Assembly: GCA_048938295.1 (NCBI GenBank)
Contig: JBHLMI010000007.1
Location: 30,001-62,000 of the forward strand
Source: Promethearchaeota archaeon
Lineage (GTDB): Archaea; Asgardarchaeota; Hermodarchaeia; Hermodarchaeales; Hermodarchaeaceae
Direction: 5' to 3'
DNA length: 32,000 nucleotides
Part shown: positions 1-32,000 of the stretch, piece by piece
Numbering within the stretch: position 1 is the stretch's first letter
Layout of the letters: every line of letters begins with the position of its first letter
Position numbers and translations under genes: made by a program
The notes under the pieces: generated by a model
Told to the model about the DNA's origin: nothing
Seen by the model: the letters and a program-made list of their open reading frames with translations, nothing else
Databases searched by the model: none

Positions 1-901
1 GGGTGGGGTGGGGGACGCTGAAGTTGGTTTGGTAGCAGGTGGGTTCGTCGCGGATGTAGCCTTCGGCGACATAGTAAGCAAGCAGTCGTACGAAGTTTGA
101 GTTGAATGGGATGTAGGGGGTGATAGTGTGGTCATCGCGGGCCATGCCAATTTGCGCGGTAGAAGGAATGTCGTTCCATTGGAAGACGCCTTCGTGTTCG
201 AGGATTTCGAGGTGAGTTAGGGGGATGGAAGTGTACCACGCCTGGGTGAAAAGGCGAGTTTTGCGTCGACGAGGAATTTGGTTGGCGAAGTAGTGTTGGA
301 GTATTTTGTTAATTTTTCGTGGACCGAGTGGGTCTGATGGATTGAGAGAGTGGGCGAATCTGTGGAGTGTTTTTCGCATCCAGGTTTCGGCGTTTCTGAG
401 CCTGGTTTGGTGTTTGAAGGTTTGGAATTTTTCAGTGTTTGGTAGGTTGTCAGTAAGTTCTTGAAGGATATTGATGGTTTGGGGAGGATTTCTTTCAGGA
501 ATGTTAATTGTATTGAGAATAGGGATCTGATCGCCGGGTTTGAGTTGGTGGGCTTTGGTGCGTTCGATGGTTTGCGTAGTGGGGTTCCAGATCATGGCGT
601 TGTGGTCGGGGGTCATGGTGATGGTGCGTCCGGAGTGGGTGGTGATTGTGAGCCAGTGGTTGCTGGTGCCTTTGATCCAATGTTTGATGGGTTGGTAGAT
701 GGGTTCATGGGTGGTGGGGTCGATACTGATGGTTCGCCAGTGAGTAAAGGGATTATCGATGGCAAGTGTCCCAAAGTCATCGACAATCTTGGCTGGTGTT
801 CTCTTTTCTAAGAGTTCTTCAACGATATGGCCTAATGGGAGTTTGAGAAGTTTTTGATCATTAGTATCCCAGATGATGACCTCTTCATCAGCGTGGAGGC
901 A
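1..901 (-). mobile_element. Intein with LAGLIDADG homing endonuclease in PolD DP2 (partial)
   Basis: After KRRN the expected CDGDED is replaced by CLHADEEVIIWD (block A). Block B reads TTHSGRTITMTPDH and a LAGLIDADG-like motif RLLAYYVAEG lies near nt 60-90. Open for 300 codons to the window edge. Confidence 0.93.
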
Positions 902-3574
902 GTTGCGACGTTTTGCGGCGTGCCAGAATGGGTGTGCGTAGCAGACGCGTAGGGGTGTGAAGCCGATGATGCGGCCGATGACGCCGGCTGAGGTGTGGGG
1001 GGCGAGGCCGATGACGAGGTGTCCTATGAGGTCTTCGGGGGTTTTGAGGTTGTAGAAGGGTTCTAGGTCGTAGACTTGGCTGAGGAGATCGTCAACGAAG
1101 TGGGATATCCGGAAGAGGTATTTTGCGCAGTCAAAGGGAACAACGATGTCTTGGATTTTGAGTTCGATAATTTGATTAGGGGTAGTAAGGGGTGCGCCGG
1201 TTTTGTCAAAATGATATCCAAGAGCATGGAGTGTGTCGAGTGACACGCTGATTTCGCTGGGTTTGAAGTGAGTAAGGGGTGCGTCAGTCATATCGAACCG
1301 GATGGTGCCATCTTTGTAGACGAAGAGATCATATTTTGCACGAAGTATCGCTTTTTCGAGGATTTCGGGGGTTTTATTTTTACTCATCAACCCTTTAACG
1401 CCTTTTACCCGGCTTGGTAGTTTTTGGCCTAATTTATTACGCGTATGTTGGAGTTCCTTTTTGAGTGGCGAGTCGATGGGTCCATATGTATTTGCCTCAG
1501 CTCCACATCGCGCACATTTCGGGGTTTTGCATTCGGCTTTGCAGATTGGGCACCAGTAGGTTTGTTCGGTTTCAATCTGACAACTTGAACAGATTCGTGC
1601 GAATGTGATTGTACCACATCGTGGACAAAGACGGTAATTGGCTTCGACTTCCACTTTCTTTTGCTTCTCCGCTTTCCGGATATCTCTCATTGAACCTCCA
1701 GCATTTCCAATGGGATATATCCCATGGGGGGGCGGTGACATTTGCCGCCGTTTAGCCTTTTCAGGACGTCCGATCCGTGCACCAATATAGAAGGTCCCCT
1801 TGGGATGTATCTGAATTGACCAGTTATTTTGTAAGTAATCTAAGGCATCAGTCTCATCAGGCTCAGGAGCAGCAAATTTACATTTGTTGGGCCCGATAAA
1901 CATGGCATGTAGAATTGGAGCGGCTTCGTCAAACCAAATTTGTTGCTCTTGGCACTTACAAGGAATGCCAAGCGTTTCAAGGATCTCTTCGATTCCATCA
2001 TCGATGGTTCCTTGCAACGTTACGATCTGTCCATTGCTTTGGTTCGGAGTAAGGTCTTCAACCCATTCTTTGAACTCTATCAACTGTTGGATTGAGAGGT
2101 CTTCCCAAAAGAAGAGATATCGTGGATGGAGAGGGACATTTAGAGTTGACGAGATGATAAGGGCTTGTGAAGCATCAGGAGAGGTTTTCAGAGGCTCTGT
2201 GACTAGTTGATGGAATATGTGTTTATCCAGTTGTTGAAAGAGGTTTTGTCGGACCGAATCAGAAGCCGCTATGAAGCCCTTCAAGGCCTCTTGTGCCCAC
2301 CACTCGGGGCAATATCCAGACGGAACTAGAAGGTGGTTATTTTCACGGAATTCCCCAAATCCGATTAATAGATCCCCTAAGAAAAGAATCTTTGAGACTT
2401 CGTCACAAATCTTCTTAGCTTCGTCAACTGTATCGATTCGAAGGATACTTCCAGTATAGGTTTTGACTATGGGACCATGTATGGAATCCACAGGCATTGC
2501 TACACAGCCCTTCCCGGGTCGTTCAATAATTAGCTGGGTACCACAGGCAATGAAACTATCAAGAAGCACCATGGTGGCAGGGTGAACCCCAAGAGCAGCT
2601 AGACCAGTATTCCTTGATCGACCATAACGAACACGAAATCCGCCTTTGCGTGAAGGATAAGCTAACACAGGGCGTCCTGCAATAATATCCTCCAGGTATT
2701 TTTCCTTTGGTTGGATTCGTTGCTCTGCTCTATCTTCATCTGTTTCCTGGGGAGTCAGGTTTTCTAACCAGTCCCACCCAGACATAGCGAGCTGAGCTAC
2801 TAAATTGGCTAGTTTGTGGGCTTTCCCTAGAATACTATCATTTAATACAAGAATTGCTCCGCCTCGAAGCCGATTGGTTTCGACACCGGGAGGATCACGA
2901 TAACCTGTGACTTCAACCTCTGCGGTTGGTTCACCGGTAACTTCAACGGGAAGGTTTCGAGCTGCCAAGCGAACCTCATCGGGTCTGGAGGGATATTGAA
3001 GGTGAGATACTCGGTTATACAGATCAACTTCTTCCACGTATCGTTCGACGTTCTCATTTGAGGGTTTGTAACTGTCTAAATCCAATTGCTGGCGGATTGC
3101 GTCGGCAACGATTACAGTTTGTGCAGCTTCTGTTCCCCCTGCGGCACGGATTGGACCAGCAAAGTATACTGCCAGGTAACGGCTTCCATCGACGTTTGTT
3201 TTGATTTTTACCGTGGCGATACCTTCAATCGGGCCAGCTGTAATTCCTTCGGTGAGTATAGCTAAAGCGGTTCGAATCGCTTGTTCTGCAGCTTTCTCCA
3301 AATCTCCTCCACTAGCTTGTGCCCTTTGAACAATTTCCTGAGCCACTTCAAAGGCAACAGTATGGGCAGGTTCTGTTTCACTTAGTTGCCGAATTCTTTC
3401 AGCAACGCCAGGAGGTCCGACAAGGCCTTCAACGCGGTCAGCTACATCATTTGCAGGGCTAATTTCTACTTCAGTTGTTGGATCAAGTCCTTTCCTTCGG
3501 GCAGCTTCAGCAATTTTGGCAATTCGTTGAACTTCTTCCCGAAGGGTGTGGACGTAAAATTCGTGGTATTCCAA
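1..3574 (-). CDS. polC: DNA polymerase D large subunit DP2, intein-containing; 3' end runs off the window
   Basis: Not in the ORF track; translated by hand in sampled segments. TTG at 3574 directly follows the upstream TGA. N-terminus LEYHEFYVHTLREEVQRIAKIAEAARRKGLDP, then YFAGPIRAAGGTEAA, GTRIGRPEKAK, a Cys-rich Zn region and GLAPHTSAGVIGRIIGF...HPFWHAAKRRN, all DP2 hallmarks. Frame is consistent from 3574 to codon 892 at 901. Confidence 0.96.
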   Translation of the reverse strand, partial: MEYHEFYVHTLREEVQRIAKIAEAARRKGLDPTTEVEISPANDVADRVEGLVGPPGVAERIRQLSETEPAHTVAFEVAQEIVQRAQASGGDLEKAAEQAIRTALAILTEGITAGPIEGIATVKIKTNVDGSRYLAVYFAGPIRAAGGTEAAQTVIVADAIRQQLDLDSYKPSNENVERYVEEVDLYNRVSHLQYPSRPDEVRLAARNLPVEVTGEPTAEVEVTGYRDPPGVETNRLRGGAILVLNDSILGKAHKLANLVAQLAMSGWDWLENLTPQETDEDRAEQRIQPKEKYLEDIIAGRPVLAYPSRKGGFRVRYGRSRNTGLAALGVHPATMVLLDSFIACGTQLIIERPGKGCVAMPVDSIHGPIVKTYTGSILRIDTVDEAKKICDEVSKILFLGDLLIGFGEFRENNHLLVPSGYCPEWWAQEALKGFIAASDSVRQNLFQQLDKHIFHQLVTEPLKTSPDASQALIISSTLNVPLHPRYLFFWEDLSIQQLIEFKEWVEDLTPNQSNGQIVTLQGTIDDGIEEILETLGIPCKCQEQQIWFDEAAPILHAMFIGPNKCKFAAPEPDETDALDYLQNNWSIQIHPKGTFYIGARIGRPEKAKRRQMSPPPHGIYPIGNAGGSMRDIRKAEKQKKVEVEANYRLCPRCGTITFARICSSCQIETEQTYWCPICKAECKTPKCARCGAEANTYGPIDSPLKKELQHTRNKLGQKLPSRVKGVKGLMSKNKTPEILEKAILRAKYDLFVYKDGTIRFDMTDAPLTHFKPSEISVSLDTLHALGYHFDKTGAPLTTPNQIIELKIQDIVVPFDCAKYLFRISHFVDDLLSQVYDLEPFYNLKTPEDLIGHLVIGLAPHTSAGVIGRIIGFTPLRVCYAHPFWHAAKRRNCLHADEEVIIWDTNDQKLLKLPLGHIVEELLEKRTPAKIVDDFGTLAIDNPFTHWRTISIDPTTHEPIYQPIKHWIKGTSNHWLTITTHSGRTITMTPDHNAMIWNPTTQTIERTKAHQLKPGDQIPILNTINIPERNPPQTINILQELTDNLPNTEKFQTFKHQTRLRNAETWMRKTLHRFAHSLNPSDPLGPRKINKILQHYFANQIPRRRKTRLFTQAWYTSIPLTHLEILEHEGVFQWNDIPSTAQIGMARDDHTITPYIPFNSNFVRLLAYYVAEGYIRDEPTCYQTNFSVPHPT

Positions 3575-4276
3575 TCAGCCAACCCCTCCAAGAAGAAACA
3601 TGGTAAATATTATTTCAAAAAATGCGAGAGTCAATCCAATGGCTATCGGATTAAGTAAATTATCATCCAGGGGAGGTGCACTGATATCTACAATGAAGAG
3701 CATCAAGGCAGCGATTAGTCCATATATCAATGGTATATTGAGCAGAAACCAGAGAGGTAGAAAGGCAAGAAAACCAAAAAGGAATCCGGCTAAGGCCCCT
3801 TCCAATGTACGGTTACCCCCAATTCGATGTTTCCCGAAGCGCATGCCAATTATTGCAGCCATGCCATCACCAATCGCCGCAACCATGACGGCGCCAACAG
3901 CCAACCAGCCAGAAAGTGTCCAAATTGCGGTAATATCAAAGAACGTTTGGAGTATGTTACTGATAATGTAAAGAGCCACAAAAGTGATCATAGTTCCAAC
4001 CGCAAAGTACACACTCGCTCCGAGTCGCGTTCGCTCGCGTGGTCGCATAACACGGGCTAGAATTCGTTTGAAGGGAAAGTATCCGTAAACACGAATTCTT
4101 GTGATTTCTATTCCTAGGAAGAACACAAGAGTGATCCCTGTAAATCCGATGGATAACAGCACACCATGAGGTATCCCAAAGAGTGCTAATCCTACTGCAT
4201 TAACTAATGCGACACAAACCATAAGCGAATGAAATAGTTTCCTTTGAACTTCTTTAGTGACTAATGGATCTGCCAT
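3575..4276 (-). CDS. Dolichol/phytol kinase-like CTP-dependent polyprenol kinase (SEC59/DGK1 family)
   Basis: Multi-TM protein with RKLFH near the N-terminus and the family motif GDGMAAIIGMRFGKHRIGGNRTLEG, followed by DDNLLNP. Confidence 0.85.
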   Translation of the reverse strand: MADPLVTKEVQRKLFHSLMVCVALVNAVGLALFGIPHGVLLSIGFTGITLVFFLGIEITRIRVYGYFPFKRILARVMRPRERTRLGASVYFAVGTMITFVALYIISNILQTFFDITAIWTLSGWLAVGAVMVAAIGDGMAAIIGMRFGKHRIGGNRTLEGALAGFLFGFLAFLPLWFLLNIPLIYGLIAALMLFIVDISAPPLDDNLLNPIAIGLTLAFFEIIFTMFLLGGVG

Positions 4277-4552
4277 TTCATTAAGTGATTATGTTCATGA
4301 CTCTTATGCGTTTAGGCAGAACCCGACAACCCCAGCACTTTAAATGAGAATCTCTTGTTACTACTTTGAAGGCGTCCTGATTCTGGGTCTGTAGGATTTC
4401 AATAAATCCACCGTCTTATATTCCCTTGAACCCTATTACTAATTAAGTCCCATATCATGGGTTTTCATCATCATTTGGTCCTCCGTTTGGGAAAAGGCTT
4501 TAAGGTCTGATAGTTGTCACATGAGCCTAGCACATCTAGGTGAAATCGCTAC

Positions 4553-5527
4553 ATGGTTTTCCTGTCCCGACAAAGACTCATTGTAGGGCTCTTAGTTATA
4601 CTTCTGCTTTTCATAGTTCCACAAGTAAAAGGCGCAGCCCAACAAGAAGAAGGGCAAATATCTATTGTCATCGATTTTAGCCACAACTCTACCTATAGTG
4701 TAGCAAAACGTAATTTCACTGAAGCTGTTGGGTTCTTTTCAAATCATCCAGAATATCAAGTTAGGACACTTGAGGATGGAGAATTAATTGCCGCAAACTT
4801 ATCTCGATCGCATATACTTGTGATTCCAAACCCAATGATCAATTATTCAGATTCCGAACTTGAGGTCATTTCTGATTATGTTGGAAGAGGAGGGTCCTTG
4901 TTTCTGCTTAGTGATTATCAAGTAACTGACCGACAAATAGGAAATCCACTTACTGTTAACCTGATTCTCCAAGCTTTGTTTGAATCGCGGATTCGGTTTA
5001 CTACCGTAACTGATAATGATGGAACAGAGGGAGATGCCATCATTGATTCAGTGGCAACAGAAATCCTTCCATATAATATTGAAGTCAATAGTTCCTATCT
5101 AATCCCCCGTCCAAACCGTGAGGCGATTGTTGCAGGCATCAACACGGTTATTGTTGCCGGTGGTTCGCTCACAACAACTTACTCAGACCTCATTGTGTCA
5201 ACAGGCTCAGAGACCTCCCAAGCTATCTCTTTAAATGGAGATGTGATTCAAAATCAACCTGGATGGCTCGCGGCGTTCTGGATAAGAAACTCTCGGGTTG
5301 TCTTATGCTCGTCAACCACGATGTTTTCTGATACAACTTGCTTGGCGACGAACCAAAGTTGGTTCCAATCTGAGGGCAACAGCGAACTTTGGCACAATAT
5401 CTTCAAATGGATAACTCTTGACTTGGTTCAAGACCCTACACAAATCATGATCTTCTTTGTAGCTCTGGTATTAATTGTGGGTCTTGTAGTGTTTGCTTAC
5501 TCACTTTGGCGAACCAAACGTGGATGA
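4553..5527 (+). CDS. Secreted, C-terminally anchored GIFT-domain protein (GldG/IFT52/OST48-Wbp1-like)
   Basis: Signal peptide, then IDFSHN, ISDYVGRGGSLF, STGSETS, RVVLCSSTTMFSD, GNSELWHNIFKWIT, and a C-terminal TM with a basic tail. Confidence 0.6.
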   Translation: MVFLSRQRLIVGLLVILLLFIVPQVKGAAQQEEGQISIVIDFSHNSTYSVAKRNFTEAVGFFSNHPEYQVRTLEDGELIAANLSRSHILVIPNPMINYSDSELEVISDYVGRGGSLFLLSDYQVTDRQIGNPLTVNLILQALFESRIRFTTVTDNDGTEGDAIIDSVATEILPYNIEVNSSYLIPRPNREAIVAGINTVIVAGGSLTTTYSDLIVSTGSETSQAISLNGDVIQNQPGWLAAFWIRNSRVVLCSSTTMFSDTTCLATNQSWFQSEGNSELWHNIFKWITLDLVQDPTQIMIFFVALVLIVGLVVFAYSLWRTKRG

Positions 5528-6186
5528 GGGCGGAAGTTTTTCGAAAGTGTCAGAATCCATCGAGTGATGTCTCTTTGGGCGCGAATTTTAGATTCTTCAT
5601 CACCATAGCTTGTGGCTATTGGAATCTCAGAAATCTTGAATCCAGCCCGTTGAGCGTCAATGAGTATTTCTGTTTCAGCAGCAAAGCCATCATCTCGGAC
5701 TTGTATAACCCCTAAAACCTGCCTCTTAAATGCACGATATCCTGATTGAGAATCCGTTACAGGAACCTTGAAGAAAACCCGTAGAACCTGGGTTGTGATA
5801 AGGTTGCTTAATTTCCTCAAAAAGGGCATTTCCCTAGATTGAGTTGAGGAACGGGAACCTACAACTACATCAAATCCTTCTTCGATTTTTTGAATGAATC
5901 GTGGAATTGATCTTGGATTATGCTGCATGTCGCCATCCAGGGTGATGATTATTTCACAGCCAACAGTTAATGCATAATTGAATCCTGTTCGTAATGCAGC
6001 TCCTTTTCCCATATTTTGAGGATGGCGAAGGACCTTTGCGCCCTGTTCTTCAGCGATCTGAGCCGTATTGTCTGTGCTACCATCATCGATCACAATTACA
6101 CAGGAGCAGTATTTTCGAGAAAGAGTCACTACTTCTTTGATGGCTCGAGATTCTTGGTACGCAGGGATAACACAGCAGACGGTCAT
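5497..6186 (-). CDS. GT2 glycosyltransferase, DPM1-like polyprenol-phosphate glycosyltransferase
   Basis: VIPAYQE, IDDGSTDNT, NMGKGAAL, LDGDMQH, DVVVGSR, TDSQSGYRAF and FAAETEIL motifs. Confidence 0.9.
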   Translation of the reverse strand: MTVCCVIPAYQESRAIKEVVTLSRKYCSCVIVIDDGSTDNTAQIAEEQGAKVLRHPQNMGKGAALRTGFNYALTVGCEIIITLDGDMQHNPRSIPRFIQKIEEGFDVVVGSRSSTQSREMPFLRKLSNLITTQVLRVFFKVPVTDSQSGYRAFKRQVLGVIQVRDDGFAAETEILIDAQRAGFKISEIPIATSYGDEESKIRAQRDITRWILTLSKNFRPHPRLVRQSE

Positions 6187-6248
6187 TGAACATCAGCGCG
6201 GATTTCTTTTAGGGTTTGGTTACGTACCAAAGGTAAAAATGAAAAAGT

Positions 6249-6530
6249 TTACGATTCAGAAGGAAGATGGGAGTTGTAAGGTTTTGTATCTGTTTTTGAC
6301 TGAGAAGCACAAATGTCAACGAATTCGCCATAGACATCAACAGGTTCTGTTAAGGGCGTTATGCCTATTGTTGCTTGTACATCACAGTTGCCACAATGAA
6401 TTGTTGCTTGTCCAATATTTTTGTTGAGTTCCACTCGCACTGCATTACGCCCACAGCATGGGCAATTGAAAATCGAGGGAATTGAGCGGATTGGACGCCT
6501 GGGAGCCGTTTTTCTTCGTCGTCGACCCAT
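6249..6530 (-). CDS. elf1: Transcription elongation factor Elf1 homolog
   Basis: MGRRRRK start, FNCPCCG...HCGNC zinc ribbon, LTEPVDVYGEFVD. Start moved from the track's GTG at 6539 to the ATG at 6530. Confidence 0.92.
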   Translation of the reverse strand: MGRRRRKTAPRRPIRSIPSIFNCPCCGRNAVRVELNKNIGQATIHCGNCDVQATIGITPLTEPVDVYGEFVDICASQSKTDTKPYNSHLPSES

Positions 6531-6589
6531 TTTATGCACCTTTTGTTTCTGTGAATCTTATCTATGATACTTAGAGTAGTAGAACTACA

Positions 6590-8341
6590 TTACCTTTGGG
6601 CTTTTCGTTCAAGGTCATTGATTAGCTGGGTTGCAACTTCGAGTGAATCAGTGTCGGATACTTCATTAACGGAGAGTTCTAACTCGTTAGAGAAATTGTT
6701 TAGGTTGATTCGCCCGTAAAGCTGAATCTCTTTACCGAGTAGGTCTTCCTCTACTTTATTTACTGGTTCGTCTTCGTTCCCTGATTCCGTAATTAGACGC
6801 TTCGCCTCGACGCTTGTTATTCCGAAGAGTTTCTCTGCTGAAAGTCCGATGAGGCTCGCGCGGATGTTATCGGTTCCATCATCGATGACGATTTTTGCGA
6901 TGAGTCGTGGTTCAGCTTTGGGGATTTTTCCACATTTTGGACATGTTACTGTTGAATTGCTCTTTGAGACTTTTTTGAAGCATTTAGGACAGGACTCGTA
7001 AACGGATTTCTGGTGAATAACCTGGACAATTGTTCCCCGAACCTTGACGAAGTTGCCTTCCGTTACTTCAACTAGCATTTTGGTTGGAGACGCTGTTTGT
7101 CCACTTCTGAGAATTGTTCCTGACGGACTCGCAATTTTGATATTAGGTGGATTTCGCAGAACTTGTGTTGCTTCATTGATATGCAGTTCAAGGCCACCTC
7201 GGAGGCCTGATCGGCAGCTGACACCCTCCAAGAGGAGTATTGTACCTTTTTGCACATCTGCTAGATTCTCAGCGGCTTTACCCCAAGCTACAGCGCGAAC
7301 CTGGCCCGAATCATCAGCAAAAGTGAATGCAAGGCGCTTACCTTCTTGACCATCACGTCTAGTGAAGGTGCTTAGACCTTCATTTTCAATTACAATAACA
7401 CCAACTGTATTGGCATAATCTCCGGGTTTCAAATCCTTTAGCATCTGAGGTGTGGATGGACCTTTTGGTGACTCACTGGGTGTCGAGGAAAGTTGTTGTA
7501 TACGCCCACGTCGACCCACATGAAGTTCTGGTACGTTGTTTCGGTCCAGACGTACGTATCCACTTTCGATACGAATCCTATCATTTACCGACAGCTTGTT
7601 GAACCATTCACTCTGTTCATCCCATAAGACAAGGCGAGTGCGTCCAGTATCATCGCGAATCGCCAAATTGGCCACAGTTCCCTCCGAATCTCCACGATTA
7701 AAAGATGTAATACGATATTTATCCGTCACTTCACCTTCAATGGAAACATCGCTCATTCCTTCCTGAAGCGAATTGATTTTAGTGAGGGTCATCACTGTTT
7801 CAGGAAAGTCCTTGGAATCAACATCAGGGGGACTGATCATTATACGGCTTCCCCCACCAAGGTGGATTTCTATTTGATCACGAAGCCCCATTCTTACTCG
7901 TCCATTGATAATGCGGATAATATCGCCTTCATCAAATTCCTTATCTTCTATGGGTTGGGTGTGCTTATTCCAGAAAGTAATGCGAATCGAACCCGTTGCA
8001 TCACTTCCAATTATACTGGCGACTTGCCCTTCTACTCCCTGTTTTCTCTGGAATGTTCGCACGGGATAAATTCGAGTGACTTTTACGTTCAGTGAAACGC
8101 CCGTCATCCCAGCTACAAGATCGCGTATGGTTAGTTTGAGTTCAGGTGTAGCTTGATTTTCGAATAAATCCAAATCTAATTCACGGGCTACTAATGATGC
8201 TGCACCTTCGTCGGTTACATATCCATCCAATTCCTGTTTTTTTGCTTCAACTAATTGGAGAACCTGTTCCTTTGATTTGCCGGATTTAGAAACAATCGTA
8301 TCGATAATTTCGGCAAGCTTAAGTGGCACGTTTAAAATCAA
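6590..8341 (-). CDS. rpa: Replication protein A, multiple OB folds plus Zn finger
   Basis: Repeated OB-fold signature (GSDATGSIRITFW, IRDDTGRTRLVLW, FADDSGQVRAVAW, IDDGTDNIRASL) and CPKC...CPKC. Start may be the GTG at 8330. Confidence 0.92.
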   Translation of the reverse strand: MILNVPLKLAEIIDTIVSKSGKSKEQVLQLVEAKKQELDGYVTDEGAASLVARELDLDLFENQATPELKLTIRDLVAGMTGVSLNVKVTRIYPVRTFQRKQGVEGQVASIIGSDATGSIRITFWNKHTQPIEDKEFDEGDIIRIINGRVRMGLRDQIEIHLGGGSRIMISPPDVDSKDFPETVMTLTKINSLQEGMSDVSIEGEVTDKYRITSFNRGDSEGTVANLAIRDDTGRTRLVLWDEQSEWFNKLSVNDRIRIESGYVRLDRNNVPELHVGRRGRIQQLSSTPSESPKGPSTPQMLKDLKPGDYANTVGVIVIENEGLSTFTRRDGQEGKRLAFTFADDSGQVRAVAWGKAAENLADVQKGTILLLEGVSCRSGLRGGLELHINEATQVLRNPPNIKIASPSGTILRSGQTASPTKMLVEVTEGNFVKVRGTIVQVIHQKSVYESCPKCFKKVSKSNSTVTCPKCGKIPKAEPRLIAKIVIDDGTDNIRASLIGLSAEKLFGITSVEAKRLITESGNEDEPVNKVEEDLLGKEIQLYGRINLNNFSNELELSVNEVSDTDSLEVATQLINDLERKAQR

Positions 8342-8434
8342 CCTCCCAAGGCTGATAACCTAATACCACAGGTTTCTACAGCCATTGTATTAAAAACATC
8401 ACCATGAAACCAAAAGGAATAGAGGCGTGCAAGT

Positions 8435-11251
8435 GTGGAGAAAACCGTCTTTGGGCTGTTGAATCCCAGACTTTCAGCGGAAATTAAAAAACAGGGATTC
8501 CAAACACCTACACCTATTCAGAACCGTAGCATTCCACGGATCCTTAGAGGCGAGTCTGTTCTCCTCATTGCCCCTACCGGACATGGAAAAACAGAAGCCG
8601 CCTTCTTTCCATTAATAAATCGACTCCTCGAAGAACCTACGGATGTAAAAAGTGTTCAAGTTATCTGGGTTACTCCGCTTCGGGCTCTTAATCGGGACAT
8701 CCTGCGTCGCCTTGTTCAAATTGCTCAGGAGCTTAAAGTTCGTGTCGAAGTTAGGCATGGTGATACACCAGCTTCAGCTCGCCGTCGGCAGACTCTCAAA
8801 CCGCCTCAAATGTTTATTATAACACCTGAAACCCTACAAGCGATTTTAGTTGGAAAACGGATTCGTGAGCACCTTCGTAATGTTAGTTGTGTGGTTATCG
8901 ATGAGATTCATGAGCTAGCAGCCAGTAAACGTGGAGTCCAATTAATGGTGGCGTTAGAAAGGCTCCGCGAATTAACAAAGACGCCGTTTCAAAGGGTTGG
9001 ATTATCTGCTACGGTTGGGAACCCACGTGAAATTCAGAGGTTCATGGGCGGAGAGGAGAGAGTGGGAATTGTAAAATCTCCCGCCTCAAAAAACTTCGAT
9101 TTTCATCTCGAATATTGTCCGTTGTCTTTTGGTGAGGAAGATAAGTCGCCTCTTGATGGTCCGGCTGAAAGGATATGGGAATTGGTGAATACCCATTCAT
9201 CAACTCTGATATTTTGTAATGAACGGCAAACTGCTGAGGCATTAGGGCTCAGATTATCGAGACTCCATGGTAGTGACTCTGGAGTCCACCACGGCTCCCT
9301 TTCTCGAGAAGCTCGAATAGAAGCAGAACAAAAATTCAAAGCTGGTGAGGCGCCCTATTTAGTATGTACCTCGTCCTTAGAACTGGGGCTAGACATCGGG
9401 TTAGTGGATTTGGTAATCCAGTATGGCTCACCACGTCAAGTAATTCGACTACTCCAACGCGTAGGTCGATCAGGACATCAACTTAATCGAGTATCAAAGG
9501 GAGTAATTATCACCACCAGATTTGATGATGTTTGCGAAGGAATAGCAATCACTGAGAAGGCTTTAGAAGGTGTCCTAGAAACACCGCCCATTCATTATAA
9601 CGCGTTGGATATCGTCGCTCATCAGCTAGTTGGACTTGCAATTGAATATAAGACACTCACCTATGCACAGGCGATGAACATCATCAAACGTGCACCCCCT
9701 TACCGCTCTCTTAAAAAGGAAAAAATCACAAAAGTGATTGAATATCTTCAAATTGAAGGTTTAATATCAAGAGACGATGTAATTCTTAGACCAAGGCGGA
9801 AATCCTATTCTTACTATTTTGAAAACCTCTCCGTGATTCCTGATACGCCTCACCATCGGGTTATCAACATGGCTACAAATAGGCCAGTTGGACGCCTTGA
9901 TACGGGTTTCGCTGAAGAATATGGGCATACGGGTAACATACTAGTTCTGCGTGGACGACCTTGGGAGGTCGTTAAACAGGATGAAGAAAGCGTATATGTT
10001 ACGGCCGTTCAGCACACAAAAGGGCGAATACCCAGATGGAGTGGAGAGCTGATTCCCGTATCGAAGATAGTTGTGGAGAGTGTGAGTGATTTATGGAATA
10101 ATGTCGCAGAAAATTTAGATCACCCTGATTCAATATCATATAATATCGACATCGATGAGCCAGCGAAACAAATTCAGTTAACAACCATTACCAAACAAAT
10201 TCAAAGCGGCTTCGTTCCCAATAGCCAAAGTATCACCATTGAAGTAGGACATGAATTGATTGTCATCCATTCCTGCTATGGTACTCGTATCAACCAAACC
10301 CTTGGTCGCTTGCTTGCAGCTCTTCTAACCTCGCAATTAGGAAGAGAAATTGTATTTCATGCAGATCAATACCGAATCCTTTTTCGATTCGAACGTGGTG
10401 GCGGCCATGCAATCGGCGAGGCCCTATATGAAGGGCTGCAGCAACTTGAAGCTGCCCATATGGATGAGTTGCTGCAACTCATCTTGCTGCGATCCCCGTA
10501 TTTTGCGCGACGTTTCCTTCATGTGGCGCGTAGATTCGGGGTGATTTCACATTCTGCGAGCCTTAGAAGCAGCCAACTTCTCCGGATAATGCAATATTTC
10601 ACAGGAACCCCAATTATCGAAGAAGCATTACGAGAGTTCTATGTGGATAAGCTGGATATCACTAACACACGGTCTCTTCTGGAAGCCATACAGGCCAAGG
10701 AAATCGAAGTACAAAAAATCCATCAGGCCCGCCCATCTCCTTTTGCTCGACAAATTCTAGCACGATTTGGCGAGTTTCTTGAACCCGAAATTCCTGAATC
10801 GTATATCCTTGAACAAACCAAGAAGCGCCTTTTAGATCGAAAAGTCCGACTGGTATGCTTGCATTGTGGACAATGGACAAGTGTGCGGACAATCAAGCAT
10901 TTGGATGATCACCCTCAATGTAAGAAATGTGCCTCAAGGCTTATTGCCGGGGTTTTTCCAACGGATGAATTATTACAAAAAGCAATTCGCCGTCACCGAG
11001 CGGGACAAAAATTATCCCCTGAGGAACAAAAAGCGCTTCGAAAAGGTCGCGAAAACGCTGAGGTTGTACTTAACTATGGAAAACCAGCACTAATTGCCAT
11101 GGCGGGTAGAGGAGTTGGACCAACTGTTGTTAAACGGATTCTCGCAGGAAGCCATGAACGACCTGAAAGCGAATTCTACCGTCTTATTTTAGAAAATGAG
11201 AAGCAGTTCATTCGAACCAGGGAATGGTGGGCTGAGGCAAAGCCTCAATAA
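8435..11251 (+). CDS. lhr: Lhr-family SF2 helicase with C-terminal Cys-rich motif
   Basis: APTGHGKT, DEIH, GLSATVGN, HHGSLS, TSSLELGLDIG, LLQRVGRSGH, and C-terminal CLHC...CKKC. Confidence 0.93.
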   Translation: MEKTVFGLLNPRLSAEIKKQGFQTPTPIQNRSIPRILRGESVLLIAPTGHGKTEAAFFPLINRLLEEPTDVKSVQVIWVTPLRALNRDILRRLVQIAQELKVRVEVRHGDTPASARRRQTLKPPQMFIITPETLQAILVGKRIREHLRNVSCVVIDEIHELAASKRGVQLMVALERLRELTKTPFQRVGLSATVGNPREIQRFMGGEERVGIVKSPASKNFDFHLEYCPLSFGEEDKSPLDGPAERIWELVNTHSSTLIFCNERQTAEALGLRLSRLHGSDSGVHHGSLSREARIEAEQKFKAGEAPYLVCTSSLELGLDIGLVDLVIQYGSPRQVIRLLQRVGRSGHQLNRVSKGVIITTRFDDVCEGIAITEKALEGVLETPPIHYNALDIVAHQLVGLAIEYKTLTYAQAMNIIKRAPPYRSLKKEKITKVIEYLQIEGLISRDDVILRPRRKSYSYYFENLSVIPDTPHHRVINMATNRPVGRLDTGFAEEYGHTGNILVLRGRPWEVVKQDEESVYVTAVQHTKGRIPRWSGELIPVSKIVVESVSDLWNNVAENLDHPDSISYNIDIDEPAKQIQLTTITKQIQSGFVPNSQSITIEVGHELIVIHSCYGTRINQTLGRLLAALLTSQLGREIVFHADQYRILFRFERGGGHAIGEALYEGLQQLEAAHMDELLQLILLRSPYFARRFLHVARRFGVISHSASLRSSQLLRIMQYFTGTPIIEEALREFYVDKLDITNTRSLLEAIQAKEIEVQKIHQARPSPFARQILARFGEFLEPEIPESYILEQTKKRLLDRKVRLVCLHCGQWTSVRTIKHLDDHPQCKKCASRLIAGVFPTDELLQKAIRRHRAGQKLSPEEQKALRKGRENAEVVLNYGKPALIAMAGRGVGPTVVKRILAGSHERPESEFYRLILENEKQFIRTREWWAEAKPQ

Positions 11252-11256
11252 TGAGA

Positions 11257-11364
11257 TTATTGTTCTTCACGTCCGCTTAGGATGTGGTAAGCAATGATAA
11301 GTAGACTTGCTAAAATTGAGAGTAAAATGGTCACGATGTAATAGATTTGATATACGACATCCAT
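11257..11364 (-). CDS. 35-aa single-TM micro-protein, OST4-like
   Basis: Below the ORF-track cutoff. MDVVYQIYYIVTILLSILASLLIIAYHILSGREEQ fills the lhr-SWIM gap and is co-directional with the SWIM gene. Confidence 0.65.
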   Translation of the reverse strand: MDVVYQIYYIVTILLSILASLLIIAYHILSGREEQ

Positions 11365-11410
11365 TTGCAGAACCGTCTTGCCAAGTTATTTCACTGCTTT
11401 TTAAGTTTAC

Positions 11411-11851
11411 TCAAGCATCCTCTTTCTTTGATTTTAGAGCTGCTGGCTTTTCTAGCAATCGTTCCCATTCTTCGCGTAATGTGTTATACCGCATATCATC
11501 GATACGGATTTCTGAATACTTACTTAGGGCTTTGGCAAGAATTTGGGCGAGAATATGATAACAAAGATCTGCCGTGCGTTTTACTATAACGTTGATATAG
11601 AAGTCTTCACAGTCACAATACACTTCAGACAAAACACGATAATCCCGGCTTTTACCCACAACAACCCAAGCTTCCCTACCGCTTGGTTCGAAGACGTATT
11701 TTTTAACCAGGTCATTAGCTACCGCTTGAAGAGCCTTCCAAAAGCGGTCACCACAGAGCCTGTTGAGATCAACAAGTGAAGCACCCGAGATGGCTTGTTG
11801 TTTTTTAATGGAGTCTAAGACTGCTACTAAATCGCCTTTCATCAATATCAA
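11411..11851 (-). CDS. SWIM zinc-finger protein, SWS1/ZSWIM7-like
   Basis: YCDCEDF...LCYHILA (CxC...CxH), preceded by PSGREAWVVVGKS. Confidence 0.85.
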   Translation of the reverse strand: MILMKGDLVAVLDSIKKQQAISGASLVDLNRLCGDRFWKALQAVANDLVKKYVFEPSGREAWVVVGKSRDYRVLSEVYCDCEDFYINVIVKRTADLCYHILAQILAKALSKYSEIRIDDMRYNTLREEWERLLEKPAALKSKKEDA

Positions 11852-11907
11852 CAGTCACTTATCATAAAGAAAAAAATACCTATCCGCTGAGTAATTAGTG
11901 AATCAGC

Positions 11908-12720
11908 ATGCAATTAGAACTCATCGAAAACGAACCAGCTGTTATCCTGTATGAGGAACCACGACGGGTTCTAGTTGTGGCTGACCTTCATATCGGATAT
12001 GAACGAACACTTTTCAAACAAGAGTTCTATTCAACGAATTTAACGCTTCAAATCATTCAACAAATTAGGCAACTCGTCAAAAAACAAAGGCCCACTGAAA
12101 TTATTATTTTGGGAGATTTGAAACATTCTATCCAAGACTTCTCAAAACAGGAATTTCAGCAGGTTGCACAACTACTTTTCGATTTACAACAACAGGCAGC
12201 TGTCACTATTGTCCGAGGTAATCATGACGCGGATTTAGAATTGGTTACCCCGGATGACACCCAGATTGTTTCAGCAGCGGGTTTCTCTCTTCGTTTCAAA
12301 TCAAACCAGGTATACTTCTTGCATGGTCATGCGTATCCTTCTGCTGACATATTATCCTGCGACAGTCTGTTGATGGGACATATTCACCCAGCAGTCTCAA
12401 TATCAAAGCTCAAAGAACGGGTTTCAATCCACCGTGTGTGGATGAGAACCAAATGGAATTCGACAATCATTGAAGCACTCAAAAGCTGCTTAGGTGAAAT
12501 ACACTTTCAAAAAGAACCAAGGATCGTGCAACGCTTACTTAGAATGAATGTATTGGTCATCCCAGCTTACAATAGTCTACTCCAAGGACATATTCTAAAC
12601 AAGGAACCATTGAATATGTTTCTTGGCTCTCCATTATTTCGGCATCTATCCTTAGAAGATGCAGAGATTGTGATGCTGGACCATACACCCTTAGGGACGT
12701 TGAAACAACTGACTGAGTAA
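11908..12720 (+). CDS. Calcineurin-like metallophosphoesterase (Lhr-associated MPE type)
   Basis: ADLHIG, ILGDLKH, RGNHD, HGH and MGHIHP metal-binding motifs. Confidence 0.9.
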   Translation: MQLELIENEPAVILYEEPRRVLVVADLHIGYERTLFKQEFYSTNLTLQIIQQIRQLVKKQRPTEIIILGDLKHSIQDFSKQEFQQVAQLLFDLQQQAAVTIVRGNHDADLELVTPDDTQIVSAAGFSLRFKSNQVYFLHGHAYPSADILSCDSLLMGHIHPAVSISKLKERVSIHRVWMRTKWNSTIIEALKSCLGEIHFQKEPRIVQRLLRMNVLVIPAYNSLLQGHILNKEPLNMFLGSPLFRHLSLEDAEIVMLDHTPLGTLKQLTE

Positions 12721-12778
12721 GTGTGTTCTATCGGAAGAAACATTTTAAGAGAGCAATAACTGTATCCAGCACCAACGT

Positions 12779-12948
12779 GGGTCGATGGTCTAGCTTGGTA
12801 TTGATACAAGGATATGTTCCTTGGAACCACCAAAGATTCGCGGTTCGGGACCACAATGTCTGTTGGATGCGTGGCGAAAGTCCGTGAGATCCGGGGTTCA
12901 AAACCAGCTGGCATTTGCCAGCTGGAGAAAATCCCCGTCGGCCCACCA
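12779..12948 (+). tRNA. tRNA-Pro(CGG) with three introns (22/23, 37/38, 59/60)
   Basis: Acceptor GGGTCGA/TCGGCCC plus ACCA. Removing 12802-12834, 12850-12880 and 12903-12931 gives a standard cloverleaf with anticodon loop TTCGGGT and T loop TTCAAAT. Each intron is flanked by a BHB-like motif. Confidence 0.9.
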
Positions 12949-13032
12949 TTTTTACCTGATTTTGTGTTTAGAATATTTCGTCAGTTACCGTAATTTCTGT
13001 TAAATTGCGTAAAGCACTTAAGGCAGAATGAG

Positions 13033-13782
13033 TTGCCTCTTATTATGCCTGTGGCGGCGCCAGTCAGACAACGTCTTGCTCGACGCATAGCAGGAGAGGT
13101 CTCTTTATCCGATAGCCCAGGCCGAGTTATGCGAAAATGGCGTGAGATGTTTCATATCCCACAAATCCAGTTAGCAGAGTCATTAGGTGTATCACCCTCT
13201 GTTATTAGTGATTATGAAAGTGGGCGGCGTCAATCCCCTGGAACAAAAACCATCAAGCGATTTGTGGAAAACATCATAACTTTGGACGAGCGAAATGGAG
13301 GGCAAGTAGTAAATGCGTTCCAACGCATGATGGGTGTGGAGATTCCAACCAGTATCATTTTAGATATTAGCGAGTTCACAACTGGTATTACCATTCGAGA
13401 ACTACTTGATGGCATACGAGGGCAAATCGTTACCGGGGAGGAGCTGCAGGAACGTGAATTGTTAGGATATCTAATAGTAGACACCTCAGAAGCTTTAGAT
13501 GTTCTATCAAGTACAGGATTTCTCAAACTATTCGAGGCAACCGAAGATCGAGCACTGATTTTAGTTAATGTGTCAACAGGTCGATCTCCACTAGTAGCGC
13601 TAAAGGGAGAGATTAAACCAAGTCTTTTTGTACTACATGGTGTAGAACAAATCGACTATCTGGCAATTGAACTTGCCAAACGGGAAAAAGTTCCCCTTGC
13701 AATCTCACGCCTTGAATCAGTAGCAGGGTTGTTACGACGATTACAAGCCCTCCGAAAAAACACTATTAACCATGAACAATGA
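13033..13782 (+). CDS. Conserved archaeal XRE-type HTH transcriptional regulator
   Basis: RIAGEVSLSDSPG, MRKWREMFHIPQIQLAESLGVSPSVISDYESGRRQSPG, and VSTGRSPLVA. Confidence 0.85.
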   Translation: MPLIMPVAAPVRQRLARRIAGEVSLSDSPGRVMRKWREMFHIPQIQLAESLGVSPSVISDYESGRRQSPGTKTIKRFVENIITLDERNGGQVVNAFQRMMGVEIPTSIILDISEFTTGITIRELLDGIRGQIVTGEELQERELLGYLIVDTSEALDVLSSTGFLKLFEATEDRALILVNVSTGRSPLVALKGEIKPSLFVLHGVEQIDYLAIELAKREKVPLAISRLESVAGLLRRLQALRKNTINHEQ

Positions 13783-13792
13783 GCCGATGGAT

Positions 13793-14116
13793 ATGACAGA
13801 TAAAATAGCTGTAATCGGTGATACCGATACAGTCGTAGGTTTTCGGCTCGCGGGTATTCTAAATTCGAATATCCCAGCTGATGGCGCTTCAGCACGTCGA
13901 GCGCTCCTTGACTTTTCAAATGACTCGAATATCTCCGTAATTATTATAACCGAACCCCTTGCAGAAAAGATCCGTGAAACAATCGAAGAGCTCTCTGAGA
14001 GACCATATCCCGTAATTGTTGAAATACCTGATAAAAACGGGCGACTTGAAGGGAAAGAAAGCCCTATACGTCGATTGGTGAAACGAGCAATCGGTGTTGA
14101 ACTCGAAGGATTTTGA
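13793..14116 (+). CDS. atpF: A/V-type ATP synthase subunit F
   Basis: KIAVIGDTDTVVGFRLAGI, VIIITE, YPVIVEIPDK, LVKRAIGV. An alternative ATG lies at 13772. Confidence 0.93.
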   Translation: MTDKIAVIGDTDTVVGFRLAGILNSNIPADGASARRALLDFSNDSNISVIIITEPLAEKIRETIEELSERPYPVIVEIPDKNGRLEGKESPIRRLVKRAIGVELEGF

Positions 14117-14200
14117 AACATACAAACACCATAAGAATTTTAACAAGAGAATATAGCTGATAGAGAATCCAACAACACAATTCAATGTAGGCGGTTTAGA

Positions 14201-17200
14201 ATGACTACCCGAATAGGTACTATACAACGAATTGCGGGTCCTCTTATCGAAGCAGATGGCCTTCTTGGGGTCACTATGTTTGAAGTCTGCCGAGTGGGAG
14301 AAGAAGAGCTCATTGGCGAAGTGAACCGGATTGTCGGTGATCGAGCCTATATCCAAGTTTATGAAGAAACATCTGGATTGAAGCCTGGTGAAAAAGCCGT
14401 TGCCACAGGGACATCACTTGACGTGGAACTGGGCCCAGGTCTAGTTGGATCGATCTATGATGGGATTCAACGTCCGCTCCCCAGCATCAAAGAAGAAGTA
14501 GGAGACTTCATTACTCGTGGCGTAACCGCCGACCCTTTACCAGTTGACAAGAAATGGCCCTTTCAACCAGCAGTAGAGAAAGGTGCTTCTATCTGGCAAG
14601 GAGATGTATTGGGAACCGTTCAGGAAACAAGTGTATTTCTTCACAAAATTTTGGTTCCACCTGGAATCGAAGGAAAAATTACACATATCGCTCCTGCAGG
14701 GGATTACACAATTCGCGAAGTCATTGCTCAAGTCCAAACCGCTAAAGGCAAAGAAGACCTGAAACTCACCCAGCGTTGGCCAGTTCGAATTGGTCGACCT
14801 TACAAAACTAAAATCGGTACGGAGGTGCCCCTCTATACGGGACAGCGTGTGATTGACACCTTCTTTCCCGTTGCCAAAGGAGGAACCGGAGCAATTCCTG
14901 GAGGATTCGGAACTGGAAAATGTGTGACTAGTGATACTCCTGTTTTACTCGCAAATGGAGACACCATGCCAATTCAAACCTTATACACGAAATTCTTACA
15001 AAAAGGAGAATTTATTGAGCATGATTCGGAAGATGAGACACTTATTCGTCTGAAAACTCCTCTTCGAATCCTTTCATTCGATGGATTAAGATACGTTTCA
15101 GCTAAAGCAACTCACATCTATAGAGGAACAACTCCTGCAGTTGTAAAGATAACTACTCGTTCTGGACGAGCTGTGGAGGTTACACCAGTTCATAAGCTCT
15201 TCAGATTTAATGGCGAGAAAATCGAGGAAGTTGAAGCCCAGCGATTAAATCCAGGTGATCACCTCGTTGTACCAAAGAAACTGGATATACCAGGGCAGAT
15301 CACCCAATTTGATTGTTATGAGATAGATCTCTCTTTACGCGTAATCGATTCAAAAGCCATTCAAACCATGCAAGAGTTGATTCAGAGCCTTAATGAAAAA
15401 ATGACACTTAAAGAGCTCTCAAAGAAACTAGAGGTTTCCTACGATGTTCTCATTGGATATAAGATTGGGAAAAATAACCCAACGCTCAGATTCCTCGATA
15501 AGCTAGTTAAACTTGCAGGTAAGCCACGAATTCCCGTTACTCTCGTTAAAGCAGAAAGAGGGTCAGAACCATTTCGCATTCCCAACAAGCTTACTAAGGA
15601 AATGGCGGAATGGCTTGGATTATTTGTAGCTGATGGACATTTTAAAGGAAAATATCAAGGCATTTACCTATACAATTCTTCTCCACAAATTTTGAATCGT
15701 TTCAAAGAATTATCATTGATCGTATTTGATTTAGAACCACAAATCGATCAGGATTCGTCTGATAGAACGCCATTTGCCTTTATTCGAAATACAAGCCTCA
15801 AGAAATTCCTAATCTCCCTTGATCTACCTGAATATGATAAAGTGCACAATGTCCGAGTACCCTCATGTATCCGAATTGCGCCAGAAGATTATTTCGTCCA
15901 TTTTCTAACAGGATATATTGCTGGCGATGGACATTTCTCGAAGTTTTCCCTTCATCTAAGTACAGCAAGTCAGCAACTTCACAGCGACTTAGGATACCTT
16001 CTAACCCGACTTGGACTAATTTACCGGGCTAGACCGAAAAATGACTCCTATGTAATTGAAATAGATGGGAAATTTGCTGAACATATTTCAAAAAGCATGC
16101 AAACACAAGGAGTATTCCCCTATGACAAAATTCAGCGATTACATGAGTATGCATCACAAGAGATTACACACTTCGTTGGCTTGGATGTCGTTCCGGTTAG
16201 CCAGCAGCTTTTACTTTCTCTCAAATCAGAAGGAAAGACGCCCCAAGGTCACGATGTTTTCAGAACAGCGAATGGTTTACGCTTAGATAATTACACAAGA
16301 TTAGGCGAAACACCATCAATTGATACTATAAGACGCATCTTTGAGATAATAGATTCGCAAGAAACTCAAATCTCTAATGAAACTAGGGAAAAACTGCACG
16401 GAATTCTGAACATCGTCGAACAGGTTTACCTTGACCGAATTAAGAAAATTGAAATTACTGAAACAAACGTTCCAGTTTACGATATCACTGTGGAGAACAC
16501 TCACAATTTCGTTGGTGGAGTTCTACCAATAACACTTCATAATACTGTAACGTTGCACCAGCTGGCGAAGTGGGCTGATGCTGAAATCATCGTCTATGTT
16601 GGCTGCGGTGAAAGAGGTAACGAAATGACCGAAGTCCTCGAAGACTTCCCCAAACTCAAGGATCCCAAGAGCGGCAAATCATTAATGGAAAGAACATTGC
16701 TTGTTGCTAATACTAGTAATATGCCTGTTGCCGCACGCGAAGCCTCCATTTACACTGGAATAACGCTTGCCGAATATTTCCGTGACCAGGGCTATAACGT
16801 AGCTCTTATGGCAGACAGCACCTCACGATGGGCAGAAGCACTCCGAGAGATTTCAGGACGATTGGAGGAAATGCCAGGTGAAGAAGGATACCCTGCATAC
16901 CTGGGAAGTCGTCTCGCCGACTTCTATGAAAGAGCAGGACGAGTTAAAACCTTAGGAACTGATGACCGGGTGGGGAGCGTTACCGTTACAGGTGCGGTTT
17001 CTCCAGCTGGTGGTGACTTTTCAGAACCCGTTACACAATCGACTTTACGGATTACGAAAGTATTTTGGGCACTTGACAAAGACATGGCTTCAAGACGATT
17101 CTTCCCTGCAATCAATTATCTTCAAAGCTATTCTTTATACAAGGATGAGTTAGTTCCTTGGTACCAACGGAACATGGGTTCTGATTGGCCGGAACTTACT

Positions 17201-17599
17201 GAAGAGTCCCTATCCATCCTTCAACGTGATAAAGAACTTCGCGAAATCGTACAACTTGTCGGTCCTGATGCCTTGCCAGAGCGAGAACGTGCGATTTTAG
17301 AGGCTGCCCGAATGGTCAAGGAAGACTACTTAATGCAATCAGCTTTGCATCCAGTCGATACGTATTGCCCCGAGTTAAAGAGCTACTGGATGTTGAAGAT
17401 CATCATGGAGTTTTGGCAACATATGCGGCAAGCAATCGACGAAGGAATCCCACTTCGCCGAATCATTGCACTTCCTGTAGTAGGGAAAATCGCTCGGATG
17501 AAAGTGCAACCTCACGAAGACGTAAAGGTCATGGAACAATACTTCAAGGATCTTGAAAACGAAATCAACAACGAATTTATCTCCATTGAAGCAAATTAG
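14201..17599 (+). CDS. atpA: A/V-type ATP synthase subunit A, intein-containing
   Basis: [23 protein letters not shown]-loop GGFGTGK|[42 protein letters not shown]. About 591 aa after splicing. Confidence 0.97.
14921..16543 (+). mobile_element. 541-aa intein with LAGLIDADG endonuclease in the AtpA P-loop
   Basis: Starts CVTSDTPV (aa 241), block [14 protein letters not shown], motifs [10 protein letters not shown] and [10 protein letters not shown], ends [12 protein letters not shown]...LHN (aa 781), with Thr at +1. Confidence 0.96.
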
Positions 17600-17667
17600 T
17601 TATTTATCAGTTCTAAGCCAAAGGCACATGAGATCCATTCCTCTCACTAGGGGAAAGGCGTATTGCG

Positions 17668-18660
17668 ATGATAGATGAAACCCGTAAGGTAACACAATGG
17701 GGAAAAAGCAAAACCCTTGTAGTGAGTCTTCCACGGCGATGGATTAAAAAATTCGGGATTGAGCCTGATTCACAGCTTCATATACATGAGGATGCGGAAG
17801 GATCGTTACGTATCACTCCATTGCAGATGGTTGAAACGCCTTCACAAAGAGTGGCTACCGTGCGTCTTTTAGAACAGGATGAGATGACACTTAGAACCAT
17901 TCTCGAAACCTATTACATCGTGGGCTATGACCAATTGACTATCGAAAGTAGTCGCAGATTAAATGAATCTGTCCGCAAAACGGTGACTAATATTGTCAAC
18001 CAACTTCCAGGATTCGAAATCTTGGAAGTAACTGATCGGCGAATCGTCATCAAGGGAGTTAGCGTGATCCGTGGACAAGACATTATGGAATTTGTCAAGA
18101 TGAGCGGTGGAGCAACGCTTGAGAGTATCAAGACTCTAATAAAGGGATTAGAAGCCGGTCCGGATGAAACAGCACGAGTGGCCAATGAACTTATCACAGA
18201 GGAGTGGCGCCAAAGAGGAAATTATCTCCGGGCTAAGCGATCGCTAAGAAAGGCGATGAATGTTCGTCCACCAGGCTTCAAACTTGATATGGCAGATATC
18301 TTTGATACATCATATTTCGTGATGCAATTGAACAGTATTCATGATAACGTTCACCATATCGCTGAAGCACTCACTCGTCGACAACCTACAAGAGAACAGA
18401 ATAAATTGGCTGTCGCAGCCCTCACCAAGGTGTATGATAATCTTCAAAAGGCGATTTCTGCGTTTCTTCAGCGAAACCAGGAAATGGTTCGCCAAGTGTT
18501 AGGTGAAATTCCTCTGTTACGCCAGTGGAAACGGCAAACAGAAACAATTGTCGATGTTATGCGTGATTCAGTAATCACCCAGATAATTTTGGACCGCATG
18601 GAGGAAATGTTAGCCTATAATAGCGGAATTGCGAAAACAGCGCTATTGCTCAAGACTTAG
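17668..18660 (+). CDS. AbrB/SpoVT plus PhoU-like domain regulator
   Basis: N-terminal RKVTQWGKSKTLVVSLPRRWIKKFGI, then YYIVGYDQLTI, LPGFEILE and helical PhoU-like repeats. Confidence 0.75.
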   Translation: MIDETRKVTQWGKSKTLVVSLPRRWIKKFGIEPDSQLHIHEDAEGSLRITPLQMVETPSQRVATVRLLEQDEMTLRTILETYYIVGYDQLTIESSRRLNESVRKTVTNIVNQLPGFEILEVTDRRIVIKGVSVIRGQDIMEFVKMSGGATLESIKTLIKGLEAGPDETARVANELITEEWRQRGNYLRAKRSLRKAMNVRPPGFKLDMADIFDTSYFVMQLNSIHDNVHHIAEALTRRQPTREQNKLAVAALTKVYDNLQKAISAFLQRNQEMVRQVLGEIPLLRQWKRQTETIVDVMRDSVITQIILDRMEEMLAYNSGIAKTALLLKT

Positions 18661-18680
18661 CTATCCCATCAAATCTGTAC

Positions 18681-18715
18681 AGACGGAGAAAATAGAATGA
18701 AAAATTTTCTCGTCT
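18681..18715. repeat. Inverted repeat upstream of the atpB promoter region (terminator or operator)
   Basis: AGAC(G)GAGAAAAT, 10-nt loop, ATTTTCTCGTCT: 12 bp with one bulge. Confidence 0.5.
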
Positions 18716-18804
18716 CAAGGTAATGCTTAAAAGTTGCACAAGCCTAGTCACCGAAGCCCGATATCATTCAACACTTTGATATTAGAACGCGCGAGGTTAC
18801 AACA

Positions 18805-20238
18805 ATGACTGACAGACAAGCCGCAACTTTGAAGCCCACTTACCAGACAGTCACAACCGTTTCAGGACCGCTTCTAATCCTTGATAAGGTAACAGATGTC
18901 GCATATAACGAACTAGTAGAAGTTACTGCCCCAGATGGTACTATTCGCCGGGGAACTGTATTAGAAGCTATGCGAGGACGTGCAATCGTACAAGTTTTCG
19001 AGGGAACACGAGGGCTCGATACCAAATCCACACGAGTCCGTCTAACCGGCGAAACAATGAAGACCGCTGTGACAAGTGACTTACTGGGTCGAATTCTTAA
19101 CGGATCAGGAACACCCATTGATAGAGGTCCCCCTATTGTCCCTGATTATAACCTTGACCTCAATGGAGCTCCAATGAACCCGGACGCACGCCAATATCCA
19201 CGAGAATTTATTCAAACAGGACTAAGCGTTATTGACGGCCTCAATACTCTTGTCAGAGGTCAAAAGCTTCCCATTTTCAGTGGATCTGGGCTCCCTCATG
19301 ACCGAGTGGCGGCTCAGATAACCCGCCAAGCTAAAATCCCAGGAAAAGAAGAGCAGTTCGCAGTGATTCTCTGTGCAATTGGAATCACAGCTGAAACGGC
19401 ACAATTCTACATGAAAAACCTGGAAGAAACAGGAGCGTTGGCTACAAGCGTCCTTGTCTTGAACCTCGCAGACGATCCTCCCATTGAGCGAATCATCACA
19501 CCTCGAACCGCGCTTACCATCGCAGAGTATCTGGCATTTGAACAGAACATGCATGTACTCGTAATTCTAACAGACATGCTCAATTACGCGAACGCTTTGC
19601 GTGAAATCTCAGCCGCGCGTGAAGAGGTTCCAGGTCGCCGTGGATACCCTGGATACCTTTACACTGACCTTTCATCCATCTACGAGCGCGCAGGTCGAAT
19701 CATCGGACGAAGTGGAACCATTACTCAAATGCCCATTCTCACAATGCCAGGTGATGATATTACTCATCCAGTGGCAGACCTCACGGGTTATATTACGGAG
19801 GGACAGCTCATTACGAGCCGAGCCTTACACAACAAGGGAATCTACCCACCCATTGATCCAGCCCCAAGCCTGAGTCGTCTTATGAAGGAGGGGATTGGTG
19901 AAGGGCACACCCGGGCAGATCATAATGAAGTCCAAGCTCAGCTCTACTACGCTGCCAGCGAAGGATCTGACCTTAGGGATCTAGTTGCAGTCGTTGGGGA
20001 AGGAGCCCTTTCAGACCGGGATCGGGTATATTTGAGCTTCATTGAAACGTTCGAGCAACTATTTCTCAACCAGGGTGAATTTGAAGAACGCACAATAGAA
20101 CAGACCCTCGATCTAGGCTGGGAAATGCTCTCAAGATTCCCTGAGCGTGAACTCAAACGAATCGACCCCGAAACGATTGAAAAAGCGAAGAATAAACAAC
20201 TCTACCGATACTTGCCTTCAGCTAGCGAGGCAAACTAG
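18805..20238 (+). CDS. atpB: A/V-type ATP synthase subunit B
   Basis: [64 protein letters not shown]. Confidence 0.97.
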
Positions 20239-20302
20239 TTCCTTGTCCACAGGGCACCACAATTGTTTTAGGTCGATGAGCCATTTCTTGGTTTTAGTAT
20301 CA

Positions 20303-20407
20303 GCGGCTTTGATCTAGTGGTTATGATCCAGGCCTCCCACGCCTGAGACCCGGGTTCGAAAGCTCGACAAGCTTTGCTTGGTGCCGAAAGTCCCGGAAGC
20401 CGCACCA
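20303..20407 (+). tRNA. tRNA-Gly(CCC) with a 30-nt intron at 59/60
   Basis: GCGGCTT/AAGCCGC plus ACCA, anticodon arm CAGGC-CTCCCAC-GCCTG. Intron 20361-20390 forms a BHB with central helix TTCG/CGAA. Confidence 0.93.
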
Positions 20408-20456
20408 TTTCTCGTTTTCCCAACGCATAAAAGGTGTAGAGCCCATGATGAAGAAA

Positions 20457-20541
20457 GGAGAATGGCAGTGACGACTTGACCCTTTAGACCTATAGTATCC
20501 TATTAGGAATGATAAGGATCTTGAGTGCCGAGCCGTTCTCC
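20457..20541 (+). ncRNA. Candidate box C/D guide sRNA
   Basis: 10-bp terminal stem, C box GTGACGA (20468-74), 10-nt guide, D' TAGA, internal hairpin, C' ATGATAA (20509-15), 12-nt guide, D CCGA (20528-31). TATA-like CATAAAAG at 20426-33. The G-U pair in the terminal stem favours the + strand. Confidence 0.7.
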
Positions 20542-20555
20542 GCCTTTCCTTCGCT

Positions 20556-21335
20556 TTAGGTGTTAGTTTTGTCTTGATAGTGCCCGAAAATTGCCATGTA
20601 CATACATTCATCTTGTGATATGGTCAATTCGTCTGGTCTAATAATTCTCGTTGTAAACTCTACTGGTGCATCCCGTATTACAACCAATGGAATCCTTTCA
20701 TTGGCTTCCCCCAATAGGAGTTGAGCCGCTGAAGCAAGATTATCAGCAACCGCGGCACGCGTGATACGGAGAGGACGACCAAAGAGATCCATTTGGCCCC
20801 GAAAATCTTTAATTGGTTCGATGCCTGCGACAGCTACTGCCAATCCAACGGTCCCCAAGCGGAGTGGTTGGGTACGGCTATCAGCAATAATAACACCTAG
20901 TTGATGGCCCGTTTTCGCTTCCAAGTTTGCTTTTATTTCCCAGGCCGTTTTTGTTGGATGAGAGGGAAGTAAGACCACATGTCCTACAGGAGCATTTGAC
21001 CGATCAATTCCTGCATTTGCCATGAGTGTATTGTCCTTAATGGTGAGGAGGACATGGGGAACTCCTCCAAGGATCTTGTCAGCCTCCTCAAGGACTAGTT
21101 GAGCTAGTGGTGCTTCTAGTTCGTACCGTTCAGAAAGTTCTTGTGCACGAGGTGATACCTGAACTGCGCTAAGTTCGCGTATTCGGTTTTGGGCAGTTGC
21201 TACAGCAGTCTCGGCAATGACCAAAATATCTTGGGATGCCAGTGAAATTCTCTGGTCAGCTAGGGAATCGCATAATATGTCAATCAGGTTGTCCCCGGGA
21301 TTGATTATTGGTGTTCGTATTCCAAAGAGCTGCAT
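20556..21335 (-). CDS. cofE: CofE-family gamma-glutamyl ligase (F420-0 ligase or FolC2-like)
   Basis: GIRTPIINPGD, MANAGIDRSN, VIIADSRTQPLRLGTVG, VADNLASAAQLLLGEANERIP. Start set at the ATG 1 nt after the folP stop. Confidence 0.85.
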   Translation of the reverse strand: MQLFGIRTPIINPGDNLIDILCDSLADQRISLASQDILVIAETAVATAQNRIRELSAVQVSPRAQELSERYELEAPLAQLVLEEADKILGGVPHVLLTIKDNTLMANAGIDRSNAPVGHVVLLPSHPTKTAWEIKANLEAKTGHQLGVIIADSRTQPLRLGTVGLAVAVAGIEPIKDFRGQMDLFGRPLRITRAAVADNLASAAQLLLGEANERIPLVVIRDAPVEFTTRIIRPDELTISQDECMYMAIFGHYQDKTNT

Positions 21336-21336
21336 T

Positions 21337-22173
21337 TTACTCACACTCCTGTGGCGATTGAAGCGCTGCAACCATCCGTATACAGTCTTTGGTCGCACGA
21401 ACATCATGCGTACGAAGAACATGTGCGCCCTTGAGAATAACGACTGTAGAAACTGCGAGGCTACCGAAAAGTCTGTCGTCTGGGCTCTCATAGCCTAGCA
21501 CCTGTCCGATGAAGTTTTTTCGTGATACGCCAACTAGGATAGGGCGGTCGAGGGTTCGAAGCGCCTTTAGGTTTCGGATGATTTCTACATCACACCCAAA
21601 TGGCTTTCCAAAACCTAGACCCGGATCAACTACAAGGGAACTATTTGAAATCTCGGCGGTGCGAGCAATATGGAGGCTTTCTCTTAGGGCAGACACTATG
21701 GCAGGAATCTTGAGTTGATCTCCGGGTTGCGATTTTGAAGCCATAACGATGCAACTAGCGCCGGTATCTTTAATTACTGCAGCCATGGCGGAATCAGATT
21801 TCAACCCAGAAACATCATTGACTATGGTAGCTCCATTTGTCAAAGCGACCTTAGCAACTTGAGTTCGTTGGGTGTCAATAGATAGTGGGATGGCCCATTT
21901 CTGAGAAATTTGTTTTATGACTGGTTGGACACGACGAATTTCTTCATCAATGGAGACTGGTGAAGCCCCAGGGGCAGTAGAGGCACCTCCGATATCTAAT
22001 ATTTCGACGCCTTCTTCTATCATTTTTTCTGCAGCTGAAACCGCTTTTTGTAAAGAGGGATAAGAGGAGGGGGAATAGAATGAATAAGGGTCGAGGTTAA
22101 TGATACCTATAGATACAATCGGATGGCCGTCCCCTACGGGTACATTACCGAGATATGCAGTGAGAGAAGGCAT
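21337..22173 (-). CDS. folP: Dihydropteroate synthase
   Basis: GIINLDPYSFY, DIGGAST, EEIRRV, SIDT, VNDVSG, DPGLGFGK, GVSRKNFIG, RTHDV. GGTGA Shine-Dalgarno-like element precedes the ATG at 22173. Confidence 0.9.
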   Translation of the reverse strand: MPSLTAYLGNVPVGDGHPIVSIGIINLDPYSFYSPSSYPSLQKAVSAAEKMIEEGVEILDIGGASTAPGASPVSIDEEIRRVQPVIKQISQKWAIPLSIDTQRTQVAKVALTNGATIVNDVSGLKSDSAMAAVIKDTGASCIVMASKSQPGDQLKIPAIVSALRESLHIARTAEISNSSLVVDPGLGFGKPFGCDVEIIRNLKALRTLDRPILVGVSRKNFIGQVLGYESPDDRLFGSLAVSTVVILKGAHVLRTHDVRATKDCIRMVAALQSPQECE

Positions 22174-22240
22174 GCGTATCACCGAAAACTTAATGCCATT
22201 TGCCAAATAAGAACTCGACCGTTTCATTGAGGTCTTTCGT

Positions 22241-23377
22241 ATGACTGGATCCCAATTGTTGAAGACACACCTGCATGATTGGCATGCTGAACATGGAGGA
22301 AAAATGACTGCATTTGCTGGTTTCGACATGCCGTTATGGTATCAAGCAACGATCCCTGAACATCTTACTACACGCAGTGCTGCTGGGTTGTTCGATGTTA
22401 CACATATGGGAAGGGCTATGATTACTGGACCCGAGGCAACCCAATATCTTGATTATTTATTACCAACTCGAATCCACCTTCTAGACCAGGGAGCTGGTAC
22501 CTACAGTGCCTTTTGTACGGAAAAGGGGGGTATCGTCGATGATCTATTCTTGTTCCGACTGGCTGATGAGGAATATTATATGGTGGTAAATAGTGCGAAT
22601 CGCAAGAAAGACTTCGCCTGGATGAAAAAGCACAGAACCAAATTCGATGTATCCATCTCTGATATCTCCGATGAAACTCCGATGTTTGCTCTCCAAGGGC
22701 CTATGGCTGTTAAGGTTCTTCAGAGACTATCCTCCAAGGATTTATCTTCGGTTCCGCGTTTTCACGCCATTCATACGAAACTTGATGACTTCGAAGCCAT
22801 TGCAACTCGGAGTGGTTATACTGGCGAAGATGGATTCGAAATCGCCCAAATGAATGTGCCTCTAAAAGAAAAAGAAAAAGCTGTTCAGCTTTGGGAGAGA
22901 ATCCTCAAGGAAGGAAAGGGCGAAAGAGTAGTCCCAGTAGGATTGGCGGCCCGTGATACTCTTCGCTTAGAAGCAGGCATGGTTCTTTATGGAAACGATA
23001 TCAACGAAGAAACAACTCCTTTTCAAGCGCGGATTGGCTTTGTTGTCAGCCTTAAGAAAGAAAACTTCATTGGGAAAGATGCACTAGTGATTGAGAAACG
23101 TGAAAAACCACAACGATTACGAGTTGGATTAATCCTTTTGGGGAAGGGAATTCCACGAACAGGAGATACTATTTATGCTAAGGCTTCCGTGGTTGGCGAA
23201 GTTACAAGTGGTTCAATTTCCCCTTTGATTCGGAGGGGTATTGCCCTAGGATATGTTCAACGCCCATTTCGAAAATCAGAGACCCTCGTACATATCGAAG
23301 TTGGGAAGAAATTACGTTGGGCAGAGATTATTCACCCCAAAAGACTTCTTGGCAGAATTAGGCAACTTGCAGGTTAG
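22241..23377 (+). CDS. gcvT: Glycine cleavage system T protein (aminomethyltransferase)
   Basis: FAGFDMPLWY, GLFDVTHMG, ALQGP, TRSGYTGEDGFEI, GLAARDTLRLEAG, GEVTSG. Confidence 0.95.
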   Translation: MTGSQLLKTHLHDWHAEHGGKMTAFAGFDMPLWYQATIPEHLTTRSAAGLFDVTHMGRAMITGPEATQYLDYLLPTRIHLLDQGAGTYSAFCTEKGGIVDDLFLFRLADEEYYMVVNSANRKKDFAWMKKHRTKFDVSISDISDETPMFALQGPMAVKVLQRLSSKDLSSVPRFHAIHTKLDDFEAIATRSGYTGEDGFEIAQMNVPLKEKEKAVQLWERILKEGKGERVVPVGLAARDTLRLEAGMVLYGNDINEETTPFQARIGFVVSLKKENFIGKDALVIEKREKPQRLRVGLILLGKGIPRTGDTIYAKASVVGEVTSGSISPLIRRGIALGYVQRPFRKSETLVHIEVGKKLRWAEIIHPKRLLGRIRQLAG

Positions 23378-23399
23378 CAACCGAAAGAAGAATCTTCGT

Positions 23400-23702
23400 T
23401 CAAGAGTCCCAGTCACTTTCCACTTTTTGAACGAAATTTACTAACAGTTGAGAGACAGGATGCTTCGGATTTAGATGTAGAATTCTTCGGCGACGGAAGA
23501 ATCGAATATCAGAAACGATTCCGGCTTTAATAAGGGGAAGAAGGCACCTTTCTACAGAGGAAACTGAAACATTTGCACGACGTGCCAACATGGAAAGGTG
23601 CATGGTAGTGTCTTTTTGCTCTATGAGCACCTCGAGTAACCGTATCTGTGGAGTATCCCCAAATAACTCTTTTAATCGACCCATTTCTGTAGCCAACCTC
23701 AC
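23400..23702 (-). CDS. Small winged-helix DNA-binding protein
   Basis: LSMLARRANVSVSSVERCLLPLIKAGIV helix-turn-helix followed by a wing. Confidence 0.7.
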   Translation of the reverse strand: MRLATEMGRLKELFGDTPQIRLLEVLIEQKDTTMHLSMLARRANVSVSSVERCLLPLIKAGIVSDIRFFRRRRILHLNPKHPVSQLLVNFVQKVESDWDS

Positions 23703-23786
23703 CGCTCATGAAGGGTGCCAGTTGTCAATACAGGGGTCAATTTAGAAGAAAAATCTTGTCTCAGGTTTTTCTTTAGATGGGAACGA

Positions 23787-24476
23787 TTACGAAATAGTGA
23801 CCCGGGTTCCAATTTTCCTATTATTAATTGCATGAACAATGTTTCGGGGGTCTTTGCCGTTCACGAACCAAATTTCAACACCAGCGCGCTCGATTATCTC
23901 TAACGCTCGTTTATCAAACAAGGGGTAGGATCCTGGTTCGTTGGTAAGCGAAGAAACAATCTTACGTAATTTGTCGAGTGTGAGTTCAGAAATCAGCTTA
24001 GCTTCTGGTGACTGTTTGGGATCCTTATCATATACTCCTTCAACATCTGTTACGTTGAGTAGTACCCTTGCACCAATTATTTCAGCAGCCCGAGCAGCAA
24101 CAGCATTGGTTGATTGACCGGGATGAAGGCCTCCTAATACAAGTAATTTGTCTGTTTCTTGTAATTTCATTAATTGTTCTTCGGTCATAATGGGAGTAGG
24201 ATATGCTAAGGCTTCCAATGCGGCGATCATTAATTGGGCACAAACCCATGTTGCAGCAATTCCCAGTCGATCCAGTGCATTTCGGTTAGCACCTAAAATC
24301 TTCCCCTTTTCAACTAATTTCTTCGCCAAAACACCTCCACCAACAACAATAACAAGTTCGTGTCCTTCGCGTTTTAATTGTTGAACAATTGATGCCATTT
24401 GGTTAAATCGAGCTAAATCAAGTTCTTGCTCGCTATCAAAGAGCAATGATCCACCGATTTTTAAGACGAACTTCAT
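23787..24476 (-). CDS. pyrH: UMP kinase
   Basis: VLKIGGS, VVGGG, DRLGIAAT, PGQSTNAVAA, TDVEGVYDKDP. Confidence 0.93.
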   Translation of the reverse strand: MKFVLKIGGSLLFDSEQELDLARFNQMASIVQQLKREGHELVIVVGGGVLAKKLVEKGKILGANRNALDRLGIAATWVCAQLMIAALEALAYPTPIMTEEQLMKLQETDKLLVLGGLHPGQSTNAVAARAAEIIGARVLLNVTDVEGVYDKDPKQSPEAKLISELTLDKLRKIVSSLTNEPGSYPLFDKRALEIIERAGVEIWFVNGKDPRNIVHAINNRKIGTRVTIS

Positions 24477-24584
24477 ACTAACACCTTTGTAGTTCGAAAA
24501 GTTTATGAACCTTTAACGGTTGCTCCTCGCACCTAATGGCACATACATGCCTTTTTGCTTTATGCGAATAGGGAGTTGTAATCC

Positions 24585-25844
24585 ATGTCCACTACAAGTG
24601 AATCCTTTCAGCGGTTCAAACTCAAGAAGGTAGTGGACATGCTCGCTCACAAAAAAGGACTGCACACAGAACTCATTACCCTCTATATCCCCCCTGATCG
24701 ACAGATGAGTGACGTACTTGGTACACTTCGCACGGAATATGGTACAGCTACCAATATCAAATCTAAATCAACGCGGAAGAACGTGATGGATGCTATTCAG
24801 ACTGTTATTCAACGGCTAAAGATTATCCCAAAACCTCCCCCTCATGGTCTAGCTGTGTTTGCAGGAGCGATTCCACATGGGTCTCCTGGAAGCGAGAAGA
24901 TGGAGATCTATCTCTTTGAACCGCCAGAACCAGTTAATGTCTATATTTATCGATGCGCTGCTGAATTCTGGTTAGATCCACTCCGTGAAATGCTAACACC
25001 CAAAGAAAGTTATGGGCTTATCTCAATTGATCGAAGCGCTGCCTCCTGGGCATTACTCCGAGGAACGAGTCTTAACATCATCAAGACGGTGAAATCAGGA
25101 ATAATGGGCAAACACCGAGCAGGAGGCCAGAGTCAACGCCGATTTGAGCGATTAATAGAACAAGCAGCCCATGAGTTTCTAACAAAATCCGCTGAACTAA
25201 CCCGGGAGTACTTCGAGGAGATACCGGATCTCCAAGGAATCATTATAGGAGGACCAGGGTTTACTAAGGAAACCTTTGCAGAGAAAGGTTATTTGAAATC
25301 ACCTTTAAAGGAGAAGGTTTTGGCTATCCTTGATACGGCCTATGCAGGCGAAGAAGGCATCAGAGCCCTAGTCGAAAAATCGGAAGATATTCTTCGAAAC
25401 CAGCGGCTTATTGAAGAAAAACTACTTGTTCAACGATTTTTAAGTGAACTAGCCCGCGATACTGGTCTTGCCACCTACGGTGAAAAACAAGTCCGTGAGG
25501 CCTTGAACCGAGGGGCTGTTGAACTGATTCTTGTTTCAGAAGGGATTGATTACTCCCGGATTACGGTCCAATGTAGTTCCTGTGGAGATAAAACAGAAAA
25601 GACATTACCTCCGGATGCTCTACGTAAGTTAGAAGAAGAGTTGGACTCTAAACAATGTTCAAAGTGTCATAATCAATCTTTACAACTTGTGGAGGCCCAA
25701 GACATCATTGAAGAACTGGGAGAAGTGGCGAAAGAAACCGGAGCCGAGATAGAAATTATTTCCCCTGAAACAGAAGAAGGCAAACAACTTCTCAACTCGT
25801 TCCGCGGCATAGGAGCTATTCTGCGGTGGGCAGAACAAGGTTAG
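24585..25844 (+). CDS. prf1: Archaeal peptide chain release factor aRF1
   Basis: TELITLYIP, TNIKSK, YRC, GKHRAGGQSQRRFERL, GIGAILR. Confidence 0.97.
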   Translation: MSTTSESFQRFKLKKVVDMLAHKKGLHTELITLYIPPDRQMSDVLGTLRTEYGTATNIKSKSTRKNVMDAIQTVIQRLKIIPKPPPHGLAVFAGAIPHGSPGSEKMEIYLFEPPEPVNVYIYRCAAEFWLDPLREMLTPKESYGLISIDRSAASWALLRGTSLNIIKTVKSGIMGKHRAGGQSQRRFERLIEQAAHEFLTKSAELTREYFEEIPDLQGIIIGGPGFTKETFAEKGYLKSPLKEKVLAILDTAYAGEEGIRALVEKSEDILRNQRLIEEKLLVQRFLSELARDTGLATYGEKQVREALNRGAVELILVSEGIDYSRITVQCSSCGDKTEKTLPPDALRKLEEELDSKQCSKCHNQSLQLVEAQDIIEELGEVAKETGAEIEIISPETEEGKQLLNSFRGIGAILRWAEQG

Positions 25845-25970
25845 GGCAAAAATTCTTGGAGAAAGCCTTTTTAGCGAGCGAAAGAATGCGATTTCCTAGT
25901 CAAATGAAAAGATATTATGAAGGCAAATTTTAGTCACCAAAGACGAATTGCGGCAAAGAAGTTGTGAACC

Positions 25971-28364
25971 ATGGGGCAGGATATGCAGCTAAAAGAGAAG
26001 CGCTGGAAACCAGAAATCGAGGAAGAAATCCTCAAGTTATGGATCAAGGACCAACTCTACGCCTTCAATAAAGATACAAAAAAACCTGTTTTCTCCGTTG
26101 ACACCCCACCGCCATATCTTAGCGGGCCATTGCATGTAGGCGGCTCCATTCACTATGCACAAATCGACATGATTGCCCGCACCAAGCGCATGGAAGGATT
26201 TGACGTCATTTTTCCTATGGGATTAGATCGGAATGGATTACCAATTGAAGTTCAAGTGGAAAAAGCGCACAAAAAAAGTATGCATGAAATTCCACGGCAA
26301 CAATTCCTTGAGTTTTGTGCCGAGTTTTTAGATCGTAATGAAGCACTCGTTGTTGCACACGCTCAACGCTTGGGCCTTAGCTGTAATTCCTTCAAACATG
26401 ATGAAATGTATCGCACTGATAGTCCGGATTATCGGGCAGTGACTCAACGCACCTTCATCGAATTGTATAATAAAGGCCTTATCTACATCGACGACCGCCC
26501 CAATAATTGGTGTCCCGAATGCGGAACCACCATTGCGGATGCGGAAGTCGAATACAAGGATCTGGAAACCACTCTCTCAACCCTTAAGTTCACCATCGAA
26601 GGCACAGAAGAGGAATTACCCATTGCTACAACCCGACCCGAACTCCTCTCAGCCTGTGCGGCCGTTCTAATTAATCCTGACGACGACCGATACAAACACC
26701 TTCATGGAAAAACTGCAGTTACTCCATTGTACAACAAGAGTGTTCCCATCATCCCCCACCATGAAGCTCATATCGAATTTGGCACAGGGGTTGTCATGGT
26801 CTGCAGTTATGGCGATTACACCGACGTCCGCCTTTTCCGAGAATTACAGTTAGAACCGATTAACGCCCTTGACCCAGATGGCAAACTCACTGAAGTTACT
26901 GGTCCATACAAAGGTCTCACGGTCACAGAAGCCCGGAAGGCCATCCGCAAAGACTTGAAAGCCAAAAACCTTATCCTGAAAGAAGAAGCCACAATGCATC
27001 GCACACCCACGTGCTGGCGGAGTCGGAACCCCATCGAGTTTGTTGCAATGCCCGAGTATTATCTGAAACAACTCCAATACATCGATGATCTCCGAGTCGC
27101 TGTTGACCAAATGCTTTTCTACCCTCCCAAGAACAAGCAGATATTAGTGGACTGGATTAACAGCGTCAGCCATGACTGGCCAATCAGCCGGCGCCGTTAC
27201 TATGGGACCGAAGTTCCCCTTTGGTACTGCAAAAAATGTAACGAAACAATAGTCCCACCCCCCGGATCTTACTACCAACCATGGAAAGATTCACCACCTG
27301 TCGATATATGCCCTAAATGTGAAGGTACTGGTCCGTTTGAGGGTGAAACCCGAACACTAGACACCTGGATGGATTCTTCCATAAGTGGCCTAATCACCAT
27401 CTTCTATACTAAGGACAACAAATTCTTTCAGACACACTTCCCACCCAGTATCCGCCCACAGGGTAAGGATATAGTTCGCACATGGCTCTATTACTCCATC
27501 CTGCGCACCTACCAACTCTTCCAAGCCCCTGCCTTCAAATACGTCTGGATTAGTGGCCACGGCCTCGACGAGAAGGGCGAAGCCATGAGCAAATCACGTG
27601 GCAACACCATCGACCCAAACCCAATTATCAAGAAATACGGTGCCGATGCGTTCCGCCTCTGGGGAGCACTTGAAACTTCTCTTGGCTCAGACTACCGCTT
27701 CAATGAAGGTCGTCTCACTGGTGCCCACAGATTCCTTACTAAACTTTGGAACATCTCCCGTTTCATCTCTGGATTCCCCCAACCTAGAGAAAAAACCATT
27801 AATTACCAACCAGCCGACAAATGGATTCTCTCCGAACTAAACCAGCTTATCCAAAAAGCGAGAGCAGGATATAACAAACTAGATTTCATCATTCCTTCCC
27901 GTGAGTTGCGCGCATTCACTTGGGACCTCTTCGCTAGCCACTATCTTGAACTCGTAAAAGGTCGTGCTTATTCAGAACAGGATAAAGCAGGCAGTTCCGC
28001 AGCCTGGCATACGCTTCACACCGTCCTTAAAACCATCCTGAAACTCCTAGCCCCTATCTGCCCCTTCATTACAGATAAGATTCACCGCGAACTCTATGAC
28101 CCCAAGACTTCTATTCACAAATACCAATTCCCAGAACCTATCAGAAATATCACAAATGACCACCCAACAGAAGCGCTTACTCAATTCAATGCTGAAATCT
28201 GGAAACATAAAAAAGACAATAAGATAAGCCTTCGAGAAGCGCTTCCAACAGTTATAGCACCCAAAAATCTCCAACCTTATGCTGAAGACCTCAAACGCAT
28301 GCATAACATCCAAACCCTGAAGTTCCACACAAAGGATAACACAAAAATACCTCCGCCCAAATAA
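25971..28364 (+). CDS. valS: Valyl-tRNA synthetase
   Basis: VDTPPPYLSG, HIGH-like LHVGG, ATTRPELL, DWPISRRRYYG, DTWMDSS, PQGKDIVRTW, AMSKSRGN. Confidence 0.95.
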   Translation: MGQDMQLKEKRWKPEIEEEILKLWIKDQLYAFNKDTKKPVFSVDTPPPYLSGPLHVGGSIHYAQIDMIARTKRMEGFDVIFPMGLDRNGLPIEVQVEKAHKKSMHEIPRQQFLEFCAEFLDRNEALVVAHAQRLGLSCNSFKHDEMYRTDSPDYRAVTQRTFIELYNKGLIYIDDRPNNWCPECGTTIADAEVEYKDLETTLSTLKFTIEGTEEELPIATTRPELLSACAAVLINPDDDRYKHLHGKTAVTPLYNKSVPIIPHHEAHIEFGTGVVMVCSYGDYTDVRLFRELQLEPINALDPDGKLTEVTGPYKGLTVTEARKAIRKDLKAKNLILKEEATMHRTPTCWRSRNPIEFVAMPEYYLKQLQYIDDLRVAVDQMLFYPPKNKQILVDWINSVSHDWPISRRRYYGTEVPLWYCKKCNETIVPPPGSYYQPWKDSPPVDICPKCEGTGPFEGETRTLDTWMDSSISGLITIFYTKDNKFFQTHFPPSIRPQGKDIVRTWLYYSILRTYQLFQAPAFKYVWISGHGLDEKGEAMSKSRGNTIDPNPIIKKYGADAFRLWGALETSLGSDYRFNEGRLTGAHRFLTKLWNISRFISGFPQPREKTINYQPADKWILSELNQLIQKARAGYNKLDFIIPSRELRAFTWDLFASHYLELVKGRAYSEQDKAGSSAAWHTLHTVLKTILKLLAPICPFITDKIHRELYDPKTSIHKYQFPEPIRNITNDHPTEALTQFNAEIWKHKKDNKISLREALPTVIAPKNLQPYAEDLKRMHNIQTLKFHTKDNTKIPPPK

Positions 28365-28378
28365 CCCCGCCACTCAGT

Positions 28379-28453
28379 GGGGTGATAGATCAATGGTAGA
28401 TCGCGTGCCTCGCACGCACGAGGTTCCGGGTTCAAGTCCCGGTCACTCCACCA
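28379..28453 (+). tRNA. tRNA-Ala(CGC), intronless
   Basis: GGGGTGA/TCACTCC with the G3:U70 alanine identity pair, anticodon arm CGTGC-CTCGCAC-GCACG, encoded CCA. Starts 14 nt after the valS stop. Confidence 0.96.
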
Positions 28454-28478
28454 ATTATGTCCAGCTCTGATTGACTGA

Positions 28479-28494
28479 CAAAAATCATATAAGC
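28479..28494 (+). promoter_or_regulatory. BRE/TATA promoter for tRNA-Ile
   Basis: CAAAAATCATATAAGC about 37 nt upstream of the mature tRNA 5' end. Confidence 0.6.
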
Positions 28495-28530
28495 AACGAA
28501 CCCCCACGCCCAACACCGTACAATTTCCGT

Positions 28531-28636
28531 GGCTCAGTGGCCTAGAAGTTACCTCCTTGTGGGTATCTGGGCAGACTGGTGGGGCACCTGACTGATAATC
28601 AGGTGGTCGCGGGTTCAAATCCCGTCTGAGCCACCA
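28531..28636 (+). tRNA. tRNA-Ile(GAT) with a 29-nt D-loop intron (about 15/16)
   Basis: GGCTCAG/CTGAGCC plus ACCA, anticodon arm CCTGA-CTGATAA-TCAGG. Removing 28546-28574 restores the D arm. Confidence 0.9.
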
Positions 28637-29199
28637 TTTCCTTTTTCTAATTCATTCTTCAAGATCCTTGAATCATTGGATTCAGAGAAGATGCGTGTTT
28701 GAAGGTATTCACTGAGTACTGTTAATGCGTAGCTGGCTAGACGAGAGTTTTCGCATTCTGGGTTCCTATACCTTTGAAGTTGTGCCGCGTTAAGAATCCG
28801 ATTTAAGGTGATGAAAACGTCGCGTGAATCATTTACAAGAAGCGAGATACGATCTTCGGGTACATCGATTTGCTCCTTTAAAGAAATGCGCCCTCTGCGG
28901 CCTTCATCAACAAATAGAATCAAAAAAAGAATTGCTGCAGTAGCTGTAATAGTGTACCGCATTGGAACAGACAAGAAAGAAGGTGGAACATAGTTAACCG
29001 TGATTAAGATAAGTAGCTCTGACCCAGCAAAGCTAATCGCAACTATGGCTAAACCAAGAAGGGAGAATATTGCACGAATACGACGGCGAGCATATTTGTC
29101 TTTTATTATGGTATCAATGAATAGGAATTCACCAATGAGTGGATAAAGCAGGAAGAGTAGCGTTGCTCGCATTCCAGAAACTGGCTTAGGTTGGTCCAT
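28615..29199 (-). CDS. Hypothetical membrane protein (about 3 TM segments plus a soluble C-terminus)
   Basis: 194-aa ORF with hydrophobic N-terminal segments that fills the gap between tRNA-Ile and OSTC. No family recognised. Confidence 0.65.
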   Translation of the reverse strand: MDQPKPVSGMRATLLFLLYPLIGEFLFIDTIIKDKYARRRIRAIFSLLGLAIVAISFAGSELLILITVNYVPPSFLSVPMRYTITATAAILFLILFVDEGRRGRISLKEQIDVPEDRISLLVNDSRDVFITLNRILNAAQLQRYRNPECENSRLASYALTVLSEYLQTRIFSESNDSRILKNELEKGNGGSDGI

Positions 29200-29307
29200 A
29201 AACTAATCCCGTTCTCACCACTTGGCTATCGTAAAGGATACGATAGTAAAGAATATATAGCGTTCGTATGGTCTATTTCAAAACCACTCGCATGCTTTGG
29301 TGAATAG

Positions 29308-29733
29308 ATGTCAGATCTTTGGTGGCCAAAATTTGTCCGTAAACCACGGTTAAAACTCCGTCGACCGAGGTTTGGTGAAATTCGTCTACCCTCAAAGTGG
29401 ATACTATTTGCTGTCGTGTTAGTAGTCTACTATTTTGTTGTAAGTGGAGGAATGTTTGTTCTCTCCTATGAAACACCTCCTTTCATTACGATATCAGGCA
29501 GAGCAATTCCATATTACCCCGGACTAAACCGCCAAGTTTTGATAGAAGGAATCGTCGGTGGCGCACTTTTCTTTCTTGGATTTGTAGGCTTCTACTTAAT
29601 TTACCAAAGCACACGGAACATTTACCGACCACGATATGCACAGATGATGCTGGCAATCGGAATAGTAACTATCCTAATATCCTTCTTTGGTTGTCAGTGG
29701 CTTATCGCGGCGAAGTTAGCGTTATTAGGATAA
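29308..29733 (+). CDS. OSTC/DC2-like oligosaccharyltransferase subunit (OST3/OST6 family TM region)
   Basis: KPRLKLRRP...LPS, YYFVVSGGMF, PP, QVLIEGIVGGALFFLGFVGF; three TM helices ending in AKL. Matches the recalled OSTC pattern. Confidence 0.8.
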   Translation: MSDLWWPKFVRKPRLKLRRPRFGEIRLPSKWILFAVVLVVYYFVVSGGMFVLSYETPPFITISGRAIPYYPGLNRQVLIEGIVGGALFFLGFVGFYLIYQSTRNIYRPRYAQMMLAIGIVTILISFFGCQWLIAAKLALLG

Positions 29734-29780
29734 ATCCAAGAAAAGCTAGATTGCAATTTAGGTACCTAATCAGTTTTGAT

Positions 29781-30356
29781 TTACCATGGTTCCTGTTTCA
29801 GCCCAATGAGATAGCCGATGATATTTGCCGCCAGATGTATAATCGGGGTTAGAATCACCATGAAGATGGCAAGAACCCAATGAATTGGCGTTATGAGAGC
29901 ACCCAAAAGCATTGCCCCTATAAGAAAATCAAGCTGATCAAGTAGGGGGGCAGGTCGCCCTCGAGCAATCATAAATCGCCGTTTAATAAATGAGCCTACG
30001 AGATCACCTACAAGAGCACCGAGTGCCACCAGGATTACAAGTGGCAGAGTAATCAATACGATAGGAACAAGTTCTGGAGGAAGATATACGTACTGTACAA
30101 TAATGGAGAGAAGAATTGGAGCGGTCACGATTTGGAGTAGGCCAATTAGCACACCTGCTACAAATCCAACAATAAAACCTTCCCATGTCTTTCCGGGACC
30201 GAAGACTGGTTGACCGTCTTCAAGAATCCTACCTCCATCAATCGTGTGACGTGGTCTGATGAATTTACCAAATACTGCGAAGCCATTTGCCACATAAGTG
30301 GGAAGAAAATACCAAAAGCCGAGAAGAAGTAGAATTGGGTGAAACATCGCAGTCAC
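29781..30356 (-). CDS. carS: CDP-archaeol synthase
   Basis: LPTYVAN, IDGG, FGPGKTWEGF, GDLVGSFIKRR, PLLDQLDF, LKQEPW. Confidence 0.94.
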   Translation of the reverse strand: MTAMFHPILLLLGFWYFLPTYVANGFAVFGKFIRPRHTIDGGRILEDGQPVFGPGKTWEGFIVGFVAGVLIGLLQIVTAPILLSIIVQYVYLPPELVPIVLITLPLVILVALGALVGDLVGSFIKRRFMIARGRPAPLLDQLDFLIGAMLLGALITPIHWVLAIFMVILTPIIHLAANIIGYLIGLKQEPW

Positions 30357-30359
30357 TTT

Positions 30360-31040
30360 TCATGCTGATCTAAATCCGGATGACTGTAGGTTCATCATCA
30401 AGATTATTGGTTCACGGATTTTCTCTTTGATTAACTTAAATTCTCTGTAACCCTTCGACTCCGCCCGAGTTATTTGCAGAATATAGGTGCTCCAATATGA
30501 TGTAACTGATTCAGCAACTGGTAAAAAATGGTTTCTGTCTTCAATGTCCCCACGAACCTGGTTTATCATGATTACTGAAAACCCTGATGAGCGAGCAGCA
30601 CTAACGATCAGACCTAATTGTTGATTCAATTTGCGATTCAATATCACATTATTCGTTCCGTATTCTTTACGGTAGTGAGATACAATTGTGTCAAACACTA
30701 ACAGCTTGGTATCAGAAGTGAGTATTGAATCAAGTTGAGAAACAAAGTTTGCTTGTTCTATGAAATTAGTGGGTGACACTATGGAAATTAACGGGGAAAT
30801 CGAATCGAAGTCAGTAGGAGTCATCTGTTTTAATCGAAGAATCGGAAACTTTCCCTCTGAATTGACATAGATTACTCTGTTTCCCTTTCGAGCAACATTT
30901 ATCGAAAATTGTAGGGCTAACGTAGTTTTTCCTACGCCACCAGGTCCAAAAACTTGAAGAACCTCGCCTTCATTAAGCCCGCCTCCTAAGACTTCATCCA
31001 AAGATATTGCACCCGATTGGAGTGGCTTAATTGTAGACAT
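30360..31040 (-). CDS. radB: RadB-like RecA-family ATPase (RadA paralog)
   Basis: SLDEVLGGG, Walker A GPGGVGKT, Walker B LLVFDT, HYRKE, INQV. No N-terminal HhH domain. Confidence 0.75.
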   Translation of the reverse strand: MSTIKPLQSGAISLDEVLGGGLNEGEVLQVFGPGGVGKTTLALQFSINVARKGNRVIYVNSEGKFPILRLKQMTPTDFDSISPLISIVSPTNFIEQANFVSQLDSILTSDTKLLVFDTIVSHYRKEYGTNNVILNRKLNQQLGLIVSAARSSGFSVIMINQVRGDIEDRNHFLPVAESVTSYWSTYILQITRAESKGYREFKLIKEKIREPIILMMNLQSSGFRSA

Positions 31041-31105
31041 GCCCGAGACACCAGAGATTCATTAAATTCAATGAATTTGTTATTTTTAATGAAGTAGAAG
31101 AGGAT

Positions 31106-32000
31106 TCATGTAACTGAATAGAAGTTCTTTAGGTGAGTATAAAGTACTCCTTCAGCGTCATTTGAGCCCCTTAAGTGTTCGTTTATCCATTTGGGGAGCA
31201 AACGTTTGCAAGCTGGCGTAGCATAACGGTCATCTAAAAATACAATCGCACCCCTGTCCTCAAGTGTGCGAACTGAACGCCCTGCTGCCTGAGACGCGGT
31301 TCGCAGAGCAGGCAGTTGGTACCCATATAACCGACCCTTCTGAGGAAATTGGCTTTCAAGGTACGCGATTCGAGTCGCCTCCTTTGGAGTAGGCTTTGCG
31401 TAAGGAACCCCAACAATCACTACCGTCTCCATCTCATTCCCCGGATAATCCTCCCCCTCACTGTTCCTCCCGCCAAGGACCCCAATAAGCATGGCACCGT
31501 CATGAGCTTTGCGTTTAAACTTCTGAATTAAGGAATCGTTTTCGCTCGAAGACAACTTCGGTTTCTCAATGAATAGTTCCCGATTAGATACCTCATCTAA
31601 ACCAGCATCAAGAAGAGATTGTAGTACCGAGTATGATGGAACAAAAACACCAACGTTATGGGGTGTAGCCTGGCAAACCTCTAGAACTCGGCGATTAATT
31701 TTTTTGTACATTTGAGGCGTTCTGTATTTCATGGCCGTTGTGACTCCAAGACTGATTATTGGGAAAATTTGGTTCTGAGTAAAAGGAAAAGGTAAATTGA
31801 GAACCACCGTTTTTTTCGGTAAACCAACAAGATCAATATGGGCACTTGTTGGCTCCAAGGTCCCCGATAAATGAACCGAAGAATAGCAAGATTTCAGAAT
31901 CGAAGTAGTTGCTATACGCGGGTCTAATGCAACTACTTCAAGATATGTAGGCGTATGATTTGGTTTATTTTGGATAATGAAGAAGGCTGCATCTTTTCTT
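31106..32000 (-). CDS. XPD/Rad3-like helicase, C-terminal part; 5' end beyond the window
   Basis: Frame stays open to 32000 (HLSGTLEP). Also VFVPSY, GGRNSEGEDY, VVIVGVPY, QAAGRSVR...DRGAIVFLDDRY. Confidence 0.92.
   Translation of the reverse strand, partial: RKDAAFFIIQNKPNHTPTYLEVVALDPRIATTSILKSCYSSVHLSGTLEPTSAHIDLVGLPKKTVVLNLPFPFTQNQIFPIISLGVTTAMKYRTPQMYKKINRRVLEVCQATPHNVGVFVPSYSVLQSLLDAGLDEVSNRELFIEKPKLSSSENDSLIQKFKRKAHDGAMLIGVLGGRNSEGEDYPGNEMETVVIVGVPYAKPTPKEATRIAYLESQFPQKGRLYGYQLPALRTASQAAGRSVRTLEDRGAIVFLDDRYATPACKRLLPKWINEHLRGSNDAEGVLYTHLKNFYSVT

Follow-up and report, generated by a model that had tools for sequence, protein, structure and literature searches.

A frame of 35 codons on the reverse strand of the genome of a Hermodarchaeia (Asgard) archaeon, within the 32,000-nucleotide stretch that was analysed (the window), is a real, conserved gene under purifying selection. 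It encodes a one-helix micro-protein, which, with a rough probability of 0.5, is a small Ost4-like accessory subunit of the eukaryote-like STT3/AglB. The eukaryote-like OST parts encoded in the same genome, the co-fold with STT3, the predicted topology and the Y-H pair at the helix boundary all favour an Ost4-like STT3 subunit.

One question of eukaryogenesis that is still open is the path from the single-subunit oligosaccharyltransferase of archaea to the eight-subunit OST of eukaryotes. Ost4 gives STT3 stability in the OST of yeast and human, assists in the recruitment of Ost3/Ost6, and holds STT3 and Ost3/6 together. Ost4 is too short for ordinary homology searches, and for this reason the reported Asgard Ost4 rests on thin published detail. 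A defined gene family with coordinates, an alignment, signs of purifying selection, a reproducible predicted seat on STT3 and a range that includes TACK archaea makes the question of an Asgard/TACK Ost4 testable.

The micro-gene and the evidence that it is coding

The micro-gene takes up the greater part of a 159-bp gap, which is bounded on one side by the 3′ end of the convergent Lhr-type helicase gene and on the other by the gene of a 146-aa SWIM zinc-finger protein (Table 1). The source assembly has 2.5 Mb and a completeness of 91.6%. The initial annotation had described the frame exactly: its translation shows D2, Q6-I7, the stretch LLIIAYH at residues 21-27, a single hydrophobic helix and the tail ILSGREEQ. 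A tblastn search found an intact frame of 34-35 aa, at 55-94% identity, in 18 of 18 further genomes from this GTDB family, which span two genera. The micro-gene is therefore intact in all 19 Hermodarchaeia genomes searched, with start and stop positions that are identical throughout and a start codon that is ATG except in three genomes, where it is GTG. This frame is the only one that is open in all of the Hermodarchaeia genomes.

The pattern of substitution is that of a protein-coding gene, with a median pairwise dN/dS of 0.15 among Hermodarchaeia. Third codon positions have a column entropy of 1.28 bits vs. 0.32 bits for second positions, and 33 of 34 third positions are variable vs. 14 of 34 second positions. 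In the alignment of the Hermodarchaeia micro-proteins (alignment A1, n = 17), M1, Q6, L22, I23, H27 and G31 are invariant, position 26 is either Y or F, and the G-R-E-E of the tail is nearly invariant; residue 2 varies among S, D, N and Q. The conservation and dN/dS analysis supports a genuine micro-protein gene that is conserved in these Asgard genomes, its product having the single helix, the OST4-like length and the aromatic-His pair at the helix end that had been read from the sequence of one genome. That the frame is a chance opening in an intergenic spacer, as its very short length and the lack of a database family might suggest, is exceedingly improbable and is refuted in practice by the 19/19 intact frames with fixed start and stop, by the low dN/dS with variation concentrated at third positions, and by orthologues that span two phyla. 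No Rfam family or tRNA was found to overlap the ORF, and a sub-threshold Glutamine-II Rfam match inside the Lhr gene was dismissed.

Two elements in the short region upstream of the ATG are listed in Table 1. We infer that the TATA-like box may be the micro-gene's own archaeal promoter; a AAGTTAAAAAG-type motif is found at the same distance from the micro-gene in both Hermodarchaeia genera. The leader motif is non-coding, because an in-frame stop codon precedes it, and it possibly marks the transcription start or the site of ribosome binding. The GGCAGAACGGTTCT-type leader of the micro-gene is kept at the nucleotide level, with GCAGGGCAGGTCACC in genus g2 taking the place of the leader motif of genus g1. 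The orthologues in Bathyarchaeia/Thermoproteota are preceded by TTAAATAT-type boxes or by a GGAGGT Shine–Dalgarno sequence.

Table 1 Coordinates of the micro-gene, its upstream elements and the other genes discussed, in window positions
Feature	Position	Strand	Remarks
Wbp1/OST48-like GIFT-domain membrane protein	4553..5527	+	IFT52_GIFT 25.5 bits, OST48_N 16.9 bits, both below cut-off
GT2 (DPM1-like) glycosyltransferase	5497-6186	-	3′ end overlapped by the Wbp1-like gene
RPA-like OB-fold protein	6590-8341	-	
Lhr-type helicase	8435..11251	+	Convergent neighbour; DEAD, Helicase_C, DEAD_assoc, WH_Lhr
Micro-protein CDS	11257..11364	-	ATG, 35 codons + TAA; one TM helix, [YF]-H at 26-27, tail S-G-R-E-E-Q
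Leader motif GGCA(A/G)(A/G)ACGGTTCT	11369..11382	-	Just upstream of the ATG; conserved at the nucleotide level in genus g1
TATA-like box TTAAAAA	11398..11404	-	33 nt before the ATG, 6 nt past the stop of the upstream gene
ZSWIM7/SWS1/Shu2-like SWIM zinc-finger protein, 146 aa	11411..11851	-	Weak SWIM match; AF2 model; same-strand upstream neighbour
Divergent calcineurin-like metallophosphoesterase	11908-12720	+	
Ost3/Ost6-like four-TM protein, 141 aa	29308..29733	+	PF04756 25 bits vs. cut-off 27, E 1.5e-5, profile positions 169-278
CDP-archaeol synthase (CarS)	29781-30356	-	Adjoins the Ost3/6-like gene

Distribution of the family in Asgard and TACK archaea

When 301 genomes of the phylum were searched with a profile, orthologues of 33-43 aa came to light in four further Asgard GTDB families, referred to here as f27, f26, f6 and f5. 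The f27 orthologues, present in eight genomes, are 34 aa long, start with M-I-D and carry the sequence G-Y-H-L-V-S-G-E-E-E-E, in which Y-H occupies positions 25-26. The f26 orthologues likewise begin with M-I-D, and neither family has the Q of the Hermodarchaeia. In f26, f6 and f5, Y-M replaces Y-H, and the tails are acidic. The whole family can be aligned from the C-terminus without gaps, the Hermodarchaeia carrying one extra N-terminal residue. The Y-H pair, one of the features on which the proposed likeness to OST4 had been based, is conserved in part: [YF]-H is found in all 17 Hermodarchaeia sequences and Y-H in f27, whereas the histidine has become methionine in f26, f6 and f5.

The family extends to a second phylum. 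Thermoproteota and Bathyarchaeia possess a one-helix ORF of 36-37 aa that ends in F-L-H-M-I-Y-G-K-E-E-E-E or a similar sequence and follows an SWS1-like gene, by means of which these loci were first fetched. A profile search at E ≤ 0.002 then identified family ORFs in 17 of 81 sampled genomes of the Bathyarchaeia/Thermoproteota class, and these TACK members show Y/H-M or V-Y at the helix boundary. What unites the family is a single helix with an aromatic-His/Met boundary, followed by an acidic tail. As defined, it comprises proteins of 33-43 aa with one TM segment, an aromatic-[HM] boundary and a tail G-[RKE]-E-E, encoded directly downstream of a ZSWIM7/SWS1-like gene, and the micro-protein of the window fits this definition.

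In protein databases the family is sparse. A search with the family HMM against 1.84 billion representative proteins returned only three clusters, all of near-identical Hermodarchaeia-type sequences, with no eukaryotic OST4 among the matches. The exact peptide was not found in a collection of 15 billion proteins, no NCBIfam match to it was obtained, and a feature search of the ESM Atlas gave no usable match. The gene had been thought invisible to normal gene callers; however, gene callers did pick up several close orthologues, which are entered without a name or as hypothetical in records of NCBI, JGI and ENA. In a further Asgard family, f4 (loci L096 and L097, G021:C19), two one-helix ORFs of 44-49 aa lie about 10 kb apart and end in V-I-Y-[HN]-I-L-A-[GE]-R-[RK]-E, followed by a basic extension; these two ORFs may be divergent paralogues of the micro-protein family.

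Sequence comparison with OST4

The Pfam Ost4 profile (PF10215; cut-off 25 bits) does not match the micro-protein at E ≤ 10, and a six-frame search of its own genome with the same profile gave nothing over the cut-off, the only matches (8.6 bits) lying elsewhere in the genome. The six-frame hmmsearch across Asgard genomes by which the initial annotation proposed to verify an OST4 homolog was equally negative, with no match over the cut-off in any of 151 genomes. The sub-threshold matches in these genomes were mostly start-less frames or parts of large proteins and were set aside. Among the family members themselves, Pfam Ost4 touches only 2 of 20, at about 12 bits and E ~0.2, and family profiles found no OST4 among PDB chains at E ≤ 10. 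Yeast and human OST4, whose sequences were verified against the PDB, find each other in the PDB only at E 0.07-0.08, which indicates that the OST4 family is intrinsically hard to detect.

As decoys for the reverse comparison, 3022 natural TM segments of this genome were used, forward and reversed. The Hermodarchaeia HMM scores yeast OST4 at 5.4 bits and human OST4 at 6.2 bits, which correspond to the top 2.9% and 1.8% of the decoys, respectively, and the HMM of the wider family places both proteins at the decoy median. A profile match that stands out from random TM peptides, as would be expected of a homolog, is seen marginally at most: the match is at best within the top 2-3%, and it is lost in the wider profile. 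A profile–profile alignment by hhalign of the family with yeast plus human OST4 pairs residues 14-30 with residues 13-29, anchored on Y-H, at a pairwise P of 0.0023 and a probability of 12.5%; with the combined TACK and Asgard alignment, the values are P 0.0065 and 5.8%.

The register of this alignment also bears on the residues that had first suggested OST4. When anchored on YH, Q6 of the Hermodarchaeia falls on V5 of human OST4 and D2 falls on M1, and the N-terminal M-I-(T/S)-D-x-Q-L motif of OST4 is not kept in the family in register with YH. The Q6 and D matches put forward in the initial annotation are therefore out of register by one or more residues, and D2 is moreover unconserved. Taken together, the sequence evidence is marginal to negative and does not establish OST4 homology of the micro-protein.

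A relationship with RND pumps, raised by a match to TM10 of AcrB/MexB in the PDB search (about 17 bits, E 0.03), was rejected as a hydrophobic coincidence. The part resembling RND TM10 is the N-terminal half of the Hermodarchaeia peptide, which also matches proteins of about 1100 aa in Asgard family f9.

STT3 and the predicted complex

The only STT3/AglB of the genome (G000:C51:10866-15119) matches human STT3A at E 7e-89 vs. 1e-7 for the AglB of Archaeoglobus fulgidus. An upstream in-frame ATG, which adds 22 basic residues, is probably the true start of this STT3, because many homologues cover that stretch. A conserved run of arginines (R452-R456) is found in its cytoplasmic loop before TM13.

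Residues 1-620 of STT3 (alignment A2, 61 rows) were co-folded with the peptide family (alignment A1). The ipSAE values of the co-fold were 0.74, 0.78 and 0.74, compared with 0.00 for the best of three controls, which may not be TM helices. The partner had a pLDDT of 79 or higher, and 96% or more of the contacts were shared between runs. Of 80 solved complexes, 58 attained the same mark, as did 2 of 110 mismatched pairs; these counts are only rough, own alignments having been used.

The predicted interface on STT3 comprises residues 5-31, 131-144, 434-445, 470-485 and 501-508, which, by alignment to human STT3A, represent TM1, the cytoplasmic start of TM3, TM12 and TM13. The contact pairs run antiparallel to TM1, with STT3 residues 9-13 opposite peptide residues 22-26 and STT3 residues 20-24 opposite peptide residues 11-16, which would place the N-terminus of the peptide outside and the Y-H boundary and the tail inside, as for Ost4. 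In cryo-EM structures, Ost4 is nestled between TMH1 and TMH13 of Stt3, and charged substitutions at Ost4 residues 18-24 destabilise the Stt3-Ost4-Ost3 subcomplex (reviewed in PMC7226087). The strongest predicted contacts fall on peptide residues 19-26, the counterpart of yeast Ost4 18-24 when the two are anchored on YH. Positions in contact were compared with the other TM positions for conservation, and the difference is insignificant (p ~0.17).

The co-fold with the genome's own STT3, which had been suggested for comparison with the OST4 site, thus arrives at the TM1/TM13 groove with the topology of OST4 and an ipSAE of 0.74 vs. 0.00. Of the original proposal of a prokaryotic OST4 homolog, the OST4-like seat and topology find support in this model, whereas homology by sequence does not. 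Because STT3–OST4 complexes have already been solved, the pass may reflect memory of the model, and the co-fold shows likeness to the OST4 complex rather than binding.

In the role proposed here, the helix of the micro-protein would pack in the TM1/TM13 groove of STT3 and touch TM3 and TM12, and the model predicts its N-terminus outside the cell and its aromatic-His boundary and acidic tail in the cytoplasm. By analogy with Ost4, the micro-protein would stabilise STT3 and recruit the Ost3/Ost6-like protein, and it would share common descent with eukaryotic OST4. The Ost3/6-like protein encoded 18 kb from the micro-gene is a candidate for the third member of an STT3-Ost4-Ost3 subcomplex. A further-reaching version, in which the family is the prokaryotic ancestor of OST4 and older than Asgard, so that its helix would have been lodged in the TM1/TM13 groove of STT3/AglB already in the ancestor that TACK and Asgard archaea share, is put forward as a tentative and rather doubtful extension. 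If it were true, Ost4 would rank with the oldest accessory subunits of OST, and its gene would have formed a fixed pair with an SWS1-like one.

The conserved helix of the micro-protein argues for a membrane partner, which could also be one other than STT3. The micro-protein might be a subunit or regulator of another membrane machine, such as a translocon, an insertase, a transporter or a lipid enzyme, or a stand-alone membrane peptide, in which case the STT3 co-fold and the SWS1 adjacency would both be uninformative. Single-TM micro-proteins often bind diverse membrane complexes, sequence profiles place this one in no known family, the chance match to RND TM10 shows how easily such helices match, and CDP-archaeol synthase and phosphomannomutase are among the neighbours of the gene in other lineages. 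However, no particular alternative partner has positive evidence, and the co-fold with STT3 is reproducible and specific vs. the three controls; we regard another membrane role of this kind as somewhat unlikely.

The SWS1-like neighbour

ZSWIM7/SWS1/Shu2 is the SWIM subunit of the Shu recombination-mediator complex. The 146-aa protein encoded upstream of the micro-gene has an AlphaFold2 model with a pLDDT of 89, which matches ZSWIM7 of Dictyostelium, zebrafish, human and mouse over the whole length (TM 0.72-0.78, 27-30% identity, E 3e-11 to 2e-8), and the best PDB matches of the model are Shu2 chains of the yeast Shu complex. Its relatives bear in JGI only the name "predicted nucleic acid-binding Zn finger protein".

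The pairing of the two genes is widespread. In all Hermodarchaeia the SWS1-like gene lies 20-60 nt upstream of the micro-gene on the same strand, and it does so too in Asgard families f26 and f5 as well as at 18 of the 19 Bathyarchaeia/Thermoproteota loci. With an SWS1-like gene ahead of it across TACK and Asgard, the micro-gene has a context that gives no pointer to glycosylation. In family f27, the micro-gene instead directly precedes Lhr, and the SWS1-like gene, on a different contig, has no micro-TM ORF beside it; in family f6, the two genes are 2 kb apart on opposite strands. Both genes thus persist in f27 and f6 although the pair is broken.

This pairing suggests a reading in which the SWS1-like protein has the micro-protein as its membrane partner or anchor, and in which the likeness of the micro-protein to OST4 is convergent. 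The conserved acidic cytoplasmic tail would then tether the recombination mediator to the membrane, together with the RadA-paralogue partners of the mediator. An adjacency kept across phyla, here from all Hermodarchaeia through f26 and f5 to nearly all of the Bathyarchaeia/Thermoproteota loci, usually signals a functional link, and the neighbour is a full-length ZSWIM7 look-alike. However, the SWIM protein has no TM segment, and yet the helix of the micro-protein is conserved, which suggests packing against a membrane protein. In addition, both phyla have TATA-like boxes in the spacer of the pair, so that the genes may be transcribed separately; the pair is split in f27 and f6; the surrounding operons mix unrelated housekeeping genes (PGM/PMM, EngB GTPase, Elf1); and we know of no member of the SWS1/Shu2 family with a membrane partner. 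On these grounds an SWS1 partner or anchor is considered unlikely. It and the Ost4-like subunit are not mutually exclusive, and the stable pairing with SWS1 represents either a second function or a caution against inferring the function of the micro-gene from gene order.

Other genes of the window and of related loci

The stretch from 6590 to 12720 is a neighbourhood of the DNA-repair type, with the RPA-like, Lhr, SWS1-like and metallophosphoesterase genes, and other Asgard families carry parts of this set close to the micro-gene. Glycosylation-related genes are also found inside the window, none of them next to the micro-gene. The Wbp1-like gene is 5.7 kb from the micro-gene in this genome; in families f26 and f6, a Wbp1-like homologue lies about 0.9 kb from it, with a 75-aa gene and the gene of an EngB-type GTPase in between and no GT2/DPM1-like gene found there. 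In family f26, the CarS gene, which in the window adjoins the Ost3/6-like gene, is instead beside Elf1 and the Wbp1-like gene.

At one locus of family f26 (L136, 1204-4010), the gene of a phosphogluco/phosphomannomutase and the SWS1-like gene share 4 nt at the start of the latter; then come the micro-gene, an MJ1579-like 75-aa gene and the gene of an EngB-type GTPase, all on one strand. This run looks like one operon of functionally mixed genes. Elsewhere in the window, the gene for the catalytic subunit of an A-type ATPase (14201-17599, + strand) is split by an intein that bears a LAGLIDADG domain, as recognised by Pfam Intein_splicing and LAGLIDADG_3 matches inside ATP-synt_ab.

Comparison with known systems

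OST4 was at first taken, pending a check, to be absent from the OST subunits reported from Asgard archaea; however, Eme et al. 2023 (Nature 618:992; PMC10307638) had published Asgard homologues of Ost2, Ost4, Ost5, Swp1 and Wbp1, with Ost4 and Ost5 present in most Asgard classes. These Ost4 homologues belong to the same phylum and have the same claimed role as the micro-protein family. In the available portions of the text and supplements of that paper (PMC10307638), Ost5 and Wbp1 are discussed, and no accession, sequence or cluster for Ost4 was found. A 2024 study of the MK-D1 translocon included only OST1, OST3/6 and STT3. Relative to the literature searched, four things are new: the definition of the family together with its signature of selection, the seat predicted at TM1/TM13, the reach of the family into TACK archaea, and the fixed pairing with an SWS1-like gene.

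The predicted arrangement is reminiscent of the bacterial micro-subunits AcrZ and KdpF, single helices of about 30-50 residues that fit into a groove on a large membrane protein. They have no sequence relation to the micro-protein and belong to different machines in a different domain of life.

The closer comparison is with eukaryotic OST4, for which yeast Ost4p and human OST4 (PF10215; PDB 1RKL, 2LAT, 6EZN and 6S7O) served as references. Unlike eukaryotic OST4, the micro-protein has no significant profile match, and the histidine is methionine in several Asgard and TACK members of its family. The most conserved feature of the family is its acidic tail (G-R/K/E-E-E), whereas the tail of OST4 is neutral or basic. 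Like eukaryotic OST4, the micro-protein falls into the size class of 34-37 residues and has one TM helix, predicted to run from an N-terminus outside to a cytosolic C-terminus. An aromatic-His pair stands at the cytosolic end of the helix in both, and the YH of the f27 orthologues has the very same positions, 25-26, as that of yeast and human OST4. The predicted seat of the micro-protein is likewise between TM1 and TM13 of an STT3 that is STT3A-like, in a genome that also encodes an Ost3/6-like protein.

What the first reader, a model, noticed from the sequence alone, without database searches (positions are those of the whole stretch)
20457..20541. Box C/D sRNA predicted to guide 2'-O-methylation of wobble C34 in tRNA-Leu(CAA)
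Seen: full C-guide-D'-hairpin-C'-guide-D layout with two K-turn geometries and a 10-bp terminal stem. The D guide GGAUCUUGAGU (20516-26) is the exact complement of ACUCAAGAUCC, which reads as positions 31-41 of a tRNA-Leu(CAA) anticodon arm. The D+5 rule (G20523) lands on C34. Established: C/D-guided Cm34 of tRNAs occurs in Pyrococcus and Haloferax. Inference: an unannotated guide with variant boxes (GUGACGA/CCGA). The target tRNA is not in the window, and the target of the D' guide (CUUGACCCUU) is unidentified.
Basis: partly seen in the sequence, partly recalled or inferred. Interest (0 to 1): 0.75.

Follow-up and report, generated by a model that had tools for sequence, protein, structure and literature searches.

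The report
tRNA-Leu wobble methylation guide RNA
This is a real, unannotated box C/D guide RNA of an Asgard (Hermodarchaeia) archaeon, built to direct ribose methylation of the wobble base of a leucine tRNA; its second arm appears to grip a discarded part of a related tRNA precursor, which would give such discarded pieces a job.

Summary
Window 20457-20541 (+) has the full box C/D layout and is conserved in 14 related Hermodarchaeia genomes. Compact versions occur in at least ten other Asgard families.

The genome's tRNA-Leu(CAA) gene, on another contig, has four removed segments and was missed by ARAGORN. After splicing it reads ACUCAAGAUCC at nt 31-41, the exact complement of the D guide, and the N+5 rule falls on C34. 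Fibrillarin, Nop5 and L7Ae are encoded. Box D is CCGA only in this genome; all 14 relatives have CUGA.

The D' guide has no target in mature tRNA, and no good match in the partial 16S/23S rRNA held for this genome. Its complement lies in the hairpin loop of the removed 5' segment of pre-tRNA-Leu(UAA). In other families the D' guide co-varies with a motif inside introns of pre-tRNA-Leu(UAA), Met(CAU) or Trp(CCA) (permutation 9/40320). These are the tRNAs that the D guide matches only imperfectly.

Guides for tRNA-Leu(CAA) C34 are already predicted in Pyrococcus. I did not find the docking arm in the papers I read. Earlier notes of this scan describe it in other genomes.

The parts
20425..20434 (+). 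Conserved TATA-like box GCATAAAAGG, centred about 27 nt before the sRNA 5' end; the probable promoter of the sRNA itself
   Evidence: Present at the same distance in all 15 family loci, after the T-run that follows the upstream tRNA-Gly. Promoter function is inferred.
20457..20466 (+). 5' strand of the terminal stem (GGAGAAUGGC)
   Evidence: Pairs with 20532-41. In other families the stems differ in sequence but remain complementary.
20468..20474 (+). Box C, variant GUGACGA (canonical form RUGAUGA)
   Evidence: UGA and the final GA are invariant in 15 relatives. Position 5 is C or A, never U.
20475..20484 (+). D' guide CUUGACCCUU (10 nt); proposed docking arm for the removed 5' segment of pre-tRNA-Leu(UAA)
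   Evidence: The core GACCCU is invariant; the following U is C in one genome. Its complement AAGGGUCAG lies in the leader hairpin loop of tRNA-Leu(UAA). The guide and the intron motif co-vary across families.
20485..20488 (+). Box D', variant UAGA
   Evidence: GA is invariant; the first two bases vary (UAGA, ACGA, AAGA, UGGA).
20489..20507 (+). Internal hairpin that serves as the closing stem of the C'/D' K-turn
   Evidence: The base pairs CC/GG are invariant. The inner stem and loop vary, with compensating changes such as A-U to G-C in G011.
20509..20515 (+). Box C', variant AUGAUAA
   Evidence: UGA is invariant in relatives.
20516..20527 (+). D guide GGAUCUUGAGUG (12 nt); G20523 is the N+5 base
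   Evidence: It is the exact complement of nt 31-41 of spliced tRNA-Leu(CAA). GAUCUUGAGU is invariant in all family copies.
20528..20531 (+). Box D, variant CCGA
   Evidence: CUGA in all 14 relatives. Other families use UCGA, UUGA, AGGA or GUGA, so only the GA is constant.
20532..20541 (+). 3' strand of the terminal stem (GCCGUUCUCC), followed by a U-rich stretch

Best explanation
Window 20457-20541 (+) encodes an ~85-nt trans-acting box C/D sRNA of a Hermodarchaeia (Asgard) archaeon. It is probably transcribed from its own promoter just downstream of a tRNA-Gly(CCC) gene.

With L7Ae on its two K-turns and Nop5-fibrillarin, its 12-nt D guide pairs with nt 31-41 of tRNA-Leu(CAA). That places C34 opposite the fifth guide base upstream of box D, so that fibrillarin makes Cm34. 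The anatomy, conservation, target match and presence of the proteins are shown. Assembly and methylation are inferred from the established N+5 rule.

The 10-nt D' guide does not aim at a mature RNA here. I infer that it docks on a motif (AAGGGUCAG) displayed in the hairpin loop of the 5' segment that is removed from pre-tRNA-Leu(UAA). The anticodon arm of that tRNA matches the D guide except for a G.U at position 34. Docking would bring the guide RNP to this imperfect substrate before processing, either to allow Um34 formation or to chaperone the precursor.

In other Asgard families the same arm pairs with a co-varying motif inside introns of pre-tRNA-Leu(UAA), Met(CAU) or Trp(CCA).
For: **Anatomy and conservation**
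- Anatomy is at the stated coordinates.
- The element is conserved in 14 related genomes, with guides and GA dinucleotides invariant.
- Homologues in other families carry the same D guide and have different but complementary terminal stems.

**Target and machinery**
- tRNA-Leu(CAA) is present, and its spliced arm is the exact 11-nt complement with C34 at N+5.
- The arm is invariant across the family.
- Fibrillarin and Nop5 lie side by side, and L7Ae-family genes are present.
- No second guide with a perfect match to Leu(UAA) exists in this genome.

**D' arm in this family**
- The only tRNA-linked exact 8-mer complement in the genome is in the Leu(UAA) leader.
- It is exact in 10 of 14 family genes, in both genera.
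- It sits in a hairpin whose stem shows compensatory changes.

**D' arm in other families**
- Guide and intron motif change together: GGGGUCAGA, GGGGCUAGA, AAGGGCUAGA, GGGGUCAUA, GGGCCGGACA.
- In G042 all three genomic copies of the 10-mer are the sRNA plus two tRNA introns; the control gave 0.
- Own-guide pairing averages 8.6 against 6.5 for guides of other families; in the permutation test 9 of 40320 permutations reached the observed sum.
- tRNA-Leu(CAA), the perfect D-guide match, lacks the motif in G053 and G033.

**Literature**
- Wobble-position guides for exactly these four tRNAs are predicted in Pyrococcus (PMC7994747).
Against:
- Box D is CCGA only in this genome. This could weaken the K-turn or be an assembly error.
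- The D' spacer is 10 nt rather than the usual 12.
- The leader motif is eroded in 4 of 14 family genomes (G008, G010, G011, G012).
- In family f9 the one genome tested pairs only 6 nt with its Leu(UAA) intron.
- A Watson-Crick pair at N+5 is reported as essential (PMC6009581), so a G.U at U34 may not be methylated even when docked.
- Some tRNA loci of other families were found by searching for the motif itself. G044, G025 and G048 were not, and those of G053, G024 and G034 were found again independently by the anticodon-arm pattern.
- Homologues outside the family were found through the D-guide segment, so its invariance there is partly by construction.
Confidence: 0.8

Rival explanations
1. 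The D' arm is an ordinary methylation guide for 23S rRNA helix 94, just 5' of the sarcin-ricin loop. The match to the tRNA-Leu(UAA) leader is incidental.
For: In G002, G006 and G011 the 23S reads GAGGGUCAGG. This is a full 10-bp complement (one terminal G.U) of their D' guide CCUGACCCUU.
Against: This genome's 23S reads GAGGGGAAGG, which gives two central mismatches next to the N+5 base. G012 also has two mismatches and G003 has one. The guide core is invariant while the rRNA site varies. Helix 94 of five other families is not complementary to their D' guides. The UC variant is seen only in three genomes whose sRNA copies are close to each other (G002, G006, G011).
Confidence: 0.1
2. [quoted passage not shown]
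For: The tRNA-Trp gene (C55) starts A(-1)-GGGGUCAUG. This pairs with GACCCUU over positions -1 to 7, with one G.U, and G4 is at N+5.
Against: The pairing needs a leader base and a G.U. tRNA-Trp of family f6 starts GGGGCGG or GGGGACG and does not match that family's D' guide; there the motif lies in the Trp intron instead. The acceptor stem is a poor single-stranded target. tRNA-Trp of this genome carries its own box C/D-like intron.
Confidence: 0.05
3. The D' arm has no target (an 'orphan' guide, as reported for most tRNA-targeting sRNAs of Pyrobaculum). The shared motif in leaders and introns reflects common descent of mobile tRNA introns, not selection for pairing.
For: PMC6009581 reports that about 80% of tRNA-targeting sRNAs have one guide without a target. 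The motif is eroded in some family genomes and absent from the f9 pairing.
Against: The guide core is invariant over two genera while neighbouring bases drift. Guide and motif change together in at least six families, although the motif sits at different places: D-loop intron, intron 3' of the anticodon, or 5' leader. Matched pairs beat mismatched ones. The predicted N+5 base within the motif is not constant, which fits selection on pairing rather than descent of one site.
Confidence: 0.15
4. In this particular genome the sRNA is a decaying copy: the U-to-C change in box D (CCGA) disables K-turn formation.
For: CCGA is unique among the 15 family copies.
Against: The GA of box D, the whole D guide, the stems and the promoter box are intact. 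Homologues in other families use UCGA, UUGA, AGGA and GUGA at this box. The changed base is the 3b.3n position, which is already C.U or A.U rather than U.U in relatives.
Confidence: 0.05

Closest known systems
[quoted passage not shown] 2001, as summarised in PMC7994747; P. furiosus Leu(CAA) C34 prediction quoted in PMC7668247)
   Same: The RNP type, the target base (C34 of tRNA-Leu(CAA)), the N+5 logic and the set of four tRNAs concerned are the same.
   Different: Pyrococcus has four separate sRNAs, one per tRNA. Here one sRNA has a perfect match to Leu(CAA) only, plus a second arm complementary to removed parts of the other precursors. This one belongs to Asgard archaea, has relaxed boxes and carries an internal hairpin. 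Sequence homology was not tested because the original paper is not held.
Haloferax volcanii sR-tMet and the intron-encoded guide of pre-tRNA-Trp (PMC2584109; PMC4033218)
   Same: These are box C/D guides for Cm34 that pair partly with intron sequence, so methylation must precede splicing.
   Different: In those cases the same antisense element runs across the exon-intron junction. Here the D guide matches spliced and unspliced tRNA-Leu(CAA) alike, and a separate arm (D') pairs with a distant leader or intron motif.
Pyrobaculum tRNA-targeting C/D sRNA families, e.g. sR26 for C34 of tRNA-Trp (Lui et al. 2018, PMC6009581)
   Same: These are single-target wobble-position guides with a second guide that has no match in mature RNA.
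   Different: That study scanned mature tRNA and rRNA only and left the second guides as orphans. Here the second guide has a conserved, co-varying complement in removed pre-tRNA segments.
Protein enzymes that make Nm34 in leucine tRNAs: bacterial TrmL (Cm34/cmnm5Um34) and eukaryotic Trm7-Trm734 (PMC4033218, PMC6847430); human SNORD97/SCARNA97 for tRNA-Met C34 (PMC6601510)
   Same: The chemical outcome and the tRNA set are the same. The human case is also RNA-guided.
   Different: TrmL and Trm7 are stand-alone proteins. No relation by descent is claimed.

Membership tests
Archaeal box C/D sRNA (L7Ae-Nop5-fibrillarin methylation guide) | Terminal box C and box D able to form a K-turn (tandem G.A/A.G, 3-nt bulge) closed by a terminal stem | tested here: met
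   GUGACGA/CCGA with a 10-bp stem. The GA pairs are invariant in 15 family copies. Stems are complementary in the 14 of 20 phylum copies that my parser resolved with 4 bp or more (4-14 bp). This is a sequence-level test only; the boxes deviate from RUGAUGA/CUGA.
Archaeal box C/D sRNA (L7Ae-Nop5-fibrillarin methylation guide) | Internal C'/D' motif | tested here: met
   UAGA ... AAU-GAUAA around a hairpin; GA and UGA are invariant.
Archaeal box C/D sRNA (L7Ae-Nop5-fibrillarin methylation guide) | Antisense element of 8-12 nt directly 5' of box D, complementary to a stable RNA, with the target paired to the fifth base upstream | tested here: met
   The 11-nt exact complement of tRNA-Leu(CAA) nt 31-41; G20523 lies opposite C34.
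Archaeal box C/D sRNA (L7Ae-Nop5-fibrillarin methylation guide) | Guide spacers of about 12 nt between boxes | tested here: inconclusive
   The D spacer is 12 nt. The D' spacer is 10 nt in this family and 12 nt in other families.
Archaeal box C/D sRNA (L7Ae-Nop5-fibrillarin methylation guide) | RNP proteins encoded in the genome | tested here: met
   Fibrillarin 299 bits, Nop 227 bits (adjacent genes), L7Ae family 94 and 62 bits.
Archaeal box C/D sRNA (L7Ae-Nop5-fibrillarin methylation guide) | Stable transcript, L7Ae binding, 2'-O-methyl at the predicted base | not testable with these tools
No biochemical data are available.
Curated Rfam C/D families | Score at or above the family gathering threshold | tested here: not met
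   No family reaches threshold at the locus. The best sub-threshold hits are snoZ107_R87 (16.7 bits against 50) and sR17 (11.1 against 36).
Junction-spanning pre-tRNA guides (haloarchaeal sR-tMet type) | The antisense element pairs across an exon-intron junction, so that only the unspliced tRNA is a substrate | tested here: not met
   The D guide pairs 11/11 with the spliced form and 10 + G.U with the unspliced form of tRNA-Leu(CAA).

The most novel reading that the evidence does not exclude
One guide RNA serves several tRNAs. Its D arm is a perfect match only for tRNA-Leu(CAA). Its D' arm recognises a short docking motif that tRNA-Leu(UAA), Met(CAU) and Trp(CCA) carry in parts of the precursor that are later thrown away (introns, or here a 5' leader hairpin). 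That would make wobble methylation of these tRNAs intron- or leader-dependent in Asgard archaea. It would also give the abundant archaeal tRNA introns a selectable function.
Probability: 0.4. Interest if true: 0.8.

Novelty: new variant of a known kind. Interest (0 to 1): 0.6.

Why it matters
Ribose methylation of wobble base 34 in leucine tRNAs is made by a protein in bacteria (TrmL) and by another in eukaryotes (Trm7). This locus shows the RNA-guided route in Asgard archaea, the closest known prokaryotic relatives of eukaryotes. I found no paper on their guide RNAs in the held library.

The more interesting point is the second arm. Most tRNA-directed archaeal guides are said to have one arm without a target, but only mature RNAs were scanned. 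If that arm docks on introns or leaders, two things follow. It explains 'orphan' guides. It also gives a testable reason why these genomes keep so many tRNA introns, in parallel with the intron-dependent tRNA modifications known in yeast.

Tried and rejected
- **ARAGORN's 'tRNA-Leu(caa)' at C46:18613.** It is a 75-nt class I tRNA, really Val(CAC) with a canonical 37/38 intron.
- **Genomic exact matches.** The 11-mer and 10-mer guide complements have only chance-level hits outside tRNA context.
- **Own rRNA.** The 16S and 23S are partial and hold no good D' complement.
- **tRNA-Leu(CAA) leader hairpin (GACCCUU/AGGGGUC) as D' target.** It does not track the guide in G011, G008 or the sister genus.
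- **9-mer census.** GGGGTCAGA was checked at every site in G053 and G024; sites outside the sRNA genes and tRNA introns look like coding sequence, at control frequency.
- **Weak BLAST hits in family f9.** These are coding DNA. The real f9 and f17 homologues were found by pattern search.
- **Dedicated guide for Leu(UAA).** None is present in this genome.
- **Stem covariation within the family.** It is uninformative.
- **Literature.** Clouet d'Orval 2001 (PMC92551) is not held. No paper on Asgard C/D sRNAs was found.
- **Not used.** scan_promoters_terminators, because it models sigma-70 promoters.

Full report
**What is in the window.**
The 85 bases at 20457-20541 (+) read, in order:
- a 10-nt stem strand;
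- one unpaired A;
- box C, GUGACGA;
- a 10-nt spacer, CUUGACCCUU;
- box D', UAGA;
- a 19-nt hairpin;
- box C', AUGAUAA, preceded by a 3-nt bulge;
- a 12-nt spacer, GGAUCUUGAGUG;
- box D, CCGA;
- the complementary 10-nt stem strand.

Both box pairs can form the tandem sheared G.A/A.G core of a K-turn. The strand folds better than shuffles (z = -2.86). No Rfam family reaches its threshold here.

The element lies between two genes. Upstream on the same strand is a tRNA-Gly(CCC) gene (20303-20407). Downstream is the 3' end of a convergent cofE-like gene. Further upstream is the A-type ATPase B subunit.

**Organism.**
Record titles of near-identical loci name Hermodarchaeota/Hermodarchaeia MAGs, that is Asgard archaea. 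The assembly is 2.52 Mb in 66 contigs and 91.6% complete. Its tRNA genes are full of non-canonical introns. For that reason ARAGORN and the Rfam tRNA model miss or mis-call many of them.

**Is it a real gene?**
BLAST finds the element in 12 of 14 genomes of the genus and in 2 of 4 of the sister genus. The genomes without a hit are 72-83% complete. In the 15-sequence alignment:
- the four GA dinucleotides, GAUCUUGAGU of the D guide and GACCCU of the D' guide never change;
- the hairpin loop, the spacer ends and the flanks do change.

Box D is CUGA in all 14 relatives, so CCGA is private to this genome. In every locus the tRNA-Gly gene sits about 45 nt upstream. It is followed by a T-run and then by a conserved GCATAAAAGG box about 27 nt before the sRNA start. 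That is the position expected for an archaeal TATA box, and a U-rich stretch follows the 3' stem.

Outside the family, compact RNAs with the same D guide plus an NNGA box D occur in at least ten further families of the phylum. Their terminal stems have unrelated sequences but pair perfectly in the same register, over 4 to 14 bp. That is the covariation which the family-level alignment lacks: the apparent double changes are an alignment shift. These outside homologues were found through the D-guide segment, so its invariance there is partly by construction.

**The D-guide target.**
ARAGORN's 'Leu(caa)' call on contig C46 is a mis-read tRNA-Val(CAC). A script looking for matching acceptor strands found the true gene at C51:14373-14561.

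The gene has four removed segments, of 23, 30, 21 and 27 nt. Joining the five exons (9+25+7+30+17 nt) gives an 88-nt class II tRNA that ARAGORN calls Leu(caa), with anticodon arm CAGGA-CUCAAGA-UCCUG.
- Nucleotides 31-41 are the exact complement of guide bases 20516-20526.
- The fifth base upstream of box D, G20523, faces C34.
- The unspliced gene reads ACUCAAGAUCU, so the precursor pairs almost as well (10 Watson-Crick pairs plus one G.U).
- The gene, with the same intron layout and the same arm, is present throughout the family.
- GGACUYAAGAUCC is widespread in the phylum.

Fibrillarin and Nop5 are adjacent genes, and two L7Ae-family genes are present. On the established N+5 rule the RNA should therefore direct Cm34 of tRNA-Leu(CAA). 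This step is inferred, not measured.

**The D' guide: mature RNAs.**
Its complement is absent from the mature tRNAs I could assemble and from the partial 16S and 23S of this genome. Genome-wide, the exact 8-mer AAGGGUCA occurs 67 times. Only one of those occurrences lies in a tRNA gene. It is 5' of the mature end of tRNA-Leu(UAA), in a roughly 45-nt segment that starts with a copy of the acceptor strand (GCGGGGG) and forms a hairpin. The motif lies in the loop of that hairpin.

The guide pairs there over nine positions (8 Watson-Crick pairs plus one G.U). The 8-mer is exact in 10 of 14 family genes across both genera and is eroded in four. The hairpin stem shows compensatory changes, GGGCG/CGCCC against GGGAC/GUCCC. 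The anticodon arm of this tRNA, ACUUAAGAUCC, matches the D guide except for G.U at position 34. The genome has no separate guide that would match it perfectly.

**The D' guide: other families.**
In each family the D' guide has a different sequence, and its complement lies inside introns.

| Family (genomes) | Motif | Where it lies |
|---|---|---|
| f18 and f7 | GGGGUCAGA | D-loop intron of tRNA-Leu(UAA); anticodon-side intron of tRNA-Met(CAU) |
| f8 (G025) | UGGGGCUAGA | Leu(UAA) D-loop intron |
| f16 (G048) | GGGCCGGACA | Leu(UAA) D-loop intron |
| f4 (G042, G021, G059) | AAGGGCUAGA | introns of Leu(UAA) and Met(CAU) |
| f6 | GGGGUCAUA | introns of Leu(UAA) and Trp(CCA) |

- In G042 the only three copies of the 10-mer in the genome are the sRNA and these two introns.
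- Scoring each D' guide against each pre-tRNA-Leu(UAA) gene gives a mean longest run of 8.6 for own pairs and 6.5 for pairs from different families.
- With one genome per family, only 9 of 40320 permutations reach the observed sum.
- tRNA-Leu(CAA), the perfect D-guide match, has no such motif in G053 or G033.
- The motif-bearing precursors are those whose anticodon arms match the D guide imperfectly: Leu(UAA) has G.U at 34; Met(CAU) has two mismatches at 36-37; Trp(CCA) has one mismatch at 35 plus G.U pairs. These pairings were read.
- The base that the N+5 rule would select inside the motif differs between families. That argues for selection on pairing rather than on methylation of one intron base.

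I therefore read the D' arm as a docking arm. It brings the RNP to precursors before processing, either to permit Nm34 formation on imperfect matches or to chaperone them.

**Caveats on the docking reading.**
- Several loci in other families were found by searching for the motif itself. G044, G025 and G048 were not, and those of G053, G024 and G034 were recovered independently by the anticodon pattern.
- Family f9 does not fit: pairing is 6 nt in G036.
- A Watson-Crick pair at N+5 is reported to be required for methylation (PMC6009581), so Um34 of Leu(UAA) is uncertain.

**Rivals for the D' arm.**
- **23S helix 94.** The stretch next to the sarcin-ricin loop reads GAGGGUCAGG in G002, G006 and G011, a full complement of their guide. 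It reads GAGGGUAAGG in G003 and G012 and GAGGGGAAGG in this genome, which gives one or two central mismatches. In five other families the site is not complementary. I give this about 0.1.
- **tRNA-Trp.** The 5' end (A-GGGGUCAUG) also pairs with the guide and would put G4 at N+5. This does not hold in family f6, where the motif is in the Trp intron instead.
- **Orphan guide.** A purely orphan arm is hard to reconcile with the co-variation.

**Comparison with what is known.**
- C/D sRNAs aimed at the first anticodon base of tRNA-Leu(CAA), Leu(UAA), Met and Trp were predicted in Pyrococcus (PMC7994747). The P. furiosus Leu(CAA) C34 prediction is quoted in PMC7668247.
- Haloarchaeal guides for Trp and Met pair partly with intron sequence, but through the same antisense element that covers the target (PMC2584109).
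- In Pyrobaculum about 80% of tRNA-targeting sRNAs have a second guide 'without target', and only mature RNAs were scanned (PMC6009581).

The basic function is therefore a known kind in a new lineage. A separate arm that co-varies with leader or intron motifs is not described in the papers I could read.

Earlier AI notes of this scan (e1-5422728, e1-3393319) describe the same intron-gripping arm in other genomes. I reached it from the data before reading them. They are not independent evidence.

**Limits.**
The rRNAs of this MAG are incomplete. tRNA sets of the other genomes were sampled, not annotated in full.

Noticed in passing
window 20303-20407 (+): This is a tRNA-Gly(CCC) gene with encoded CCA and a 30-nt intron in the T-loop at 59/60 (20361-20390). 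ARAGORN missed it and it is below threshold for the Rfam tRNA model (23.5 bits). Its linkage to the sRNA about 45 nt downstream is conserved in all 15 family loci. In some relatives the gene also has an anticodon-side intron.
   Followed up: partly
G000:C51:14373-14561 (locus L063:174-362): The tRNA-Leu(CAA) gene is split into five exons of 9, 25, 7, 30 and 17 nt. The third exon is exactly the 7-nt anticodon loop, flanked by two introns that can pair with each other (CACCUG/CAGGUG). The sRNA's D guide spans this micro-exon and both junctions, so it could also hold the piece in place during splicing. That last point is speculation.
   Followed up: partly
G000:C51:14331-14372 and G000:C35 about 35380-35421 (-): Both leucine tRNA genes are preceded by a copy of their first seven bases (GCGGGGG), a covarying hairpin and a spacer before the real 5' end. 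It is not settled whether this is a leader or an intron.
   Followed up: partly
G000:C55:6655-6798 (-), locus L065: tRNA-Trp(CCA) has a 67-nt intron that carries box C/D-like elements (GCUGA ... GAUGACGA) and a stretch complementary to its own anticodon loop (UUCUGGAGC). This resembles the intron-encoded guide of euryarchaeal pre-tRNA-Trp. Its C' box shows the same UGACGA variant as the sRNA's box C.
   Followed up: no
locus L059 (G053), + strand about 1490-1560: A second, apparently degenerate copy of the sRNA lies about 200 nt from the first on the opposite strand. It has the same D' guide (UAUCUGACCCCU) but a different D-side spacer (GGAAACUUGAAU) and no clear box D or terminal stem.
   Followed up: no
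G000:C48:36-1167 and G000:C20:44859-46418: Both rRNA genes of this MAG are partial. They span far more DNA than the model positions they cover: 1132 nt for 514 SSU positions and 1560 nt for 830 LSU positions. This suggests rRNA introns. The complete SSU of relative G006 spans 3.6 kb.
   Followed up: no
window 28379-28453 and 28531-28636 (+): tRNA-Ala(CGC) is followed by an intron-containing tRNA-His(GUG). Rfam scores the latter at only 35.6 bits.
   Followed up: no
loci L111 (G036) and L110 (G055), family f9: The D-loop intron of tRNA-Leu(UAA) in this family contains AAGGGUCAAGAC / GGGUCAAGAC. This is a perfect match to the D' guide of my window's sRNA but not to the f9 sRNAs found (L268, L271). 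A second f9 guide may exist.
   Followed up: no
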